Part shown: one piece after another, positions 1 through 64,000 of the stretch | How positions within the stretch are numbered: position 1 is the stretch's first letter | Layout: each line of letters starts with the position of its first letter | IMG/VR virus record: IMGVR_UViG_3300036859_000726 | Coordinates: 3,239-67,238 of that record | Reading direction: 5' to 3' (one strand) | Source of the DNA: a virus | DNA length: 64,000 nucleotides | Made by a program: the position numbers and the translations under genes | Notes under the pieces: generated by a model | The model's database searches: none | Seen by the model: the letters and a program-made list of their open reading frames with translations, nothing else | Told to the model about the DNA's origin: nothing

Positions 1-22
1 GACCAAGAGCACAAAAGCCAAG

Positions 23-250
23 ATGCGCAAGGGTGCGTGGTCGCCTGAAGCCAGAGCCAAGGCTGCGGCAACTCGTGCTATCACAATGGCTCGGAAGGCA
101 AACATGGTTCCGAACACGCAGGATGCGATGGCATACTTGCTGAAAGTCGAGTCGGCGATCATCAAGAAATACGCAAAGGGCGCGAAACGCATTGAAGCCG
201 CAGACACGCTGTCGATGCTCGCTCTCCACGCCCTGCGCGGCGAGATATGA
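23..250 (+). CDS. Hypothetical early protein (frame is open to the window start, may be N-terminally truncated)
   Basis: 75-aa ORF; its stop overlaps the next ATG (ATGA). Confidence 0.55.
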   Translation: MRKGAWSPEARAKAAATRAITMARKANMVPNTQDAMAYLLKVESAIIKKYAKGAKRIEAADTLSMLALHALRGEI

Positions 251-414
251 TCGGCAAGCATTGCGGAGTGCGCCTCATTCGCACAACGACTGATTATGTC
301 GGTCATGCAGGCAAACTTCACAAGTGGAAGTGCGGAGTCTGTGGCGCCAAATTCGAGCAAAAGACAAGGCGCAAAGGCATCAAGAATGTTCGAAAGGCGA
401 AAACCTCATATTAG
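247..414 (+). CDS. Small Zn-ribbon-like protein
   Basis: Read manually: MIGKHCGVRL...KWKCGVCGAKF; ATGA coupling with the upstream gene. Confidence 0.5.
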   Translation: MIGKHCGVRLIRTTTDYVGHAGKLHKWKCGVCGAKFEQKTRRKGIKNVRKAKTSY

Positions 415-555
415 ATTGTTTCACAAACGACCCAACGGAGGCGCTTGGATCGCGATTATAAGTTGGGGAAAGAAACGCGAATGGTCATCAATACAGGTCA
501 CAGTTGGCCTGTATGCTGATATTCGAGATTTGTATTCTGCGGTTGAGAGACTACC

Positions 556-720
556 ATGAAAGATGAGAAGCCCTGGCTGAACGGCAAACCCTACTATTGC
601 GAGAGTTGCGGACTCGGTGGTGGAGAGGTGCAGGCTTGCGAGGATGGTCCTTGCGAAATGGAATCTGAAGAAAAGGCAATGGCCAGGAAACTTGAACATG
701 AAAGCAGGAAGCCGAGATGA
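556..720 (+). CDS. Small Cys-rich hypothetical protein
   Basis: MKDEKPWLNGKPYYCESCG...; ATGA coupling at both ends. Confidence 0.5.
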   Translation: MKDEKPWLNGKPYYCESCGLGGGEVQACEDGPCEMESEEKAMARKLEHESRKPR

Positions 721-1229
721 CTGAAGAGCTCGCTGAACCTCGAAAGGTTCGCCTCTCCCGTCAATCGATTAGCGGCATTCCTGCAGCTGCGTTGCTCGCT
801 TGGTATAACAAGCATGCGGGCATGGGCTTCGATATTCCAGCTGGTCGTTGGACGCGCTCCGAGCTGCAATCCAGATGCATGAACCTCCTAGATGAGAACG
901 GCTACTTGCGCTGGGCTACGCCAAACGGCGGGAAGCGCAAAGTCTTGCCAATGGTCACCATTCCTGACGATATGGAAATGGAGAGAATGTCAGACGCAGA
1001 CGTTGCATTGGCTGCAACGGGGCGCGGCGTATATAAGGTCACGTTTGATGGTGCAACATACTCATCACCTCGCGCGGCACTGAACGCCGCGGGTCTGCTT
1101 GAGGTGAAGGGAGGCAAACTCCGCAGAGCAATGCGTGAGGCCAAAGGTGCACCATTTGTGTTCATGGGCAAGAACTTCAAGCAAGAAGACTATGACCCAG
1201 AGCTCCATCATACAAAGGAAGATGACTGA
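717..1229 (+). CDS. Putative DNA-binding protein, paralog A (C-terminal YxSPRxALxAAGL domain)
   Basis: VTFDGATYSSPRAALNAAGLLEVKG shared with the genes at 1392 and 15620; resembles NUMOD1-type HTH motifs. Confidence 0.7.
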   Translation: MTEELAEPRKVRLSRQSISGIPAAALLAWYNKHAGMGFDIPAGRWTRSELQSRCMNLLDENGYLRWATPNGGKRKVLPMVTIPDDMEMERMSDADVALAATGRGVYKVTFDGATYSSPRAALNAAGLLEVKGGKLRRAMREAKGAPFVFMGKNFKQEDYDPELHHTKEDD

Positions 1230-1391
1230 TGCAGTTTGGCCCCTGCAAAACGGTGCCAACGCAGGTCAGAAACCGCTTTACCTGCGTCGTAGGCCAGGGT
1301 ATAGTCAATCCACTGGTACGGCGAGCGGAGTTTAGGTCGCCAACCGGGATTGTCTCAACTACCGAGTCAAACGACTCAAAGGAAGTGTATC

Positions 1392-1751
1392 ATGGCGAAG
1401 AAGAACAAGCCCCAGGCCGAAGCGCCTGTGGAAGCGGAAGTGGCCGAAACTGCACCGACCGAGGGTGTGGAAGTGCTGGACGACAAGGGCGAGAAGGCTC
1501 CCCGCGTCGTGACGCGCTACGGCGTCGAATACGACGGCAACGAGTACACCTCGCCGCGCAAGGCTCTGGATGCCGCCGGTCTGACCGCCGTCAAGGGCTC
1601 GCGTCTGCGTGCTCGCTTCAAGAAGGCCGGCAACGTGGTCGGCACCGAAGTCGAGTACGAGGGCAAGAAGTTCAAGTACATCGAGGTGCCTGCATCGGCC
1701 GAAGTCGACAACGACGAGACCGACGAGCCGGAGGAGACCAACGAAGACTGA
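1392..1751 (+). CDS. Putative DNA-binding protein, paralog B
   Basis: VEYDGNEYTSPRKALDAAGLTAVKG; strongly biased codon usage; SD-like aaggaag upstream; terminator downstream. Confidence 0.8.
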   Translation: MAKKNKPQAEAPVEAEVAETAPTEGVEVLDDKGEKAPRVVTRYGVEYDGNEYTSPRKALDAAGLTAVKGSRLRARFKKAGNVVGTEVEYEGKKFKYIEVPASAEVDNDETDEPEETNED

Positions 1752-1781
1752 GCGCACTGAGCTCAGCCCTTGTGGTACTGG

Positions 1782-1815
1782 AAGGGCGCGTCGGTATTGG
1801 CGCGCCCTTTCTTTT
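1782..1815 (+). terminator. Rho-independent terminator
   Basis: aagggcgcg / cgcgccctt stem followed by tctttt. Confidence 0.7.
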
Positions 1816-1829
1816 GGACAGGAGTAATC

Positions 1830-2123
1830 ATGAACAAGTCAAGATCGAAATGGGAAATTGTCAGCGTCGGCCTGAACAACGGAGCTGATCTGGTCCTCAT
1901 TCGTGACCTCGATCAAGGTCTGAGCGTCACTAATGACGCAGAGAATGTTGTTCAAGATTTGCTCGAATGGCGTAAGAGAGAGTTCACAGATCACGGCATG
2001 AACCTCGACCGCAGGATGGTGATTCACTACATCGACACGATGGGCGAGCGTGCTGAACTCATGCATGACGGTGTTGCATTCATGGGCTTCAAGATGATTG
2101 ACCAAGAACACGAGGAGGGGTGA
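1830..2123 (+). CDS. Conserved phage hypothetical protein
   Basis: SVTNDAENVV...IHYIDTMG...FMGF pattern typical of a small phage family; SD aggag. Confidence 0.7.
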   Translation: MNKSRSKWEIVSVGLNNGADLVLIRDLDQGLSVTNDAENVVQDLLEWRKREFTDHGMNLDRRMVIHYIDTMGERAELMHDGVAFMGFKMIDQEHEEG

Positions 2124-2440
2124 TGGGCGGCAGAATACCGAAGAGAGCACAGCGAGAAATCGACAAAGCAAACATAGCTTCAGCTGCGCGGCGCACTAAG
2201 CACCTGGATGCTATTGCCAACGTTCCTGTGCCGCGAGTGATGGACAGCAACACACCTCGCAACATCATGAATCTGCATGAAGTCTACTTCAACGATGAAT
2301 TGCAGATGCTGTGCACCGTTGCTGACGTGAATGCTGGTTGCATCATTCGCTGGAACAAGGGCAAGGGAAATCATCCTGCCAAGGATGCAGAGCTCGAGCG
2401 CCTGTTCGGCAAGGTGGAGATCAGGCGCAAACGTCTCTGA
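2120..2440 (+). CDS. Hypothetical protein
   Basis: Coupled ORF with ggagg SD. Confidence 0.6.
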   Translation: MMGGRIPKRAQREIDKANIASAARRTKHLDAIANVPVPRVMDSNTPRNIMNLHEVYFNDELQMLCTVADVNAGCIIRWNKGKGNHPAKDAELERLFGKVEIRRKRL

Positions 2441-2454
2441 CCCTCGAAAAGCGC

Positions 2455-2484
2455 CATACGTATGCGCTCCGGGCGGGCGATACT
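2455..2484 (+). promoter_or_regulatory. Possible promoter (CATACG-N18-GATACT)
   Basis: Intergenic; same CATACG element as at 6964. Confidence 0.3.
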
Positions 2485-2505
2485 AGCTGCAGGTAACGGG
2501 AGACC

Positions 2506-2970
2506 TTGATGCCAAAAGCAAAACTACCACCAGACGCATCGTTCCACGCCTTTCAAGAATTCGACATCAAGAGGCTAGAGCAGGCAGAAACCAACGATTG
2601 TGCAGTGCGCGCAGTCTCTGCGGCGACCAAGATCCCTTATGAAGAAGTGCTGCTATGCTTCAAGCTATGCGGCAGGCGCTCTCGAAAGAGCACGCAGACC
2701 AACATAACGTGGGCTGTCCTTCAGCAATTCGGCTACAGCTACACGGCTGTATGCCTATCTGACTTCAACCCTCCGTCGAGGGCTGCTCGCGGCAAGCACG
2801 GCATAACAAGCCACCACCCTGATCGCTTCCCGCATATGTGGAAGGGCAAGGGCACATTCCTGTGCTTCAGCCAGGGGCACGTCTGGGCAGTTGTTGACGG
2901 CACCGTCATTGACTGGAGCCGCGGCAAGTCTCTGCGCGTCAGACACATCGCGAGGATCGAGAAGCTATGA
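2506..2970 (+). CDS. Phage protein with possible papain-like Cys/His dyad
   Basis: NDCAVRAVSAAT ... GHVWAVVDGTVIDW. Confidence 0.6.
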   Translation: MMPKAKLPPDASFHAFQEFDIKRLEQAETNDCAVRAVSAATKIPYEEVLLCFKLCGRRSRKSTQTNITWAVLQQFGYSYTAVCLSDFNPPSRAARGKHGITSHHPDRFPHMWKGKGTFLCFSQGHVWAVVDGTVIDWSRGKSLRVRHIARIEKL

Positions 2971-3164
2971 AAGAACACGATCGCGTTCGCATCAAGTCTG
3001 GCCGCCTCAAGGGTTGCAAGGGCGACATCCTCGAGATCGTTGCAGATGAAGACATGGAGGCATATCGCGTTGCGCTCGTTGAAGTCACGCCTGAAGCCCA
3101 CACCCGCGGATATCGCGTTGAGGACAGCGTCGACATGGATCGTCATGAACTGGAGCCAACGTGA
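2967..3164 (+). CDS. KOW-motif small protein
   Basis: DRVRIKSGRLKGCKGDILEI. Confidence 0.55.
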   Translation: MKEHDRVRIKSGRLKGCKGDILEIVADEDMEAYRVALVEVTPEAHTRGYRVEDSVDMDRHELEPT

Positions 3165-4237
3165 ACATCTTCAAGAAGGTGTATGAACTCCCGCTGGGTC
3201 GCCAGTATGTTCGACATTGGGGCATGACAGAGGCGATTCGAGAGATCCTTCAGAATGCCCTCGACAGTGAGTCACCCTTCGAATACGAGCTGACAGATGA
3301 TACCCTCAAAGTGCACAGCAAGTACACTACGCTCACGCCAGCAACGCTTCTGCTGGGTCAGACTACCAAAGCCGAAGCCACCGACAAGATCGGGTCATTT
3401 GGCGAGGGATACAAGATTGCACTACTGGTGCTCGCGCGATCTGAGTACAACGTTCGCGTCCTGAACGGCGACCGCATATGGACTCCCACATTCAAGATGA
3501 GCAGGCAGTTCGAAGCGGAAGTGCTCGTCATTGAGGACACATCATGCCCGGAGCTGCCCAACGAGGGGCTCACCTTCGAAGTTCGAGGATTGAGTCCAGG
3601 TGATGTCGCGTCGATCCGCGAGAGCTGTTTGCAGATGCAGTCACATGTCGGCGAGTGCATGAAGACTCAGTATGGGCGCATTCTCCGAGAGCGTCCAGGG
3701 AAGCTCTATGTTGGCGGCCTGTATGTCTGCGACACAGAGCTCCAGTTCGGCTACGACATCTTGCCGCAATACTTGAAGCTCGAGCGCGATCGCCAGACGG
3801 TCAGCAACTGGGACCTCCAGGACCGCACCAAGGAGATGTGGTTCGACACAGAGCGATATGAAGAAATCGCTCAGCTCCTAGCCGACAAGTGCAAGGACCT
3901 TGACTATGCGGAGTATGGCGCACCTGACATGGTCAAGGAAGCCTGCTACAGACACTTCAAGGAGAAGCACCCTGGCGCTGTGGTAGCCAGAGATCAGGAC
4001 GAGCTCGAGAAGTTCGTCAAGCAGGGCATGGAGCGCGTCGTCGTTGTCGGCGGCGCATATGGGTCTGCAGTCAGAGGCTCAGGATCATACAACTCAACTC
4101 ACGTTCCGCGGCGCATACAAACGCCGCGTGAAGTCCTGGAGCTGTGGTACGAGGCGAATAAGAAGAGCATGCTTCGCCCAGCAAAGGACAGCTTCCAACA
4201 CTTGCTTGAGAAGGCAGACAAATGGAAAGAAAGATGA
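3161..4237 (+). CDS. GHKL (HATPase) family ATPase, RIIA-N-like
   Basis: EAIREILQNALD (N box) and IGSFGEGYKIALL (G box). Confidence 0.8.
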   Translation: MNIFKKVYELPLGRQYVRHWGMTEAIREILQNALDSESPFEYELTDDTLKVHSKYTTLTPATLLLGQTTKAEATDKIGSFGEGYKIALLVLARSEYNVRVLNGDRIWTPTFKMSRQFEAEVLVIEDTSCPELPNEGLTFEVRGLSPGDVASIRESCLQMQSHVGECMKTQYGRILRERPGKLYVGGLYVCDTELQFGYDILPQYLKLERDRQTVSNWDLQDRTKEMWFDTERYEEIAQLLADKCKDLDYAEYGAPDMVKEACYRHFKEKHPGAVVARDQDELEKFVKQGMERVVVVGGAYGSAVRGSGSYNSTHVPRRIQTPREVLELWYEANKKSMLRPAKDSFQHLLEKADKWKER

Positions 4238-4494
4238 GGCTGTTCCACGAGAACTTCGGAGGCAACCTCCATGAGGTCTCCGAGATCATCAATAAGCACT
4301 GTCCAGAGATCATACCTGGCATCATCGTGATGGACTACGGCACCAACTACACTGTAGTTGTTTATCGAGCTAAGAAGCAGCACCCGTTCTTCGTGCGCAA
4401 ACCGATTGACCCAAAGGATAGCTTCATCGGTCTCGGTCTGCCGCCTCTTGACTCAATCAGAAGCAACGACCCTGAGTCAGATGGATTCGGCTAA
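4234..4494 (+). CDS. Hypothetical protein
   Basis: ATGA-coupled ORF. Confidence 0.55.
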   Translation: MRLFHENFGGNLHEVSEIINKHCPEIIPGIIVMDYGTNYTVVVYRAKKQHPFFVRKPIDPKDSFIGLGLPPLDSIRSNDPESDGFG

Positions 4495-4829
4495 TGAGAA
4501 AGAAGCAAGACATCGTCATTCGAGCTAATGACTTCTCTCGACTCGAGCCTGTAGTCACGAATCAAAGAACCGGGGCAGCAAGGTGGCTACATCGCTGCGA
4601 CGCCATTCGCGACATTGACTACAACAATGACTGCATTGAGGGTGCAAAGTCTCTGGAGTATTTCAGATGTCACCTACGAGCGAAGTTCAAGGTTGGTGCA
4701 TACAAGCTGTGCGTGCGACACGCGGCGATCCTGGCTCTCGACAAGATGCTGGGTGAGAAACCTGAAATGACCTTCTGGCCGGATGGAGGCACGAAGGAAG
4801 CTCTGCAGAACAGATTGAGGAGAAGATGA
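4494..4829 (+). CDS. Hypothetical protein
   Basis: TAATG-coupled ORF. Confidence 0.55.
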   Translation: MRKKQDIVIRANDFSRLEPVVTNQRTGAARWLHRCDAIRDIDYNNDCIEGAKSLEYFRCHLRAKFKVGAYKLCVRHAAILALDKMLGEKPEMTFWPDGGTKEALQNRLRRR

Positions 4830-5008
4830 TGTTCAAGTTCATAGCCAAATTGTTCGCACCCAAGGCTCCTCGTGAGCTCATCTTCGTTTCATATTCGAAG
4901 GCCAACGACATGCTCCTCAAGAAAGAGGGGTGGCGCCTTGCTCCAGAAGAGGACAAGAATCGTGTGCCTGGTATGGTGTGGCTTGAAAGACCAGGCAAGA
5001 AAGACTAG
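4826..5008 (+). CDS. Hypothetical protein
   Basis: Coupled ORF with SD gagga. Confidence 0.5.
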   Translation: MMFKFIAKLFAPKAPRELIFVSYSKANDMLLKKEGWRLAPEEDKNRVPGMVWLERPGKKD

Positions 5009-5037
5009 CGCGGCAAATGTGAACGGGGTATAATAGG

Positions 5038-5364
5038 ATGGCTCTCCTCCTTCTATTTGTGATTTGTATTATCTTTCCTGTAGCTGGGGTAGTGCTACTT
5101 CTTCTCTGGGCTTTTGCAGGAGTGATGTCGTTGTTGAGCGCAGTCGTTGAGTCAATCCTTCACACTCGATTCCTCGTGGATGAGGCTAGGTCGCCGCGCA
5201 TGGCACGTCGAGCAACGATCCGCGTTCCTTCGATCAAGGGCACAAAGCTGCAGCCCATACTTAATGTAGTCGTTCATGAGCTTGCGCGACTCATTATGAT
5301 CTTGTGCGTTTGTTCCGTCATAGCGATCACCATCGCTATCGTCTACGTTCGCGTATTCTCGTAG
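5038..5364 (+). CDS. Membrane protein (2-3 TM segments)
   Basis: Long hydrophobic stretches at both termini; TATAAT just upstream. Confidence 0.55.
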   Translation: MALLLLFVICIIFPVAGVVLLLLWAFAGVMSLLSAVVESILHTRFLVDEARSPRMARRATIRVPSIKGTKLQPILNVVVHELARLIMILCVCSVIAITIAIVYVRVFS

Positions 5365-5588
5365 GTCACATTTGATTACCAAGGACGACTTGGAGTACAT
5401 GGCGCGCAATTTGCTGTCAAAAGCGAAAATGCAGCACAAGAAACTCACGCGTGTGCGCCCATCCAGAGACAGACCGATCGAGCCAGGAATGCAAAGGCAC
5501 ATGGTTGAGGATATCGCACGCTGCAGAAGGCTCGCGGCGGAGCTGAGAAAGATTGCGCAGGTTTACCACATCATTCCGGGAGTGAAGT

Positions 5589-6416
5589 ATGAAGAAAATC
5601 CTTTGGCTGGCCCTTCTGTTCGTCGCACAGGCACAGGCGGCTGAGGTCTGGACCCGCACAGCTACTGAGGGTCAAGGGCTGACATTCAACAGATATCCTG
5701 TCACCATGCGCTATGGCGACATCGGAACGAACATCTGGGTGATCAAGACATTCACAGGTCCGCCGCCTGCCGGAACTGCATATGGCTGCAACAATGAAAC
5801 CTTCACAGACCCGCTCATCGGGACGCAAAAGGCGTGCTGGGAGAAGGTCGTGTATGACGGCTTCGCATGCCTGCCGGATGTAGTTCTGCCGGCCAAGGTC
5901 AAGACGGTCGCTGTTCCGCCAGAGCAATGGAGCGGCTACAGCAATGTAAGCGCCTGGACTTGCGCGCTTCCATCTGGCGACTACAAGAACGAACGCTCTA
6001 TTTGGAATCTGGATGAGATTCGCGTCTTCCTGGAACAGGCAATACGCAAGCAGTTTGACGAGGCAGGCGCAAAGGAGTGGTGTAAGACGCATTGTGAGCC
6101 GATGGGCCCAGACCTGACCGGAAGGGCTTCGACGCTTATGGATGCGTATGCAGCGAAGGCCAAGGTCACTGCATCAGGAACAGCGACGAGTCGCCCTGTG
6201 TATCCTCTCAATGCAGATGGTACAAGGAACACGACTGCTGTTGTTGGGCAGAGAGTCAAGGTTGGAGACTCCTGTGATATCGGAGCTCGCGTCGGCACTA
6301 CCACATACTACAGTGTGAAGGGTTTGCCGAACATGGACACCAAGAAGACGCCAGCAATCCTCGGTGACGTCTACGCCGCATGCACATTCAGCGCACCAAT
6401 CGGAGTCAACGAATGA
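5589..6416 (+). CDS. Secreted protein with SUEL/rhamnose-binding-lectin-like motif
   Basis: Sec signal MKKILWLALLFVAQAQA; MRYG...GCNNETFTDPLIGTQKACW; several Cys. Confidence 0.65.
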   Translation: MKKILWLALLFVAQAQAAEVWTRTATEGQGLTFNRYPVTMRYGDIGTNIWVIKTFTGPPPAGTAYGCNNETFTDPLIGTQKACWEKVVYDGFACLPDVVLPAKVKTVAVPPEQWSGYSNVSAWTCALPSGDYKNERSIWNLDEIRVFLEQAIRKQFDEAGAKEWCKTHCEPMGPDLTGRASTLMDAYAAKAKVTASGTATSRPVYPLNADGTRNTTAVVGQRVKVGDSCDIGARVGTTTYYSVKGLPNMDTKKTPAILGDVYAACTFSAPIGVNE

Positions 6417-6853
6417 AAGCTCTACTCGCCTCTCTTGCTCTGCTTGCGTTTGCAGCCTCGGCAGCGGAATACGTGCCGATCGGCGCATATGGCGATCCGC
6501 TCGCGCCGGGCACTGGACTCACAGTGGACAACACAGGAAAGACCACGCTACTGTGCGGCTTCATCATGGTAGGCATGTCTGGGGTGTACAGCTTCGATGC
6601 TACGCCATCAGCAAAGGTATGGATTGACAGGGAGCTTGTCGTCCATTACGTCGAGATCACTAAGGGTCAGCACTCCATCATAGTGGAGATCCCGAAGACC
6701 AAGAAGGCGCTGACTCTCCAATGGCAAGTGCCTGCTTTGGTTACAGAGAATGTGCCGACAAAGTATCTGTATCCAAAGATGTCGTCGAATCTGCCTGGTT
6801 GTCAAAAGCCGGAAGTGCAGCCCGCGGCGCCCGTACTACGCGCCCCGCTATAG
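6413..6853 (+). CDS. Secreted hypothetical protein
   Basis: Sec signal MKALLASLALLAFAASA; ATGA-coupled to the upstream gene. Confidence 0.7.
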   Translation: MKALLASLALLAFAASAAEYVPIGAYGDPLAPGTGLTVDNTGKTTLLCGFIMVGMSGVYSFDATPSAKVWIDRELVVHYVEITKGQHSIIVEIPKTKKALTLQWQVPALVTENVPTKYLYPKMSSNLPGCQKPEVQPAAPVLRAPL

Positions 6854-6950
6854 CCTGTAAACGCTGTAGGACGCTGAATAAGGCTGACTCAGCAGTTATT
6901 TCGTGAACAAGGTAGCTAGGTAAGGGGTAGACCGTCATTTGCTATTAGGC
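6851..6950 (+). repeat. 100-bp degenerate repeat, copy 1
   Basis: 66/100 ungapped identities by hand with 15341-15440; contains palindrome GCTGACTCAGC. Confidence 0.7.
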
Positions 6951-6963
6951 TCTTAAAAACAGC

Positions 6964-6992
6964 CATACGACTGCCTCCTATCGGCCTATAAT
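6964..6992 (+). promoter_or_regulatory. Possible promoter (CATACG-N17-TATAAT)
   Basis: Perfect -10 in an intergenic region with 17-bp spacing. Confidence 0.5.
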
Positions 6993-7524
6993 AAAGCTAC
7001 GCAGTAAGGCGTGCAGGGAGTTGGAAGTGGCGAAGTCTGAACAGGCCGATCCTATTTGCAAGCTGGTTAATGCCTTACGGCAAACTTTCAAATACGAAGG
7101 TGGAGTCATCTTCAGACCTTTATTTGACGGCAGAATTCAAGTGCTGCCGTCTTTTCACATCACGCTATTCCCTGTGATGGAAGCTGAGAATGAGTTGATG
7201 AGTACCGGGTCTGCGCCTTTGGACCCAAAATGATCGATACTGCCCGGAATAAGTTGCTCAGGCATAACCATCGAGTTGGCCTCACAGTTACAGGGACGGT
7301 ATGCAGAGTGGCCCGCGCACAACCAGACTCGGTACTCATCTACTTATGAACTACAAATGTGTTCGCAGGAATTGCTTCATTCGCGTCGAGACAGAAGGCG
7401 ATGCATGCTTCAGATGCAAAGAAGTGCAATCTCGAAGGCTGAATGAGCAAATGAGGATTGAGAAGGCACTTGGCAGAACGCTGCGAGAAGTTTCAGGATA
7501 TGGCCCTCCAACAGGAAGACTCAA

Positions 7525-7710
7525 GTGAGCTCCAAATTGTTCGCCATGAATGTATCCATCATCAAAAAGGATATCGGGCCTGCCACACTTAATTGTGAAG
7601 TCGCTGCTCCTGATATGCTAACAGCAATCAACTACACGCTTCAGAGGCTCGCGGAAGAAACCGCTGTTGCTCTGTACTTTCATAGCGTGATTGAGAAGGT
7701 GCCGAGTTGA
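7525..7710 (+). CDS. Hypothetical protein
   Basis: GTGA-coupled ORF ending just before the tRNA-like element. Confidence 0.4.
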   Translation: MSSKLFAMNVSIIKKDIGPATLNCEVAAPDMLTAINYTLQRLAEETAVALYFHSVIEKVPS

Positions 7711-7715
7711 TTTAT

Positions 7716-7910
7716 TGCGGAATAGCTCAGGGGTCAACTGCAGGCGCATCGACGGGTGCGCTGCTGCAGTGAGCGGGATCGAAAATCGTAGACCAGCTGG
7801 CGGGTGCATAGCCTGGGTGCAAACGCTTTGGACGAACCGAGAATCGTGAACGTGAGAGCGCCAGCCTGATAAGCTGGAGGTCGAGGGTTCGAGTCCTTCT
7901 TCCGCTACCA
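7716..7910 (+). tRNA. tRNA-Ile(GAT)-like RNA with a ~127-nt expanded D-loop
   Basis: Acceptor TGCGGAA(7716-22)/TTCCGCT(7900-06); U8A9; D-stem GCTC(7725-28)/GAGC(7856-59); anticodon arm CCAGC-CTGATAA-GCTGG; variable AGGTC; T arm GAGGG-TTCGAGT-CCTTC; A73 and encoded CCA. Confidence 0.8.
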
Positions 7911-7923
7911 TTGAGGAGTTGTC

Positions 7924-8577
7924 ATGTGGGTTGAGATTGTACCAAGACGAGCAGACTTCTGCGGAAGTCCACCTTGCCCCTATTGCTACAATTGGAAGGA
8001 TGGTCCAGACTCGCAGGTCGTGCCTGGCATGTACAAGTTCACTCTTGATATGCTCAACTCGTCGCCCGAGTCTCTGAAGAAGGGCCAGCTGAAGGAGCTT
8101 GAAGCGCTCGCCAAGAAGGTTCACGACGACAAGGTGGCAGCCAAGTCGGCGCCAAAGGTTGAGCCGCCAGAACTTGACGCAGTTGATATCGGCATGAGCC
8201 TGTCAACGCGCATAAACCGCATGCTAAGCCTGAATCGTCCAGTGAAGAAGGTTGAGCCTCGTTTGCCGACTGTGGATGAGGTGTTCGCAAGGCAGGCAGA
8301 GCGAGAGGAAAAGCTGCAGGCTGAATCAAAGGTCAAACAAGAGCGCATAGAAGCTGCTCGTGAGATCGCTCAGGTGCTCGCGCAGGTCAATCAGGAGAGC
8401 AAAGCAAGAGAAGGGCGCTATCTCCTTAACGATATCCCTCCTGATTTCGTGCGCTACTGCCAACGAGCCGGTATGGATGATCCAATAGAGATTGCGGAGC
8501 GCTGGCGCTACGAGAATGGACAGCGAGAAGCCTCTCGTTACATGGTTGGTTCCAGGGGTAAGGATCGATACTTCTAA
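7924..8577 (+). CDS. Hypothetical protein (N-terminal CxxC, coiled coil)
   Basis: 217-aa ORF with SD gaggag. Confidence 0.65.
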   Translation: MWVEIVPRRADFCGSPPCPYCYNWKDGPDSQVVPGMYKFTLDMLNSSPESLKKGQLKELEALAKKVHDDKVAAKSAPKVEPPELDAVDIGMSLSTRINRMLSLNRPVKKVEPRLPTVDEVFARQAEREEKLQAESKVKQERIEAAREIAQVLAQVNQESKAREGRYLLNDIPPDFVRYCQRAGMDDPIEIAERWRYENGQREASRYMVGSRGKDRYF

Positions 8578-8590
8578 CAGCGAGGTTGAC

Positions 8591-8884
8591 ATGGCGATGA
8601 CGAATATGGGGCTCTCGAAGCTCACCGAAGAGATGGGCGAGTGCGGCCAGATCATAGGCAAGATGCTACAGTATCCTGACCTGATGATGGACAACGCAAA
8701 GAGTCACCCAGACGGAACGAACCTGCGGCGTCGGCTTGAGGAGGAAATGGCTGACACCCTCGCCGCCATCCGCTTCGCTTCTATGAAGATGGACCTTGAC
8801 ATCTCACGCATCTTCGCGAGGCAGGTTGAGAAGGAGCAGCTGTTCAATCAGTGGGACAGAGGCGACGATAAGGAGCCGACATGA
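8591..8884 (+). CDS. MazG-like NTP pyrophosphohydrolase
   Basis: KLTEEMGECGQ ... LEEEMADTLAA (EExxE / EExxD). Confidence 0.7.
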   Translation: MAMTNMGLSKLTEEMGECGQIIGKMLQYPDLMMDNAKSHPDGTNLRRRLEEEMADTLAAIRFASMKMDLDISRIFARQVEKEQLFNQWDRGDDKEPT

Positions 8885-8978
8885 GGTTGCGCATATTCGA
8901 TCAGGACACTCTGATCTGCATTCTCTGCGGCCTTTCGTTCAGCCAGTCGCTGACTCGCATCCTTGAGGCTCTCGGCTG

Positions 8979-9665
8979 ATGGCTATCCCACAGTCTGGCC
9001 TGAACTACCATAAGCTTCTTGAGCAGGTCAGGGAGTCCTTCGCCAGGCATGAGCGAGAGGTGCTCTTTCCATCCATGATCAGGATGATAGGTATGGACCC
9101 TGCCATGGCGCGTGGAGACTCGTCAACTGTATTCATGTTCCCACGTCATATGGGCAAGACCTATATGATGAACCAGCACCTGATGGATGAGCACGTCAGG
9201 TACACAATCAGCAACAAGTCGGTGATACAACAGGAGCTACTCGACCTCATGAAGAAGAAACCAAGCAAAGTAAAGCCCACTCCGATGGTGGCGGTCCTCA
9301 AGACTCGCGTAGAGTCGCTTGAAGGCCAGCTGAATGATGTGACCAAGTCAAGGTCTCTCCTCAGGGAGGAACTTGATGACACGAAGGGTGCGCTGACACG
9401 CAGCTGCAAGATGGTTGAGTCTCTGCAGAAAGATCTCGAGAGCGCTCGCTACGAGACTGCTAATCTGCGACAGGACATGCAGCGTGCACTCGGCTACATT
9501 GACCGTGTGAACGAATGCGAGCCGCCGATTCCTCCTGTGGCAATGCCGCAGACGTACAGCATGCCGATGCGCGGCCCTCGTCTGAACGGCGTGTCGCTTC
9601 ATTCATCTGGTTGCGAGCAGAGCAACTTCGGCCTGAACGACATTCGCGGTCGCAGCCGGTATTGA
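8979..9665 (+). CDS. Hypothetical coiled-coil protein
   Basis: 228-aa ORF; heptad-rich centre; PRHMGKT motif. Confidence 0.6.
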   Translation: MAIPQSGLNYHKLLEQVRESFARHEREVLFPSMIRMIGMDPAMARGDSSTVFMFPRHMGKTYMMNQHLMDEHVRYTISNKSVIQQELLDLMKKKPSKVKPTPMVAVLKTRVESLEGQLNDVTKSRSLLREELDDTKGALTRSCKMVESLQKDLESARYETANLRQDMQRALGYIDRVNECEPPIPPVAMPQTYSMPMRGPRLNGVSLHSSGCEQSNFGLNDIRGRSRY

Positions 9666-9959
9666 GGGAGGGGGATTCAACCGAGGCGAGAAGGAAATGG
9701 ATGCGTTAATCCTCGGTGGCCTGTCAATGTGCAGACCAACCGCATCGGTCGGCGGCCAATCGGTCGCTCCGACAAGTGACTCCCTCAGTGACGACTGCAG
9801 GGAGTTGCGCCTACATTTCATAGGTAGATCAGATATTGTTGCATCCATCAGGGCAAACGTATGGCCTGCAGTCAAAGTCGGTCACCTTAGTATAGCAGAG
9901 AATGATGCAAGGGTTGAGCGCGTTAATGCAATGCGTTGGGCGCTCGCGGAGAAGACTTG

Positions 9960-10358
9960 GTGAGTAGATCACTTGGGATGGCTGGTCAAGTTGCGCGCGG
10001 CGCATTGAACAAGAATGCGGATGGGTCGCCAAAGATCGCGCGTCGAGAGCTGAACGGCATTCCTGTATATGAACCATTGAGCTGCAGGCTAGCAAAGCGA
10101 TCCGACTCCAAGTCCGGCTTCTGCTATGACTGGCGCAGCTATCTGGTCAAGGTCAAGGTTGGCGAGAAGATCATCTTTGGGCCAATCAATGACTTCAAAA
10201 CATATGAAGTGGGCGGGCGGCACTTCCAAGAGTCGCTGACCGTCAATGCTATTCGGCAGGCTACACAGTGGCGCCGCATAAAGCACAAAGAGCGCTACAG
10301 AACAGGGCTGTTCGGCCAGGAAGACGGCTGCTACTTGCTCATCACGAGGGTTGCATAA
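9960..10358 (+). CDS. Hypothetical protein
   Basis: GTGA-coupled ORF. Confidence 0.5.
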   Translation: MSRSLGMAGQVARGALNKNADGSPKIARRELNGIPVYEPLSCRLAKRSDSKSGFCYDWRSYLVKVKVGEKIIFGPINDFKTYEVGGRHFQESLTVNAIRQATQWRRIKHKERYRTGLFGQEDGCYLLITRVA

Positions 10359-10735
10359 TGTTTGATAAGCATACATATCACGCTGGTGATAGCCACATAA
10401 CTCGCGTTGAAGTCAAGCAAGCGGGCCTTCACGACGCTACGAAGAACTACAAGGAGTTTCGTGACGATGCGGAGCGTGAGGCCGCCAAGCTTGAGATCAA
10501 GCGATTCGGCGCTGATAACGTCATTCGCTATCTCAAAAGCGAAGTACAGCGCAACATCATGACCAATGATACCAACGTGCATGTTGTGTATGAGATCAAC
10601 GGCAAGGTGTTCCAGATGAAGTCCGTTGTTCAAGATCGCCTTGGCAACCAGCAGGAAGAGCGTATGCGCATTGCGCAGCATATCGCCTCCGAGATCACAA
10701 ATCAACTCCTAACGTGGGTGCCAGTAGCAAGGTGA
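10358..10735 (+). CDS. Hypothetical protein
   Basis: TAATG-coupled ORF starting MFDKHTY. Confidence 0.6.
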   Translation: MFDKHTYHAGDSHITRVEVKQAGLHDATKNYKEFRDDAEREAAKLEIKRFGADNVIRYLKSEVQRNIMTNDTNVHVVYEINGKVFQMKSVVQDRLGNQQEERMRIAQHIASEITNQLLTWVPVAR

Positions 10736-11031
10736 TAACACTACTTAAAGAACAGGTCATTGAGATCATCTCAAAATGGCCGCCTGCGCCGCCAGATCGT
10801 AAGACTGCGATGGAGGTTGTTTGCTACGCGCTTGGAGACGTAAACATACATCTTCGCCGTCGTAATGAACAGACCAAGCTCCTTGCGCGATTGCTGCTGC
10901 AATATGGGCGCCCAAGGTACAGTTGTTTCCGAGGCATACTACCGAATGGTGGCCCTTGCACATGCGCTGTATGCTATGCCATTGCTGAAATTGAGAAGGA
11001 TATGCCGAAGTTACTGGCCGACATACTGTGA
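10732..11031 (+). CDS. Hypothetical protein with C-terminal CxCxxC
   Basis: GTGA-coupled ORF. Confidence 0.45.
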   Translation: MITLLKEQVIEIISKWPPAPPDRKTAMEVVCYALGDVNIHLRRRNEQTKLLARLLLQYGRPRYSCFRGILPNGGPCTCAVCYAIAEIEKDMPKLLADIL

Positions 11032-11038
11032 GGACGAC

Positions 11039-11302
11039 ATGAAACATATCAATAAGATCCGCTACCCCTCCCACATCCTTGAGGTGTACAGGAGTCCAGA
11101 GTCACAGGAGTGGTACTTCCGCTTCACGCATGTTAACCACAACATCACTGGTCGGCCAAGCGAGGGCTACAAGAAGCGCAGTATGGCATTGAGCAACCTC
11201 ATGATCATGCATGGCGTTGTAGTGTCGCCGAAGTTGCTGCCCAAGCGCGGCGGATTCAGCGCGCAGGTAAACTTGCTCGGTAAGGTGCGCGTTACCATAT
11301 GA
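11039..11302 (+). CDS. DUF1508/YegP-like protein
   Basis: LEVYRSPESQEWYFRFTHVNHNITGRPSEGYKKR resembles the DUF1508 pattern. Confidence 0.55.
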   Translation: MKHINKIRYPSHILEVYRSPESQEWYFRFTHVNHNITGRPSEGYKKRSMALSNLMIMHGVVVSPKLLPKRGGFSAQVNLLGKVRVTI

Positions 11303-12070
11303 TCAAGGTGTGTGATGGAAGCTCCTGGTAAGTACAGCAATGGGCTGATCCAGGCACGCTTCGTGAATACGATGCTGTGGATTGGCCTTCGCCAAGCGTG
11401 GCACAAAGCATATGGTAGCGCTGAAGGCTGCAAGCGCAAGCCTCGCAAGGACGGCAGAAGGGCATACTGGATGCGCGGCCCGAGCGGGTGCAACTGATGG
11501 GTGCATTACAAATGGAGCGGAAGCACCAATGCAAACGATGCGGCAAGCGCTTCGTGTTTGAGGCAAACCTTGATCGCCATGAGGTTGGCGGCCTTTGGTG
11601 CTTGGCATGGCTACAGGATGAGCCAATCATTGATCTGACGAAGAGTAAGAAGCCTGACTGATCGTCGCCCAAAGATTAAGTGCGTGCGAGGCAACTGGTT
11701 CGCCATATACCAGGACGGGCGTCTGCGCGACAGAACTGCACAAGAGAACATATGGAATGTGCAAGCAAATGGCTACTGTGACATGATGAACAACCGAGCA
11801 AAGATGCGGGTGGGTAGCCAGTCGTCGCGCGTCGAGATATGAGTGACATTCCTCCAACCAGCCCGGCGAACTATCTACAGCCTGGTGAATGGCGTTGGTA
11901 TTGCCCTCATATGCGCGGCAGACTACCTTGCGGCTGGGCAGCTGAGATATGCGCATCTGGCGCTGCTGCAATGGGCTGCATGAGATGCGGAGGCCCACTC
12001 AGATGTGCAGCAGTCACGCTTGACGGCACGCGAAAAGATGAGCCATACGTTTCGAGCTGACCGACGACGC

Positions 12071-12099
12071 TTTACTTGCCCTCGCGGCGCGGTCATAAT
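12071..12099 (+). promoter_or_regulatory. Sigma70-like promoter TTTACT-N17-CATAAT
   Basis: Intergenic, upstream of SD aaggag and ATG 12126. Confidence 0.65.
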
Positions 12100-12125
12100 A
12101 TAGCGTAGTTCATAAGGAGAGCGCT

Positions 12126-12320
12126 ATGGCTGAGGAAACAACTGCTCCGAAGGCTGATCTCAATGTGGGTGACCTGATCCGGGTCAACTGGTCCAATGGC
12201 CACGGCTATTCGATCTATGAGATCATTGATGATCCCAACGCAGGGCCGCACCATATCTCGCTCGTGGGCGAGTATGAAATGGGTGAGGCTGTGCCACAGT
12301 TCATGAGGCAACCAGGATGA
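12126..12320 (+). CDS. Small SH3/KOW-like protein
   Basis: LNVGDLIRVNW; good SD and promoter. Confidence 0.6.
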   Translation: MAEETTAPKADLNVGDLIRVNWSNGHGYSIYEIIDDPNAGPHHISLVGEYEMGEAVPQFMRQPG

Positions 12321-12529
12321 AGATCCGATTCGTCATCTTCGTCGAGGTGCCCGCGCCGCAGCGCTGGCCGGTGCTTGACGTTCAGGAATGGCCTTTGACG
12401 CGTATGAATGAGGCAGTCAAAGCGCTCATACGCACGCATGGGCTCACCAAGACCGCCAGTGGCATGACCAACTCTGAAGGTAAGCGAGTAAGGGTTGAGC
12501 TTGAACTTCCAGGAGATGGTGATGGCTAA
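12317..12529 (+). CDS. Hypothetical protein
   Basis: ATGA-coupled ORF. Confidence 0.5.
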   Translation: MKIRFVIFVEVPAPQRWPVLDVQEWPLTRMNEAVKALIRTHGLTKTASGMTNSEGKRVRVELELPGDGDG

Positions 12530-12710
12530 CAAGATACCTCAGATCATACAAACTCCTCGCGCTTCCATTAGCACAGAGCGCGCACTCAAGCAGATCAAAG
12601 AGCACCTGGAAACATTCCACGGCATAACGCACTTTGAATCATCGCGGGCTTCAGTTGAGGCGTCGATTGACGATGTTGATACAATGTTGGAGGCAATTGA
12701 TCGTGGCTGA
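12522..12710 (+). CDS. Hypothetical protein
   Basis: SD aggag upstream. Confidence 0.45.
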   Translation: MANKIPQIIQTPRASISTERALKQIKEHLETFHGITHFESSRASVEASIDDVDTMLEAIDRG

Positions 12711-12817
12711 CAAAGTACTGCGTGCCTTGCTCAAAGAGGCGATCAAGATAATCCACTGCCATTGCAGGAACCTACATAAGGACTGGTTAATGCGAGCGCG
12801 GGAGGCTTTGAAGAACG

Positions 12818-13018
12818 ATGCGTGACTACACATTTAATGGCGTGCCAGTATCGCAGATGCCCACAGTCAAGATCATTGAACTCATCAACGATGGCGGCGT
12901 CCACATAAACAATGATGGTGGCCTTGGCGCCAGGAAGGCGGAGGAGCTTGTAATGATCCGCTTGCGACTTGAACTAGCGATGAGGATGGGTGTCGGAGCA
13001 TCGCACATCGAGAGCTGA
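12818..13018 (+). CDS. Hypothetical protein
   Basis: 66-aa ORF ending before the next promoter region. Confidence 0.45.
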   Translation: MRDYTFNGVPVSQMPTVKIIELINDGGVHINNDGGLGARKAEELVMIRLRLELAMRMGVGASHIES

Positions 13019-13120
13019 CCCAAGGGCCGCGTGTTTGCACCTATATACGCGCCTAACGCGCCCGGACTTCGGGCTGCAGCCTACAATTTCGTGTGGCTAT
13101 TGACGGCAATCCAAAGGGCA

Positions 13121-13149
13121 TTTACTTACGGTGCGTAGGGGCGCATACT
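13121..13149 (+). promoter_or_regulatory. Sigma70-like promoter TTTACT-N17-CATACT
   Basis: Intergenic, upstream of the DUF932 gene. Confidence 0.65.
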
Positions 13150-13199
13150 TGGGCTGTACTGTTAACTAACAACGCCCAATACCGGGCAAAGGACTGACT

Positions 13200-14147
13200 A
13201 TGACAAAGCAACTGATTGTTGGCGGCGCTTCCCTGATCGAACTGGCTATCGCGAACAAGCCAGTGGGTGGCGCAATGCCCGGCTCAAAGCCGATGGAAGG
13301 CGAGTTGATGTCGCGTGAGTCGCGCTATGAAGGCGAACTCGTGGGTATGACCGATGACGAGATCAAGGCAAAGGCACCAGCTGTATTCGGCCGGCAGCAC
13401 TCGTCGCTCAGTGACGCGTACGCATTCGTGAGGACAGGAAACATTGTCAGACAAATGAGGGCGCTGGGCTATGCGGTTCAATCGGTCAAGCAGACCAATC
13501 CGCGCAAGCGTGATGCCTCAACGGTGCGGCATTCGGTCACGATGTGCCTCGCTCGCGACCTGAGCAAGCTGGGCAAGGAGCTGATCGGAAGGCCCACTGT
13601 CACGCTGATCAATAGCAACAACGGGCGCAGCAAGTTCCGCTGGATGCAGGGATACTTCAGGCTCGCTTGCTCCAACGGCCTGATCATCGGCGAGATCACA
13701 GCGTCGGCGGCCCTGATCCATCGGGCTGGCGAGATCGCCCAGCTGAACGAGGTGCTAAAGCAGATCACCGAACGACAGCAGAAGGCGAATGAGGTCATCG
13801 GCCGATGGGGCCAGATCATACTGCCCAAGGCAAGCCAACACCACCTCGCCCTCGAGATGGCCAAGCTCCGCTTCGGTGTGACAGCGGGCAAGTATGACCT
13901 TGATTCCGCGCTGATCGTGCGTCGGCCCGAGGATGAAGGTGATGACCTCTGGACGGTGTTCAACCGACTTCAGGAGTCGTATGTACGAGGTGGCGTCTCT
14001 TACATGGGCAATGGTGGGGACGTCAGGATGAGCCGCGCAATTGATGGCGTGGTAGCTGACACGTCCTTCAACCTCGCAGCCTGGGGTGTTGCCGAGAAGG
14101 TGGCCAAAACGGTCACTGGTGAAGGCAACGCTGTGTCGGTGAACTAA
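13200..14147 (+). CDS. DUF932 family protein
   Basis: LINSNNGRSKFRWMQGYFRLACSNGLI and RRPEDEGDDLWTVFNRLQE. Confidence 0.85.
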   Translation: MTKQLIVGGASLIELAIANKPVGGAMPGSKPMEGELMSRESRYEGELVGMTDDEIKAKAPAVFGRQHSSLSDAYAFVRTGNIVRQMRALGYAVQSVKQTNPRKRDASTVRHSVTMCLARDLSKLGKELIGRPTVTLINSNNGRSKFRWMQGYFRLACSNGLIIGEITASAALIHRAGEIAQLNEVLKQITERQQKANEVIGRWGQIILPKASQHHLALEMAKLRFGVTAGKYDLDSALIVRRPEDEGDDLWTVFNRLQESYVRGGVSYMGNGGDVRMSRAIDGVVADTSFNLAAWGVAEKVAKTVTGEGNAVSVN

Positions 14148-14639
14148 GTGGCTGGTGGTACCACCGGAATCGAGAAGCTCATGGGCGCGATTGAGGTCAT
14201 ACAAGAAGGCTTGCGCGTCCTGGGCTATCCCGACCGGATCAGCGTTGATGAGGTCCTCGTGCCTGAGCAATGCGCTACTGTCACAATGGCTGGCGACATC
14301 TACCATGTACAAGTGACCAAGCTGGCCAAGGAGCTGACCGACTTGGGCAATGGGTGGAAAGGCAAGCCTGGTTCAACTGACGGCAATAAGGACGTGCTCG
14401 CGCTGTTGGATGAGAAACAGCGTGGTATGCCAATGTTCACCAGGCAGGGATGTGTGCAGAGAGCCGGTGATCGCGCGTCGAGACCTGATCCTGTCAATCT
14501 GCCCAGCTATCGTGACATCGCCAAGATGGGCTCGCTGGTTGGCGTGGGCGGCAAGGCTCTGACTGAGATACTTGACGAGCTTGAATGGCTGCGTAGGCAG
14601 TATGTATTCATGAGCGGAAGAGAGTATCCAACCAGCTGA
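14148..14639 (+). CDS. Hypothetical protein
   Basis: Directly follows the DUF932 stop codon. Confidence 0.5.
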   Translation: MAGGTTGIEKLMGAIEVIQEGLRVLGYPDRISVDEVLVPEQCATVTMAGDIYHVQVTKLAKELTDLGNGWKGKPGSTDGNKDVLALLDEKQRGMPMFTRQGCVQRAGDRASRPDPVNLPSYRDIAKMGSLVGVGGKALTEILDELEWLRRQYVFMSGREYPTS

Positions 14640-14662
14640 GCCGCGTGATCCGAAGGCAGTTG

Positions 14663-14754
14663 GTGTAGATGCCCTGGTGTGAACTGGGGCATTTGCACAT
14701 TCAAGAGCTATCAGGAGCGTGGCGGAGCGGGGAGGTCAGCGCTCCTCATAGCTC
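14663..14754 (+). ncRNA. Candidate structured RNA: two long hairpins
   Basis: 14663-77/14684-98 forms a 15-bp stem with 4 G.U pairs on +; 14705-19/14740-54 forms a 14-bp stem with one mismatch. Confidence 0.45.
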
Positions 14755-14789
14755 GACGCTCGTTCACCAAGGAGGGGCAAGAGTGCTAA

Positions 14790-15078
14790 GAGGGCCGAGT
14801 TTAGACTTCATTTGAGAGCGGGGAGAGGTCTGGGAGGGCCGAGATTATGGCGGCAGTTGTCTCGCTAGGAGGGCTGAGTTTGTGTGGATGGGCGGCGCAC
14901 GTCTATTGGCCCTCCGTTTCGGCCCTCTTGGGTGCCGCGGGTGTAAGTCCTTGATTTAATAGCCCTGATCTATGTCGTAGAGGGCCGAGAGGTCGAAGAG
15001 GTAGGAGGAAGACTAACCCACGGGCGGCGTAACAGGGGCCGGGCTAAAACCGTCGGCCCTCGGCCCTCCCCGGCCCTC
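14790..15078. repeat. GAGGGCCGAG iteron-like cluster, putative replication origin
   Basis: Copies at 14790, 14834, 14869 (variant), 14980 (+) and 14907, 14919, 15053, 15059, 15070 (-, some partial); AT-rich TAAGTCCTTGATTTAAT at about 14944-14960. Confidence 0.6.
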
Positions 15079-15340
15079 GGGTCAAAGCCACGTTGAACGG
15101 CTCGCAACCATCATCTTTCGTCGAAACAACCTCAGCCATAGACCATATTATACCCTGAACGCACTGACGAACTTGCGGCATTTCCCGGGCAAGTGTGACC
15201 AGATGGCTCCGCAATCCCGGTGTGCGTTACGATTCAATTTGAGGCATTCAGCGACCATCCTCGATCATCGTTCGACGACCGACGAGCTTTGAGGTGCGCG
15301 CATTGGGCCACCATGGGCGGGCGCGGCCCTAGCTAGGCCA

Positions 15341-15440
15341 TAGGCTTAAAACGCTGTATAACGCTGCCTCAGGTCGCCTCAGCAGGAAACGGCGCTACCT
15401 GGTACCCTAGGAAGGGGTAGGCTATCAGTTGCTAATAGGT
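15341..15440 (+). repeat. 100-bp degenerate repeat, copy 2
   Basis: Colinear with 6851-6950; extra AGGCTGACTCAGCAG at 15484-15498 identical to 6881-6895. Confidence 0.7.
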
Positions 15441-15579
15441 CGCCGGGCGCGGCTAGGCGAAAGGCGCCATAGTGCCCACGTATAGGCTGACTCAGCAGGG
15501 TTTATGGCTAGGCGATAGGGTAGTAGCGGGCGCAACGGCCCTGCTATTAAATGACGCGTTAAGTTAAATGAGCGCGCAC

Positions 15580-15606
15580 TAAAAAGGGGCGCCACGGGCA
15601 CGCCCC
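15580..15606 (-). terminator. Rho-independent terminator of paralog C
   Basis: On the minus strand, ggggcg...cgcccc stem followed by TTTTT. Confidence 0.7.
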
Positions 15607-15619
15607 AAATCAGTTCGTT

Positions 15620-15910
15620 TTACTTAACGGGTGCGCCCTGATAAGTAAACTCATGGCCCTCAATAACCAGCTTGGTACCGACGGCCGCACCCTTCAGTAC
15701 GGTACGCACCTGGCTACCTTTGTAGCCTGCCAGACCTGCGGCGTCCAGCGCCTTGCGCGGGCTATCATAGGTCACGCCCTTATACGCCACCGTGTAGCGC
15801 GTAACCTGTCGCTTGGGCTTGAGGGTAATGACGGTTGGGGTAGCGTCAACGGGCGCGGCTTCAGGGGCCACGGACTCAGGGGCGGACCGGCCAGCTTTAC
15901 GATTTTTCAT
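15620..15910 (-). CDS. Putative DNA-binding protein, paralog C
   Basis: VAYKGVTYDSPRKALDAAGLAGYKG; SD aaaggtg; own TATAAT and terminator. Confidence 0.8.
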   Translation of the reverse strand: MKNRKAGRSAPESVAPEAAPVDATPTVITLKPKRQVTRYTVAYKGVTYDSPRKALDAAGLAGYKGSQVRTVLKGAAVGTKLVIEGHEFTYQGAPVK

Positions 15911-16388
15911 AAGTCACCTTTACGTTAGGCTAGCTGGTATTAGCTAGCTGACCCCCATTATACGCCGTTATGGCGGGTTAGGGCGATGATTTAACTTAAC
16001 GACTCCAAATATATTTATTATTCAAAACCCCTTTACTTCAGCGCGTTAGTATAGTAGGCGCGAGCGGGCGCGTACCTATTACGAAACGCAGCGTATCGTT
16101 ATCGCCGTTCGTCGCTCCTGTTTCGATACGAGGCGTATCGTATTGCAATGTGAAGGGCGCATGTGTGGTCGGTGGAGGATGGTCGCCCCCTTTGAGATTC
16201 CAGCTGCGGGTCCCTTTTGGATCTCGTCCTACGAGGACACACTCCACACTGTCAAAGTCCGATTCACTTCTAGAGAATACACACAACCATCAATCGCCGG
16301 CATGCCAGTCTGCATTCACCATTCTGGATCGATCTTCCTGTCGATCCAGTCCGATAGGTTCCATCATCGCTCCGCGACCATGAACCCC

Positions 16389-16418
16389 TTTACTTCTGCA
16401 TCCGCCCCACTTTATACT
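16389..16418 (+). promoter_or_regulatory. Late-type promoter TTTACT-N18-TATACT
   Basis: Start of the packaging operon. Confidence 0.5.
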
Positions 16419-16420
16419 CA

Positions 16421-16735
16421 ATGTCTAGACGACTCATAATCCAAGTTTCCACCTTCAGAGAATATGCTGATGTGAACCAGAGACCTAGTTCGATTGATAC
16501 GCTCACACAGGACGAAGTAGCGCAGCTGGCATATGCCGCCGACGTGACTCCTGATGAAGTGCGGGCTTTCGAAGCGGCAGTCAAGGACAAGATGATCAGG
16601 TGCGGCTTCTCACGAATTGAGCGCACTGAGCTGTACCTCAAGGTGCAGCGGGCTGTTCGAGACTTTCAGAAGGAGATGGCCGTTCAAGCGGCTGTCGCGG
16701 CATTTCAGAGGAGCCAGGCTCCAGGAGCAGGTTAA
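16421..16735 (+). CDS. Hypothetical protein (start uncertain)
   Basis: TAATG-coupled to terS. Confidence 0.55.
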   Translation: MSRRLIIQVSTFREYADVNQRPSSIDTLTQDEVAQLAYAADVTPDEVRAFEAAVKDKMIRCGFSRIERTELYLKVQRAVRDFQKEMAVQAAVAAFQRSQAPGAG

Positions 16736-17094
16736 TGGCCCGACCAGGTGGTCCAGCCAGACGAGCAGGCGGCGCCATGAGAGCTGCTGCCAAGGCAAAC
16801 CTGCCGAACTCGTCAGCCAAAGAGATTTCAGAAGTCCTCCAGGCTGCTTCGCTCCGCATCCTTCCGCAAGTCGCAGGATGGCTTGAGGCTGGTGCAGAGG
16901 CAGATCCAATTCGTGCGGCATCGGTCGCTCTCCAACTCGCAGAGTTCCATGTGCCAAAGCTATCCCGGTCAGAGGTTGGCTTGGACGATCCCACTCGACA
17001 GGCGTTGGACGTAGAGTCTCGACGCGCATTGCTTGCACAGGTACTTTCATCCATCTCGCCGGCACCTACACCAACCGCAGCACAGAAGGCTTAA
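16735..17094 (+). CDS. terS: Terminase small subunit (putative)
   Basis: LAEFHVPKLSRSE motif; helical; upstream of terL. Confidence 0.6.
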   Translation: MARPGGPARRAGGAMRAAAKANLPNSSAKEISEVLQAASLRILPQVAGWLEAGAEADPIRAASVALQLAEFHVPKLSRSEVGLDDPTRQALDVESRRALLAQVLSSISPAPTPTAAQKA

Positions 17095-17274
17095 TGATGT
17101 GCTCCTATCTCCTGAAGCACTTGAGCTCCTCGATAAGAGGATCAGGCACGCTCAGCAGATCGCGAAGGACGACATCCTATGCCAGGCTGCGCGTGAGGCT
17201 GGTGTGACGATGAGAATGATGGAAGAGGAATTTCTGATATGGAAAGCCGACCGGCTTTTCTCGCACAAGGAGCT

Positions 17275-17427
17275 ATGACAATGAGCCCATTTCCATTCAA
17301 GATCATCCTGCTTGTCGCAGCTTTGATCTTCTTCTTCCTCGAGACGATCAAGACGCCCAGCACGAAGTTCCAGCTTGGCTGGGCCGGAATGCTGTGCCTG
17401 ACCGCCGCATTCTTCTTCGTCAAGTAG
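17275..17427 (+). CDS. Small 2-TM membrane protein
   Basis: IILLVAALIFFFL and LGWAGMLCLTAAFFFV. Confidence 0.55.
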   Translation: MTMSPFPFKIILLVAALIFFFLETIKTPSTKFQLGWAGMLCLTAAFFFVK

Positions 17428-17428
17428 T

Positions 17429-17698
17429 GTGCAGTGGTCTGACTTCACGCAGCTGCTCACGGCGGTTGCGGCGCTGACTGCCGCGATCGGGACTGCCATC
17501 AATGGATACAATGGCCGGAGCAGCAGGAAGCGGATCGAGGACAAGATGGAGGTCGTGCACCAGGCGACAAACGGAATGTCCGAGAAGCTTCAGACCATCT
17601 CCAAGGCACAGGGTTTTGCCGAAGGAACTGCAGTCGGCAAGATTGAGGGAAGGGCCAGCGAAGTTGCAGATGAGAAGGCCCGCAAAGATTCACTTTAG
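17429..17698 (+). CDS. Membrane-anchored hypothetical protein
   Basis: N-terminal hydrophobic helix. Confidence 0.55.
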   Translation: MQWSDFTQLLTAVAALTAAIGTAINGYNGRSSRKRIEDKMEVVHQATNGMSEKLQTISKAQGFAEGTAVGKIEGRASEVADEKARKDSL

Positions 17699-17715
17699 TA
17701 ACCAAAGGATTCGCC

Positions 17716-17931
17716 ATGACCGCCAAGATCCAGACCACCAAGTTCTTCTCCAGCCAAGAGCCGAGAGTCTATCCCGCACCTGCACGCCAGTTGCAGGTTG
17801 GCGACGAGTGGATCAACGGTGACGTGACCAAGACCTGGAACGGGACCGCATGGGCCGAGAAGTCCGCTGAGAAGCAGGACGACAAGAAGGAAGCTGCAAC
17901 GAAGCTCGGCATCGGCAAGAAGTTAAGCTGA
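17716..17931 (+). CDS. Hypothetical protein
   Basis: SD aaggat; biased codon usage. Confidence 0.6.
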   Translation: MTAKIQTTKFFSSQEPRVYPAPARQLQVGDEWINGDVTKTWNGTAWAEKSAEKQDDKKEAATKLGIGKKLS

Positions 17932-17937
17932 CGATGG

Positions 17938-19482
17938 ATGTCGGCCAGTGAAGACGAGATCCGGCAGACACTCGAGCAGCTCGACGAGTATGAACTCGCA
18001 CTGCTCGAGGCGCGCATTGCATGGAAGCGCACAGCACGCGTCAAGCAGCTCCCACCAGACCAGTGGCCAGTAGACTTCCTCTTCAATGGAGTCAAAGGGC
18101 CGCGCGACTGGCGCGTCTGGGGAATAAGATCTGGTCGTGGCTTCGGGAAAACACGCAGTGCCGCTGAGTGGCTCTGGCCCGAAGCATGCAACGATCCAGG
18201 CTCCTACAGCTTTGTCATTGCACCGACATTCTCTGACGTACAACACACATGCTTTGAGGGCGACTCCGGGCTGCTGCGATGCATTCCTGAAGAGCTGATC
18301 CTCGACTACAACAAGACGAACACGATCGCTCTGGTGTGGACCGGTGAGGAGCCGTCACAGATCCGCGGCTTTGCCGCAGACAGCCCAGAGCGTCTTCGTG
18401 GTCCAAACAGCCACAGGGTCTGGGCCGACGAGGTCGCATCATGGACCTATCCGGAAGACACATGGTCGAATATGCAATTCGGATTGCGCCTCGGTCGTGG
18501 ACCAAAGATCTGTTGGACAGGAACACTCAAGCCCAAAGCATTCGTGCGTCGTCTGGTTGAAGACAAGTCGCCGATGACGTATGTTGTGCAGGGATCGACG
18601 GATGACAACGTCGAGAACCTTGCACCTGAGTTCTACGAGAACATCGCGAAGTATCGCGGAACTGCGTTGGGCCGCCAGGAGCTTGAGGGCGAGCTGCTCA
18701 ATCCAGAAGAAGCTGGCATCGTCAAGCGATCGCAGTTCCAGATCTGGCCGATCGGAAAGCGCATCCCTCAGTTCGACTTCATCGTCTACTCTCTTGACAC
18801 AGCATACACAGAGAAGACCTTCGACAAGAAGGAGATGAAGGCCGATCCTACAGCATGTTCCGTGTGGGGTCTGTTCAGGCAGGAAGAGCGCGGCATCTAC
18901 ACGCAGAACGTCATGCTGCTCGACTCATGGGACGACCACCTTGGTATTCCGCAGCTGATTGCGAAGGTGATCAAGGAGAAGTCGTTCCATTATGGTGCCT
19001 CGACGCGCATGGATGGATACGGGACGATCCTCCAACCTTCACGCGCACTACCAGGCACAGGACGCAAGTCCGACATAATCATCATCGAGGAGAAGGGATC
19101 AGGAATCAGCCTCCGCCAGGCATTGGCTGCATCCCAGATCCTAACCCACCCTTATAACCCGAAGCGTGCAGACAAACTGGCGCGCTTGCACGCTGTGACG
19201 CCCATGTTCGCGCATGGTCGTGTGTATGTGCCGGAGTCTGAAGCCAACAGAGGACACCCGAAGAGCTGGGCCGATCCGCTGATCACTCAGGTATGTTCGT
19301 ACGTTGGTCCTGGATCGACGGACCATGACGACTATGTTGACTCCACTTCCCAGGCGCTGCGATACTTCATGGATAACCTGCGAATGGACTTCAGCCCGAA
19401 GCAGATCAAGAGCTACACTGATCGTGAACGCGACGACAAGCTTGAGGAAGTCAAGAACAGAAGCAGCAATCCATATGGTTGA
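17938..19482 (+). CDS. terL: Terminase large subunit
   Basis: Walker A SGRGFGKT; Walker B VWADE; nuclease SLDTA...HDDYVDS. Confidence 0.95.
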   Translation: MSASEDEIRQTLEQLDEYELALLEARIAWKRTARVKQLPPDQWPVDFLFNGVKGPRDWRVWGIRSGRGFGKTRSAAEWLWPEACNDPGSYSFVIAPTFSDVQHTCFEGDSGLLRCIPEELILDYNKTNTIALVWTGEEPSQIRGFAADSPERLRGPNSHRVWADEVASWTYPEDTWSNMQFGLRLGRGPKICWTGTLKPKAFVRRLVEDKSPMTYVVQGSTDDNVENLAPEFYENIAKYRGTALGRQELEGELLNPEEAGIVKRSQFQIWPIGKRIPQFDFIVYSLDTAYTEKTFDKKEMKADPTACSVWGLFRQEERGIYTQNVMLLDSWDDHLGIPQLIAKVIKEKSFHYGASTRMDGYGTILQPSRALPGTGRKSDIIIIEEKGSGISLRQALAASQILTHPYNPKRADKLARLHAVTPMFAHGRVYVPESEANRGHPKSWADPLITQVCSYVGPGSTDHDDYVDSTSQALRYFMDNLRMDFSPKQIKSYTDRERDDKLEEVKNRSSNPYG

Positions 19483-19510
19483 CTGTGCTGACGAGCTCGA
19501 TAAATTCCTC

Positions 19511-19539
19511 TTTACCTATCATTTGTTACGAGGTAGGAT
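19511..19539 (+). promoter_or_regulatory. Promoter TTTACC-N17-TAGGAT
   Basis: Between terL and the Gp49-family gene. Confidence 0.5.
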
Positions 19540-19546
19540 TACGAAT

Positions 19547-19864
19547 ATGGCATCAGACACACGACTCTCGGCAGGCCGCTATCCACCTGGCCAAGCCCCT
19601 CGGATCACACCTGAGATGATCCGCCAAGAAATTGCCGGCACTGAGTTCATCGTACGTGGCAAATACACTCTGTGTTTGCTGACCTTGCGTAATGGTACGA
19701 TCGTTTCTGGCGAATCTTCATGCGTCTACCCTGAGAATTACGATCAGGCGAAGGGCGAGGAGATTGCGTACAAGAACGCAGAGAACAAGGTGTATTCGCT
19801 TGAGGGCTATGCCCTTGCAGAGAAGAGATACACAGAAGAAAAGCGCAGCGAAGACGAAACCTGA
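19547..19864 (+). CDS. N4 Gp49/Sf6 gp66 family protein (Acb4-like sponge candidate)
   Basis: TLCLLTLRNGTIVSGESSCVYPENYDQAKGEEIAYKNAENKVYSLEGY. Confidence 0.8.
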   Translation: MASDTRLSAGRYPPGQAPRITPEMIRQEIAGTEFIVRGKYTLCLLTLRNGTIVSGESSCVYPENYDQAKGEEIAYKNAENKVYSLEGYALAEKRYTEEKRSEDET

Positions 19865-19878
19865 GCAGGTAGCCTATC

Positions 19879-22365
19879 GTGCCAATCACAGACCTTCCAG
19901 GTGCTCCAGATGATCCGCGCAAGGCCGAGGCCGAAGCAGCTGGTGCAGAAGATGCTGGCGTGGTCGAGGAGCTTGAGCCTGTATCACCAACTCCTGGTGA
20001 TGCTGTTGACACCGACGATGGCGGCGCGATCATCACTCTGTCAGAGGATGATGCAAATCAGCAGCCGAAGCCTGACTTCTATGCCAACTTGCTTGGCACT
20101 GATCTTCTGCCGCTCACTGATGCAAAGGCCATCACCGTTGAACTTATCGATCTCCTACATGACGACAAGGAGTCACGGAAAGAGTTCGACAACATGTATG
20201 CTGACGGCATCAAGCGAACCGGCCTCGGCAAGGATGCGCCTGGTGGAGCCGAGTTTGATGGTGCATCGAAAGTTGTGCACCCAATGCTGTCGAAGGCCGC
20301 GATCGAGTATGCATCGCGCGCAATGGGAGAGCTGTTCCCCGGTGGTGGACAAGTCGTTCGCGATTATGTGCCTGAGGGCGATGATGGCGATGTAGATGCG
20401 AAGAGAATTGAGAAGGCTGCGCGCCTCACTCGATTCTACAACTGGCAGCTCGTTCACTATGTGCCTGAGTTCCGCCTCGAAATGGAGAAGCTGCTTACAC
20501 AGACGCCGCTCTCCGGTTCGCAGTTCCTGTTCTGGTGTTGGGACCCCAGGCTTGCTCGCCCAAAGCCCACCTATTGGCCAACTGACAATGTCTGGTTCCC
20601 ATATGGCGCAGCCTCCGCGAACACAGCAGAGCGTCTGACGCTGGTCGAGGAGATCAGCGACACTGAATTCAAGCGACGAGTGCGCTCCGGCGAGTACTCT
20701 GCTGAAGCGCCGCTGACCGGCGACATGATCAACACAGAGCAGTCGGAGGCCTCGAAAGCCACTGACAAGGCTCAGGGTGTCGAGAAGGCATTCATGGCCA
20801 CCAGGATGGGGTACCACCTCATCGCTCGCACCTATTGCAACCTCGAGTTCGAGAACGGGGAAGAGCTGCCATACTGCATCGTCACTGACCTGACGAATGA
20901 CGTGCCGCTATCAGTTGTTCGAAACTGGGAGCAGAACGACCCCAAGAAATTGAAGATGGACTGGACCAACGAGATCCCGTTCCTGCCATGGCGCGGCGCG
21001 TTGACACTGGGTCTTGTGCAGTTCATCTCGAGTCTGGCTGGCGGCGCCACCGGAGCGATCCGTGCACTGCTGGATTCTGCACACATCAACAATTTCCCCG
21101 CCCTGATGAAGCTGAAGGGCGCAAATTTCCCAGGTCAGACGCAATCTGTGGGTGCAACAGGCATCACCGACATCGAGGGTGGTGTTGCTGGCAACGACGA
21201 CATCAGAAAACTCGTCATGCCGTTCCCGTACAACCCACCGTCGAACACTTTGGTCACCCTGCTGGGCATTCTCAACGAGTATGGCTCAGATTTCGTCCAG
21301 ACGAGCATCAAAAATCTCGCAGATGGCCATCGAGACATGCCGGTTGGCACGACTCTGGCGCTGATCGAGCAGGGACTCAAGACTCTTTCTGGAATTCATG
21401 GCCGTTTGCACGCTGCGATGGCCAACGTCCTCAAGACTGTACACCGAATCAACCGGATGTACATCGAAGACGACGAAATCAAGAACGAAGTTGGCGTTTT
21501 GCTGGCTCGCCGCGACGACTTCCAGGGTCCGATGGACGTCATTCCGGTCAGCGACCCGGAGGTTTTCAGCGACATTCAGCGTTTTGCGCAGATGCAGCTG
21601 ATTGCAGATCGTGCGGCTGTCAAGCCCGACCTGTACAACCAGCGCAAAGTCGAGGAAATGATCCTCAAGCGCAGCAAAATCCCGAATGCCGACAAACTTC
21701 TCGTCGCAGATCCAGAGCCGACGGAGCAGAATGCAGTCACCGAGAACATCCGGATGTCGATGGGACAGCCTGCTGCTGTTTATCCACATCAAGATCATCT
21801 TGCGCACATCCAAGTGGTCATGGACTTTCTTAGAGACCCGAATCTTGGCAGCAATCCGCTGATTGCGCCGAAGTTTCTGCCACTCGCTTTCCAGCATTTG
21901 GCTGATCACATCGTTATGTGGTATGCCTCCGAATTTGAGAAGGTCATGGCACCTTCCCTTCAGGATCAGGATGGTGTCATCAACATTCAGGACGCATGGG
22001 AAGAGAAGGACGCTGCTGTTCGTGCCGAGCTCGACAAGATGTTCGCGAACGCCTCTGGAAGAATCGTCGCCAAGACGAACTCAATGTTTGCCCAGATTCC
22101 GCCAATCATCCAAGTCGCTCAGCAACTTTTGTCTCAGGTTATGCCGCAGCCGCAGGCAACGCCAGACAAGATGGTCGATGCGAACATGGAAAAGCAGAAG
22201 ATGGAGTTCGAGAAGCAGATGACGCAGATCAAGGAGGCCAACAAGGCTCAGATCGCGGAAGCTCAGAATCAGACCAAGCTGATGATCGCCAATATGGAGG
22301 CTCAGCTGACTGCTTTGACCGATCGATATACTGCGATGAACAATGGCAATCTGAAAGGTGGGTGA
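19879..22365 (+). CDS. Portal protein
   Basis: 828 aa downstream of terL; P22/T7-like portal features (VVHPMLSKAAIEY, GTTLALIEQG); C-terminal coiled-coil barrel. Confidence 0.9.
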   Translation: MPITDLPGAPDDPRKAEAEAAGAEDAGVVEELEPVSPTPGDAVDTDDGGAIITLSEDDANQQPKPDFYANLLGTDLLPLTDAKAITVELIDLLHDDKESRKEFDNMYADGIKRTGLGKDAPGGAEFDGASKVVHPMLSKAAIEYASRAMGELFPGGGQVVRDYVPEGDDGDVDAKRIEKAARLTRFYNWQLVHYVPEFRLEMEKLLTQTPLSGSQFLFWCWDPRLARPKPTYWPTDNVWFPYGAASANTAERLTLVEEISDTEFKRRVRSGEYSAEAPLTGDMINTEQSEASKATDKAQGVEKAFMATRMGYHLIARTYCNLEFENGEELPYCIVTDLTNDVPLSVVRNWEQNDPKKLKMDWTNEIPFLPWRGALTLGLVQFISSLAGGATGAIRALLDSAHINNFPALMKLKGANFPGQTQSVGATGITDIEGGVAGNDDIRKLVMPFPYNPPSNTLVTLLGILNEYGSDFVQTSIKNLADGHRDMPVGTTLALIEQGLKTLSGIHGRLHAAMANVLKTVHRINRMYIEDDEIKNEVGVLLARRDDFQGPMDVIPVSDPEVFSDIQRFAQMQLIADRAAVKPDLYNQRKVEEMILKRSKIPNADKLLVADPEPTEQNAVTENIRMSMGQPAAVYPHQDHLAHIQVVMDFLRDPNLGSNPLIAPKFLPLAFQHLADHIVMWYASEFEKVMAPSLQDQDGVINIQDAWEEKDAAVRAELDKMFANASGRIVAKTNSMFAQIPPIIQVAQQLLSQVMPQPQATPDKMVDANMEKQKMEFEKQMTQIKEANKAQIAEAQNQTKLMIANMEAQLTALTDRYTAMNNGNLKGG

Positions 22366-22368
22366 CAA

Positions 22369-22662
22369 GTGAGCGAACAGGTGCAAATGGACTTCAGCGA
22401 CGCCCTCCGGAGCCTCAAGCTTGGTGCGCGCATCGCCCGTTCCGGTTGGAATAGCAAAGGAATGTGGCTCACACTGTCGCCTGGTGGCGAAGTGGACTCC
22501 GACAAGCTCTGGGCTCCAGCGAACAAGGCGTTTGCCATCCAGAATGGCGGCTCAGCCAGAGTTCTGCCATACATCACCATGAAGACCGCAGATAACTGCA
22601 TCGTGCCGTGGCTTGCGTCGCAGACTGACGTTCTCGCCGCCGACTGGGTCATCGTAGAATGA
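22369..22662 (+). CDS. DUF2829 protein (Tad2-like sponge candidate)
   Basis: MDFSDAL...IARSGWNSKGMW...PYITMKTAD...VPWLASQTDVLAADW. Confidence 0.85.
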   Translation: MSEQVQMDFSDALRSLKLGARIARSGWNSKGMWLTLSPGGEVDSDKLWAPANKAFAIQNGGSARVLPYITMKTADNCIVPWLASQTDVLAADWVIVE

Positions 22663-22794
22663 GCGACCGTCGCCTGCCTGGCAAGATTGACCACACATTC
22701 GTTCAACGGATGGCAATTCGTTTCGCTGTGTATCATTCATTGCGCAGCGGACTTTGGTGGGAATGTCGGAAACAGATCAACGGAGGACAGTGAC

Positions 22795-22947
22795 ATGGCA
22801 AACAAAGACAAGGGTGGCGGAAACAACCTGACGCGCCAGCACCATCAGATGGCAACCGGCAACATGCATGTCGGCTTTGCCAAGGGTGGAGCAGTCAAAT
22901 CCGGTTCATTCCCGAAGGGAGCCAAGGTGGCTCCAAAGCGCAAGTGA
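22795..22947 (+). CDS. Small basic head-associated protein with FAKGG motif
   Basis: SD ggagg; GFAKGGAV. Confidence 0.6.
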   Translation: MANKDKGGGNNLTRQHHQMATGNMHVGFAKGGAVKSGSFPKGAKVAPKRK

Positions 22948-22948
22948 G

Positions 22949-23188
22949 GTGAGGCTCATTTCGGTCGAGAAGCTTCTGGCTCGACTTCAGAAGCAGCGAC
23001 TAGAATTTGACTCCAATGCGCTTGGCACTGCAGACGCTCAAAATGCAGCTTTCGAGTACGGTTTGAAGGTCGGACAACATCGCGGCATGCTTGCCGCAGA
23101 ACAGCAGCTTGAACAGTTGCTAAAGGAAGAAGATGATGGAAAGCGTTCAGAGAGGCCAGATCCTGGTCCCACTCGCGCCTATGGGTAG
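22949..23188 (+). CDS. Hypothetical protein
   Basis: GTG start after the preceding stop. Confidence 0.55.
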   Translation: MRLISVEKLLARLQKQRLEFDSNALGTADAQNAAFEYGLKVGQHRGMLAAEQQLEQLLKEEDDGKRSERPDPGPTRAYG

Positions 23189-23594
23189 TGGTTACAACTC
23201 GATCGAGGAGGCATTTCCTCCTGCAGATCCAAACTACAAGCCAGTCGGTGCCAAGGTTCTGGTTCAGATTCGCACGCCGAAGAAGAAGTCTGCCGGCGGC
23301 ATCGTCCTGCTCGAAGAGACGCAGGAAACTGACAAGTGGAACACGCAGGTCGGCAAGGTCATCGCGATCGGACCTGTTGCGTTCAAGAATCGTGTCACCC
23401 TCGAGTCGTGGCCCGAAGGTGATTGGGTCAAGCCAGGCCAGTTCGCTCGCGTGCCCAAATATGGCGGCGACCGTTGGCACATCCCTCTGAATCCTGGTGA
23501 CCCGAACACAGAGTATGCCCTGTTCGCCGTTTGGCGAGATCTGGACATCTGTGGTGAAGTACCAGACCCTCTGGCCGTTATTGCATATATCTAG
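23133..23594 (+). CDS. groES: GroES/Cpn10-like co-chaperonin
   Basis: KPVGAKVLVQ...KSAGGIVL...GKVIAIGP. Confidence 0.8.
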   Translation: MMESVQRGQILVPLAPMGSGYNSIEEAFPPADPNYKPVGAKVLVQIRTPKKKSAGGIVLLEETQETDKWNTQVGKVIAIGPVAFKNRVTLESWPEGDWVKPGQFARVPKYGGDRWHIPLNPGDPNTEYALFAVWRDLDICGEVPDPLAVIAYI

Positions 23595-23597
23595 TCC

Positions 23598-23626
23598 TTT
23601 ACTTCACATCTGAGGTAGGTTAGGAT
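23598..23626 (+). promoter_or_regulatory. Late promoter TTTACT-N17-TAGGAT
   Basis: Shares CTTTACTTCnCATCTGA with the promoter at 30422. Confidence 0.6.
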
Positions 23627-23668
23627 ACGAGTAATCAGAGCCGACCAACAGTTGGCAAAGGTGGTTTT

Positions 23669-24802
23669 GTGGCGGATACCAAAGACAAGGCGGATGACCA
23701 GGAAGAACTGGTTGCAGTAGAAGGCGCAGAAGACGCCGACGCTGTCGCGCCTGGCGAAGAAACGGCCGACTCAAAAGGTGAGTCGAAGGACAAGAAGGGC
23801 GAGAAGGATGACTCGAATGAGGAGTCCGACGAGCCTGATGATCCTGATGAACCTGATGAGCCTGAAGAGGCTGCCGCCAAAGACGGCGATGCCCGCGTCG
23901 CAACTGACGAAGACGCCGACAACACCGACGCCAGATCAAAGCGCAAGGAGACTGCCAAAGAGCGTCGACAGCGCCAAAAGAAGCGTATTGAAGCTCGCGA
24001 GAGAGAACTCAATCTCTACAAGGCTCGGAACGAAGAGCTCGAGCGCCGCTTCTCCACTCTCGAGGCCCGACAGTCTCGTGGAGAGCAGATCACAATTGGT
24101 CAGGCCATCACCACTGTTGAGGGTCAGATCGCCGAGGCGAGGCGCCTCGAGGCTGAGGCCATCAAGGCCCAGGACGGCGAGACTGCCGTTGAAGCTCGCG
24201 AAGTTCGCGAAGCCCTCGAAGGAAAGCGTGATCGTCTTGTCGCAGCCAAGGAGCGGGTTGCAAAGACCACCAGCGGAACCCGCACTCCTCCCCCAGAGAT
24301 GCGTCAAGCCCTGAGCTGGATTGACAAGAACAAGGACTGGTACGATCCGAAAGGAGGCAATGAAGAGAGCGCCATCGCCTCGGCGATCGAAGACCGCTTG
24401 ACTCGCGAAGGCAAGCTTGATCCGGCCAGCGCTGAATTCTGGCAAGAGCTCGATCGTCGCCTCATCAAGCGCGGCATCAAGAAGGGCAAAGTCTCAGACG
24501 AAGAGTCTGAGGAAGGCGAGTTCGAGGAGCTCGACGAGAAGGACGAGAAGCCAGGCAAGGGCGCGAAGTCCAATGGAAATGGCCATGACAAGTCCAACGG
24601 CAAATCCAATGGGAAGGGCAATGGAGGCCCCAAAGTCACAGTCGGCGGCGAGAAACGCTCCTTGAAGGCCAACGAGGTCTACATTGACCCAGGCCGCAAG
24701 CAAGCGATGATCGAAGCTGGCGTCTGGGACGACCCGAAGCAGCGACAGGAAATGCTCCGTCGCTACCACCAATTTGATCGTGACGCTCGTGCGTCGCGCT
24801 AA
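23669..24802 (+). CDS. Capsid scaffolding protein (putative)
   Basis: Acidic N-terminus and long coiled coil; between portal and capsid genes. Confidence 0.75.
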   Translation: MADTKDKADDQEELVAVEGAEDADAVAPGEETADSKGESKDKKGEKDDSNEESDEPDDPDEPDEPEEAAAKDGDARVATDEDADNTDARSKRKETAKERRQRQKKRIEARERELNLYKARNEELERRFSTLEARQSRGEQITIGQAITTVEGQIAEARRLEAEAIKAQDGETAVEAREVREALEGKRDRLVAAKERVAKTTSGTRTPPPEMRQALSWIDKNKDWYDPKGGNEESAIASAIEDRLTREGKLDPASAEFWQELDRRLIKRGIKKGKVSDEESEEGEFEELDEKDEKPGKGAKSNGNGHDKSNGKSNGKGNGGPKVTVGGEKRSLKANEVYIDPGRKQAMIEAGVWDDPKQRQEMLRRYHQFDRDARASR

Positions 24803-24825
24803 CTGACGTCTGTAAGGAGACGACA

Positions 24826-25413
24826 ATGACAGCTGTAAAAACCCCTTCCCAGCCAGTGTCAAAGCAGGCTGAACTCCGTGGCGACGAGAAAGACGTCCGT
24901 AGCGAGTCTGGAGATGTGCGTGCTGACCGAGAGGACAGCGATCGGCCAATCTCAGAGGACCCCGAGCTATCGGACTCTGTGCGCCTGGAAATGCTTCGCG
25001 GAGGCGGACAAGCAATCCTTCCTGACATCCCGCAGATCGACGGCTACCATGTTTGCTGGCTATCGACCACCAACGGAAGCGACCCGATTCATCGGCGCAT
25101 GCAGCTGGGTTACTCGCCTATTAAGGCAAGTGACATCCCCGGCTTCGCACACGCAGGTTTGAAGTCTGGCGAATTCCAAGGGTGCGTCTCAGTCAACGAG
25201 ATGATCGCCTTCAAGATTCCGCTGCGCCTTTACAACGAATACATGAAGGAGATGCATTACCGCGCTCCGAATCGTGAAGAGGAAGCAGTGAATTCGATCT
25301 ACGACGATGCAATAGCACAGGCAGCGCGGATCAATGATCGCGCGCAGACTCTGCTCACCGAGGAAGGTCGCGTTCGCCAGAATATGAATATTCCCGAACC
25401 AAACTTCGTGTAG
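24826..25413 (+). CDS. Conserved head-module protein
   Basis: IPQIDGYHVCWLS...RRMQLGY; position in the head operon. Confidence 0.65.
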   Translation: MTAVKTPSQPVSKQAELRGDEKDVRSESGDVRADREDSDRPISEDPELSDSVRLEMLRGGGQAILPDIPQIDGYHVCWLSTTNGSDPIHRRMQLGYSPIKASDIPGFAHAGLKSGEFQGCVSVNEMIAFKIPLRLYNEYMKEMHYRAPNREEEAVNSIYDDAIAQAARINDRAQTLLTEEGRVRQNMNIPEPNFV

Positions 25414-25480
25414 CACGCAGCCAACAGCGCGTGCCCGAGACTGGTGAGGGCGTGACAACTTTGGGATTCAGGAGAATGAC

Positions 25481-26050
25481 ATGAGTGCAACTGCAGCACC
25501 ATTCGGCCTGCAACCTGCCTATCATCCGTCCGGTGTGATCCGTCCGGACAAGGGCACGATTGCCAGCGCCTACGGTGCGAACATCTACCAGGGCTCACCT
25601 GTTGCCTATGTGGCCACAGGCGGCATCGCTCTCGCTGCGGCGGGTGCGAAGGCTGCCGGTGTGTTCCAGGGCTGCGAGTATCAGCCCGGCGGCCAGCTGC
25701 CGCGTGTGGTATCGAACTACTGGCCGAGTGGCACGGTTGCGACGAAGATCGTCGCGTACCTCACCACGGATCCGGAGATCGTGTACCAGGTCCAGGCGAA
25801 TGCGACCATGGCGGTTACCACCGTCGGACGCACCTACGACTGGTCCACGAACGCGACCGGCAACGGCGACACTGCCACAGGAAACAGCACCGTCTCACTG
25901 GACGTGGCTTCTCTTTCCGCTGGTGGTGCGGGTCTCATTGTTCTCGGCGTCCTCGAAGGGCCGGACAATGATTGGGGCGACACCTATCCTGTCGTGTTGG
26001 TGAAGATTGCTGAGCCGCAGTTTGGCGCGGCCATCATTCCTGTTTACTAA
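25481..26050 (+). CDS. Capsid decoration/minor capsid protein (putative)
   Basis: MSATAAPFGLQP start; beta-rich; immediately upstream of the MCP. Confidence 0.6.
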   Translation: MSATAAPFGLQPAYHPSGVIRPDKGTIASAYGANIYQGSPVAYVATGGIALAAAGAKAAGVFQGCEYQPGGQLPRVVSNYWPSGTVATKIVAYLTTDPEIVYQVQANATMAVTTVGRTYDWSTNATGNGDTATGNSTVSLDVASLSAGGAGLIVLGVLEGPDNDWGDTYPVVLVKIAEPQFGAAIIPVY

Positions 26051-26064
26051 GGGAGACAGCGAAC

Positions 26065-26979
26065 ATGGCAGTCCCAATGCGTTCTACGCAATTCCGCTCG
26101 ATCGTTGAGCCAATTCTCAATCACGTCTTCGACGGCGTGTACGAGCAGCGCAAAGACGAGTGGAAGCAGCTCTTCAAGCAGATCCAGGGCACTCCTCGGA
26201 ACTATCACGAGGTTCCGGTCCTGGCAGGCTTCGGCGCTGCACCGCGCATCCCCGACGGCAAGCCCGTTACCTACCAACAGTCGCAGACGCTCTTCATCAA
26301 GCGTTTCGTATACGAGGTGTATGGCACGGCATTCGCCATGACCAAGATCCTCGTGGACGACGGCGACCACATCAAGATCGGCTCCATCTACTCGAAGCAG
26401 CTGGCACAGGCGCTGGTCGAGACGAAGGAAACGCTGACTGCAAACGTCCTGAATCGCGCATTCACCGCTGGCTATGAAGGCGGCGACGGCGTGACCCTGG
26501 GCAGTGCAGTTCACCCGATCGTCGGCGGAACCTTCAGCAATATCCTGGCAACGCCCGCGGCACTGTCGCAGACGAGCTTGGAGCAGATGCTGACGCAGAT
26601 CACGCTGGCCGTTGACAACAACGGCAAGAAGATCCGCCTGGAGAAGGAGAAGCTCTTCGTTGCAGCGTCCAATGAGCTGCAGGCCGAAGTGCTCCTGAAG
26701 TCCGTGCTCCGGACTGGTGTCGCGAACAACGACATCAACCCGATCAAGAGCAAGGGCCTCCTGAGTGGTGGCGCCGCGCTGATCTCGCGTATCACCTCCC
26801 AGACGCTCTGGGGCGTGCAGACCTCCGCAATGGAAGGCCTGCAGCTGGTGATGCGTACGGCCCTGGCAAAGCGAATGGAGGGTGACTTCGAAACCAACTC
26901 CATGCGCTACGCCGCCGATGAGCGCTACGATGTGGGCTGGGTTGATCCGCGCTGCGTGTGGATCACCCCCGGTCTGTGA
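26065..26979 (+). CDS. Major capsid protein (HK97 fold, Mu gpT-like)
   Basis: 304 aa; strong codon bias; MEGDFETNSMRYAADERYDVGWVDPR C-terminus. Confidence 0.85.
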   Translation: MAVPMRSTQFRSIVEPILNHVFDGVYEQRKDEWKQLFKQIQGTPRNYHEVPVLAGFGAAPRIPDGKPVTYQQSQTLFIKRFVYEVYGTAFAMTKILVDDGDHIKIGSIYSKQLAQALVETKETLTANVLNRAFTAGYEGGDGVTLGSAVHPIVGGTFSNILATPAALSQTSLEQMLTQITLAVDNNGKKIRLEKEKLFVAASNELQAEVLLKSVLRTGVANNDINPIKSKGLLSGGAALISRITSQTLWGVQTSAMEGLQLVMRTALAKRMEGDFETNSMRYAADERYDVGWVDPRCVWITPGL

Positions 26980-26988
26980 CCTGACAAG

Positions 26989-27069
26989 CCTACTGACCTG
27001 ATTTATCAGTAGGAACTCCCGCCCCTCCGGGATGAAAACCGGAGGGGTTGGAATCGGATGAAAACGATT
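26989..27069 (+). promoter_or_regulatory. Three hairpins after the MCP gene, two with an identical GATGAAAA loop
   Basis: cccctccgg-GATGAAAA-ccggagggg (27022-47); aatcg-GATGAAAA-cgatt (27052-69); cctactga/tcagtagg (26989-27013). Confidence 0.6.
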
Positions 27070-27086
27070 GACATCAACAGGAGTAA

Positions 27087-27806
27087 ATGACCATGGCTCT
27101 CAATTCCACTTCCGTGAATCGCTATCCTGCTGGTCTTAGTGACCAGGCCGAGGACACGATCTTCAGTTCAGCGCCCTTCCCAACCAAGGGGCTCGTGAAC
27201 TTCTACCAGTACTACAACGACTTCATGGCCTATCTGGCCGGTGACTGGACCATCACGAATGCCAACGGCGGCACCCTCGCACTGCGAGACGAAGCCGGTG
27301 GTGTGTTGCGCGTCACGAATGGCGCGACTGCTGCATGGCTCGTCTCTGCGCAGAAGGTCGGAAACGCATTCCTTCCTGTCGTCGGCAAGCGATTCTTCGG
27401 TCGAATCAAGATCCGCACCGACGACGTCATCAATGGCGCGATCCTGGCCGGTCTGGCACTGACGGACACCACGCCGTTGGACGCAACCGATGGCATCTTC
27501 ATCATCAAGGCTGACGCCGCAGCTGCTGTCCTCCTCACCGTAGCGAATGCCGCGACGGCGGGCAATCGCGAGACTCTGGCGCTCGGCAGCATGGTTAACG
27601 ACACGTTCTTCACCGTGGACCTGTTCTACGATGGAGGCGATCGCCTGTATGCAGCAGTCAACGGCGCCATGATCGGCTATCTGACCTACAGCACGACTTA
27701 TGTGCCTGACGTCGCCGTGACGCCAACGTTCTTCCGCAGCAACGGCGCTGCTGGAGCCTCTGAAATTCTGGACATCGACACCCTCTGGTTCGCCCAGGAG
27801 CGGTAA
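27087..27806 (+). CDS. Virion structural protein
   Basis: Beta-rich, late operon, SD aggag. Confidence 0.65.
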   Translation: MTMALNSTSVNRYPAGLSDQAEDTIFSSAPFPTKGLVNFYQYYNDFMAYLAGDWTITNANGGTLALRDEAGGVLRVTNGATAAWLVSAQKVGNAFLPVVGKRFFGRIKIRTDDVINGAILAGLALTDTTPLDATDGIFIIKADAAAAVLLTVANAATAGNRETLALGSMVNDTFFTVDLFYDGGDRLYAAVNGAMIGYLTYSTTYVPDVAVTPTFFRSNGAAGASEILDIDTLWFAQER

Positions 27807-27861
27807 ACATCTGGCGCTAGGATCGCCCGGTTGTGAGCCGGGCATTCTATGGAGTACTGAC

Positions 27862-28491
27862 ATGCGACCAATTCGAATCTCTCGAGCCCTCCTTGCTGCA
27901 GATCCAGACGGCATTGCTCTTGCACAGCAGCTCGTCGGCGCAGGAAACCTCACGCTGAACGGCGCATTCGTGGCCGGCGGCACCGCGTATCTCACTGCGC
28001 AGCGAAGGGTTGGCTTGACTTCCGCAGGCAATCTGTCTGCAGTCAACTACACGGTGTATGGCACGAATGAAGCCGGCATCGTCATCAGCGAGACGCTCGC
28101 AGGACCGAATGCGAATACAGTCTCGACGACGCTTGACTTCTTCACTGTCACGCGTATCGCTGCTTCCGCAGCCAATGCCACCGACATCACTGCAGGAACC
28201 ACTGACGTTGGCGCTTCTCTGCCGATTCCTCTGGATTACCTGATCTCTCCTTTCCAGGTAACTGCAGCACTCGAAATCCAGTCCGGAGCTGTGAATGCTA
28301 CACTGCAGTACACACTGGACAACATCTTTGAGCCAGGACCCATCGTCTGGTTCAATGACACGATCCTTGTCGGTGTCGCTGTCAACACTGTGACGTCCTA
28401 TGTCTCGCCAGTTCGCGCTTGCCGCCTGGTGACCAATAGCGGCACAGGCGCTGCAGTCCTTCAACTCATCCAGGCAGGTACAGGACTATGA
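27862..28491 (+). CDS. Virion structural protein
   Basis: Late operon, Ala/Thr/Gly-rich. Confidence 0.65.
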
Positions 28492-29933
28492 AGCATCTGA
28501 TCGCAAAACTTTCGCTCATAACGCTTGGAGTTATTGGCGCGATTGCCATTACAAGCTATGCGCAGGTGAATCCACCGACGCAAGTTCAGCCTGGTGGATC
28601 TGCATTCTCAACGCAGTACAAGAATGGCACGTCCTTCGGCGGCACTGGACCAGGCACTTCTGGTCATGTTCTCACATCAAATGGCGCCGCGTCGGCTCCG
28701 ACATTCCAGGCGCTGCCGGCAAGCGGCGTCACGAGCGTCGGCTTGACAATGCCAACTGGCTTCTCGGTTTCCAATTCGCCGATTACCTCAAGTGGCACTT
28801 TGGCGGTTACGACAACTCTGAACGGCCCATTGCGAGGAAACGGCTCGGCATTTACCACCGGCAATCTCAATCTCGCTTCTGAAGTCACCGGCAATCTCTC
28901 GCCAAACAATCTCAACTCTGGCACTTCGGCCAGCAGCAGTACCTTCTGGCGCGGCGACGGGACGTGGGCAGCTCCAACTGCTTCGCTGGGTAATACCACC
29001 ACTGTCGGTGATGGAACAGCTAATACCATCATCCGAGGTCCGCAGTCTTATGCCACAGCAGGTGGTTTGACTATCCAAGGTGGCGTCTCCTCTGGCGGAC
29101 AGGGCGCATTCGCTCGCTTGCAGGGTGCCAACTCAACTTCTGGCAATTTGGCCGGTGGTGATGCTTCTATGTTGGGTGGTGCTGGATTCGGCACTGGAAC
29201 AGGCGGCGTTGTCTCTCTGACAGCAGGGAATAGTGGCTCTGCATCCACATATGAGTCCATCATACTTCAGGGTGCGACCAACACAGGCGCTGCGCCAGGC
29301 GGTTCCATTGTATTCAACTCTGGTTCCTCAGCCTCGGGCAGCGGCTCTGGCGGATACATCGCTTTCACAAGTGGCGGCGCATCCTTCGCTCAGACCGAGC
29401 GGTTTCGAATTCTGGCGAATGGTGCTTGGTCAGTCGGATCCGCAGGAACCAACACCGGAAGCAGCACGCAAGTTCTTACTTCCAATGGTTCCGGCAGTCC
29501 TCCAACTTGGCAGTCAGCAGCGGGCATAACACAAACTCTCAGTAACTTTACCTCGACTCTGTCAACTGGTTGCAGTTCAACTTCGCCGACCATCGGTTTC
29601 AACTACTCTGTGACTGGGGATGTGATCGTGCTTAGCATGAAAACGTCCGCCAATCTTCCATGCACGTCGAATGCTACGACATGGAAGTCTGCGTCTGGTT
29701 CTGTCCCTGTCGCTGCAAGGCCGACCGGAAGCAACGTCGTTCTCTGGGGCATGAGCGGATTCAACAATGGCGGCGCCACTGAAGCATTCTGCTTGCGCAT
29801 AGACACTGACGGAACACTGAACCTGTTCCGCAACACGGCGAACGACTGCAGCGGCACCTGGACTGCCAGTGGTAGCAAGAGCTTCAACGTTCCTGGTGTC
29901 ACGAATACCTGGTCATACAACCTCACGAACTGA
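28488..29933 (+). CDS. Fibre/adhesin-like protein with N-terminal signal-peptide-like segment
   Basis: [27 protein letters not shown]; Gly/Ser/Thr-rich fibre motifs ([15 protein letters not shown]). Confidence 0.65.
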
Positions 29934-29946
29934 TCAGGAGTAAAGC

Positions 29947-30417
29947 ATGAAAGGCTACTCAAAAGGCTGCGGATTCAAGACTTCTGCTGACAAGCACTTC
30001 GCCGAAGGCGGAAAGGTGCGAGCACCGATCGTGCGCAAGAAGGCCGCCACTCAGTCAAAGAACGATTTCGTGCCTGGCGGAAACAAAGAGGCGAACATTC
30101 GCGATGGATTCTCTCCGAATCTGCCCAAGGCCGCTCGCGATGATATCGAGAAGCGATTCGGCAAGAATCCGCCAGTCAAGAAAGCGATGGGTGGCATGAT
30201 CGGAAAGGTGAATGGCGACCAGGGCACGATGTCCCCGAACCCGCGAGGAGGCGGCATCCTTGGTCGAGTGGCCGCAAAGCTGCATCCGCTGGGTACTTCA
30301 CCAAAGGCACCTACTGCAGATCCACGCGCCTCCTTACCTCGTCCCGCTCCGGCTGCAAATGCTCGTAGTGTTCCTGGTCGTGATGCGAAGCCAATGTTCG
30401 GTCGCGGCGCCAGGTGA
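29947..30417 (+). CDS. Basic internal head protein with FAEGG motif
   Basis: HFAEGGKV and KAMGGMI; Lys/Arg/Pro-rich. Confidence 0.55.
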   Translation: MKGYSKGCGFKTSADKHFAEGGKVRAPIVRKKAATQSKNDFVPGGNKEANIRDGFSPNLPKAARDDIEKRFGKNPPVKKAMGGMIGKVNGDQGTMSPNPRGGGILGRVAAKLHPLGTSPKAPTADPRASLPRPAPAANARSVPGRDAKPMFGRGAR

Positions 30418-30421
30418 AGCC

Positions 30422-30450
30422 TTTACTTCTCATCTGAATACAGTTAAACT
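30422..30450 (+). promoter_or_regulatory. Late promoter TTTACT-N17-TAAACT
   Basis: Near-copy of the promoter at 23598. Confidence 0.6.
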
Positions 30451-30507
30451 TACTGCACAATCCGGCCGACCTTGAGGATGGCCAGCGCAGTCTAGAAGGA
30501 GACACGC

Positions 30508-31563
30508 TTGGCCGTTTCAGGAACTGTCGCGACGACGACGATCAATACTCGGCAGGTTTATGACCATGCCTTCCGCAGGGCAAAGGTCCCTCCACCAAAG
30601 ATAACTCGCGAATATCTCGCGACAGCTGCAGAACTTCTGCACATGATTCTGACGTCTCTGTCTAACAGAGGCATCGCACTGTGGGCCATTCAGACTCACA
30701 TCCTTCCGATGTATGAGGGTCGCCAGACTCTTCCGTGCCCAGCAGGCACTATCGACACTCTGAATACGAACATTCGCCAGGTGACTCGCCTCACTGGCAC
30801 ATACACCTCATCTGAGGGTGATGCAGAGCTAGCTTTTGACGGAGACATTGATACTGCTTGCACGCAGACAACGCCAGCAGGCTATATTGCGATGGCGCTA
30901 TCAGAAGCTGCAACACCAGTCAATTTCGGAATTCTGTTCGCCTCAACTGGCACCGTGTCGTTCAAGATTCAGTCTTCAGATGATGGCGGCGCCACCTGGA
31001 CGGATCGTCACACAGTCACAGACTATGCAGCTGTTGCGCGCGCATGGTATTGGTTTGATGTCGAGGGGCTGCCTGAGGCTGCTGACTGGCGCATCTTGGC
31101 TGTCACACCAACCATCCTTGATGTCTATGAGTTCGTGATCGCGAACAATGGACTTGAGATTCCGGTCGCCAAGATCAATCGTGATGACTATATGAACATG
31201 CCGGACAAGTCCTTCAATGGACAGCCGACGATGTTCTACTACGACAAGCAGGTCAGCATTCCGAATCTCGTGCTATGGCCTGCACCAGGCGACGAATACA
31301 CATTCTGGCAGATAGTTGCGACCACGCAGCGCCAGATAATGGATGTCGGCTCAATGACGCAGGATCTCGAGCTTCCTGCGGGCGGCTTCCTGTTCGTTGT
31401 CACACTGCTCGCATGGCACTTATCAATGACGATTGATGAGGCGAAGGGTAATCCCGTTTTGCTGAAGGAAGTCTCTGACGAGGCTGCAAGAGACTTCTGG
31501 GCCGGGCAGACAGACAGTTCTCCGACAAGGTTGGCGCCGCGGATTGGTGTGTATACCAAGTGA
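30508..31563 (+). CDS. Head-tail adaptor/tail tubular protein A-like with inserted beta domain
   Basis: L..l...w.NrGi.LW-like N-terminus; GQPTMFYYDKQ...LWPAP; C-terminal LAWHLS helix. Confidence 0.6.
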   Translation: MAVSGTVATTTINTRQVYDHAFRRAKVPPPKITREYLATAAELLHMILTSLSNRGIALWAIQTHILPMYEGRQTLPCPAGTIDTLNTNIRQVTRLTGTYTSSEGDAELAFDGDIDTACTQTTPAGYIAMALSEAATPVNFGILFASTGTVSFKIQSSDDGGATWTDRHTVTDYAAVARAWYWFDVEGLPEAADWRILAVTPTILDVYEFVIANNGLEIPVAKINRDDYMNMPDKSFNGQPTMFYYDKQVSIPNLVLWPAPGDEYTFWQIVATTQRQIMDVGSMTQDLELPAGGFLFVVTLLAWHLSMTIDEAKGNPVLLKEVSDEAARDFWAGQTDSSPTRLAPRIGVYTK

Positions 31564-32336
31564 GCATCTGGCTCGACACGCGAGGAAAGAGCACTCTTGG
31601 AATTGGATGGTGCGATAGATGCAAGTTCAAGTTCTCGCTCGACGATCTTCAATCGGACAGGAACAATCCAGGTCTGAAGGTCTGCAGCAGGTGCAACGAT
31701 GAACTTGATCCTTATCGCCTTCCTCCTCGTGCTCCTGACGATCTCACTTTGCCGTTCTATCGCACTCAAGAGCCTCTCATCATTCCTGATGATCCTCCTG
31801 AGGCATCATTTGATGCTTTGGCTACAGAACTTGATGAGCCCATTCTTGCTGAGAATGGTGTCGAAGCATTGGAGCCGCAAACCGGGCCAGGGCCAGACGG
31901 ACCCATACTTGTCACAGAAGAGAGTGAGCCGATCCTCACAGAGGGTCGTCGCTATCTGCTGCAACAGTTCGTCACTGGCCCAACCATTACGGCAGGAATC
32001 GGCTGCGCTGGATACTGCGTTGGATACAACGTCAGCGAAGGTGAAGGTACTATTGACAATGAGGCATACTATCCAGGTTATTTGGTTAGGGTCGTCAAAG
32101 ATCTCGGTGAGATTTTCTCTCCTGCGGGTCTTCAGGTTTATATCTCATTTGACCCGTTGTCTGTTCCTGCGCCACCAGCTGACGTCATTAGTTCAGTCAC
32201 GATCAATGGAATCACATTCCTTGTTGCAGATGCAGTTGTGAACATAGAGTCAACATATGATCGCGTATACACCTGGGGAACGCCTGCCGGCATTGTTGAC
32301 GGCGAGCAATACGTAGTGGACTTGGAGTTTACATGA
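31560..32336 (+). CDS. Virion protein: N-terminal Zn-finger (CDRC...CxxC) fused to a fibre-like domain
   Basis: WCDRCKFKF...KVCSRCND; repeated TE..EPIL.E motif. Confidence 0.6.
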   Translation: MSIWLDTRGKSTLGIGWCDRCKFKFSLDDLQSDRNNPGLKVCSRCNDELDPYRLPPRAPDDLTLPFYRTQEPLIIPDDPPEASFDALATELDEPILAENGVEALEPQTGPGPDGPILVTEESEPILTEGRRYLLQQFVTGPTITAGIGCAGYCVGYNVSEGEGTIDNEAYYPGYLVRVVKDLGEIFSPAGLQVYISFDPLSVPAPPADVISSVTINGITFLVADAVVNIESTYDRVYTWGTPAGIVDGEQYVVDLEFT

Positions 32337-32899
32337 CACTTGAAGTTAAGATCAGCGAGCTCCCTGCAGCCAGTGCGCTCACAGGGGCTGAGCTTGTACC
32401 AATTGTGCAAGGTGGTGCAACGAAGCGGACAACCACGCAAGATATCGCCAACCTTGCAGGCGGCGCTGTGATTGCGCCATCCGATCTGGATATCACGAAT
32501 AACTTCGGGCCGCAGAGCTCGAGTTACGGCTACATCTCCTCAGAGGCTGTCTCGAATGAGATAGCAGCAGTCTTTCCTGATGACTGGTTTGCTATGGCAG
32601 GAATCTTCGGAGGAGACCTTGCTGGATCATCCAATGGCCGACCAGTCAATTCGATTGTGGTTCGTGATAACACAAATTTGCTCATTGGTCTGTCTGGTGC
32701 GATTCCAGTCACGAACGTCCCATACTCTGTTGAGGTTTCTACCATCGGCGGGAATCAGACCCTGTATTTCGCGGACATCGTTCGGCAAGCTGTTGGCGTA
32801 GATGGCAATCGCTATTTCTGGTGGGATTCACTCAATGCTGCAGTCGGCGTTGAATTCACAGGCGACCAGTCCCTGGTCTTCAACTTCCAAGAGGCTTAA
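32333..32899 (+). CDS. Short tail fibre/adhesin paralog 1
   Basis: N-terminal VKISELPAASALTGAELVPIVQGGATKRTT anchor. Confidence 0.65.
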   Translation: MTLEVKISELPAASALTGAELVPIVQGGATKRTTTQDIANLAGGAVIAPSDLDITNNFGPQSSSYGYISSEAVSNEIAAVFPDDWFAMAGIFGGDLAGSSNGRPVNSIVVRDNTNLLIGLSGAIPVTNVPYSVEVSTIGGNQTLYFADIVRQAVGVDGNRYFWWDSLNAAVGVEFTGDQSLVFNFQEA

Positions 32900-33514
32900 A
32901 TGTCCATAACACCAGTCAAGATCAGTGCGCTGCCAGAAGCAGCAGACCTCGACGGAACCGAGCTGGTTCCTGTTGTTCAGGCAGGGACGACCAAAAAGAC
33001 GACAGCCCAGGACATCGCTGATCTCGGCGGCGGAGGAGGCGGATCAGTTTTCGTCGCGAATCTAATTGGTCTTGGCTCGCAAACGATGGACGACAATCCA
33101 TACTACTATCTTGCTGCATCCGAAGTTCTTCTTGCAAGTGATGATGTTGAATATGTCGATGGTGTTGATGGTGTAAGCTCAGGATTCCTTCAATTCAACA
33201 ATGATGGAACGTATGAGATTCAGATTAGAGTGCAGCTGAGTGGCGACTGGCCGAACAAGGGCCAAAGTGGCGAGCCTGCATTCTATGGCCTTGTTGCTGG
33301 CGGCCAGGACGTCGCAAAGTTCTCGCGCTCTGTTTATCTTGGTGCTGCTAACGATGGCACAGTTGGATGGAGCTCTCAGCTTGTAAGGCAGATGGCTGCA
33401 ACCGACACGCTATTCATTGGACCAAAAGTTGCTTGCTACAACTTCACATCCAGGACCGTGATCATCACAGCGATGCAGGTGACAGTCAAGAAAATCGGTG
33501 ACTACACGCCGTGA
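32900..33514 (+). CDS. Short tail fibre/adhesin paralog 2
   Basis: N-terminal VKISALPEAADLDGTELVPVVQAGTTKKTT anchor. Confidence 0.65.
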   Translation: MSITPVKISALPEAADLDGTELVPVVQAGTTKKTTAQDIADLGGGGGGSVFVANLIGLGSQTMDDNPYYYLAASEVLLASDDVEYVDGVDGVSSGFLQFNNDGTYEIQIRVQLSGDWPNKGQSGEPAFYGLVAGGQDVAKFSRSVYLGAANDGTVGWSSQLVRQMAATDTLFIGPKVACYNFTSRTVIITAMQVTVKKIGDYTP

Positions 33515-34146
33515 TCAAGATCGTCACACATACCCGCGGCACCGGACTCTGGATTGACCAATGCGTCAAGTCTGTTGAAGCTGCGCGTGTGCCGAACATG
33601 TCTCATGACATTTTGATGCTCACTGATCCTAGTTCTCACGCATATGCAAGGTGGGCAGCTTTGCAGAGTGCAGATTTTGTTGGCTTTGTTGACGATGATG
33701 ATGTTATCATTCCTGGTGCTATTGAGAGATGCATGTCTGCTCTTCAAGCCACAGGTGCTGGCGTTGCATTCACAGGCCAGCTCGGGGTTGACGCAAATGG
33801 TGCTGTTGTGTCTGAGTATCACAGAGCAAGATTCCTGAAAGATGCTGCTTTGAATCCTCAAGCCATTCACCATTTCTCTCTCATTCGAAGGGATGCCCTC
33901 TGTGCACAGGCGATCGCAGCAGCAGTCAGAATTGGCGTCGGAGTCGACTGGCTCTGCAAAGCAAATGCTGCAATGCGGATGGGCGCTGTCCACGTTCCGA
34001 TGATTGGCTATCATTGGAGAATTCATCAAAATCAGGAGTCTGTAAGAACTGCAAAGCTGTTTGAAGATGCTTCAGATGAACTCACAGATGTGATATTCAG
34101 CTGGATGAAGAAGGACGCTCCGATTCCGGTGTACCGAGCATGCTGA
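33511..34146 (+). CDS. GT-A fold (GT2-like) glycosyltransferase
   Basis: ADFVGFVDDDDVIIPGAIERC (DxD context). Confidence 0.75.
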   Translation: MIKIVTHTRGTGLWIDQCVKSVEAARVPNMSHDILMLTDPSSHAYARWAALQSADFVGFVDDDDVIIPGAIERCMSALQATGAGVAFTGQLGVDANGAVVSEYHRARFLKDAALNPQAIHHFSLIRRDALCAQAIAAAVRIGVGVDWLCKANAAMRMGAVHVPMIGYHWRIHQNQESVRTAKLFEDASDELTDVIFSWMKKDAPIPVYRAC

Positions 34147-35708
34147 TCCCTGTCATTCAAAATGGCACTGATCTGTTCATCGACTCTGCACAGATCGCGA
34201 TTCCATGGTCAAGCGTCTTCGGGCGGCCAACACAGATCAACAACTTCTCTTCGTTGCCTAATGGATCTGGCGTTCTAGTCAATGATGGAGCTGGCAATCT
34301 GTCATGGGCATCCATTGGCGGCGGAAGCGTCACCTCTGTCGGTCTCGCCGCTCCTGCAAGCTTCACCGTAACCGGAAGTCCAGTCACCGGTGCAGGCACT
34401 CTGACTTTCGCATATGCTCCTGGGTATGTGCCTTACACGTCGATGGAATCCTCGAAGCTCGCTACGATCGCCACCGGAGCAACGGTCGGAGCAACCTGGA
34501 CCGGCAATCTCTCAGGCATCCCAGCGATTATCAACTCTCTTGGCGTCCTTGCCAATTCGCCAGGATTTCTGCTGAACAACGGCGTTGGTGGCCTGTCATG
34601 GTTCGCCCCATCTGGATTCGGCACTGTTACACAGGTGGACACAGGCGGCGGCACGACTGGTGGTCCAATCACGAATATGGGCACAGTCTCAGTTGACCAG
34701 AACTTCAGTTTTGACTGGACTGGTAATCATCGCTTCGCCGGTGCATTCAATGTGGGATATCCTGGCGCGAGCATATCGACCACGCTGGTCAACACAGTTG
34801 CCACAACCTATCAGGCTGGAATCAATCAGCTTGCTGACAGCGCTATCATGCAGCTACTGCTTCGTAAGCATGATGCGACTGCAAATAACGCTCCAGAAGC
34901 TCTGTTTGTTCGCGCTCGTGACACAGGTGTGGACTCTGTTGTTGATGGAGATGCACTTGGTCGAATACAGTTTGGTGGTTGGCACACAGACAGTTACTAT
35001 CTCGGCGCATCAATTCACGCAGAGGTTGATGGGGTTCCAGGCGCTGCAGACATGCCGACTCGTGTCGTCATCAAAACGTCTGCGAATGCAAGTGCAACTC
35101 CTGCAGAGAGATTCGGCGTCAACTCCTTCGGCGCCATCAGTCTAGACGCAGAGACTTACGGCGCTGCTGGAGACTGGATGAAGTCTGGCGGAGCAGGCGC
35201 ACCAACTGCCTGGACTTCTCCTGCTGCGCTGACGAAAACAGACGACACGAATGTGACGCTCACACTCGGCGGCGCTGCCGCAACCGCATTGCTGAATGCT
35301 GCTTCGCTCACACTTGGTTGGACTGGCACTCTTGCAAAGGATCGAGGCGGATTCGGCCTTGACACAACGACGCTCACAGGATACGTCAAAGCTGCAGGCG
35401 CAGGCGCTATCACAGCCTCTGCGACGATCCCTTATGCTGATTTGACGGGAACACCAGCAATCCCTGTTGGAGCAAATCCTTCTGCTTTGGTGGGTCTTGC
35501 TGCAGTCAACGGGGCTGCTGCATCATTCATGAGAAGCGACGGAGCTCCAGCACTTGACCAGGCAATCGTTCCTACTTGGACTGGAGCACACGTGTTCAGC
35601 AGCTCAGTTGAATTGTCTGGTGCCATCACCATAGGTGGTCTTGCAGTTTCAATCGGTGTCGCCGATTCTGGCGGCGTCGGGTTTCGTTTGCTCAGAGTAC
35701 CCAACTAA
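34140..35708 (+). CDS. Tail fibre protein
   Basis: Gly/Thr/Ala-rich repeats; GSVTSVGL module; DGDALGRIQFGG domain. Confidence 0.75.
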   Translation: MLIPVIQNGTDLFIDSAQIAIPWSSVFGRPTQINNFSSLPNGSGVLVNDGAGNLSWASIGGGSVTSVGLAAPASFTVTGSPVTGAGTLTFAYAPGYVPYTSMESSKLATIATGATVGATWTGNLSGIPAIINSLGVLANSPGFLLNNGVGGLSWFAPSGFGTVTQVDTGGGTTGGPITNMGTVSVDQNFSFDWTGNHRFAGAFNVGYPGASISTTLVNTVATTYQAGINQLADSAIMQLLLRKHDATANNAPEALFVRARDTGVDSVVDGDALGRIQFGGWHTDSYYLGASIHAEVDGVPGAADMPTRVVIKTSANASATPAERFGVNSFGAISLDAETYGAAGDWMKSGGAGAPTAWTSPAALTKTDDTNVTLTLGGAAATALLNAASLTLGWTGTLAKDRGGFGLDTTTLTGYVKAAGAGAITASATIPYADLTGTPAIPVGANPSALVGLAAVNGAAASFMRSDGAPALDQAIVPTWTGAHVFSSSVELSGAITIGGLAVSIGVADSGGVGFRLLRVPN

Positions 35709-35719
35709 AAGGATCTTGT

Positions 35720-36055
35720 ATGAAGTTCGATCTTACAACGGAAGTATTCAACGAACAGCTGCTGAAGCTCGTTGCTCTGGCGAAGGTTGCTGTGCCTCCT
35801 CCAACCCCTCTGTCTCAGCTTCTTTCCTCATTGCTGATGTCAGGCATTAATGAAGAGCGTGCATCGCCGGATCTCAAAGCAAGGAGATTCGCGCTTCTGT
35901 GCAAGGTTGGTGCAGCAGTCGACACAGGCGGCATGCTTGACCTCACAGCAGATGAACTGGCCTTGATTGTTCCATTGGTTGATGCCAACTGCCCAACGCT
36001 TGTGCATGGACGCGTCAAGGAGATCCTCAACTCTCCGATCGGGAAGGCTAACTGA
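35720..36055 (+). CDS. Tail fibre assembly/chaperone-like protein
   Basis: Position after the fibre gene; helical. Confidence 0.45.
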   Translation: MKFDLTTEVFNEQLLKLVALAKVAVPPPTPLSQLLSSLLMSGINEERASPDLKARRFALLCKVGAAVDTGGMLDLTADELALIVPLVDANCPTLVHGRVKEILNSPIGKAN

Positions 36056-36576
36056 TGGACGATCGCTTCGAAGACTTCATCGAAAGGATCCTCTCTCATG
36101 AGGGGAATTACAGCGATGACCCAAAGGATCCAGGGAACTGGACCAGTGGAATCGTTGGAATCGGTGAACTCAAAGGGACGAAGTTCGGAATAGCAGCCAA
36201 CAGCTTTCCTCACTTGAGCATTAAAGATCTGACTCGCTCTCAAGCAATCATGATCTACAAAGATGCATTCTGGCTTCGCGCTCGCTGCATTTTGATGCCG
36301 CCGATGGTCGGATTTCAGCTTCTAGATGGCGCAGTCAACTCTGGCATCCCTCAGGCGATTCGCTGGATGCAGCGTGCAGTCGGCGTTGCAGATGACGGTA
36401 AAATTGGAGAGATCACCGTTGCCGCAATAACTGCTGCAGACCCGAATGATGTGGCATTCAAGTTTCTGTCTTACAGACTTGATTATATGACTAGACTCAA
36501 GAACTGGCCAGAAGCAGGCCGAGGCTGGGCTCGTCGCATAGCTGCAAACCTACTCTATGCTTCTGCTGATAACTAG
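36055..36576 (+). CDS. Endolysin, glycoside hydrolase family 108 with PG-binding C-terminus
   Basis: HEGNYSDDPKDPGNWT...GTKFGIA; GWARRIA. Confidence 0.9.
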   Translation: MDDRFEDFIERILSHEGNYSDDPKDPGNWTSGIVGIGELKGTKFGIAANSFPHLSIKDLTRSQAIMIYKDAFWLRARCILMPPMVGFQLLDGAVNSGIPQAIRWMQRAVGVADDGKIGEITVAAITAADPNDVAFKFLSYRLDYMTRLKNWPEAGRGWARRIAANLLYASADN

Positions 36577-36585
36577 GAGATGCTG

Positions 36586-36909
36586 ATGGATGCTGCAAGC
36601 CTGAAACTTATGCTCTCGACCCCTCTCGCCTTGTTCATTCTTATGCTGTTCGGCACCGTTATTGGTATGCTCAAGCAATATGTCGATGCACGAAACAACG
36701 GCTCTGGAATCACATTCGGGTCGTATTTCGCCAAGGTTGAGACAGTGATCGCAGTCGGCGCGAACATTATAGCATTCGTCGCACTCATCATGACCGACAC
36801 TTTGAACTGGACTGGTGCACTAGCGATCGGCTATGTAATCAATAGCGCAGCAGACTTGGTTCGACCCGGAAACGGGCGATCGATGGACATCGTCAACAAA
36901 ACGGAGTAA
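36586..36909 (+). CDS. Holin (3 TM, class I-like)
   Basis: Three hydrophobic segments, charged C-tail; follows the endolysin. Confidence 0.7.
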   Translation: MDAASLKLMLSTPLALFILMLFGTVIGMLKQYVDARNNGSGITFGSYFAKVETVIAVGANIIAFVALIMTDTLNWTGALAIGYVINSAADLVRPGNGRSMDIVNKTE

Positions 36910-36916
36910 TTTGCCA

Positions 36917-37258
36917 ATGAAAACTGCAGTTCGAATGTTTACACTGGGCCTAGCGATCATGCTGTTGCAGGCATGCGCGGCGCTCGGAGTGCCCAAGCCG
37001 GAGTCGTTTCCTGAGCGACTCGCAGCAGGATATGTCACTGTGACTGCCAATCGCCAGCTGAACACAGCTCTGCTAGGTGCTGGTATCTTGTCTGCTCGCG
37101 ACGGCAAGAATGTGCAAGACCAAAACGACAACGCCAGAGCCGGCCTTGACGTTGCAGCAACCCTCGGCGGCGCGGCGGCAGAGGACAAGTTGGCCTCTAC
37201 CCTCCGCATCGTTGATGAACTCAAGAAGTATCTCGAAGCGAAGCAGGTGAAGAAATGA
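36917..37258 (+). CDS. Lipoprotein, possible spanin component
   Basis: Lipobox LLQAC; within the lysis cassette. Confidence 0.6.
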   Translation: MKTAVRMFTLGLAIMLLQACAALGVPKPESFPERLAAGYVTVTANRQLNTALLGAGILSARDGKNVQDQNDNARAGLDVAATLGGAAAEDKLASTLRIVDELKKYLEAKQVKK

Positions 37259-37497
37259 AGGCAACAGACGCACTGAACACAATCGCTGCGCTCGAGGCGA
37301 TTCTTCGCCTTGGGTCTCAGTTGCAGGCTTACACATCTCTGGTGCTGAAGGCCAGATCCGAAGGTCGTGAAGTCTCTCTGGCTGAGCTGCAGGAACTGCG
37401 CAATCAGGATGATGCCGCACGAGCAGAAGAATCAGCAGCGATCGAAGCAGCCGAGCTTCGCGAGACTCATGCTCCGACACCGGAGGAAGAGGGCTGA
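37255..37497 (+). CDS. Hypothetical lysis-cassette protein
   Basis: ATGA-coupled; amphipathic helix. Confidence 0.6.
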   Translation: MKATDALNTIAALEAILRLGSQLQAYTSLVLKARSEGREVSLAELQELRNQDDAARAEESAAIEAAELRETHAPTPEEEG

Positions 37498-38018
37498 TGG
37501 TCAGGGGGGTCATACTAGGAGTCCTGGATTTCTTTCGACCCCCTGATCCGCCGATGACAGATTTCTTTGGTCCTGAAGCATCAATGGCACGGATTGAATT
37601 TCATATGAAAGCTCTTCATATCTGGCGAACAAAAGTGACATACACTCTGGCAGCTGGAGCGCTTTTCCTTTTGGTCTCCTTTTTCACCTCTTTGGGTCTT
37701 GTGTTCTCTAAAGACCTTCCTGTGAAAGTTGACGGGGCTGTTAAGAACAGCAGCCTGGCAAAGTCTGTTGAGGAGATCAGAGTCGAGCAGCAGCTCTCGA
37801 AGACAGAGCAGACAGCAATGAAGGCCGATATCAGCCAAGTCAAGCAGCAGCTGGACACGATGACTCCTGTTATCAAAGAGATATACAAGGGTTCAATAGC
37901 ATCCACGATCTGCAGACTTCTTGCCAGCAATCTCCGAAAGGAAGCTGACACGGAGCAAACGAAATACAAGTCAGTGGACGGGGACTACTATCCCGAGTCT
38001 CGCTGCGGAGGTAAGTAA
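37497..38018 (+). CDS. Membrane protein with coiled coil (possible i-spanin)
   Basis: TM segment TLAAGALFLLVSFFTSLGLVF followed by a coiled coil and C-terminal Cys pair. Confidence 0.55.
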   Translation: MVRGVILGVLDFFRPPDPPMTDFFGPEASMARIEFHMKALHIWRTKVTYTLAAGALFLLVSFFTSLGLVFSKDLPVKVDGAVKNSSLAKSVEEIRVEQQLSKTEQTAMKADISQVKQQLDTMTPVIKEIYKGSIASTICRLLASNLRKEADTEQTKYKSVDGDYYPESRCGGK

Positions 38019-38669
38019 GTGGCTACTGCTATGACATTCAACAGCCTCAAGGCTGACGTCAAGAAGTATCTGGAAAGAGGAAGCATCGCAGACACCCAGG
38101 TCTATGACGAGATTCCGACCCTGATCAACCTTGCAGAGCGCAATCTCGCTCGAGCACTGAAGGTCACCGGAACCATGAATGTCGTGACGACTGCGCTGGT
38201 TGCTGGAACTAGCACCTATGCGAAGCCTGATCGCTGGCGCAGAAACGTGAGCATGGAGTATGCTGTCGGCAATTCGCCACTTCAGACTCGCCAGGCGATC
38301 TACGCCAGAAGCTATGAGTACTGCCGCGAATACTGGCCGAATGCAGAACTGCGCGGCGCTCCTCTGTTCTATGCAGACTATGACTATGCGAACTGGCTTG
38401 TTGTCCCGACGCCAGACGCCGCGTATCCTCTGCAGATCATCTACTATCAGCAGCCTCCTCTGCTCGACGACACTCAGCAAACGAATTGGCTGACCGAGTA
38501 CGCTCCGAGCGCCCTGCTGTATCGCACACTACTCGAGGCCGAGCCATTCCTCAAGAACGACACTCGCATGCAGACGTGGCGCGGCCTGTATGATGAGGCC
38601 ATTGACCAGGTGGTTGTTGAGGACCTTCAGAAGATGACCGACCGATCTTCTGACAGGACCGGAGACTGA
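38019..38669 (+). CDS. Head-tail adaptor protein
   Basis: FNSLKADVKKYL...IPTLINLAE...LLYRTLLEAEPFLKND. Confidence 0.75.
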   Translation: MATAMTFNSLKADVKKYLERGSIADTQVYDEIPTLINLAERNLARALKVTGTMNVVTTALVAGTSTYAKPDRWRRNVSMEYAVGNSPLQTRQAIYARSYEYCREYWPNAELRGAPLFYADYDYANWLVVPTPDAAYPLQIIYYQQPPLLDDTQQTNWLTEYAPSALLYRTLLEAEPFLKNDTRMQTWRGLYDEAIDQVVVEDLQKMTDRSSDRTGD

Positions 38670-38671
38670 TA

Positions 38672-40501
38672 ATGCCGTTTACTGACCTCTTTGGTGGACA
38701 ACTCATCTATCCTAGCCAGCTCTCGTATTTGGGGCTGTCTATTGTTGAAGACGTCCAACTGCTCTGGCCTACGGAGCAGGCAATACCTGACGCAGATGTT
38801 GTATCAGACATCATAGAGGTAGTCGCGATTGACCCAGGCCTGTCTGTGCTGATGCCATCCGCAGCACTGGTGACGCCTGGCATGGCCGTTCTGTTCTACA
38901 ACTCTGGCGCAGAGACCTTTACGGTCAAAGACTTCGATGGCAACACTCTTCTGGCGGTTGCATCTGGAGAGGCCTGGCAGCTCTATCTTCGCATCAACAC
39001 GACTTCTGCAGGGACTTGGAGAGCATTCCAGTTCGGAGCTGGCGTGTCACCCACCAACGCTGCATCGCTAGCTGGCGCAGGCATCAAGGCAATCAGCACC
39101 ACGCTGAATCAGATGATGGCTGTCATAGACACGAGCGTCAACTATGCAGTCCTCAATGACGATAGAGCCAAGATCATCAACTGGACGGGCGGCGCAGGCA
39201 CGATCACGCTTCCTGATCCAACCATCGTCGGCTCGGACTGGTTTGCTGTGCTTCGAAACAGCGGAACTGGCACTCTTGTCATCAATGTGACTGCTGGCGA
39301 GATAAACGGCAATTCTAGCTTGAACATGCGAATCGGAGACTCCTGCTTCGTCGTGACTGACGGAGTGGCATTCTACACGGTTGGTCTCGGTCCTAACATC
39401 ATCTCTGTGTTCGACTACGACAGCATCAACGTCGCTGGTTCTGGCGACTATGTTCTGGCTGGAGCCCACCTCAATCGTGTTGCGTACAATCTGACAGGTC
39501 TGTTGACTGGTAATCGAAATATCATCGTTCCAGACGAGGTTCAGCAGTATTGGATACAGAACAATACGACTGGCGCGTTCACGCTGACCGTCAAGACTGC
39601 TGGCGGCACCGGTGTTCCGATCAACACTGGAAACCACAACATCGTATTCAGCAATGGCGTTAATGTCATCAATGCTGTTAGCACGTCTGGCTCTCTCACG
39701 AATGGCGTGACATTCCAAGCTTCTGGTGGAGTGCCTCCAGGGACTGTTTATAACGGCTCTGTTGCTCGGATTGTAGACTATCAAAGTGTTGGGGCGCCAA
39801 AGGCTGATGGTACTGGCGCAACTGGTACATGGCCAATTGACATCGCTGGCAATGCAGCCACAGCCACGAATGCTGCGATGGCAGCGATCGCTGCAGCTCT
39901 TGCTAATGCAGTCACCTTCGCGATCAGCGGCGGCGCGGTTGCCGGAACGACCTTTGACGGTTCCGCACCAAGAACGATTGATCACAGCTCTGTTGGCGCA
40001 GTTCCTCTGACTCGCACAGTGGGTCCTGGCACAGGACTTACTGGCGGCGGCGCATTGTCTGCAGACTTGATCCTTGCTCTAGCGAACACTGCTGTGACTC
40101 CAGGCTCTTATGTAGCGCCGACGATCACGATCGATGCTCAGGGCCGCATCACTTCCGCAGCGAATGGTGCATCTGCTTCAGGTCTAATCGTGCTGTCGTC
40201 ATCGATAGCTGGTAATGGCTACATCGAGTTTGCCGCTGCGTCCGCACCTGCAGTTCGATTGTTCATCATACAGTGGGGACAATCGACCATCGCTGGCAAC
40301 GCTACCGCCACTGTTAACTTCCCAACTCCATTCACGTCATTTGGTCGTGTAGCTTTGTCGGGGGCGGAGGCTACATTTGGTGCAAATGCACAAGACAACT
40401 ACGTGTATCTGCGACCACTAGTCAACACGCTCAATTTGTTTGGTGTCGGTAATTCCAATGGGAATATCAATACCTTCCAGTGGATAGCGATAGGGGTATA
40501 A
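38672..40501 (+). CDS. Tail fibre/tail spike with gp53-like C-terminal domain
   Basis: PGSY..PTITIDAQGRITSA repeat; C-terminal IIQWG. Confidence 0.75.
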   Translation: MPFTDLFGGQLIYPSQLSYLGLSIVEDVQLLWPTEQAIPDADVVSDIIEVVAIDPGLSVLMPSAALVTPGMAVLFYNSGAETFTVKDFDGNTLLAVASGEAWQLYLRINTTSAGTWRAFQFGAGVSPTNAASLAGAGIKAISTTLNQMMAVIDTSVNYAVLNDDRAKIINWTGGAGTITLPDPTIVGSDWFAVLRNSGTGTLVINVTAGEINGNSSLNMRIGDSCFVVTDGVAFYTVGLGPNIISVFDYDSINVAGSGDYVLAGAHLNRVAYNLTGLLTGNRNIIVPDEVQQYWIQNNTTGAFTLTVKTAGGTGVPINTGNHNIVFSNGVNVINAVSTSGSLTNGVTFQASGGVPPGTVYNGSVARIVDYQSVGAPKADGTGATGTWPIDIAGNAATATNAAMAAIAAALANAVTFAISGGAVAGTTFDGSAPRTIDHSSVGAVPLTRTVGPGTGLTGGGALSADLILALANTAVTPGSYVAPTITIDAQGRITSAANGASASGLIVLSSSIAGNGYIEFAAASAPAVRLFIIQWGQSTIAGNATATVNFPTPFTSFGRVALSGAEATFGANAQDNYVYLRPLVNTLNLFGVGNSNGNINTFQWIAIGV

Positions 40502-42031
40502 GTGGCAACTTCACCAGTCAAACCGATTGTTGTTCGCGGACAAGCAGGAATCCAGCGAGACGGCACGCTGATGGACGCGACTGGATATGTAGAGGGGCGC
40601 TGGTGCAGATTCCAGAGAAGTCTGCCGCGCAAGATGGGCGGATACACTCGTGTAGTGAAGACCATCCCAGACAAGATCTACGGCATGCGTGTCGACGGAA
40701 TCGACAACGAGATCCTTGTACACGCTGGATCAGCCAATTCTCTGCTTCAAATGCTTCTGACCACTTCTGGCGCATTCGTCACGCAGAGCGACAGAACGCC
40801 AGCCGGATTTGCTGCCTCACCAAACAACGTCTGGCAGATGGACAGCTTCTATGACTCTGCTGACGGCTCGCAGCAGCTTATCGCTCACGCAGGTCAGAGT
40901 CTTGCGGATATCACAGACGAGACGGAGCTTCCGATTTATGCTGGCCCACTCACGGCAAACACACCACTTGTTGCTACCGGAATGGATCCTGTGTCTGGCG
41001 GCGTCCTTGCCTGCGGACCGTATCTGCTCGCGTATGGAAACAACGGACGAGTCGACGTTAGTCCTGCCAATGCATTCAACGTCACAGCGTCGTCCTCTTT
41101 CGTTACCGGCAGCAAAATTGTCAAAGGGATCGCAACTCGCGGCACTGGTGCTGGCCCTGGAGCGATCCTGTGGTCTCTCGACTCGATCATACGGGCTCAG
41201 TTCAACGATCCGGTACAAGCGACGTTCGCCTTCGACACGCTGACAACTGAGAGCTCAGTGTTGTCGTCACAGGGATTCGTAGACTATGATGGCATATTCT
41301 TCTGGGCTGGGATGGATCGATTCCTGTACTTCAACGGCTCTGTGAATGAGCTTGAGAACACGTACAACGTCAATTGGTTCTACGACAACATCAACTTTGA
41401 GCATCGCAACAAATGCTTTGCTTATAAGGTGCCGCGATTCGGAGAGATCTGGTGGTGCTTCCCATTTGGAGATGCCACTGAGTGCACGCATGCTGTTGTA
41501 TTCAACGTGCGAGAGAAGTACTGGTACGACACAGAGCTCCCGAGCACAATGCGTACAGCGGGTGCATTCGCCAAGGTTTACCAGAAGCCTTTCATGTGCG
41601 ACGCAACTGCTGACATTACGTCTTCTGGATTCAGCATGTGGAAGCATGAAGAGGGTGTCAATGAGGTTCGCGAGGACGAGGTTCTTGCGATCGACTCTTA
41701 CTTCAGGACGCAGGAATTCTCGCCGATCTTGAATGGCGGAGATCAAGGGCTGAGGATTGCAAGAACAGAGCCAGACTTCATTCAGACTGGACCTTTGACT
41801 GTTCGGGTCTTTGGGCGTGCGAATGCAAGATGCGAGCCGGAAGGAGGCGAAACCTTCACTGTGCAGGACACAGTTGATCTTGCAGAGCCGCAGACCCAGG
41901 TCGTGAACATGAAGGAAGGGCATCGCTTGATGGCCTTGGAGTTCCGCTCCAATGTTGCTGGCGGCGACTTCCAGCTTGGAAAAACACTTGCATTTGTTGA
42001 ACCTATCGACTCTAGATTCACAGGACAATAA
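40502..42031 (+). CDS. Tail nozzle/hub (tubular protein B-like)
   Basis: ~510-aa beta-propeller-like protein with YRFGEIWW-like segment; precedes the ejection genes. Confidence 0.7.
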   Translation: MATSPVKPIVVRGQAGIQRDGTLMDATGYVEGRWCRFQRSLPRKMGGYTRVVKTIPDKIYGMRVDGIDNEILVHAGSANSLLQMLLTTSGAFVTQSDRTPAGFAASPNNVWQMDSFYDSADGSQQLIAHAGQSLADITDETELPIYAGPLTANTPLVATGMDPVSGGVLACGPYLLAYGNNGRVDVSPANAFNVTASSSFVTGSKIVKGIATRGTGAGPGAILWSLDSIIRAQFNDPVQATFAFDTLTTESSVLSSQGFVDYDGIFFWAGMDRFLYFNGSVNELENTYNVNWFYDNINFEHRNKCFAYKVPRFGEIWWCFPFGDATECTHAVVFNVREKYWYDTELPSTMRTAGAFAKVYQKPFMCDATADITSSGFSMWKHEEGVNEVREDEVLAIDSYFRTQEFSPILNGGDQGLRIARTEPDFIQTGPLTVRVFGRANARCEPEGGETFTVQDTVDLAEPQTQVVNMKEGHRLMALEFRSNVAGGDFQLGKTLAFVEPIDSRFTGQ

Positions 42032-42591
42032 TGGGCATCCTAAACAACATGGCTCCTGAGCCTCTTTACTCTTCAGAGCCTCCATATTATACTTACGGAG
42101 CGCCGCAGGGTTCGCTGCAGCCAGCACAGCCTCCACAGGGGACAACGTTGGCGCCACAGCAGCAACCAGTGCAGAAGTTCGCGAAAGGCGGTCAAGGATC
42201 GCCAGCCAGGCAGAACCTGGAGAAGCTGAGGACTGCTGCAGGTCTTCAGGAAGAAGATATAATCAACCCAGACCGTTTGCAGGACCTAGCCGCGCCGGAA
42301 GGCCCGCTAGACGACGCTGCAGGACCCGAGGAAGTTGATGGTGAATCCTTCTATGTGGAAGGGCCTGGGACAGGGCGAAGCGATGAAATTGACGCGAAGC
42401 TCTCTGACGGAGAATATGTGTTTGACGCCGAGACTGTTGCTCTGCTCGGCGACGGCTCAAGCAAAGCTGGTGCTGCACAGCTTGACGCTCTCAGAGAGCG
42501 GATCAGAGCTCACAAGGGTGCTGCGCTTGCCAAAGGCAAAATCTCTCCTGACGCGAAGCCCGCAGAGCAATATCTCAAGGGAGCGAAATAA
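42031..42591 (+). CDS. Internal virion (ejection) protein
   Basis: KFAKGG; GTGRSDEIDAKLSDGEYVFDAETV. Confidence 0.7.
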   Translation: MGILNNMAPEPLYSSEPPYYTYGAPQGSLQPAQPPQGTTLAPQQQPVQKFAKGGQGSPARQNLEKLRTAAGLQEEDIINPDRLQDLAAPEGPLDDAAGPEEVDGESFYVEGPGTGRSDEIDAKLSDGEYVFDAETVALLGDGSSKAGAAQLDALRERIRAHKGAALAKGKISPDAKPAEQYLKGAK

Positions 42592-42593
42592 CC

Positions 42594-43775
42594 ATGGGCT
42601 GGCTTGATGCTATAGTCGAAGGCGGGAAGTCCCTCATCAAGAACAATGCTGGCCAAATCGCCAGCGGCGTGGCCGGTGCAGTTCTTGGCAACAAGGGTGG
42701 TGGTAGCACGAAGTCTGGGACGACTGTTGAGACGATGCCGGCATGGATGACTGAAGCAGCTCAACAGATGCTGCAGCAGAGCACGCAGCTCGCCAGTCAG
42801 CCATATCAGCAGTACGGAGGTCCTCGCGTCGCAGGGCTGAACCAGGACCAGCAGGATGCGGCGAACATCGTCCGCGGCAATGTTGGTCAAGCCTCTGGTG
42901 TAATGGCGAATGCGATGGGCACTCTCAACCCGAACGCAGGCCAAGGCATGCTCGCGAGGGCTGGCCAGTTCCTGAACAGCGCAGACGGATCGTACACAGA
43001 TCCTGGTGTCGCAGAGAAATTCATCAATCCGTATACGCAGAACGTGATAGACAAGAGTCGAAACGAGGCGATGCGAACGTGGAATGATGAGATCATGCCC
43101 GGTATGGAAGGCATGTTTGTCCGCAATGGCAACTATGGCTCCTCTGCTATGGCTCGCACAATGGGCAGGAATGCCGCCGATCTTACCAGTCGTGTTCAGG
43201 ATAATGCTGGTGCTATGCTGTCTGATGCATATCAGGCTGGTGCAGGCCAGTTCAATACCGAGCAAGGCCAGAAGGGGCAGCTGTCTCAGATCGCATCTGG
43301 TTTGGGTCAGACTGAGCAGAACATGAATGAGTCTGGCGCCAGAACGATGACAGACCTTGCCAGCCAGTGGTCCGACCAGAGCGGCAGGGAAGTCAACGCA
43401 CTCTCGAATGTCGGAGAGCAGCAAAGGCAGATCGATCAGGCTGCGATGGACGCCGACTTCCAGAACTGGGGTGCAGCGCAGGGCTACTCACAAGAGCAGC
43501 TCCAGCAAATGCTCAATACTCTTCAGGGTGTTCAGGGCACAGGAGGCCGAACGACCAGCACCACTGGAACCGAGAAGGACAACAACTCGCCGCTCAAGAA
43601 TGCCGCAACCGGCGTTGCCTTGTGGAACTCTGTCATGGGAACAGGATCCGGACCGAAGCTGGACCCCAAAGTTACGACTGCTGATCAGGCAGTCAACTAC
43701 ACAGGTCCTGGCGATGTCAGACAAGTCGCGAGAGGTGGCCTGCTCCGTCAGATCGCGCATCGGAGGGCTGCGTAA
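42594..43775 (+). CDS. DNA ejection protein
   Basis: Gln/Gly/Ala-rich; PYQQYGGPRVAGLNQDQ. Confidence 0.7.
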   Translation: MGWLDAIVEGGKSLIKNNAGQIASGVAGAVLGNKGGGSTKSGTTVETMPAWMTEAAQQMLQQSTQLASQPYQQYGGPRVAGLNQDQQDAANIVRGNVGQASGVMANAMGTLNPNAGQGMLARAGQFLNSADGSYTDPGVAEKFINPYTQNVIDKSRNEAMRTWNDEIMPGMEGMFVRNGNYGSSAMARTMGRNAADLTSRVQDNAGAMLSDAYQAGAGQFNTEQGQKGQLSQIASGLGQTEQNMNESGARTMTDLASQWSDQSGREVNALSNVGEQQRQIDQAAMDADFQNWGAAQGYSQEQLQQMLNTLQGVQGTGGRTTSTTGTEKDNNSPLKNAATGVALWNSVMGTGSGPKLDPKVTTADQAVNYTGPGDVRQVARGGLLRQIAHRRAA

Positions 43776-46700
43776 TGGCTGACCTGTACGACGATGACGA
43801 AGATGCAGGCAACGATGACTTCGCGTCTCTGAATGAGAGCATTCAGGGTCTTCCAGACAAGATCTCGCGCGGCGTGGTTGAAGGACTCAATCCTCCTTCT
43901 ACACCTGAGCAGATCAATTGGGCGAATGACATCCTGAGTGATGCAGACACTCTTGATTCAGAGATGGAGGACTTGCTTTCGAAGCGGTCTGCCGCAACCT
44001 CTGGCCCGCAAGGAACACTTGAGCGCCTTCGAGCAGCTCGTGAAAGACTTGCGAATCAATCATACGACACTGACAATCGTCGCATGTGGGGCGCAGTTGC
44101 TGCTGCTCTTGGACAGAATGGAAGCATCGGCGAAGCGATGGGCCGGAGTGCGGGCGCGATCAATCAGGAACGCACGGCACGTGATAAGTTTGACCAGAAT
44201 CAGCAGTCTGGCTTGACCGAGTATGATCAGGCGATTGGCGAGGCGATGACTGGCGACTACGACTCGCAGATGAAGGCTCTGCAGCATCGTATTGACGCAA
44301 GAAATGCTGAGCGTCTGAAGGCTCTTCAAGTTCTCGGAAAGGGCAAGTCTGCCAATGCACCAGGCGTCGCTCCAACTGCTGCGCGCTCCAACGTGCTGAA
44401 GATGGCGGACGACTGGTTCGCCAACCAGCGATCAGGTGTTGTGCTGAACGCCAAGATCATGGACGAGGCGGCGAAGCGTGCTGGCGAGGCCAAGACTGGA
44501 CCTGGATATGGCCTGATCTCTGCACTCGCCAAGTCTGAGCATGAGCTTCCTGCCATGATCGGCGAGTTCATGAAGGCAGTCAACAATCCGGACATCAAGG
44601 AACTGGAGCGCGATGTTCGCTCCGTCATCTTCCCGACCGTTCGCCAGGTGCTCGGTGCTCAGTTCACAGCGAAGGAAAACTTCACGTTGCTGGAGACTGC
44701 ATTCGACCCGAGCGCTCCGCCGCCAGTCAATCGTCGCCGCCTCGAACTAATCCTTTCAGGTCTGAAGGACGCTCAACACGTCAAGGATGCATACTTCTCA
44801 TACGCACGCGAGCATGGCGGCGACATGAGCGGCTATGGCGGACCAGATCTAACTGAAGTTGAGCGGATCGGTGATCGCATACTTGAGTATGCAGCATCCT
44901 CAGGCGCTGGCGAAGGCGCGGAGCAGGCTCGTCCTGCAATTGAGCGAAAGACTCGCCCTGGCCAGCCAAACAGCACTGATGAGTTCATTTCTGATCCTCG
45001 TGATCGCAATCGTATCATAAGGAATCCAAACTTCAAGCCGCAGGTTGTCCCTGGTGCCAGGGTTGTTGCGCCTCGCGCCGGAGCTGAAGCCGCACCAGCA
45101 GAGAAGCCTGCAGGCCTTTGGGACAACATCAAGCGCAAGGTCGGCGAGAAATTCGCAGAGGGCGGCGAGGTCGAGGGAGATCAAGACACAGAGGAGGTGA
45201 CGATTGGAGATCGCACTCTGACTGTCCCTAAAGGAATGACTGATGAGCAGATCTATGCATTCCTTGATGCACAGGAGGCTGCAGAGAAGGCTACAGCAGC
45301 AGAGACGGATGCTAACAGCACTGAGGCTATTGCAGAGCTTGCTGTTGACGGAACTGCAGCTGCAGCAGGATATGGCGGCGCGAACGCTCTTCAGCGACTT
45401 GCTGATGCAGCGAACGAACGCTCTCCTCATGAAGTCGCATGGGGAACTGAAGAGTATGGCTTGAGGCCAAATGAGAATTATCTGTCTCCTGGACAGAGAC
45501 GGTTTGCGGATCGATTCGCAACGGCAGAGACGCCGCCAGAGCAACGTTTGGACGCTCTGATTGAGCGCCACAAGGAGCTTCAGACCCAGAGAGGTCTGCC
45601 GAGAGCGACTGCTGCGGAGGCAATGACCCCGGAGCAGATCAGCCTTGTGAATGAATCGATCCGCTCCCCCAACTCGAGTGGTGTTGGCGCCGCAGAGCTT
45701 CGCCAGAATCTCGGCGAGAACCAGGCGTCAATGCTTGCTGGCGATCCGATGGACGTCGATCGAAATGGACGCGCAATGTCTGAGGGTCACACACTCGACA
45801 CGCTTCAGGCAGATCTGCAATCTAATCGTCCATACAAGGACGTCATTGAAGAACTCGAGAGAGTTCGCAAGGAAGCATACGATCCGCTTCGCCAGGCTGC
45901 ATATGCAGACCAGTGGGTCCCTGTCAACAAGTTCAATCCTGAGCTGATTGCCGACACGGATGTTGGTCGTACCGCTATTGAGCGGGCGCAGCAGTCATGG
46001 ATGAACAATATGGACACGAACGGCCGTCCGATGCTGCAGGGTCGGCGAATCAACCCAGGCAACCCTGCTGTCACACCAAGCGCATATGATGTCGAGTTCC
46101 TTGACAGCGTGCGTCGTGCTCTTAATGACATGCATGTTGAGTCTGTTCAAGGCAAAGGAACATTCAATACTCGCGACATCAATGCCTGGCGTCGCCGATT
46201 CACTGATGCTCTGTATGGCGCTCGTCCTGACCTGCAAGCTGCGAACTCTGAATATGAGACCCGCAGCAGACCGATTGATGCCGCTAGAGTTGGTCGCGGC
46301 GACAAGGATGCGAGTCGTGTGCTTTGGAAGGACCAGACCGGCAACTACAAGGATGCGACCTCATTCGACAATATGCCGACAGAGGAGCTGAGAGACTATC
46401 TGGCTTCCCTTGATCCTGACTCAAAGGCTGCGTTGCGAAGCGGACTCTACGAGAACTATCGCAATGCCATACAGGACACTTCTGCGAAGCGGAATCCTAT
46501 CGAGGCGATCTTCGGATCAGATGAACGTCCAAGCGAGAACATGTCTCGCCTCAAGCTCCTGTTTGAGGATGATCCTGAAGGTCTCCAGACGATGCTGGAT
46601 GACATCAAGGCTCATTCCAACTCCTACGACATCGCCCACTCAATGGGTGCGAAGAGCGAGTCTGCAAGAGGACGTCCACGCGGCGCTCCAGTCAGCAAGG

Positions 46701-47008
46701 CTGCGGATGTAGGTGGTAGGACTGCTGATGCCCTCACAAAGCCTGCGCGCCGTCTTATGCAAGGTCCTGATGGCGACAAGGCCCGGAAGTTCACAACGGA
46801 GGAGATTGACGACATCGCCCGCATCGCTTCCGAACATCGCCTTCAGTCATTGGAGCGCCTACGGAGGGCTGCAACAAACCGCGCTGGCCGAAAGGGCCGC
46901 GCCCGACGTGCAGGGCTTCTGGGTGCTGGCGCTGCCACCCTCTTTACCTTGAGGGACAAGCTGAAGCAGCTCGCAGAAGATGCATTTGAACCTGACGAGG
47001 CGAAGTGA
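43775..47008 (+). CDS. Large DNA ejection protein
   Basis: 1077 aa, helical, internal KFAEGGEV. Confidence 0.7.
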   Translation: MADLYDDDEDAGNDDFASLNESIQGLPDKISRGVVEGLNPPSTPEQINWANDILSDADTLDSEMEDLLSKRSAATSGPQGTLERLRAARERLANQSYDTDNRRMWGAVAAALGQNGSIGEAMGRSAGAINQERTARDKFDQNQQSGLTEYDQAIGEAMTGDYDSQMKALQHRIDARNAERLKALQVLGKGKSANAPGVAPTAARSNVLKMADDWFANQRSGVVLNAKIMDEAAKRAGEAKTGPGYGLISALAKSEHELPAMIGEFMKAVNNPDIKELERDVRSVIFPTVRQVLGAQFTAKENFTLLETAFDPSAPPPVNRRRLELILSGLKDAQHVKDAYFSYAREHGGDMSGYGGPDLTEVERIGDRILEYAASSGAGEGAEQARPAIERKTRPGQPNSTDEFISDPRDRNRIIRNPNFKPQVVPGARVVAPRAGAEAAPAEKPAGLWDNIKRKVGEKFAEGGEVEGDQDTEEVTIGDRTLTVPKGMTDEQIYAFLDAQEAAEKATAAETDANSTEAIAELAVDGTAAAAGYGGANALQRLADAANERSPHEVAWGTEEYGLRPNENYLSPGQRRFADRFATAETPPEQRLDALIERHKELQTQRGLPRATAAEAMTPEQISLVNESIRSPNSSGVGAAELRQNLGENQASMLAGDPMDVDRNGRAMSEGHTLDTLQADLQSNRPYKDVIEELERVRKEAYDPLRQAAYADQWVPVNKFNPELIADTDVGRTAIERAQQSWMNNMDTNGRPMLQGRRINPGNPAVTPSAYDVEFLDSVRRALNDMHVESVQGKGTFNTRDINAWRRRFTDALYGARPDLQAANSEYETRSRPIDAARVGRGDKDASRVLWKDQTGNYKDATSFDNMPTEELRDYLASLDPDSKAALRSGLYENYRNAIQDTSAKRNPIEAIFGSDERPSENMSRLKLLFEDDPEGLQTMLDDIKAHSNSYDIAHSMGAKSESARGRPRGAPVSKAADVGGRTADALTKPARRLMQGPDGDKARKFTTEEIDDIARIASEHRLQSLERLRRAATNRAGRKGRARRAGLLGAGAATLFTLRDKLKQLAEDAFEPDEAK

Positions 47009-47745
47009 TGGCAAAGCCAGCTCCAAAGGCTTCTCCTGGTAAGCTGTCTGTGATTGAACAGGCGCTGCAAGCATCAGATATGATGGCTCAAACAGACCCT
47101 CGTGCTGCTGTAGCAAGACCGATCCTGAAGACAATCGCCAGCATGCTTGGCACATACAACCCAGACTCTGACAGGATTGAGTTCGGTCTTCGTCCTGGCA
47201 TCATTGATGACATCATCGGCATCCCTTCCTCGATTGATGACATCTCTGCACTCCTCGGACATGGCACGCACATGTCTGGTGACATATCAAAGACAGCCGC
47301 GGCGCTCTCTGATGCATCAGCTCGAAGGCGCAATTTCGTGTCACCCTCCAGAGGAAAGGTTGATTCGGCAATTCAAGGTGTCTCTGATGTCATGGTGTCA
47401 GTGCCAGGCTCTCAGCCTGCAAAGATGGGCAAGATTGCTCGTGTCGCCACTGCAATTCCAAGAGCGATATACGACACTGTTGTGCCTGTGATGGACATGT
47501 CAACGAAGGTCGGAAAGGGTGTCGCGGTCGGATCATCCGGACTTGGTGCAGGCCTTGGTGTGATGGGATACGATCCTGAAGGAGAGGAAGAGTCTCCAGA
47601 CTTCTATGCGTCGCTCGCAGACAAGCTGAATCCGAAACCTCAAGAAGATTATGCTATGGTTGACACTTTGATTGCCAGAGCGCAGGCAGGCGATCGTTCA
47701 GCATATGAACAGCTCAAGATTATGTTTCCTGGGGAGATGAAGTAA
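47005..47745 (+). CDS. Internal virion protein (putative)
   Basis: Coupled within the ejection operon. Confidence 0.6.
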   Translation: MMAKPAPKASPGKLSVIEQALQASDMMAQTDPRAAVARPILKTIASMLGTYNPDSDRIEFGLRPGIIDDIIGIPSSIDDISALLGHGTHMSGDISKTAAALSDASARRRNFVSPSRGKVDSAIQGVSDVMVSVPGSQPAKMGKIARVATAIPRAIYDTVVPVMDMSTKVGKGVAVGSSGLGAGLGVMGYDPEGEEESPDFYASLADKLNPKPQEDYAMVDTLIARAQAGDRSAYEQLKIMFPGEMK

Positions 47746-49356
47746 ATGGGCAAGCTTTCTGGAATCTCCAAAGCTCTGCAAAGGGTCTCTGAACAACCTG
47801 TCGGCTCCGGCAGGCAAGCAGCCACAAGAGCTCGTGCAGCAGAGCGTGAGTGGACTGGCAACACACGCAAGGGGCAGCTGAAAGGTCTGCAAGACTATTT
47901 CGAGCATGCAGACCCGACCGCAGTGCGGACATCTGCTCCGTCGCCTGATGTGATCGAGCCAACGCCTGAGTTGCTTGCCAAACCAGAGCGTCGCGAGGGA
48001 ATCACACCGAAGCTTGATCTTCGTCGTCGTGCGCAGGACGCAGAAGAGCTGGCCAGCGGCTACCACTCATTCGCCAACGAGATGGATCGTGATCCTCGTG
48101 AAATGAATTACTTCGTCGACGCGAACAAGCTCAAAGCCCTAAACGACAACTATGGCTTCAGTGTCGGCGATCGGCTAATCGAGCTTCAGAACCAGTATCT
48201 GCGCGATGAACTCGCAGGACTCGACCCTAGAGTCAAGGCGATCATGGCCCGCGGCCCTGGTGATGAAGTGTTCCTCGCAGGCAATGATGATGCTGTCATG
48301 CGAGAAGCGATCGAGAGGGCGAACCACAAGTTGATCACCGAAGGCGTCCACATGGATTTGCCGGGCGGCGCCAAGCGCACTATCTCAGGTGTTGCAAGCC
48401 TCAAGTATGGCGCCGGCAAAACTCTGGATGACGCCGAGCTGGACATGATGGCTCGAAAGGCTGCAGGACTTGATGACAGAGCTGATGCATCTGAGGCCAT
48501 TGAAGTCATCGAAGAGCCTCGTGTTCGTGATGGATCTCTCAGCCAGATTCGCAAGTTCCTCAATCGCTACGAGGGTGGCCTTGTTGGCATGGGTGCGAAG
48601 TATCCTGATGCCGTTGAAGGCGAATATGAAGATGGCGACGAATATCTTGGCGAGGATGATGAATTCGAGTACTATGCCACTGGCGGCCAGGTCCAGGGCT
48701 ATTTCCTTGGCGGGCTCAAGAAGGCTGTGAAGAAAGGATTCAAGAAAGTCTCGAAGGTCGCCAACCTGCCTGCAAAGCTACTCAGCAAGGTTCCAGGTGT
48801 CAAATCAATCGCGAAGGTCGTGGCGAAAGCTGCGCCTGCGCTTGGATTCATTCCTGGCGTAGGAACTCTCGCAGGAGGCCTGATTGGTGGTGTTGCAGGC
48901 AACATTGCCTCTGGAGGCAAGACGAGCGGCTTCCTGAAGGGTGCACTAGCAGGCGCAAGTGGCGGCATCGGAGGCGGCATAGCCAAGGGTGTTGCAGGAA
49001 AACTCGGCAGCGGACTTCTGGCGAAAGCTGCAGGAAAGGTGACTGGAGAGGTCGCGACCGGTCTGATGGGATCAGCGATGAAGAAGCTGACTAGTGATCC
49101 ATCCGGCAAGTCTCTCACCAAGGAAGAGAGGGTTGCTCTTCAGCAAGGAGGCGGACAGCCTAGTCAGCCTGCGGTCGACCTCGCCGCCCTGCGTCAGTCA
49201 GCAATGGCAACAAATGCCGCGGCACCGACTCAGCTATCAATGGTTCAGCCTCAAGTTCCGCGAGTGGCTCCTCAAATTCCAATGGCTGGCAGCCAGGGAC
49301 TACTTCAGCAGATTCAGGCTCAACAGGCGCAGAATTTCCCGAGACAGGTCGCATAG
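47746..49356 (+). CDS. Internal virion/ejection protein with GGDEF-like nucleotide cyclase domain
   Basis: FVDANKLKALNDNYGFSVGDRLI ... ARGPGDEV ... DAELDMMARKAAG; YYATGG/YFLGG motifs; Gly-rich membrane-like C-terminus. Confidence 0.75.
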   Translation: MGKLSGISKALQRVSEQPVGSGRQAATRARAAEREWTGNTRKGQLKGLQDYFEHADPTAVRTSAPSPDVIEPTPELLAKPERREGITPKLDLRRRAQDAEELASGYHSFANEMDRDPREMNYFVDANKLKALNDNYGFSVGDRLIELQNQYLRDELAGLDPRVKAIMARGPGDEVFLAGNDDAVMREAIERANHKLITEGVHMDLPGGAKRTISGVASLKYGAGKTLDDAELDMMARKAAGLDDRADASEAIEVIEEPRVRDGSLSQIRKFLNRYEGGLVGMGAKYPDAVEGEYEDGDEYLGEDDEFEYYATGGQVQGYFLGGLKKAVKKGFKKVSKVANLPAKLLSKVPGVKSIAKVVAKAAPALGFIPGVGTLAGGLIGGVAGNIASGGKTSGFLKGALAGASGGIGGGIAKGVAGKLGSGLLAKAAGKVTGEVATGLMGSAMKKLTSDPSGKSLTKEERVALQQGGGQPSQPAVDLAALRQSAMATNAAAPTQLSMVQPQVPRVAPQIPMAGSQGLLQQIQAQQAQNFPRQVA

Positions 49357-49549
49357 ATATCAAAGGCTTCTGATACGAAGGATCGACTTCGACGTGGTAC
49401 TTGCAGATGTATAGTCTGCCACGCCACATATAGCCTTCCATGATGAAGACTTGGCCATCTTCAACATGGTCGACGCCTATGCGCTTCTTACCGAACAGCC
49501 TGGCAAGCATGAACTTCCACCAAGGCTCTCTTGTGTGTGGTATGCCCAT
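49160..49549 (-). CDS. Hypothetical protein overlapping the 3' end of the opposite-strand gene
   Basis: TGATG coupling to the upstream minus gene. Confidence 0.35.
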   Translation of the reverse strand: MGIPHTREPWWKFMLARLFGKKRIGVDHVEDGQVFIMEGYMWRGRLYICKYHVEVDPSYQKPLISMRPVSGNSAPVEPESAEVVPGCQPLEFEEPLAELEAEPLIAESVPRHLLPLLTDAGRRGRPQAD

Positions 49550-49749
49550 CAGTGACTCTTGTTGCATGTCCTGCATGTGATGTCTACACATTCCATCCAG
49601 TCAAGACGAACGAACTTCCCGTCCCTCTGACTGACGCTATTGTTGTTCGAAAGGAAGTGCATGACGTCCTCTGGAGTGTTGAAGTCTGGCAAGTCCTCTC
49701 GTCTGACTTTGCCTCCCAGTTGCAGAATTTCAAATGCGTGGAACATCAA
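49549..49749 (-). CDS. Hypothetical protein with C-terminal CxxCxxC
   Basis: Coupled ORF. Confidence 0.5.
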   Translation of the reverse strand: MMFHAFEILQLGGKVRREDLPDFNTPEDVMHFLSNNNSVSQRDGKFVRLDWMECVDITCRTCNKSH

Positions 49750-49931
49750 TCCTCCTCATACTTGTGTGGCTCTGAATGTCCGTCACCGAGTCTGCATCTT
49801 GCAGTTCCCGGCCAATCTCCTTTGACCCAATCACAGCGCAAGTAGTGCGGCAACACGCCTTTTGGCCTTGGATCTCTTTGCGCGCACTTTGCTGCTAGAG
49901 CAGGATCGGCCCTGCCCTTATCATCCTTCAT
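49746..49931 (-). CDS. Small Cys/His-containing protein
   Basis: Coupled ORF starting MKDDKG. Confidence 0.45.
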   Translation of the reverse strand: MKDDKGRADPALAAKCAQRDPRPKGVLPHYLRCDWVKGDWPGTARCRLGDGHSEPHKYEED

Positions 49932-50241
49932 AATAGAACTCCCTCTGGCCGCGGCGCTTTGGTGTTGGCGCAGCGGAAAGATGTCTGTTAAGCCTTGTGA
50001 TAAAATGCTGAACCATTGAGTGGTTGGACCACTTAACAAGTGCAGCATCGAAGGCGACTCTGCCGCCCTCTGTTATTGCGATCTGCAGATCCTTTCGCAT
50101 CTGCCGAACTTCATTTGACAGGGCCTCTCGAAACTCCAGAGTCCCTTTATGAAACATGACTATGAAAGACTGCGTGTCTTGAGATGCCTTAGTCACACAG
50201 TTCCATGCGGAAGCGTCATCACGGAATGGCCTGATGTTCAT
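49921..50241 (-). CDS. Hypothetical protein
   Basis: TAATG coupling. Confidence 0.55.
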   Translation of the reverse strand: MNIRPFRDDASAWNCVTKASQDTQSFIVMFHKGTLEFREALSNEVRQMRKDLQIAITEGGRVAFDAALVKWSNHSMVQHFITRLNRHLSAAPTPKRRGQREFYYEG

Positions 50242-50567
50242 TAGTTTGGCTTCCCTGATGTTTGTTGCGAACGAAGTGATCTTTGATGAACACACTTTGG
50301 GCATTCACAGCCGGTGTCTACCCAGGCCTCTATCAGCCCATGCTGAACATTCACAAGCTCAAGCTGGAGCTCTGATTGTCCTTGCATGTACCCATTCAGT
50401 GTGAGAGCGATGAGGAGTGGAACGAGATCATCAATAGCCATGTCTTTATATCCAAAGACAACGCGATCAATTATCTCTGCATTCGTGATGCTCGTCATAG
50501 CGAGGTCAGATCCAGCCCTGAAGACTGTGTCGCTCGGTATGTATTTTGGTTTGTATTCTTCAGTCAT
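50241..50567 (-). CDS. Hypothetical protein
   Basis: ATGA coupling to the ligase gene. Confidence 0.6.
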   Translation of the reverse strand: MTEEYKPKYIPSDTVFRAGSDLAMTSITNAEIIDRVVFGYKDMAIDDLVPLLIALTLNGYMQGQSELQLELVNVQHGLIEAWVDTGCECPKCVHQRSLRSQQTSGKPN

Positions 50568-51565
50568 AGAGCCCTCTTATCTTCTCGCAGTCTCAAGAAC
50601 ACATACGCTCCTTGCTCAGACTTCTCTCCAGAGAGAGTCTCCCTGACATGCTCATGCCTCTTAAGCTCGATACCGCAGCCGCGAATCGTCTCTCGACGAG
50701 CCCACATATCTGCAGCCTTCTCCATATCGAATCCTGTACCGACAACGACCTCCTTTCCGTTTGGAAGGATCACGTTGATTGACCCAACCAATCCTGTCGG
50801 CTTCAGATTGGCTTTGAATGAGTGTCGCCTCAATTTGCCGTCATGCGTGTCCTTCGCTTCATTCGCATTGTGAAGGCGTTCGCTAACAGACAGGATGACT
50901 CCGTCTATGGTCTCTTCGCCTTTGATTCGCATGAAGAACGGGCGAGTCGCTGTTGATCTCGTTGGAAAATAGGGCATCTTGGCCGGGCGAAGTATGACCC
51001 CTTCAACCGTCTCACCCTGCGCGGCGCGAGGTTTGCAAGTCATAGGGTCATAGACGATCACGCCCTTGATCACCTCAATGACGTCAATAGTTTCAATTAG
51101 GATGCAACAAGGAAGGTCTTGCGCCTTCAACCTGGCATATCTACTCGAGAAGCCGCCCTCCGTTGCATAATCGAACATATGAAGATTGGCGAAGCATGGA
51201 CCCTCTTTTCTGTTGACGTCACTAACAGTCTTTGCCCATGAGTCGCTAGCGAGGCGATTACCAACAATCAGCTCGCCGCAGATTCCATCAGGAACATACT
51301 TGAACTTGTCCTGCAGCTCTTTGCGGAATGGAGCCATAGTTCGAGTTCGAAGGACGCCGCCCTTCTTTATTGCGTACACGCCATCAAGCTTCGGGAGGAC
51401 ATAGACATGGTCGCTAAATGAAAGCATCCTCTCCTTGTTCTTGCCTATTGCGACTATCCTCATGTCAGAGTTGACAGAGACTGACAATGCTTTTGAAGGT
51501 GCTATTTCAATAATAGTCATCATCGCCTCGCTCGGGTTCTGGTTCAGAGCTGCAAGAAGCTTCAT
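50564..51565 (-). CDS. lig: ATP-dependent DNA ligase (true start probably further downstream)
   Basis: Motif I VLPKLDG; EGVILR; VGTGF. Confidence 0.85.
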   Translation of the reverse strand: MKLLAALNQNPSEAMMTIIEIAPSKALSVSVNSDMRIVAIGKNKERMLSFSDHVYVLPKLDGVYAIKKGGVLRTRTMAPFRKELQDKFKYVPDGICGELIVGNRLASDSWAKTVSDVNRKEGPCFANLHMFDYATEGGFSSRYARLKAQDLPCCILIETIDVIEVIKGVIVYDPMTCKPRAAQGETVEGVILRPAKMPYFPTRSTATRPFFMRIKGEETIDGVILSVSERLHNANEAKDTHDGKLRRHSFKANLKPTGLVGSINVILPNGKEVVVGTGFDMEKAADMWARRETIRGCGIELKRHEHVRETLSGEKSEQGAYVFLRLREDKRAL

Positions 51566-51800
51566 GCCATTCTATCGCAGCCCAAATTCTTTCTTGAGCA
51601 TATCCGCTCAGTTGATCAAAGTCAATTTTCTCGCCACCATCGATTTTGGTGATCGACTCAATGTCTATCTCAGGCGGATCGCCAGGATACCAGGCTCCGT
51701 CTGAGAAGTAGTCAGAGCTTCCTGCTGTGTATGAGTACTCGACTTCGCAGTCAAATGAGTTCTCATCATCCAATACCACGAGCGTTGTTACCGTTCCCAT
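51507..51800 (-). CDS. Very acidic small protein
   Basis: About 25 D/E versus 4 K/R in 97 aa (hand count). Confidence 0.7.
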   Translation of the reverse strand: MGTVTTLVVLDDENSFDCEVEYSYTAGSSDYFSDGAWYPGDPPEIDIESITKIDGGEKIDFDQLSGYAQERIWAAIEWHEASCSSEPEPERGDDDYY

Positions 51801-51803
51801 AGC

Positions 51804-53357
51804 TTATTCTACCGCTGGAATGGCGCAGTAAGGGACTGGCCTGTCATCGCCAAGTACAGTGCTCGCAGTCTCACCCTTCCACTCGAGGGCGATAGCGATC
51901 TCTTCATCAACAGTATCCTCTGCCACCAAATTGATATACAGCACAGACTTCTCCGTGCCGATGCGATGATTTCGATCTTCGGACTGAGATCTTGATCCCC
52001 AGTTGTAGCTTTGGCTGAAGTAGATAGCGCGCTCGGCAGCCGTCAATGTGAGGCCAACGCCGCCACTCGCAGCCTGCCCTATGAACACACGGAACTTTCC
52101 TGCCTGGAATCCGTCAACAGCGATCTCTCGCTCACTCTTGCTGATATCACCGTGGTACTGGCAGCTTGTGATGCCCATCTCTGTTAGCATCGCGTGGATC
52201 GCCCTTATCTCCTCCTTGAAGTGCGCCCACACTATGAACTGGCCCTGCTGATCTTCAATCAGATTCTTGAGCGCCTCGAGACGCGGATTGTCAGTAGCGA
52301 TGTACTCAGCGCGGCCATCAGGGAACAGCACGAATCCTGATGTGATCTGCTGCATCTTAATGCGAGAAGTTAGCGCTGTTGCCTCAAGCAGGTCGCCGCC
52401 GACCTCCAAGAAGTGTTGTCGCTTGATCTGCTCGTACGCAGCTCTCTGTGCAGGACTCAATTCAAACGTGATCGTCCTGTAGATCTTGTCTGGCAGATCA
52501 AGGCAGTCCTTCTTGAGCACTCGGAATGTGACTGCCTCAGTAATGGAGCGAAGCTCTTCTAGATTGCGCCATTGCGGGCGACCATCAGCATCCTTCTGCA
52601 CCATCTGCGGCCCATGCCACTTGGCAGTCTCAGGTGTCCACGTTCCAGCCTTCTTGGCTGCTTTGTCGAGCTCCTGCGCCTTCTTCGCCCATGGATTAGA
52701 CCTGGCTGCCCTTTCCGCAATGTGTCGCATGATGCCGGTGTGATCAGGCATGAGCTTCGCATAGCGAGCAACGAAGTTTCGATAGTCCTTATTCCAGAAC
52801 CCAGGCTTCATGAACTCGAATTGACTGTACAAGTCTGGCGGCGAGTTCGTGAGCGGCGTACCAGTCGAAATCCTCCGGCATGTCGCTACCAGCCCAAGCT
52901 TCTGAACACGCTTCGTCACAGTGGCGGTCGGGGATTTGATGCGATGGGACTCATCAATGATGAGCATCACCTTTCGACCCTTCATGAAGTTAGACACGAC
53001 AAGGAATCCTTCCTTGTGGCACAGAGCCTCTAGATTGATGCACAGGATCTTCAGACTCTTCGTCGCGTCCTTCATCAGCATCTTATAGCCTTCCATGGAG
53101 CGACCAGCACGATATGCCCAGACCTTGACTGGACCAGTCATATGCTTTGGGATCTCGCGCCGCGACCAGTTGGTGTGAACGCCGTTCGGCGCAACAACGA
53201 CGACTGCATCGATCTTATCAGCCTGGTAGCACCGCTCTGCGTCAGCAAGTAGGACCCACGTCTTTCCTGTGCCCTGCTCCATGAACAGAGCACCCCAGCG
53301 CCTGGAATCAAGATAGTTGAGCGCATCAGTTTGATGCGACATCGCTGTTGTCTTCAT
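51804..53357 (-). CDS. SNF2-family DNA helicase
   Basis: MEQGTGKT; IIDESH; TGTP; GGVGLTL; QSEDRNHRIG. Confidence 0.9.
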   Translation of the reverse strand: MKTTAMSHQTDALNYLDSRRWGALFMEQGTGKTWVLLADAERCYQADKIDAVVVVAPNGVHTNWSRREIPKHMTGPVKVWAYRAGRSMEGYKMLMKDATKSLKILCINLEALCHKEGFLVVSNFMKGRKVMLIIDESHRIKSPTATVTKRVQKLGLVATCRRISTGTPLTNSPPDLYSQFEFMKPGFWNKDYRNFVARYAKLMPDHTGIMRHIAERAARSNPWAKKAQELDKAAKKAGTWTPETAKWHGPQMVQKDADGRPQWRNLEELRSITEAVTFRVLKKDCLDLPDKIYRTITFELSPAQRAAYEQIKRQHFLEVGGDLLEATALTSRIKMQQITSGFVLFPDGRAEYIATDNPRLEALKNLIEDQQGQFIVWAHFKEEIRAIHAMLTEMGITSCQYHGDISKSEREIAVDGFQAGKFRVFIGQAASGGVGLTLTAAERAIYFSQSYNWGSRSQSEDRNHRIGTEKSVLYINLVAEDTVDEEIAIALEWKGETASTVLGDDRPVPYCAIPAVE

Positions 53358-53812
53358 TCTTTGAACCCGAATGCCTTCATGAACAGGTATTGCCAGTCAG
53401 GAACGCCATAAAGGCGCTTCAAGACCACGTGAGTATACGCCTGCAGCCTAGTCCGGGGCGCGTTAGCCGAGGGAGTTAGCTGCAAATTAGGAGGGATGTC
53501 GCGGCCAGGAATGAGATACAACTGCATCTGGTTATCACGCGCAATAGCGAAGGAAATGCCGCCATGATGCGAATAAGAGCGATGCCATTTGACCTGATCT
53601 ACCTCAAACGTGTCTGTTTTCACGATAGGCGTGGACGGCATCTTGGGAACTTGGAGGACTTTCAGCTCGAACCAAATCGTCTTTCCTTCAAGCAATGCAT
53701 GAACGTCAGGTATGCCAGCCGCAAGCCCGTTCTCAACGCGCTCTAAGCGTAGGCGGTCCGGCGCGTGGCGCTTCATCGCCTCGTAAACCAGCTGTTCTGC
53801 CTTCTTAGCCAA
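53354..53812 (-). CDS. PD-(D/E)xK nuclease (VRR-NUC/Holliday junction resolvase-like)
   Basis: GIPDV...WFELK. Confidence 0.8.
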   Translation of the reverse strand: MAKKAEQLVYEAMKRHAPDRLRLERVENGLAAGIPDVHALLEGKTIWFELKVLQVPKMPSTPIVKTDTFEVDQVKWHRSYSHHGGISFAIARDNQMQLYLIPGRDIPPNLQLTPSANAPRTRLQAYTHVVLKRLYGVPDWQYLFMKAFGFKE

Positions 53813-56594
53813 ATACGATCTCCGGGCGCGTCAGACAGCGCATCTTGTCGATTGATATCATGGAGAAGCCTTTGAGCCAGCGACCCCTGATCAGCACCCA
53901 GTCCTTGTTATCCAGTAAAGTGTCTGCTGCAAACTTGCCCATCTTCTCCCAATCTCGAGGTTTGATTCGAGCGAGGACTGGCTGGGATACGGAGTCGTCG
54001 ACGATGAACATATCCAGGAAGAGTGACTGAGCGTCCTTGTAAAGTTTGTTACCTCGACGCTGGAAGCGGACCGCCTCGTTCTCGTCTCGTCGCTCGCGCC
54101 GCACGATCTTGGCGATGATACACGCATCTTCTCTGTCCTCCAACTGACCGATCAGCTTGACCTTTCCTCGTATGCCGTGCATAGCAGGATTGTCATATAA
54201 GTCACCCCACAGAGTTCGGCCCTCGGTAAGATCCTTAAACTTGACTGTGGAAGCAAGCAGCTTCGCTTTTGCCTCCTTGGTTAGCGTGCCAGCCTTGCGC
54301 TTCGCCAGGTACTGCCCTGCCTTCGCCGGTCCGATGCCGACGATGTTCATGTACCCACCATATAGCACACCGTCCTGCACACTCCAATTCGCCTCGCTCT
54401 TATCCGGATCAAATGGGATGTAGTCAATGCCTTCGTCGCGCAACTCGCGTAGCATCTCCACGACCTGTTCATCGCCTTTGTTCGATCGGAGCAGAGCTGC
54501 AGCGAACTTCATTGGATAGTGAGCCTTCACATAGGCCGTCCAGAATGTCACGATTCCGTATGAAACACTGTGCGACGCATTGAACGCCCAGGATCCCATA
54601 TGAACCATCACACGCCACATTTCTACAGCGTCCTCTGCGGACACCCCGTGCTTGGCTGAACCGACGACGAACTTGTCGCGCATCTGGTTGAAGAACTCAA
54701 CTCCGCGGCGACCAGACATTGACTTGCGAATCAATGAGACCTCTGCCCAGGTGAAGTCACCGATCTCGCGACAGACGCGCATGATGCTCTCTTGGAACAC
54801 CATAACACCCTGTGTGGCGGCGAGGATGTCCTTCAGCAGCGGATGGCAAGTGACTGGTTCAGAGCCATTCTTGCGCTTGATGTACGAATTGGTGCCGCCG
54901 CCCGCCAGTGGTCCAGGCCTCGCTAACGCGCCGAGATGGTTGATCTCCAAGAAGGAGGTCACATGAACCTGGGTCGCCACTCGGCGGGCAGCCGCACCTT
55001 CGAGCTGAAACAGACCGCTGAACTTCTTGTCATTGATGACATCAAAAGCAGCCTGGTCGTGCAGCTTCAAGTCATAGAACTCTTGGTTCGTCAGCGCTTC
55101 GGCGTCTTCCAGCACACCCAGCGTGCGGAGTCCAAGCGCGTCGATCTTCAACAGTCCCAGATACTCGGCATCCTTCTTGTCGACGCAAGCGACGCCTTCG
55201 TCGGTCACGGTGCAGAAGTCATGTATTGGCTGGTTGTTCACAATGACACCAGCGGCGTGCACTGATGTTGTGAACGGGGTCTGCTCTGCCTTTCCTGCGA
55301 GCGCCATTTCAGGATAGTCCGCCGCGAACTTCTTGCCCTCGGCAGTCTGAATCATCGTGTCTTCAAGCGAGTGTCCGTAGCGCGAGTCGCCGGAGCTGTA
55401 CTCGATGAGTTGATTGATCAGGTTGAATGTTGTACCCTTTGGCACACCCATTCGTTTGCCGCATTCAAGCAGCACCGATTTGGGTTGCATCGATACAACG
55501 TTACCGACTCTAGCGACCTGTGCCTCTCCATACTTCTTCTTGAGGTAGTCGAACACGAGCTCTCGCTTAACATCCGAGAGATCGACGTCGATATCTGGCC
55601 AGTCGCTACGATTGACGTCGATAAACCTTTCGAAGAGGAGGTCGTGCTCAAGAGGATCCACTTCTGTGATTTGAAGCAGATAACAAACGAGAGATCCGGC
55701 GGAGGACCCGCGTCCTGGGCCAACGAGCATATGTTGCTTCGCAAATCGAACCATGTCTCCGACAACGAGGAAGTAGGATTGATATCCTTTCTCGTAGATG
55801 AGCTCACGCTCTCTCTTGAGGCGTTGTTCATGCTTCTCGTCCCAGACAATATGGCCCTTACCGACTCGATAACGGATCCCTTCTGCGATCTCGGCGTCAA
55901 GATCTCCTTCAGTTTGGACCAGGGCAGCTTTCGCAAGTTTGACTCCTTGGAGGCGTTCAGCAGCCTCGTATGTACCCTTGATCGCCTTCTCAAGGATGTC
56001 GTCTGGGATATGGTTCATCACACCACGCAGCTCGTCGAGAGTCAGGATGTGAAGCGGGGTCGTGCGTTTCTGATCGACGAGCGCGAGATACACATCCCAG
56101 TCCGTTGCTCGCGCATAGGCGTTGTCACTGGTCAGCACTAGCGGCTTGCCTGTCCTCGTGTGAAGCTCAAGCTGACGCTTCGCAGCGATCAGTGAGCGAG
56201 GATTAAGGTCGATGTAGTCAAAACACATCGGATCGTCAAGGAGGGCGCCAGAGAATCGTATGGCACAATTGCCCAGCTCCCAGGTGTCCTTCAACTTGAT
56301 CTCTGCATAGTGCTTGCTGGTCCAGTTGTAGAATTTTCGAATGTCCGTAGCCAGAGCCCATGCACCAGCGGCATTTCCGTCTGCCATCTTGACGGAGAAT
56401 TCTAGGCCAAAGGCGGGTGCGACCTTTGTCTCTTTGAGAGCTTTCTCAAAGCGAACATGGCCCCAAGTGCCGGTGTCAACGATCCCTGCGATCGGCGTCT
56501 CCAGATCCTGAAGCCGCGAGGCGACGTCGTTGATCGGCGCGAATGCTCGCTTGATCGAGAAGCTGGTACGGACTCTGAGCTGCGGGAATGTCAT
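53805..56594 (-). CDS. dnaE: DNA polymerase III alpha subunit (family C)
   Basis: GPGRGSSAGSLV; LLFERF; PDIDVD; LLKIDALGLRTL; FNASHSVSY. Confidence 0.95.
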   Translation of the reverse strand: MTFPQLRVRTSFSIKRAFAPINDVASRLQDLETPIAGIVDTGTWGHVRFEKALKETKVAPAFGLEFSVKMADGNAAGAWALATDIRKFYNWTSKHYAEIKLKDTWELGNCAIRFSGALLDDPMCFDYIDLNPRSLIAAKRQLELHTRTGKPLVLTSDNAYARATDWDVYLALVDQKRTTPLHILTLDELRGVMNHIPDDILEKAIKGTYEAAERLQGVKLAKAALVQTEGDLDAEIAEGIRYRVGKGHIVWDEKHEQRLKRERELIYEKGYQSYFLVVGDMVRFAKQHMLVGPGRGSSAGSLVCYLLQITEVDPLEHDLLFERFIDVNRSDWPDIDVDLSDVKRELVFDYLKKKYGEAQVARVGNVVSMQPKSVLLECGKRMGVPKGTTFNLINQLIEYSSGDSRYGHSLEDTMIQTAEGKKFAADYPEMALAGKAEQTPFTTSVHAAGVIVNNQPIHDFCTVTDEGVACVDKKDAEYLGLLKIDALGLRTLGVLEDAEALTNQEFYDLKLHDQAAFDVINDKKFSGLFQLEGAAARRVATQVHVTSFLEINHLGALARPGPLAGGGTNSYIKRKNGSEPVTCHPLLKDILAATQGVMVFQESIMRVCREIGDFTWAEVSLIRKSMSGRRGVEFFNQMRDKFVVGSAKHGVSAEDAVEMWRVMVHMGSWAFNASHSVSYGIVTFWTAYVKAHYPMKFAAALLRSNKGDEQVVEMLRELRDEGIDYIPFDPDKSEANWSVQDGVLYGGYMNIVGIGPAKAGQYLAKRKAGTLTKEAKAKLLASTVKFKDLTEGRTLWGDLYDNPAMHGIRGKVKLIGQLEDREDACIIAKIVRRERRDENEAVRFQRRGNKLYKDAQSLFLDMFIVDDSVSQPVLARIKPRDWEKMGKFAADTLLDNKDWVLIRGRWLKGFSMISIDKMRCLTRPEIVFG

Positions 56595-57010
56595 CGTGGC
56601 ATATTCCTGAGTGCTTCCATCATAGAGAACTGAAACTGGCTCATAGTACTGCTCATCATATTGTCGAACGCACCAGTCACTGCGCGAACAATGCCTTGGT
56701 CAAGACGATCTTTCAAAATCTTGAATACATCATCCTTGTGCACATCAAGCCAGTTCTTGACCATCTCTTTGACTTGCTCTTCAAGAAGCTCCTTCATGAG
56801 AGAGACGATCGGAATCGGACCTTCCTCCTTGCGCTCGTTGTAACTGCCTGGGTTGGTGATCTTGACGGAAGGCTTGAAGAATGCAGCCTGCACTGCGACA
56901 TCAACGATTTTCTTGAGCTCCTCGTCAGTCATGAGATCGCCCATCGACTCTCTGATCCGAGCGAACATCCTGCTCTGGAAGTCCGTCGCAGCCTGCACTT
57001 CGGTGCCCAT
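56591..57010 (-). CDS. Hypothetical protein
   Basis: Coupled ORF. Confidence 0.6.
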   Translation of the reverse strand: MGTEVQAATDFQSRMFARIRESMGDLMTDEELKKIVDVAVQAAFFKPSVKITNPGSYNERKEEGPIPIVSLMKELLEEQVKEMVKNWLDVHKDDVFKILKDRLDQGIVRAVTGAFDNMMSSTMSQFQFSMMEALRNMPR

Positions 57011-57441
57011 CAGAATGACTTCCCGCCAGGAGCGAGGCGAGCCTCCGGCTTATGGTCAGCACGACCGATGTTGTAGATCAGCTTCTCGCGCATTGCTCCG
57101 GAGAGATCATATCCGGCGGCGCCAGCATAGTCAAAGATGCGAATCAGGGCGTCGGCGAGTTCAACCTCTGCCATCTTGCGGTGCGGCAGGTGGGTGTCCA
57201 TCACACCCTTGCGCTCCCCCTCCATCGACTCGGCGACCTCGCTAACGATGAGCATTAAAAGCTCACCCTTGTTGCGATCCAGCGGCTCGCCTTCCTTGAG
57301 GCCGTGCCACCATTGGTAGTTGTTCAGATGGATGAACTTTGCCATCTCATTCAGACCATTGATTGCAGCCTCATTATCTGAGACGCGATTGATCTGGGAC
57401 GCTGCGCTGTGATCGCCGAAGTCTGATACGACTGTTCTCAT
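57010..57441 (-). CDS. MazG-like NTP pyrophosphohydrolase
   Basis: LMLIVSEVAESMEGERK...VELADALIRIFD. Confidence 0.8.
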   Translation of the reverse strand: MRTVVSDFGDHSAASQINRVSDNEAAINGLNEMAKFIHLNNYQWWHGLKEGEPLDRNKGELLMLIVSEVAESMEGERKGVMDTHLPHRKMAEVELADALIRIFDYAGAAGYDLSGAMREKLIYNIGRADHKPEARLAPGGKSF

Positions 57442-58094
57442 GATATGCTTGTCCTTACCTTGTTGTCGTCGGAGATAGGGTCGAAGCCGCGGATGACGAC
57501 TTCTTCCTCGAATCCTGTTGGAAATCTGAATTCTGCAGGCCGAGTCGTTGGCGGCACCAGACTTATCAGGTTGTGGTGTATAACGATCTCGGCTAGAGCT
57601 CTGACGTCATCAAGAGCTCTGTGGGTCTGTTTATATGGCTTGCCCATCGTGTGCTCATACAGCTCGATCAGCCGCATGCGGCGACCCCATATCGGTTCGA
57701 ATTCCTGGACGGTGCACATATTGTGGCGCGGCCAAGGGAAGTCCTTGATGGCTCCGGCGATGCGCAGCTCGTTGCTCAGCAGGGCGTGATCGAACGGTTG
57801 ATTGTGGGCTATCAAACAGTCTGCCTGAGAGAGGAATTCCTTGACTGCTGGAATATATGCCGCAAAAGATGGTGCGCTTTTCAGATCCTCGTTCTTCAAG
57901 CCTGTTATCCTGGTGATCTCAGGAGTGATCTGCTGATCCGGATGGCATAAGAACACAAGAGAGTCAAGCTCCTTGCCTGTGTGGTCAATAAGAACTGCAG
58001 CGAACTCAATGATTCGCGGTTGCAGCTTCGGCTTCGCATGTGGATGTAGCGTCAACCCAGTCGTTTCCGTATCAAACACAGCGCCGATGGTCAT
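57438..58094 (-). CDS. DEDDh 3'-5' exonuclease (DnaQ/epsilon-like)
   Basis: VFDTETTG; IAHNQPFD; HRALDD. Confidence 0.9.
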   Translation of the reverse strand: MTIGAVFDTETTGLTLHPHAKPKLQPRIIEFAAVLIDHTGKELDSLVFLCHPDQQITPEITRITGLKNEDLKSAPSFAAYIPAVKEFLSQADCLIAHNQPFDHALLSNELRIAGAIKDFPWPRHNMCTVQEFEPIWGRRMRLIELYEHTMGKPYKQTHRALDDVRALAEIVIHHNLISLVPPTTRPAEFRFPTGFEEEVVIRGFDPISDDNKVRTSIS

Positions 58095-58276
58095 GATCTA
58101 TCTTCCTCAATGGGTGGCTCCGCAGCCGTCTTGTCGAGTCGTTTGTCGTACACAGGGTTGTAGTGAGGGCCGGGCGCGCGACAAGTGCAACGTTCGCCAC
58201 ATGACACGAAGCAGAACTTCGTGCGAGTCCAGTAGCCTTCTTCGTTGTAATAGCCATCGCGCCTTCCGAACGTCAT
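58091..58276 (-). CDS. Small Cys-rich protein
   Basis: CFVSCGERCTC; coupled. Confidence 0.5.
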   Translation of the reverse strand: MTFGRRDGYYNEEGYWTRTKFCFVSCGERCTCRAPGPHYNPVYDKRLDKTAAEPPIEEDRS

Positions 58277-58443
58277 TCTGTGAATACCTCTGGCTTAATC
58301 CGCAGAACCCAATGTCCATCAGAGCGTTGTATCCACTCTCCTGCATTGATGCTGAAGCCATTGTGATCTTCAACCTCTATGAGGCCAGGACGATCATGGT
58401 CTGGAGGACCATCAAATACGACATCTATGAACGTCCTTGCCAT
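58273..58443 (-). CDS. Small conserved phage protein
   Basis: Read manually: MARTFIDVVFDGPPDHDRPGLIEVED...GEWIQRSDGHWVLRI. Confidence 0.6.
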   Translation of the reverse strand: MARTFIDVVFDGPPDHDRPGLIEVEDHNGFSINAGEWIQRSDGHWVLRIKPEVFTE

Positions 58444-58444
58444 G

Positions 58445-59119
58445 CTACACTCCGTATGGGATGTCGCATCCCGTCAGATACTTATGATGCGCTTTCGTGG
58501 TCAACAGATACGCTATCAGCCCTGCAACCTGGTCGGGCGGCGTTTCCTCGCCTATAAGGGATGCAGCGAGCTGACGATTTGCAACTGTCGTGGCGTCCCA
58601 GCCGCGGAGATCTGATGCCTGCCGATCAACGGTATCAGACATTCTCGTGTCCTTCAGCCTGTTCGGGCTGATTGAGAACACGGTCACATCCGGAGCCCAC
58701 TCTCGAGCCATCACGCGTGTAAGCATCAAGGCCGCTGACTTGCTGGAGCAATATGCAGCACTTGTCCTCATCGGCATATCAGCAGCTGAACTCACGATGT
58801 TCAGGATCGTGCCCTTGCTTGAGCGGAGGTCGTGAAGAAGATGCTGAGACATCTTCAGAATGCCCTTCACATTCACATCCATAACCTGGTCCCACTCCTT
58901 GGATGACACATTCTCGAGCCAGTTCAGCCTAACGATCCCTGCGCAGTTGATGAGCACATCAATTCCGCCATCTCTGAACTCACGATTGACGCTCGGATTG
59001 CGAACGTCCCCTCCGTGGGCTATGTCGAACGAAAGGACGGAATGCCCCGACCCGACAAGATGCTGGGCTATGCAAGCTCCAAGGCCGCTCGACGATCCTG
59101 TGACCACGATGCGACTCAC
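58445..59119 (-). CDS. SDR family NAD(P)-dependent oxidoreductase
   Basis: VTGSSSGLG; LINCAG; catalytic YCSSK. Confidence 0.9.
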   Translation of the reverse strand: MSRIVVTGSSSGLGACIAQHLVGSGHSVLSFDIAHGGDVRNPSVNREFRDGGIDVLINCAGIVRLNWLENVSSKEWDQVMDVNVKGILKMSQHLLHDLRSSKGTILNIVSSAADMPMRTSAAYCSSKSAALMLTRVMAREWAPDVTVFSISPNRLKDTRMSDTVDRQASDLRGWDATTVANRQLAASLIGEETPPDQVAGLIAYLLTTKAHHKYLTGCDIPYGV

Positions 59120-59826
59120 AGAGCCTCTCCTGATCGTTTGATGGATTCATAGAGCGCATCACGCTCCGCAGGCCAGGAGTGAGCGCCAAACGGGCGGCCA
59201 CCCCGGATCCATTCCGCATGGGTAGTGTCAACCATTTTCTGGTTGAACACGCAGATGTCCATTGGAATGATGGACTCCTTGATGCAGGCGTCTTGAAGGT
59301 TGATCAAGATTTCGAACGCCTCTCCAGGCGTGCGACCCCCGACCATCGCTCCGTGGCCCTCCATCAACACAGCATATCGCATGTGCCCGAAGGCTTCGAC
59401 CAGGCCATCATAGCGATTGAGTCCCTTGTATGGCATGAAACCAAGGAACTGCTCTGTGAAGAGCGCAGCGCCTTGATGAACCTGCCTGAGAATCCCAATC
59501 GCTGCGGCGGCGATGGTGTCCGGCGTATGCACATGAAGGATACAGTTGAACTCAGGCCGAGACTTGTAGATGTCGCGATGGATCCAGAATTGCGCGTTCG
59601 GCTTGATGCCGGCGCTGGTGGCGTCCACCCCATCCTCGTCTACCACAACGGAGTCAAGACTCGTCGTTGCCCAGAACGGACGCGGCCTTGCGATGTTGAT
59701 AAGCAGATGCTTGTTCTTCACGAGCATCGGCGACCGCATTGAACAGTGCAGGAACACTGAGTCGTCAAGACCCCGTGCCGCCATCGCTCGCATCATGAGC
59801 GCGAATTCAAGGTCTAACGCCATCAT
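59116..59826 (-). CDS. Class II aldolase/adducin family protein
   Basis: IHRDIYKSRPEFNCILHVHT...MEGHG (Zn-binding His triad). Confidence 0.85.
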   Translation of the reverse strand: MMALDLEFALMMRAMAARGLDDSVFLHCSMRSPMLVKNKHLLINIARPRPFWATTSLDSVVVDEDGVDATSAGIKPNAQFWIHRDIYKSRPEFNCILHVHTPDTIAAAAIGILRQVHQGAALFTEQFLGFMPYKGLNRYDGLVEAFGHMRYAVLMEGHGAMVGGRTPGEAFEILINLQDACIKESIIPMDICVFNQKMVDTTHAEWIRGGRPFGAHSWPAERDALYESIKRSGEAL

Positions 59827-60151
59827 CTTCCTTCTCCTTTGTTGCTTCTCGTAGCATGGCAGCGTAAACCATCAAGTCTTCTGCAGAGTCGACATGCCCT
59901 TCAACGATGTTTTGCGCATATCGCTTCATCTTGATAAGGCACATGACCATCAAATACAGATGCTGGGCAGCCTCTGGCGTTGTGATCTCCGGTATCTTGC
60001 CGCCGAACAGAGCGAGCAGAGCAGGACCTGTTGTCCGATAGGATGCGCCATATGCAGCATTCCTTTTGGAGAAAAGGCCTGCAGCCTCGTCCAGAAAGTC
60101 TGGAGCAGTGCGCTTCTTGATTAAGCTCGGGACATCATTTTCCGGTGGCAT
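59807..60151 (-). CDS. Nucleotide-modification-associated (Nmad1/DUF1599 or DUF6378-like) helical protein
   Basis: KRNAAYG...IKMKRY...DSAEDLMVYAAML; start MPPEND. Confidence 0.6.
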   Translation of the reverse strand: MPPENDVPSLIKKRTAPDFLDEAAGLFSKRNAAYGASYRTTGPALLALFGGKIPEITTPEAAQHLYLMVMCLIKMKRYAQNIVEGHVDSAEDLMVYAAMLREATKEKEDDGVRP

Positions 60152-60620
60152 GGTACAGGAACTCCTCGTCGTGGATTGCGCGATGGACGCCCGGAAGCCC
60201 GAGGTCGTTGTACATCTGAACGATTTCCCTTCTGTCGTCGTAGCAGGCATGCACATCCTCTGGATTGAACAGTCGTGTCAGAAGGTCGATCATCACAGCG
60301 CGCTTGAATTCTACAGCAGGCCGATAGTCGTTGAATGTTGGGCGCAAGTGCAAGAGATTCTCGCCGGGCTTTCTGCCATGCTTCATGAACCACTTCAGAC
60401 GAATTGCGCGATACTCGTCAGGCATGCCAGAGATGAAGTGGATCTGGAATGATCTCGGATATTGCATTTCCTTGATGAAGTCCGCCTTGTCCTGAATGCA
60501 GGCCTTGTGATACATGTGATACCTTGCCCAGCGAATCCCGCTCGGATGGTCCTGTATCAGATGAAGGCGATGATAGTCATCAGAGATGCAGTTGTCGATG
60601 TCGCAAATGATGAACTTCAT
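60135..60620 (-). CDS. HAD-superfamily phosphatase (PNKP phosphatase-like)
   Basis: ICDIDNCIS (DxD); YDDRREIVQMY. Confidence 0.8.
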   Translation of the reverse strand: MKFIICDIDNCISDDYHRLHLIQDHPSGIRWARYHMYHKACIQDKADFIKEMQYPRSFQIHFISGMPDEYRAIRLKWFMKHGRKPGENLLHLRPTFNDYRPAVEFKRAVMIDLLTRLFNPEDVHACYDDRREIVQMYNDLGLPGVHRAIHDEEFLYHATGK

Positions 60621-60928
60621 TTGACCTCCACGCCAGCAGCGAAGAGCGCAGCGGTTGCCTTGCCTTGCGCAGCCATTCGCTCTTCAGGAGTCACTGCGGC
60701 GAGCAGAGCCTTCAGCGCTCTAGCCATCGCAGGAGCCGCGGCAAGTCCGAGGATCTGTTCCTGTGTCGCCGCAACGCCTGCTGTAGCGATGACCTTTTCG
60801 CCCTGGCGAATACATAGGACGAATCCTTCCTTGGTTAGTCGCTCAACAGAGTAAGCACCAGCCTCTCGAGCGCGATTACGACTCATCGTAATCACCCGCT
60901 CAATCGATGCAGGCAACTTGTCCGTCAT
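60617..60928 (-). CDS. Hypothetical protein
   Basis: Coupled ORF. Confidence 0.55.
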   Translation of the reverse strand: MTDKLPASIERVITMSRNRAREAGAYSVERLTKEGFVLCIRQGEKVIATAGVAATQEQILGLAAAPAMARALKALLAAVTPEERMAAQGKATAALFAAGVEVK

Positions 60929-61122
60929 ATAAGCACGGCGATATCGGATAGCAGCTTGTTGCCGTCCTCCGCTGGGTCCTTCGCCAGATGTGCCTTGATC
61001 GCATCCTTGATCTTCTTGTCGCGAGCCGCGACCTGGTGAATGGCAGTCGCTTGGGCCGCCAGTTTCTGTTGCAGTTGACCAACTTGGTGCTGCAGATTAG
61101 TGATCCTTCCCATCTTGAGCAT
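60925..61122 (-). CDS. Hypothetical coiled-coil protein
   Basis: Coupled ORF. Confidence 0.55.
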   Translation of the reverse strand: MLKMGRITNLQHQVGQLQQKLAAQATAIHQVAARDKKIKDAIKAHLAKDPAEDGNKLLSDIAVLI

Positions 61123-61125
61123 CTC

Positions 61126-61845
61126 CTATTTCACGCCACGCATCTTGTCAACGATCTTCAGCAGCTTGCCTCGCTGCATCAGATCAGGGAAAGCCTCCTT
61201 CGCGAAGGCTTCAATCTCGTCGAAATAGTCGCGACCTTTGTCGCCGAATATGAAGTCGCTCGCCCAGGGCCAAACGGCGAGCACCTGAACCACCATCTCG
61301 GTGATCGCTGCTTGGTACTCAGCCTGCGTACGACCACCACTACGCGACCTTGCGAGGTCGGCAAAGTTGCGGAGGTTGTATTTGGCCACGATGTTCGTGG
61401 ACACATTCGTAGGTAGGATCGAGCGTGCATCCTCGACCGCGTGACCTCGACGCACGAGGAGCTTGTAGAGTTCAGACGTCCTTTCATTGTGGAGATTGAC
61501 AGCCTCCAGCGCGGCGGGGTCACCTCGGAATCTCTCCGGCATGACAAAGTCAAAGTTGGACATGTCGTTTACGCGCATAGACTGCTGAGCGTAGGATGCG
61601 CTCCGCGTCCGCACAAACTGGTGCGTGAAGTTCCGACTCACGCCCTGGATCAGGAATGTGACGTCAGCGAACTCATGAGAAGAGCGAATGGTGTTCGCGA
61701 TGTACTTCAGCTCCTCGTGCTTTCGCTCCTTGGGCCAAGCACGAATCTCGTTCATGAGGTTCGGCGAAAGAGTCAGACGTGTGCTCTTCGTGAAGATGAG
61801 CATCTCTGCGGCCTCTGGTGTGTAACTCAGCAGTGTAACCTTCAT
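61126..61845 (-). CDS. thyX: Flavin-dependent thymidylate synthase-like protein (RTR variant)
   Basis: HEFADVTFLIQGVSRNFTHQFVRTRSASYAQQSMR; ARSILP. Confidence 0.85.
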   Translation of the reverse strand: MKVTLLSYTPEAAEMLIFTKSTRLTLSPNLMNEIRAWPKERKHEELKYIANTIRSSHEFADVTFLIQGVSRNFTHQFVRTRSASYAQQSMRVNDMSNFDFVMPERFRGDPAALEAVNLHNERTSELYKLLVRRGHAVEDARSILPTNVSTNIVAKYNLRNFADLARSRSGGRTQAEYQAAITEMVVQVLAVWPWASDFIFGDKGRDYFDEIEAFAKEAFPDLMQRGKLLKIVDKMRGVK

Positions 61846-61847
61846 TG

Positions 61848-62747
61848 TCAGTCCTTTATGAGTCGTCTTGAATAACTATCTGCGTCCATCATCATCTTGA
61901 TGCGCCCGATGTCGTGAATCAGGTCATCAAGCAGGATATTGCGCCAGGTGGCAAAGCGACCGAGAGAGTAGATTCCTTGCTCTGAGAGCAGCCTGATAAT
62001 GCCGCGGCGAGTCGGCTCATCGATCGCAGAGATCTTGCCATACTTCTGCTTGGTCTCAGTAAGCTCAGTGATTTTGGGCAAACCGAATGCCTCTTCAAGC
62101 AAGTCTGTGCAGTCATAACCCATGTTTATGCTTTCAGCGATCAGAAGGTCGCCTGTGATGCTGGCTCGATAAAGATTGGTCACATCATCAGGGAAGTATA
62201 TGGTCTGATACAGATCGCAGTCCGGGACGCGATATCTCTGCACCTTGATGCTAGAGAAGCCAAAACTGGGCTTGTCGCTTACTATGAGCTGTCCATGCTC
62301 AAAAAGAGCTGGCATCGGTATTGTGCTGATAACAGGCGAATCAGCCTCTTTGCCGAAAACGAACTTCTCTCCCCAGTGGATGCGGTCGCCAACAGCCTCG
62401 ATCAGCTGGAAGTAGAAGTCTTCTGGAGCTATGAATCGCTCAACAGGATCAAGATTCCAGATGCTTCGATCGTTGGCTAGGCGAGACAGAACTTTGCGGC
62501 TGTACATGTTCGCATGCTGGATTGTTGGCTTGCAGAAATCGCCATCTGCCCACACACCCTTGCGAACTGTGACCTTCTTAAATGGGATGCCTGTGAGAGC
62601 AGACACTTGCTCGCCGCGAAAGCGAAGGACCGCTTTGTGATTCTCGACCGGAGCTTGGTTAGCTTCGAACACTGATGCCTTTGGCCACGCGTGGGCGGCG
62701 AGAAGGCCACTCAGCCCCGCACCCACAATAATCGGACTTTTGCTCAT
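61848..62747 (-). CDS. FAD-dependent oxidoreductase, UDP-galactopyranose mutase-like
   Basis: IIVGAGLSGLLAA; C-terminal LGRFATWRNILLDD. Confidence 0.75.
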   Translation of the reverse strand: MSKSPIIVGAGLSGLLAAHAWPKASVFEANQAPVENHKAVLRFRGEQVSALTGIPFKKVTVRKGVWADGDFCKPTIQHANMYSRKVLSRLANDRSIWNLDPVERFIAPEDFYFQLIEAVGDRIHWGEKFVFGKEADSPVISTIPMPALFEHGQLIVSDKPSFGFSSIKVQRYRVPDCDLYQTIYFPDDVTNLYRASITGDLLIAESINMGYDCTDLLEEAFGLPKITELTETKQKYGKISAIDEPTRRGIIRLLSEQGIYSLGRFATWRNILLDDLIHDIGRIKMMMDADSYSRRLIKD

Positions 62748-62792
62748 TATTCTACCTTATATGATACGTTAGAAGAGAGGCATACGAAAGTG

Positions 62793-64000
62793 CTAAAACT
62801 GCTCATCTTCAGCTGATTCCTTCGCCAGATGCTGTCGCCATAGTTCCTCACCGCGCAACGCCTCGTTTCTGAGTTTCGTTCTGTCTTTCTCAATGATCCA
62901 ATCGTCGCCACCGTTTAGGACAATCACGTCGTCCCATTCAATTGCTCCAGACACATTCTTGAATCGTATGCTGAGTCGCATATGCTGGGCATTGATCGCT
63001 GCAGCTGAATTCTTGAGTTTCCAGGCTGTGAACTTCTCTTCGTCAGAGCTTGCCTTGGAGTAGAGGCCGCCAGCCTCCATGTACATCTTGAAGGTTCTTG
63101 CTCGCATCACACGAGTCGGCCACTTCTCGTTGATCTCCCTTGCATGCTCAAGGTATGCAGGGGTTGCTTCAGCAGACATCGCTTTTGTCGCGTCAGATTC
63201 TGGAGCTCGACCAGCGCCGTCAAATCCAGTCAAATCGACCTGCTTGAGCACCTGATAGAATGACGCAACGACATCCTCCCTTTCGAGAAGAGAGTACAGC
63301 GCGTCGTAGTATGCTGCTCCATCATGATGGAAGTGCGAAGGATTCTTGATGACATACACGCGGCGATCAGTTGGCGTTAAAGGAAGTGCTGCCAGGTCGT
63401 TGGATGCACCGATTTTGACTGACACATTTGGTATGTTGAAATCTTTGACGTTCTTATCATTGATCTTGATGTCGTCATCCGTTATCAAGCTGTTGATCTT
63501 CGATCTAGTCCTCTTGCTGTCCCTCTCCGTGACTTCCTCGAAACACAGAAAGCGTGCAGAAGCCAACCAATTGTTGAACTGGGCTTCGAATACATCAGAC
63601 ATCGTTCCCTTGCAGACCACCTGCTTTGGAAACACCTTCTTGAGCAGTTTGAACACGAAGCCGCGACCAACACCATCCTGCGGCGTCACAAAAAGGACCA
63701 TCCAGTTGATTCGAATGCCTGGACGCTGAACAGCGAAAGCAAGGAACTGTGTGAGTACCTTGTAATGTCGAGCATCGTTGTTGCACAAGAACATCAAGTG
63801 GTCGAAAATGGGTTTTGCTAGTTCCTCACAATTCTCGAGATAAGGCTTCGACTCAAAAGGTGATGGTTTGCATCGATTGTAGTATCTCGCATTCCCCCTT
63901 CTGTAGTATGGGTATGGATCAGCAGGAGAGAATGTAACTCGGTCAACTGTCTGCCTGTCTCGATCGGCAAGCCATATTTTCGGCAGTGCGGTTGGACGAT
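62793..64000 (-). CDS. Primase-helicase (SF3/DUF5906-type), C-terminal part; N-terminus lies beyond the window
   Basis: Frame stays open to position 64000 (checked by hand); PQDGVGRG Walker A; LCFEE Walker B; IGASND motif C. Confidence 0.8.
   Translation of the reverse strand, partial: RPTALPKIWLADRDRQTVDRVTFSPADPYPYYRRGNARYYNRCKPSPFESKPYLENCEELAKPIFDHLMFLCNNDARHYKVLTQFLAFAVQRPGIRINWMVLFVTPQDGVGRGFVFKLLKKVFPKQVVCKGTMSDVFEAQFNNWLASARFLCFEEVTERDSKRTRSKINSLITDDDIKINDKNVKDFNIPNVSVKIGASNDLAALPLTPTDRRVYVIKNPSHFHHDGAAYYDALYSLLEREDVVASFYQVLKQVDLTGFDGAGRAPESDATKAMSAEATPAYLEHAREINEKWPTRVMRARTFKMYMEAGGLYSKASSDEEKFTAWKLKNSAAAINAQHMRLSIRFKNVSGAIEWDDVIVLNGGDDWIIEKDRTKLRNEALRGEELWRQHLAKESAEDEQF

Follow-up and report, generated by a model that had tools for sequence, protein, structure and literature searches.

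A phage tRNA-Ile(GAU) gene with a 119-nt insert in its D-loop and similarly interrupted genes in other phages

We found that positions 7716 to 7910 (+) of the window, by which we mean the whole 64,000-nt stretch of phage DNA analyzed, hold a real tRNA-Ile(GAU) frame that carries a long D-loop insert. The same architecture, with intact stems and unrelated inserts, was found in six further phage genes, which argues for retention of the insert. Since these analogues exist and no bacterial route for the removal of such an insert is known, the insert seems to be kept for some purpose, and the window gene is probably maintained and not debris. Our preferred reading, to which we assign a probability of roughly 40%, is that this is a live tRNA-Ile(GAU)-derived gene in which the D-loop insert is retained, the product being a non-decoding tRNA-like RNA.

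The IMG/VR record behind the window is 67,549 bp long, of which the window covers 64 kb; it derives from a soil metagenome assembly, and CheckV rates it complete. Products of the phage include a DnaE-type polymerase, an SNF2 helicase, TerL, an SU10-type adaptor and a GH108 plus PG_binding_3 lysin, and the host, as judged from the bacterial DnaE and the lysin, is bacterial. The element fills a 213-bp gap between two (+) ORFs, an orphan of 61 aa at 7525-7710 and a 217-aa gene at 7924-8577. Its 5´ end lies 5 nt past the upstream stop codon and its 3´ end 13 nt from the downstream gene, which together with its GAGGAG ribosome-binding site (7913-7918) spans 7913-8577; this site begins 3 nt past the CCA. 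No promoter-like or terminator-like site was found flanking the element. A complete tRNA frame that exactly fills such a gap in a compact, complete genome favors retention of the insert. The position between same-strand genes with no flanking signals, the closeness of the ribosome-binding site and, in another phage fragment (L012), the location of the element within an uninterrupted 290-codon frame would also be consistent with an element that acts mainly in cis, in DNA or in the polycistronic mRNA, and not as a free RNA. It might then serve as processing punctuation between the upstream and downstream messages, with RNase P or RNase III sites, control the downstream gene or form an attachment site. 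We think this very improbable, given that a plain tRNA or hairpin suffices for punctuation, which leaves a conserved D-loop insert unexplained, that no integrase was listed by Pfam among the 81 ORFs scanned, a result on which the attachment site was rejected, and that in two proviruses (L051 and L074) the interrupted gene is the last of a tRNA operon, followed in L051 by a terminator.

According to the original prediction, every element of a tRNA is intact, and each was located. In the 5´ exon (7716-7728), the acceptor strand TGCGGAA (7716-7722) pairs with TTCCGCT (7900-7906) at six of seven positions, T1/T72 (U1/U72) being mismatched, and is followed by T8 and A9 (7723-7724) and by the D-stem strand GCTC (7725-7728), which pairs fully (4/4) with GAGC (7856-7859). 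The 5´ part of the D-loop, AGGGGT (7729-7734), supplies A14 and G18 G19, and its 3´ end, GA, is continuous with the 3´ strand of the D-stem (7854-7859). The next segment (7860-7882) comprises G26, the anticodon arm CCAGC-CTGATAA-GCTGG (7861-7877, stem 5/5, GAU at 7868-7870) and the variable loop AGGTC (7878-7882), and the last (7883-7910) comprises the T-arm GAGGG-TTCGAGT-CCTTC (7883-7899), with a canonical TTCGAGT loop and a 5/5 stem that includes one G-U pair, then the acceptor 3´ strand, A73 and the encoded CCA (7907-7910). The D-loop extends from 7729 to 7855 and measures 127 nt, as claimed, compared to a canonical range of about 7-11 nt.

ARAGORN called no tRNA gene in the whole native window, and the Rfam tRNA model (RF00005) covered only the 3´ part (7849-7907; 31 bits versus a gathering threshold of 29), in line with the expectation that standard finders would miss the gene. 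The comparison of native and insert-deleted sequence that had been recommended gave a clear outcome: with the insert deleted at almost any pair of boundaries within 7729-7741 and 7843-7856, ARAGORN called tRNA-Ile(gat) from 7716. Deletion of 7735-7853 left a normal D-loop of 8 nt, again as anticipated. The textbook tRNA-Ile obtained by this deletion (8-nt D-loop, GG18/19, C56, A73 and CCA) speaks for another explanation, in which host enzymes remove the insert after transcription to give a working tRNA-Ile(GAU). Removal might involve a cut and religation, for example RNase cleavage plus RtcB, which would be a novel form of tRNA splicing in bacteria, or clipping without ligation, as by RNase III on rRNA, in which case the acceptor and D stems would hold the two pieces of the tRNA together. 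The AUC and AUU codons, with a combined frequency of 44 per 1000 in the phage, and the existence of real D-loop introns in archaea (PMC3241643, PMC3695527) are further points in favor of removal. We regard it as possible, if rather unlikely, for reasons that concern the machinery and the other genes of the class, given below. Of all class members, the window copy has the most canonical features (GG18/19, TTCGA with C56, CCA, an 8-nt D-loop after deletion); this counts against retention, and is what would be expected under excision restoring a standard tRNA, or after a recent insertion.

The insert itself (7735-7853, 119 nt) lies between U20 and G20a/A21 and is single-copy in the phage; its boundary slides by 2 nt, as the 5´ exon and the insert each end in GT. 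The original prediction described it as folded, which was borne out beyond chance for the first hairpin and not for the small agcg, ccag and acga helices that follow. This first hairpin, H1 (7737-7770), has 14 bp, a 2-nt bulge and a GACG loop, and is strand-specific; folded as 7737-7771 it is far more stable than expected by chance (z = -3.56), with none of 200 shuffles equally stable. The small helices are contained in H2 (7773-7847), a long, irregular predicted hairpin with the apical loop AGCCUGG, which folds no better than shuffles (z = -0.69). For the whole insert, the (+) strand gave z = -2.28, with 2 of 200 shuffles as stable, and the (-) strand z = 0.03, the plus-strand signal being due to H1; the full 195-nt element gave z = -1.66. 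The insert folds by itself, and all four cloverleaf stems are still able to close. There is no second anticodon-type 7-nt loop in the insert, whose loops GACG/UCGACGG and AGCCUGG lack U33 or UAU. Removal could draw on H1, a stable 14-bp hairpin, as a plausible nuclease handle, and the failure of H2 to exceed chance, together with the U1/U72 mismatch, weighs against retention. We also noted a direct repeat in the insert, CGA(A/G)AATCGT (7780-7789 and 7838-7847, 9 of 10 positions identical, 58 nt apart), which is weak, with about 0.2 such repeats estimated by chance.

Known kinds of intervening sequence did not account for the insert. A group I or group II intron was rejected given the length of 119 nt, the D-loop position and the lack of an Rfam ribozyme family, and the earlier judgment that the insert is too short for such introns holds; it is also unlike them, with no Rfam ribozyme or intron family detected. 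In a search down to E <= 10, non-tRNA Rfam families between 7600 and 8000 gave only three weak matches (E 0.9-5.4), all far below gathering scores, and the insert is on this basis no known ribozyme or intron. An archaeal bulge-helix-bulge (BHB) intron was rejected after a relaxed motif scan placed no BHB at 7729-7740 / 7843-7856. That bacteria lack BHB splicing had been pointed out from the outset, and the absence of the motif at the junctions and the nature of the phage as one of bacteria (DnaE, GH108 lysin) agree with this. An archaeal virus was likewise rejected given the bacterial DnaE, the GH108/PG_binding_3 lysin and the absence of PF01974. Domains of EndA (PF01974), RtcB and RNA ligases are absent from the phage, the sole ligase of which is DNA-ligase-like. 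We further rejected a mobile element, as the insert has neither terminal inverted repeats nor another copy in the phage, and a tRNA-shaped intron, as ARAGORN and Rfam detect no inner tRNA in the insert. That no known removal system fits, with Rfam, BHB and EndA/RtcB/RNA ligase all negative in the phage, supports retention; correspondingly, it is held against removal that neither a ribozyme nor a BHB motif was found, that no known intron family matches and that the phage has no endonuclease or ligase gene suited to the task. Elsewhere in the window, a small HAD protein (60135-60617, (-) strand) has a sub-threshold match (23 versus 27 bits) to PF25109, the phosphatase domain of polynucleotide kinase-phosphatase; a kinase or RNA ligase partner was not found in the phage.

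We compared the locus with those of related phages. The 66-kb phage G001 is a true relative (portal 60%, TerL 70% and DnaE 66% identity), in which no tRNA match at all was detected and the homologue of gene 7924 directly adjoins the preceding ORF. No tRNA was found near the genes for two other homologues of the 217-aa protein, at L005 and L006. The absence of the tRNA from all three relatives indicates that, as far as these loci show, the interrupted gene is a lineage-specific acquisition. The 75-aa protein of the phage matched repeat proteins only, and relatives of the phrog_6077 protein were rejected as relatives of the locus because they are not syntenic. The exact insert junction had no match in IMG/VR, matches in INPHARED phages were limited to the 3´-half of the tRNA, and neither the IMG/VR search nor comparison with the insert of L012 detected a homologue of the insert. 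Among sequencing runs, matches came only from the probable source run, from soil, and from a wastewater run, and no RNA run was listed as containing the locus. The joined, insert-free form was not seen in contigs from sequencing runs, which are DNA-type assemblies and provide weak evidence against removal.

The absence of the gene from the three relatives is a point against retention and would fit a recently disrupted tRNA, in which 119 bp of DNA landed in the D-loop and which is dead or dying, though not yet decayed. Also consistent with such a relic are the singleton status of the gene, the failure to find a homologue of the insert, the U/U mismatch at the top acceptor pair, the GT repeat at both junctions, which could be microhomology from illegitimate recombination, and the near-perfect tRNA features, which fit a recent event. 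Nevertheless, we consider a relic quite improbable: the element leaves only 5 nt and 13 nt to its neighbors in a compact and complete genome, the insert is neither a repeat nor a recognizable mobile element, and six other phages maintain the same architecture with compensatory changes.

The closest counterpart emerged from a search with the exact 23-mer that covers the anticodon arm and variable loop of the window gene. This 23-mer had no match in one genome each of 185,579 species, the cellular genomes being searched solely for it in exact form, and none in IMG/VR once the records of the window's own genome were excluded, and had two among 241 million JGI contigs. One of these belongs to an ordinary tRNA-Ile (L013). 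The second comes from L012, part of an unrelated phage that has genes for a UvsX-like recombinase and SbcCD-like proteins and shows no protein similarity to the window; L012 carries a tRNA-Ile(GAU) with a D-loop of 98 nt, its insert placed after GGU20 as in the window. Compared to the window gene, the L012 gene has C3-G70 instead of G-C and A7-U66 instead of G-C in the acceptor stem, and A50-U64 instead of C-G and G51-U63 instead of U-A in the T stem, with pairing kept throughout. The original prediction had taken homologues with only the 3´ half, and no covariation to the 5´ strand, as the sign of a degenerate remnant; L012 has both halves, with compensatory acceptor changes. A rare 23-mer and an insertion site shared by two genes that differ by compensatory pairs in the acceptor and T stems argue for retention, and imply long survival of the interrupted state, in contrast to what a relic would predict. 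Removal of the L012 insert gives a perfect canonical D-loop, AGCAUGGUA, which would be in keeping with excision. The two inserts are 50.7% identical, which is the random level, and cannot be aligned; that presence and site are kept at random-level identity is how intron-like spacers behave, again as removal would have it. For retention the same comparison is unfavorable, as an insert only 50% identical to that of L012 and with no detectable homologue leaves conservation of the window insert itself unsupported.

The remaining members of the class came from a scan of IMG/VR with the pattern TAGCTCAG, gap, GAGC, N6, CTGATAA, N5, AGGTC. Because the pattern prescribes the D-stem, anticodon loop and variable loop, their presence carries no information on conservation, and as the scan was restricted to Ile(GAU) and to exact TAGCTCAG, it does not set the size or isotype range of the class. 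Gaps of 96-126 nt gave only tandem tRNA arrays, while gaps of 66-95 and 28-58 nt gave five interrupted genes (L051, L074, L061, L081 and L082), each with acceptor strands paired 7/7; ARAGORN, run over four of these five stretches, called no tRNA. Defined by complete stems, a D-loop of >50 nt and no tRNA within the insert, the class consists of the window gene, L012 and these five, the six besides the window gene having D-loops of 53-98 nt. In scripted pair counts, the acceptor, anticodon and T stems of all six analogues are intact, with many pair types per position. The inserts are unrelated across the class, except for the homologous pair of L051 and L074, and none has an Rfam family match. 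A motif-free structural scan of both strands of 839 kb of phage DNA recovered the window gene, the six analogues and tandem tRNA arrays only, whereas a block-shuffled control gave 0-1 hit. The carriers are diverse, among them two ~40-kb proviruses and phages of 42 kb, 155 kb and 545 kb; RtcB and RNA ligases were found in one of the five other carrier phages checked, the 545-kb phage. Precise deletion restores a canonical D-loop in L081 as well, AGUUGGUA, a further point for removal.

The pair formed by L051 and L074 permits a comparison of exons and insert. Their exons are 77-82% identical and their inserts 82%, compared to about 50% for the 300-nt flanks. Six stem pairs have changed between them, all six by compensatory substitution, and the helices internal to the insert covary. 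Together, the compensatory changes and an insert as conserved as the exons indicate that, as read from this alignment, the interrupted gene, insert included, is under purifying selection in the L051/L074 lineage. Such conservation and covariation support retention and go beyond the needs of a spacer, which counts against removal.

A second signal came from the T-loop. The C56-G19 pair builds the tRNA elbow, and C56 would be expected to be kept if the inserts were spliced out to yield standard decoders. However, C56 is kept in only two of the seven interrupted genes, in contrast to 42 of 45 ordinary phage tRNA-Ile(GAU) genes at the same loci (absent from 5/7 versus 3/45; Fisher p = 4e-4); position 56 is also where L051 and L074 differ, and some members of the class lack GG18/19. 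This loss suggests that the elbow is remodeled or unused, i.e., that the insert stays, the pattern expected where the standard elbow is no longer used, and it argues, for the five genes without C56, against excision that simply restores a standard decoding tRNA. For removal, it is a difficulty that excision gives the five members without C56, and those without GG18/19, no standard elbow. The window copy and L061 retain both GG18/19 and C56, and for the window gene excision or recency therefore still has a place among the explanations. That phage tRNA D-loop intervening sequences are removed by bacterial enzymes, either by splicing free of ribozyme and BHB or by clipping to a functional two-piece tRNA, is nonetheless unlikely in our estimate.

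Under the preferred reading, retention of the insert, a module of ~119 nt with two hairpins would sit between U20 and A21, in the variable pocket, which lies at the L-shaped fold's outer corner. The transcript would arise by read-through from the early operon, RNase P would cut at 7716, and the encoded CCA would form the 3´ end. Because the module would not be spliced out and would remain as an expansion protruding from the elbow, a tRNA-like RNA of about 195 nt would result, displaying an Ile-type anticodon loop, A73 and the acceptor stem, such that IleRS may bind or charge it, and with an elbow that would be too bulky for passage through the ribosome. Its role would thus lie outside decoding, for example as a decoy or sponge for host tRNA-recognizing factors such as defense nucleases, which is pure inference on our part, or alternatively as a stable tRNA-capped carrier of the hairpin module.

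To our knowledge, interrupted tRNA genes in bacteria and their viruses are limited to self-splicing group I/II introns in the anticodon loop, and D-loop interruption is textbook archaeal biology that depends on BHB and EndA. Group I introns occur in the anticodon loop of bacterial tRNA-Leu(UAA), tRNA-fMet, tRNA-Ile(CAU) and tRNA-Arg, and their ribozyme core, of at least about 200 nt, is detectable with Rfam. The window gene is like these in having an intervening sequence in a bacterial-type tRNA gene, but its insert is only 119 nt long, lies in the D-loop and belongs to no Rfam family. The intervening sequences of bacterial 23S and 16S rRNA are sporadic, sequence-variable hairpin inserts of ~100 nt that extend an existing helix and are excised by RNase III without religation, the RNA staying functional; we know of such RNase III-type sequences only in rRNA. 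The window gene resembles them in its hairpin insert of ~100 nt in a loop of a putatively stable RNA; its hairpins, by contrast, adjoin unpaired D-loop bases and extend no helix. Class II tRNAs and allo-tRNAs offer another parallel, as a tRNA body that tolerates and keeps an extra folded arm; their arms grow from the variable region, away from the ribosome, whereas that of the window gene grows from the D-loop at the elbow.

The archaeal cases, Aeropyrum pernix tRNA-Thr2 and Methanopyrus kandleri tRNA-Glu, are likewise otherwise complete tRNA genes interrupted by a structured D-loop insert, and end processing is possible there with the insert in place (PMC3241643, PMC3695527). Archaeal introns are bounded by a bulge-helix-bulge and cut by the EndA endonuclease (PMC3241643, PMC3695527), unlike the window insert, which lacks a BHB and belongs to a bacterial phage that encodes no EndA. 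The tRNAs of Lak megaphages carry "enigmatic" introns, predicted with eukaryote-mode tRNAscan and hence anticodon-loop introns, one of them tRNA-shaped in look (Devoto et al., 2019; PMC6784885). These resemble the window insert in being phage tRNA inserts that are no known ribozymes; the window insert differs in lying in the D-loop and in not being tRNA-shaped. A full-text literature search found no bacterial or phage D-loop interruption, only archaeal, BHB-dependent cases (PMC3241643, PMC3695527), and the phage tRNA introns in the literature searched were the anticodon-loop "enigmatic introns" only (PMC6784885).

Of the seven phage genes that depart from the anticodon-loop-only rule and still look selected, that of the window is the clearest. 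If bacteria process such precursors, by splicing or clipping, this would be a new tRNA maturation route, undescribed in bacteria, and would help to explain why tRNA finders under-count phage tRNAs. If the products are instead bulky tRNA look-alikes, they would have a job outside decoding, which bears on tRNA-targeting defense and phage counter-measures. The variable pocket of the D-loop can accommodate inserts of roughly 40 to 120 nt, a property of use in RNA engineering.

Several further observations were made at these loci. Positions 7112-7297 of the window are identical to a 187-nt contig in a wastewater "RNA-Seq" run from which the rest of the 3-kb region searched is absent, which suggests that the phage, or that piece of it, is also present in wastewater at low depth. 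In L012, the 290-codon frame (2453-3325), reported by gene callers as a single orphan protein without a homologue, overlaps the recombinase stop codon and spans the whole interrupted element without a stop; such a frame may be coincidental, with an estimated chance probability of a few per cent, or may indicate that a message contains the element. Eight bases upstream of its interrupted gene, L074 has an 89-nt tRNA-Ile(UAU) (6562-6650, (-) strand) with a long variable arm and the loop CAGAUUA, a gene that the sister provirus L051 lacks. The 155-kb phage L061, which has 26 tRNAs, also has a full-length but sub-threshold Rfam tmRNA match (4523-4958, (-) strand; E = 1.9e-11, 37 bits versus a gathering score of 47). 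A tRNA-Ile(GAU) in L023 (1276-1460) is normal up to the variable loop and then runs into unrelated sequence at the T-arm (AGGTC GTTTATTCTAACC...), which could be an insert in the T-arm. In an identical arrangement in the viral contigs L016 (7254-7445) and L018 (3889-4080), a tRNA called "tRNA-Stop" (tta) by ARAGORN precedes an incomplete second copy of a tRNA 5´ half, after which comes a tRNA-Ile(GAU). Finally, L031, L035, L039 and L047 have a conserved tRNA 5´ fragment ~110 nt upstream of an intact tRNA-Ile(GAU), extending from the acceptor to the start of the anticodon loop (CTCATAA or CTTCTAC) and continuing into AT-rich sequence.

Follow-up and report, generated by a model that had tools for sequence, protein, structure and literature searches.

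Gene content of the locus

The window, a 64-kb stretch of DNA, comes from the complete 67.5-kb genome of a soil phage known from metagenomic data. This phage is a distant relative of the Pseudomonas PB1-like phages and carries that group's flavoenzyme cassette inside its replication genes. Its proteins are approximately 40–50% identical to those of its distant kin Pbunavirus, Wifcevirus and Luteibacter phage Pluto.

The cassette lies in a run of minus-strand genes that extends from a DUF5906 primase-helicase to DnaE (Table 1). Judging by their coordinates, adjacent genes in the run overlap by 1–20 nt or are spaced 1–3 nt apart. We reproduced all eight gene assignments of a preliminary description of this DNA, as well as its overlapping minus-strand run between these two replication genes. 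Four small ORFs (65, 103, 56 and 61 aa) and an orphan of 139 aa had been left out of that description. Searches of Pfam and PHROG with the orphan gave nothing, and in one relative (L024) the MazG gene directly adjoins DnaE, with no such ORF in between. In L024 and a further relative, L025, a RepB_primase gene precedes the DUF5906 helicase.

Table 1 Features of the minus-strand run and its boundaries (positions in the window)
Feature	Position	Strand	Evidence and remarks
Primase-helicase DUF5906, C-terminal part, leaves the window	62793..63998	-	Pfam DUF5906 5.5e-14; upstream boundary of the module
UGM-like FAD/NAD(P)-binding flavoprotein, 299 aa	61848..62747	-	phrog_4828 1.1e-89; first gene of the cassette in all loci
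ThyX-like flavin-dependent thymidylate synthase homologue	61126..61845	-	Pfam Thy1 6.4e-33
ORF, 65 aa	60925..61122	-	ORF list; conserved in the subclade, homologues in L022 and L024
ORF, 103 aa	60617..60928	-	Conserved in the subclade, also in L029
HAD phosphatase, polynucleotide-kinase-phosphatase type	60135..60620	-	HAD_PNKP 8.3e-5 (below cut-off), phrog_415 2.4e-17
DUF6378-like small helical protein	59807..60151	-	DUF6378 17-18 bits, sub-threshold (cut-off 27.1); phrog_4889 C-terminal part
Class II aldolase/adducin-superfamily metalloenzyme	59116..59826	-	Aldolase_II 1.3e-26; rare phage-only branch
Classical SDR oxidoreductase	58445..59119	-	adh_short 1e-34; intact N-S-Y-K tetrad
ORF, 56 aa	58273..58443	-	ORF list; no family match
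ORF, 61 aa	58091..58276	-	ORF list; no family match
DEDDh 3'-5' exonuclease, proofreading-subunit type	57438..58094	-	RNase_T 2.1e-25, phrog_192 3e-39; downstream edge of the variable slot
MazG-like all-alpha NTP pyrophosphohydrolase	57010..57441	-	phrog_5658 8.4e-55
Orphan ORF, 139 aa, between MazG and DnaE	56591..57010	-	Absent in the nearest relatives
DnaE-type family C DNA polymerase	53805..56594	-	DNA_pol3_alpha 1.5e-63, finger domain 7.7e-33

The exonuclease has the DEDDh motifs (D8/E10, D102 and H158/D163). The MazG-like protein matches nothing in Pfam; its top PDB match is MazZ, at a weak E-value of 0.28, and its orthologue in L024 is 78% identical.

A conserved flavoenzyme cassette

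The UGM-like flavoprotein, ThyX-like enzyme, HAD phosphatase and DUF6378-like protein form a cassette that is found across the PB1-like supergroup. Its order is fixed in more than 110 related loci, where these four genes are followed by a variable slot, the exonuclease and DnaE.

The GxGxxG motif of an FAD site is directly visible in the flavoprotein sequence. The AF2 model of the protein (pLDDT 91.2) shows the UGM fold, and UGM is its top match among solved structures. Two further segments, YFP..YRA and GRF..WR, match Aspergillus fumigatus UGM at the level of motifs. The corresponding segments of that enzyme hold Y317/R327 and R447, which we take, partly from the titles of mutant PDB entries, to be substrate-site residues. 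The phage protein therefore shares the FAD site and these motifs with UGM/Glf, although the Pfam GLF model does not match it. It is also shorter (299 aa, versus 365–510 aa), so the extra helical domain of UGM must be largely missing. Nearly all of its 2813 homologues are viral, and only six matches occur in 185,579 species genomes, each on a phage-like MAG contig. In over 110 loci, including ones with identities as low as approximately 35%, the gene adjoins ThyX. Unlike UGM/Glf, then, this is a phage-restricted family that always has ThyX as its neighbour.

The ThyX-like protein clears the Pfam threshold and, narrowly, that of TIGR02170 (90 bits, cut-off 87.9). The arginines that bind dUMP are retained, as is the Ser/Arg of the ThyX motif, and RTR stands where the RHR motif is expected. 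The HAD protein has DIDNC and DD motifs. In the DUF6378-like protein, which probably begins with the ATG at position 60151, the conserved motifs are RNxxYG, KxxRxA and GHxDSxxDxxVY. Its weak DUF6378 match recurs in all eight relatives tested. The label "Nmad" previously given to it finds no support here: the DUF6378 match is sub-threshold, and searches detected neither Nmad2-5 nor DUF1599. The HAD and DUF6378-like genes are a split form of the Pbunavirus "PNK", which is fused in PB1-like phages.

In the main alternative to a role in DNA modification, these properties would belong to an ordinary module for nucleotide metabolism and replication. ThyX would then make dTMP with the flavoprotein as a redox partner, HAD-DUF6378 would be an end-healing enzyme or nucleotidase, and MazG would sanitise dNTPs. 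The SDR and aldolase-like proteins would be auxiliary metabolic genes (FabG-like morons) outside DNA chemistry, and the DNA modification measured in this lineage (see below) would come from other genes. The thresholds and residues of ThyX are in keeping with this explanation, as are the generic PHROG annotations (thymidylate synthase, polynucleotide kinase, pyrophosphatase, FabG-like), and every core gene does have an ordinary role, in dTMP synthesis, end repair or pool sanitation. However, a redox partner would not account for the UGM-like fold with its conserved substrate-site motifs, nor for a family limited to these phages with ThyX always beside it. On balance, we consider an ordinary module somewhat unlikely.

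The variable slot and its aldolase-like/SDR pair

The slot between the DUF6378-like gene and the exonuclease is occupied by an SDR and a VOC-like protein in about half of the loci (39), c27 in five, a radical SAM protein in one, class I methyltransferases in at least four, and the aldolase-like protein, with or without an SDR, in six. Elsewhere, it includes unknown proteins. The Wifcevirus cassette includes the SDR and VOC-like combination. In the small clade of the window, the slot contains the aldolase-like protein plus SDR. Housekeeping genes would not be expected to show such a succession of tailoring-type enzymes in a single fixed place (radical SAM, methyltransferase, VOC, SDR, aldolase).

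A search of 5.8 billion proteins gave only three close homologues of the aldolase-like protein, each in the same gene context, and the E-value of the profile search drops from 1e-31 to 1e-18. H98, H100 and H158 are invariant, but Q79 occupies the position of the catalytic Glu of FucA. Among family models, PRK07044 matches it best (75 bits, where the cut-off is 207), and its nearest relatives are uncharacterised PRK07044 proteins and decarboxylases of aromatic acids, such as NovR and PhtC. Given the Gln and these relatives, the earlier designation of this protein as a sugar-phosphate enzyme is not established. Purifying selection acts on the gene, which is fixed in the subclade of the window.

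In the SDR, the motifs TGSSSGLG and NCAG, N83, S110/111 and Y123-x3-K127 are directly visible, and an Asp suggests a preference for NAD. It most closely matches FabG, glucose dehydrogenase and enzymes of that kind, in keeping with an ordinary metabolic role. Orthologues with 41–51% identity are in the same position in approximately 45 related loci. The SDR is no sporadic insertion, since it takes the same position in around half of the related loci compared, which number more than 85. By the same token, SDRs are common in this phage group, and not unusual as the preliminary description had supposed.

The aldolase-like gene shares 4 nt with the SDR gene, and the pair is kept in five divergent genomes (dN 0.18–0.36, dS >1). 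Known bifunctional class II aldolase/SDR proteins (rhamnulose-1-phosphate aldolase/lactaldehyde dehydrogenase type, NCBIfam NF006192) likewise have Aldolase_II followed by SDR, there in one protein and here in two overlapping genes. However, NF006192 does not match the aldolase of the window, and the SDR belongs to a phage lineage whose usual partner is the VOC-like protein. The pairing therefore arose inside the phage clade.

This pair, and the SDR/VOC pair of relatives, might instead serve counter-defence or metabolic takeover by acting on a small molecule of the host or on a defence signal. Their place among replication genes would then reflect no more than a common early or middle operon. 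In favour of this, phrog_3142 phage SDRs carry a moron or AMG classification, the proteins named above are the closest to the aldolase branch, and each gene can occur alone (the aldolase without SDR in L027, the SDR without partner in L009). Against this, the position between DUF6378 and the exonuclease is strictly conserved in approximately 50 loci, the pair is translationally coupled to both neighbours, and we found no match to defence or anti-defence families. We regard either role as very unlikely.

DNA modification in related phages

In the Pbunavirus phages F8 and 14-1, LC-MS described in a 2025 preprint on END nucleases revealed that approximately a quarter of thymidines, at TG, are replaced by sugar-derived adducts (bioRxiv 10.1101/2025.03.31.646159). 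The nucleosides, of 362 Da in F8 and 390 Da in 14-1, were read as sugar-alcohol and aldopentose thymidine derivatives, and the authors stress that known hypermodification genes are absent from both phages (bioRxiv 10.1101/2025.03.31.646159). The TG/T ratio of F8 is 0.267, which, with about a quarter of T replaced, fits complete modification of TG sites.

The order of flavoprotein, ThyX, HAD-DUF6378, exonuclease, DnaE, small helicase and SNF2 is common to these phages and the window, at 40–50% protein identity. Both also lack the known hypermodification genes, ThyA and TET/JBP among them; the window phage was searched for ThyA and Tet_JBP, and its larger early ORFs were scanned for kinase and aGPT-type families. 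In Pbunavirus, however, the slot is empty, HAD-DUF6378 is fused and MazG lies several genes further on, whereas the window has the aldolase-like and SDR genes in the slot, MazG right after the exonuclease, and HAD and DUF6378 split. Moreover, modification was measured in Pbunavirus, while the window phage is known from one soil metagenome run, stored as contigs. A split in palindrome avoidance is present in F8 (p 0.011) and 14-1 (p 0.019), but the window does not show this TG-linked signature (p 0.75), which speaks for an ordinary module. The sugar-derived adduct on a pyrimidine that the preliminary description proposed is thus partly supported, by the LC-MS of relatives that have the same core cassette; in the window phage such an adduct would be a prediction.

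We infer that the cassette is responsible for this modification. The region would then encode thymidine hypermodification of the Pbunavirus type, in a version with rare tailoring genes, to which we assign a probability of roughly 45%, and the window phage would presumably be modified itself. If so, the cassette is the missing biosynthetic locus for the sugar-derived hypermodification of F8 and 14-1. That this lineage is experimentally modified and has no other known candidate genes argues against a purely ordinary module. Conversely, the flavoprotein and ThyX of F8 and 14-1 are 97% and 94% identical although the adducts differ, which favors an ordinary module and means that the adduct-determining gene may lie elsewhere. 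The link between cassette and modification is also guilt by association within one phage lineage, and so inseparable from shared ancestry. The low identity to the tested Pbunaviruses, the missing aldolase Glu and the absent palindrome split likewise count against the cassette reading.

Proposed pathway and comparison with known systems

In the proposed pathway, one of the two flavoenzymes would form a flavin-N5 iminium intermediate, ThyX with a folate methylene or the UGM-like protein with the C1 atom of an activated sugar. Attachment of this carbon unit at the C5 position of deoxyuridine or thymidine residues would give a thymine with a polyol or cyclic sugar on its "methyl" carbon. Phosphate on the adduct or its precursor would be taken off by the PNKP-type HAD phosphatase, and MazG would tune the supply of dNTPs. 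Interchangeable tailoring enzymes would come from the slot between DUF6378 and the exonuclease; in the clade of the window these would be the class II aldolase-like metalloenzyme and the NAD-type SDR. This rare pair may tailor the sugar, remodelling it by oxidation or reduction, epimerisation, cleavage or decarboxylation into a variant adduct.

The preliminary description had the modified pyrimidine made wholly at the nucleotide level, from dNMP to dNTP, with MazG and HAD shaping the pool and the phage DnaE incorporating the modified dNTP. The embedding of the cassette between helicase and polymerase, the pool enzymes (ThyX on dUMP, MazG on dNTPs) and the phage's own DnaE and proofreading exonuclease are compatible with such a route. 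However, modification confined to TG and complete there, as the F8 figures indicate, better fits sequence-specific action on DNA, and leaves incorporation by the family C polymerase unsupported. In addition, DNA ends are the substrate of PNKP-type domains, to which the HAD domain belongs, and a non-exhaustive scan revealed no nucleotide kinase for a modified dNMP. A route wholly at the nucleotide level is therefore improbable.

Base J of kinetoplastids is glucosyl-hydroxymethyluracil, in which the thymine C5-methyl carbon carries a sugar at specific sites in DNA, and requires the JBP (TET/JBP) dioxygenase and a glucosyltransferase. The proposed modification shares the sugar on this carbon and the specific sites. 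By contrast, Tet_JBP is absent from the window phage genome, and its sole GT2-like ORF, for which other phages have no homologue, is located in the tail-fibre region.

In canonical thymidine hypermodification, a dUMP hydroxymethylase leads to 5-hmdU in DNA, on which 5-HMUDK kinase, aGPT-Pplase/AADT and tailoring enzymes then act (PMC8989533). The window phage genome has no ThyA or Tet_JBP, and a non-exhaustive scan of its larger early ORFs found no kinase or aGPT-type families. The conserved enzymes of its cassette are instead two flavoproteins and a HAD phosphatase, and the adducts of its relatives are sugars rather than amino acids or polyamines. The systems are nevertheless alike in their target, the thymidine C5-methyl in the relatives of the window. 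They also share variable tailoring enzymes (radical SAM, flavoenzymes and others) in clusters near replication or nucleotide genes, and the combinatorial contents of the slot resemble the pattern described for known thymidine-hypermodification clusters.

Gene content of the minus-strand run

The window covers positions 3239-67238 of its parent IMG/VR virus record (67,549 bp), which is complete by CheckV, and a sequencing-run search found the window's sequence in a sole public run, a soil metagenome kept as contigs. A single tightly packed run of genes extends along the minus strand from 63998 to 51804, with neighbors overlapping by 1-20 nt or separated by 1-3 nt. The genes and gene run listed in the preliminary description are borne out by family matches and, because their motifs were verified by direct reading, we regard that observation as confirmed. 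The flavoprotein has a GxGxxG motif. The SDR reads TGSSSGLG (T7-G14), NCAG (N58-G61), N83, S110/111 and Y123xxxK127, so that by sequence it is a classical SDR with TGxxxGxG, an NNAG-type motif and the catalytic N-S-Y-K residues. The MazG-like protein matches three "pyrophosphatase" PHROGs besides phrog_5658, yet no Pfam family; its acidic helices EVAESME and ELADAL were found by direct reading, and its equivalents in two related loci (L027 and L106) reach Pfam MazG.

The label "Nmad", previously attached to the small protein that follows the HAD phosphatase, could not be confirmed. Searches with the Nmad2-5 and DUF1599 models (PF18753, PF18754, PF18756, PF18757 and PF07659) were negative at E ≤ 1, and the DUF6378 model reached 15-21 bits, short of its cut-off of 27.1. 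The start of this DUF6378-like protein is most likely the ATG at 60151, giving a 17-nt overlap with the end of the HAD gene like that of relative L022. The 139-aa orphan ORF is absent from the closest relatives, where MazG abuts DnaE.

Features of the window (in gene order for the minus-strand run) and of related loci (L-numbers; L109 is from F8 and L110 from 14-1)
Feature	Position	Strand	Basis or remark
DUF5906 primase-helicase	first in run	minus	
Flavoprotein, 299 aa	second in run	minus	phrog_4828, 1e-89; no Pfam match
ThyX	61126-61845	minus	Pfam Thy1 6e-33, 114.6 bits (cut-off 24.8); TIGR02170 90 bits (cut-off 87.9)
Two small ORFs	between ThyX and HAD	minus	
HAD phosphatase, PNKP type	after the two small ORFs	minus	DIDNC and DD motifs
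Small DUF6378-like protein	directly after HAD	minus	
Class II aldolase-superfamily protein	after DUF6378-like	minus	PF00596, 94 bits, 1e-26
Classical SDR	after aldolase-like	minus	adh_short, 1e-34
Two small ORFs	between SDR and exonuclease	minus	
RNase_T/DEDDh exonuclease	after the two small ORFs	minus	2e-25; DxE, D and HxxxxD motifs
MazG-like pyrophosphatase	after exonuclease	minus	phrog_5658, 8e-55
139-aa orphan ORF	56591-57010, between MazG and DnaE	minus	no Pfam or PHROG match
DnaE, small helicase-associated protein, SNF2 helicase	end of run	minus	
Likely ATP-dependent DNA ligase	50564-51565, after SNF2 helicase		phrog_114, 8e-21
DUF932-family protein	13200-14147, early region		2e-14
GT2-like glycosyltransferase ORF	33511-34146, among tail-fibre genes		Glycos_transf_2, 3e-6
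Slot alternatives (radical SAM/SPASM, class I SAM methyltransferases, c27)	L006:4971-6218; L058:9619-10116; L080:10254-10751; L096:9402-9974; L106:6797-7327; L015:14177-14989		
c11 proteins	L005:13441-13998 and 25 others		alignment A3
"PNK" with HAD-DUF6378 linker	L109:9772-10836; L110:9940-10956		EDAA repeat expanded in F8 relative to 14-1
Regions of palindrome analysis	F8 36000-66015 (L109); 14-1 36000-66235 (L110)		

A conserved cassette with one variable slot

HMMs derived from an initial set of loci were used to score more than 110 related loci in all. On every contig that extends far enough, the flavoprotein gene is followed by ThyX, HAD, DUF6378, a slot, exonuclease, DnaE, small protein and SNF2 helicase, an order kept even in loci at 35-40% identity. 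Variation is confined to the slot, which lies between DUF6378 and the exonuclease. In tblastn searches and HMM-based synteny comparisons with Nello, F8, 14-1 and over 100 contigs, the window shares with Pbunavirus-type phages a cassette made up of flavoprotein phrog_4828, ThyX, HAD-DUF6378, the exonuclease and DnaE.

Many loci, in PB1-like phages (F8 and 14-1 among them) and on many contigs, have an empty or nearly empty slot. Thirty-nine hold an SDR together with a protein of cluster c11 (155-190 aa), five hold c27 (an uncharacterised 270-aa protein), one a radical SAM/SPASM enzyme, and at least four a class I SAM methyltransferase, joined by MazG in one of them. An aldolase-like protein occupies the slot in six loci, five times with an SDR and once with MazG and without an SDR. 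VOC/Glyoxalase_4 is matched by 14 of the 26 c11 members (best E 3.5e-6), and the c11 profile found nothing significant in the PDB; c11 is a predicted distant VOC/glyoxalase-fold protein. In relatives it nearly always comes after the SDR; the window's clade lacks it and has the aldolase-like gene instead. The pair of SDR and VOC-like protein is represented in culture by Wifcevirus Bas98-101, Serratia phage MyoSmar and Luteibacter phage Pluto.

The aldolase-like protein and the SDR

The aldolase-like protein is rare. Neither megablast with the region nor tblastn with the protein found a match in 50,697 phage genomes. Scanning viral contigs with the aldolase alone, or with the SDR alone, was likewise negative. 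In 5.8 billion proteins it has only three close homologues (57-62% identity), all on other metagenomic phage contigs with identical synteny. When 1.84 billion representatives were searched exhaustively by profile, two further phage proteins came up (1e-38 and 1e-31), the next match being at 1e-18.

Of the curated models, PRK07044, itself uncharacterised, comes closest with 75 bits where 207 are required, and all NCBIfam equivalogs score far below cut-off. Among structures, the best matches are 3ocr, adducin and the decarboxylase NovR. In the alignment of the four members, the metal-ligand histidines H98, H100 and H158 are invariant, as is Q79, at the position aligned with the catalytic Glu of FucA, which we take to lie in the PSSEW motif. 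The domain model and the three His ligands predict a metalloenzyme of the superfamily. The preliminary description had named a Zn class II aldolase/epimerase; the superfamily stands, whereas the FucA Glu is replaced by Gln and no characterised subfamily fits, so that to name it a sugar-phosphate aldolase or epimerase would say more than the evidence allows.

In the subclade, both genes evolve as their neighbors do (57-68% identity, dN 0.18-0.36, dS > 1). In a tree of flavoprotein plus ThyX, the window's clade is nested in lineages that have an SDR and a VOC-like protein, and the SDR was therefore inherited. Its VOC-like partner has disappeared from the clade, which acquired the aldolase-like metalloenzyme immediately upstream of the SDR. 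We also considered whether the pair is a split RhaEW-type bifunctional enzyme, and reject this as its ancestry since the aldolase does not match the model and the SDR is a vertically inherited phage SDR.

The two flavoenzymes

The flavoprotein matches no Pfam family at E ≤ 0.01, and Pfam GLF is not reached. Given an alignment of 55 sequences as input (a single sequence gave pLDDT 32), AlphaFold2 predicted its fold with pLDDT 91 and pTM 0.87, and the top 35 Foldseek matches of this model in the PDB are all UDP-galactopyranose mutases (UGMs). The model thus predicts a UGM fold and an FAD-binding site. The family profile reached UGM among PDB sequences at E 0.16, which is not significant. In this sub-significant alignment, UGM LYFPEDNCPFYRATI and GRFGSWR are paired with phage YFPd....YRAsI and GRFatWR, and Y184, R194, R264 and W268 of these segments are invariant across the phage family; the aligned Tyr/Arg motif residues are presumably substrate-site residues in UGM. 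At 299 aa, the phage protein is much shorter than UGMs (365-510 aa). Judging by the model, it resembles a UGM and may also function as one, although it lies outside the UGM family by sequence criteria.

Nearly all of its 2813 homologues in the 5.8-billion-protein collection are viral, and a search of 185,579 prokaryote species genomes gave only six matches, each on a phage-like MAG contig. Among GenBank phages, 362 records carry it, chiefly those of Pbunavirus, followed by Wifcevirus and Serratia, Xanthomonas, Rhizobium, Pantoea and Luteibacter phages. A complex prediction for ThyX and flavoprotein scored 0.00, which speaks neither for nor against binding.

The ThyX-like protein is assigned to ThyX by family models (Pfam Thy1 and TIGR02170). 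It departs from the canonical RHRxxxxxxxS motif, with R79-T80-R81...S89-x-R91 in the window, and every relative in which the motif could be parsed has T or S in place of the His (RTR/RSR versus RHR; ThyX alignment A4). An Ile that never varies in the phage family takes the place of T. maritima H53, and the arginines and serine that hold dUMP are kept. These departures are compatible with altered chemistry, and equally with a divergent ordinary ThyX.

DNA modification in related phages

The relatives F8 and 14-1 have modified DNA. Of the restriction enzymes tested on F8 DNA, five failed to cut it, each with TG in its site, and LC-MS of F8 and 14-1 nucleosides revealed new species of 362 and 390 Da, with about a quarter of thymidines replaced (bioRxiv 10.1101/2025.03.31.646159). 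The authors stress that both phages lack the genes that usually mark hypermodification (bioRxiv 10.1101/2025.03.31.646159). Our search of the literature on DUF6378, on ThyX in hypermodification and on later Pbunavirus modification genes found nothing beyond this 2025 preprint, and no gene assignment.

In F8, the TG/T ratio is 0.267, matching the quarter of thymidines. Six-bp palindromes without TG/CA are more strongly under-represented there than those with it (mean z -0.98 versus -0.20, p 0.011), and 14-1 has the same contrast (p 0.019). This footprint is consistent with the reported TG-specific thymidine modification. In the window the test, which is weak and for which host and motif may differ, gave no signal (p 0.75); the motif may be different, the test too weak, or the phage unmodified.

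Wifcevirus phages resist the tested restriction-modification systems, with the exception of EcoP1_I (PMC11990801). They carry the cassette with an SDR and a VOC-like protein in the slot. We take the EcoP1_I site to be AGACC/GGTCT, without TG, which would fit a TG-directed modification.

Canonical hypermodification based on 5-hmdU needs a dUMP hydroxymethylase or TET/JBP, and neither was found: in the window's complete 67.5-kb genome there is no match to the ThyA family (PF00303) or Tet_JBP (PF12851) at E ≤ 0.1. No 5-HMUDK kinase, aGPT-Pplase or amino-acid:DNA transferase family was found by Pfam and PHROG among the module genes and ten larger early ORFs, a search that covered the small ORFs and structural region in part.

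A candidate route to hypermodified thymidine

We propose that the window's region holds a widespread cassette, a candidate for thymidine hypermodification of the Pbunavirus type, in a rare tailoring variant with aldolase-like protein and SDR, a reading to which we give a probability of roughly 0.45. The link between cassette and modification is drawn from co-occurrence within a single lineage, in which relatives were measured and the window's phage is known from its sequence. The conserved cassette as the missing pathway is the most economical reading. The two flavoenzymes, the DNA-end-type phosphatase and the helical domain would make the modification, and the slot enzymes would tailor and diversify the adduct.

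Alternatively, the genes could serve plain nucleotide metabolism with accessory genes, which we think unlikely, if far from negligible. A mundane reading exists for each core gene. Moreover, the adducts of F8 and 14-1 differ, yet their flavoprotein and ThyX are 94-97% identical. In F8, the flavoprotein is gp065, ThyX gp059 and HAD-DUF6378 gp057. The "PNK" proteins of the two phages are 80% identical, most of the loss coming from expansion of an acidic EDAA repeat in the linker, and the small ORFs o58, o60 and o61 and the N-terminus of o66 likewise diverge. No adduct-determining gene could be assigned by this comparison. Other variants of the reading take smaller shares.

The earlier proposal that a sugar-derived moiety is built on a pyrimidine nucleotide and incorporated by the phage's DnaE is partly borne out, mainly by the published data on relatives. 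Its last step fares less well: a modified dNTP that is made in advance and then inserted by DnaE is a poor match to the TG-restricted pattern in F8.

For the hypermodification reading, a plausible mechanism can be sketched. In UGM, the N5 of reduced flavin is the nucleophile that attacks sugar C1. In ThyX, flavin N5 hands a methylene on to uracil C5, and the exocyclic methylene formed on the way could be trapped by nucleophiles, a parallel that has been drawn for MnmEG (PMC8989533). By our own arithmetic, 362 Da corresponds to deoxyuridine with a C5H11O4 substituent and 390 Da to deoxyuridine with C6H11O5. Both masses are compatible with a sugar joined through oxygen to the methylene, or with one joined through carbon, its C1 being the "methyl" carbon. 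We infer every one of these mechanistic steps.

More speculatively, and in our estimate improbable as a whole, the UGM-like and ThyX-like enzymes could form a new flavin-dependent route that places a sugar on C5 of (deoxy)uridine/thymidine, with slot enzymes diversifying the sugar into a family of glyco-thymidines. Such a route would operate without a ThyA-type hydroxymethylase, TET/JBP, kinase or aGPT-Pplase. The carbon link would arise through a flavin-N5 iminium, either of UGM type at sugar C1 or by trapping of the ThyX methylene by a sugar hydroxyl. The window's aldolase-like metalloenzyme and SDR would diversify the sugar, giving distinct glyco-thymidines across a very large phage supergroup.

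Few phages are used as much in Pseudomonas therapy as Pbunaviruses, and their hypermodified DNA was found only recently. As candidates for its synthesis, the comparison singles out one cassette, conserved universally, together with the variable slot and its putative tailoring enzymes, making the biosynthesis directly testable in culturable relatives (F8, 14-1, Wifcevirus Bas98-101, Pluto and MyoSmar). If true, the proposal would bring a flavin-based glycosylation chemistry into the repertoire of DNA modification and would account for the resistance of Wifcevirus to restriction. It would also lead one to expect a large number of different adducts in thousands of uncultured phages, the rare aldolase-like/SDR variant included.

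Other genes in the window

The GT2-like glycosyltransferase ORF has no homologue by tblastn in 50,697 phage genomes. A gene of the DUF932 family, which in the window lies in the early region, is located between flavoprotein and ThyX in two relatives (L015 and L016). As the likely ligase does in the window, a ligase follows the helicase block in Pbunavirus, together with a MazG-like gene.
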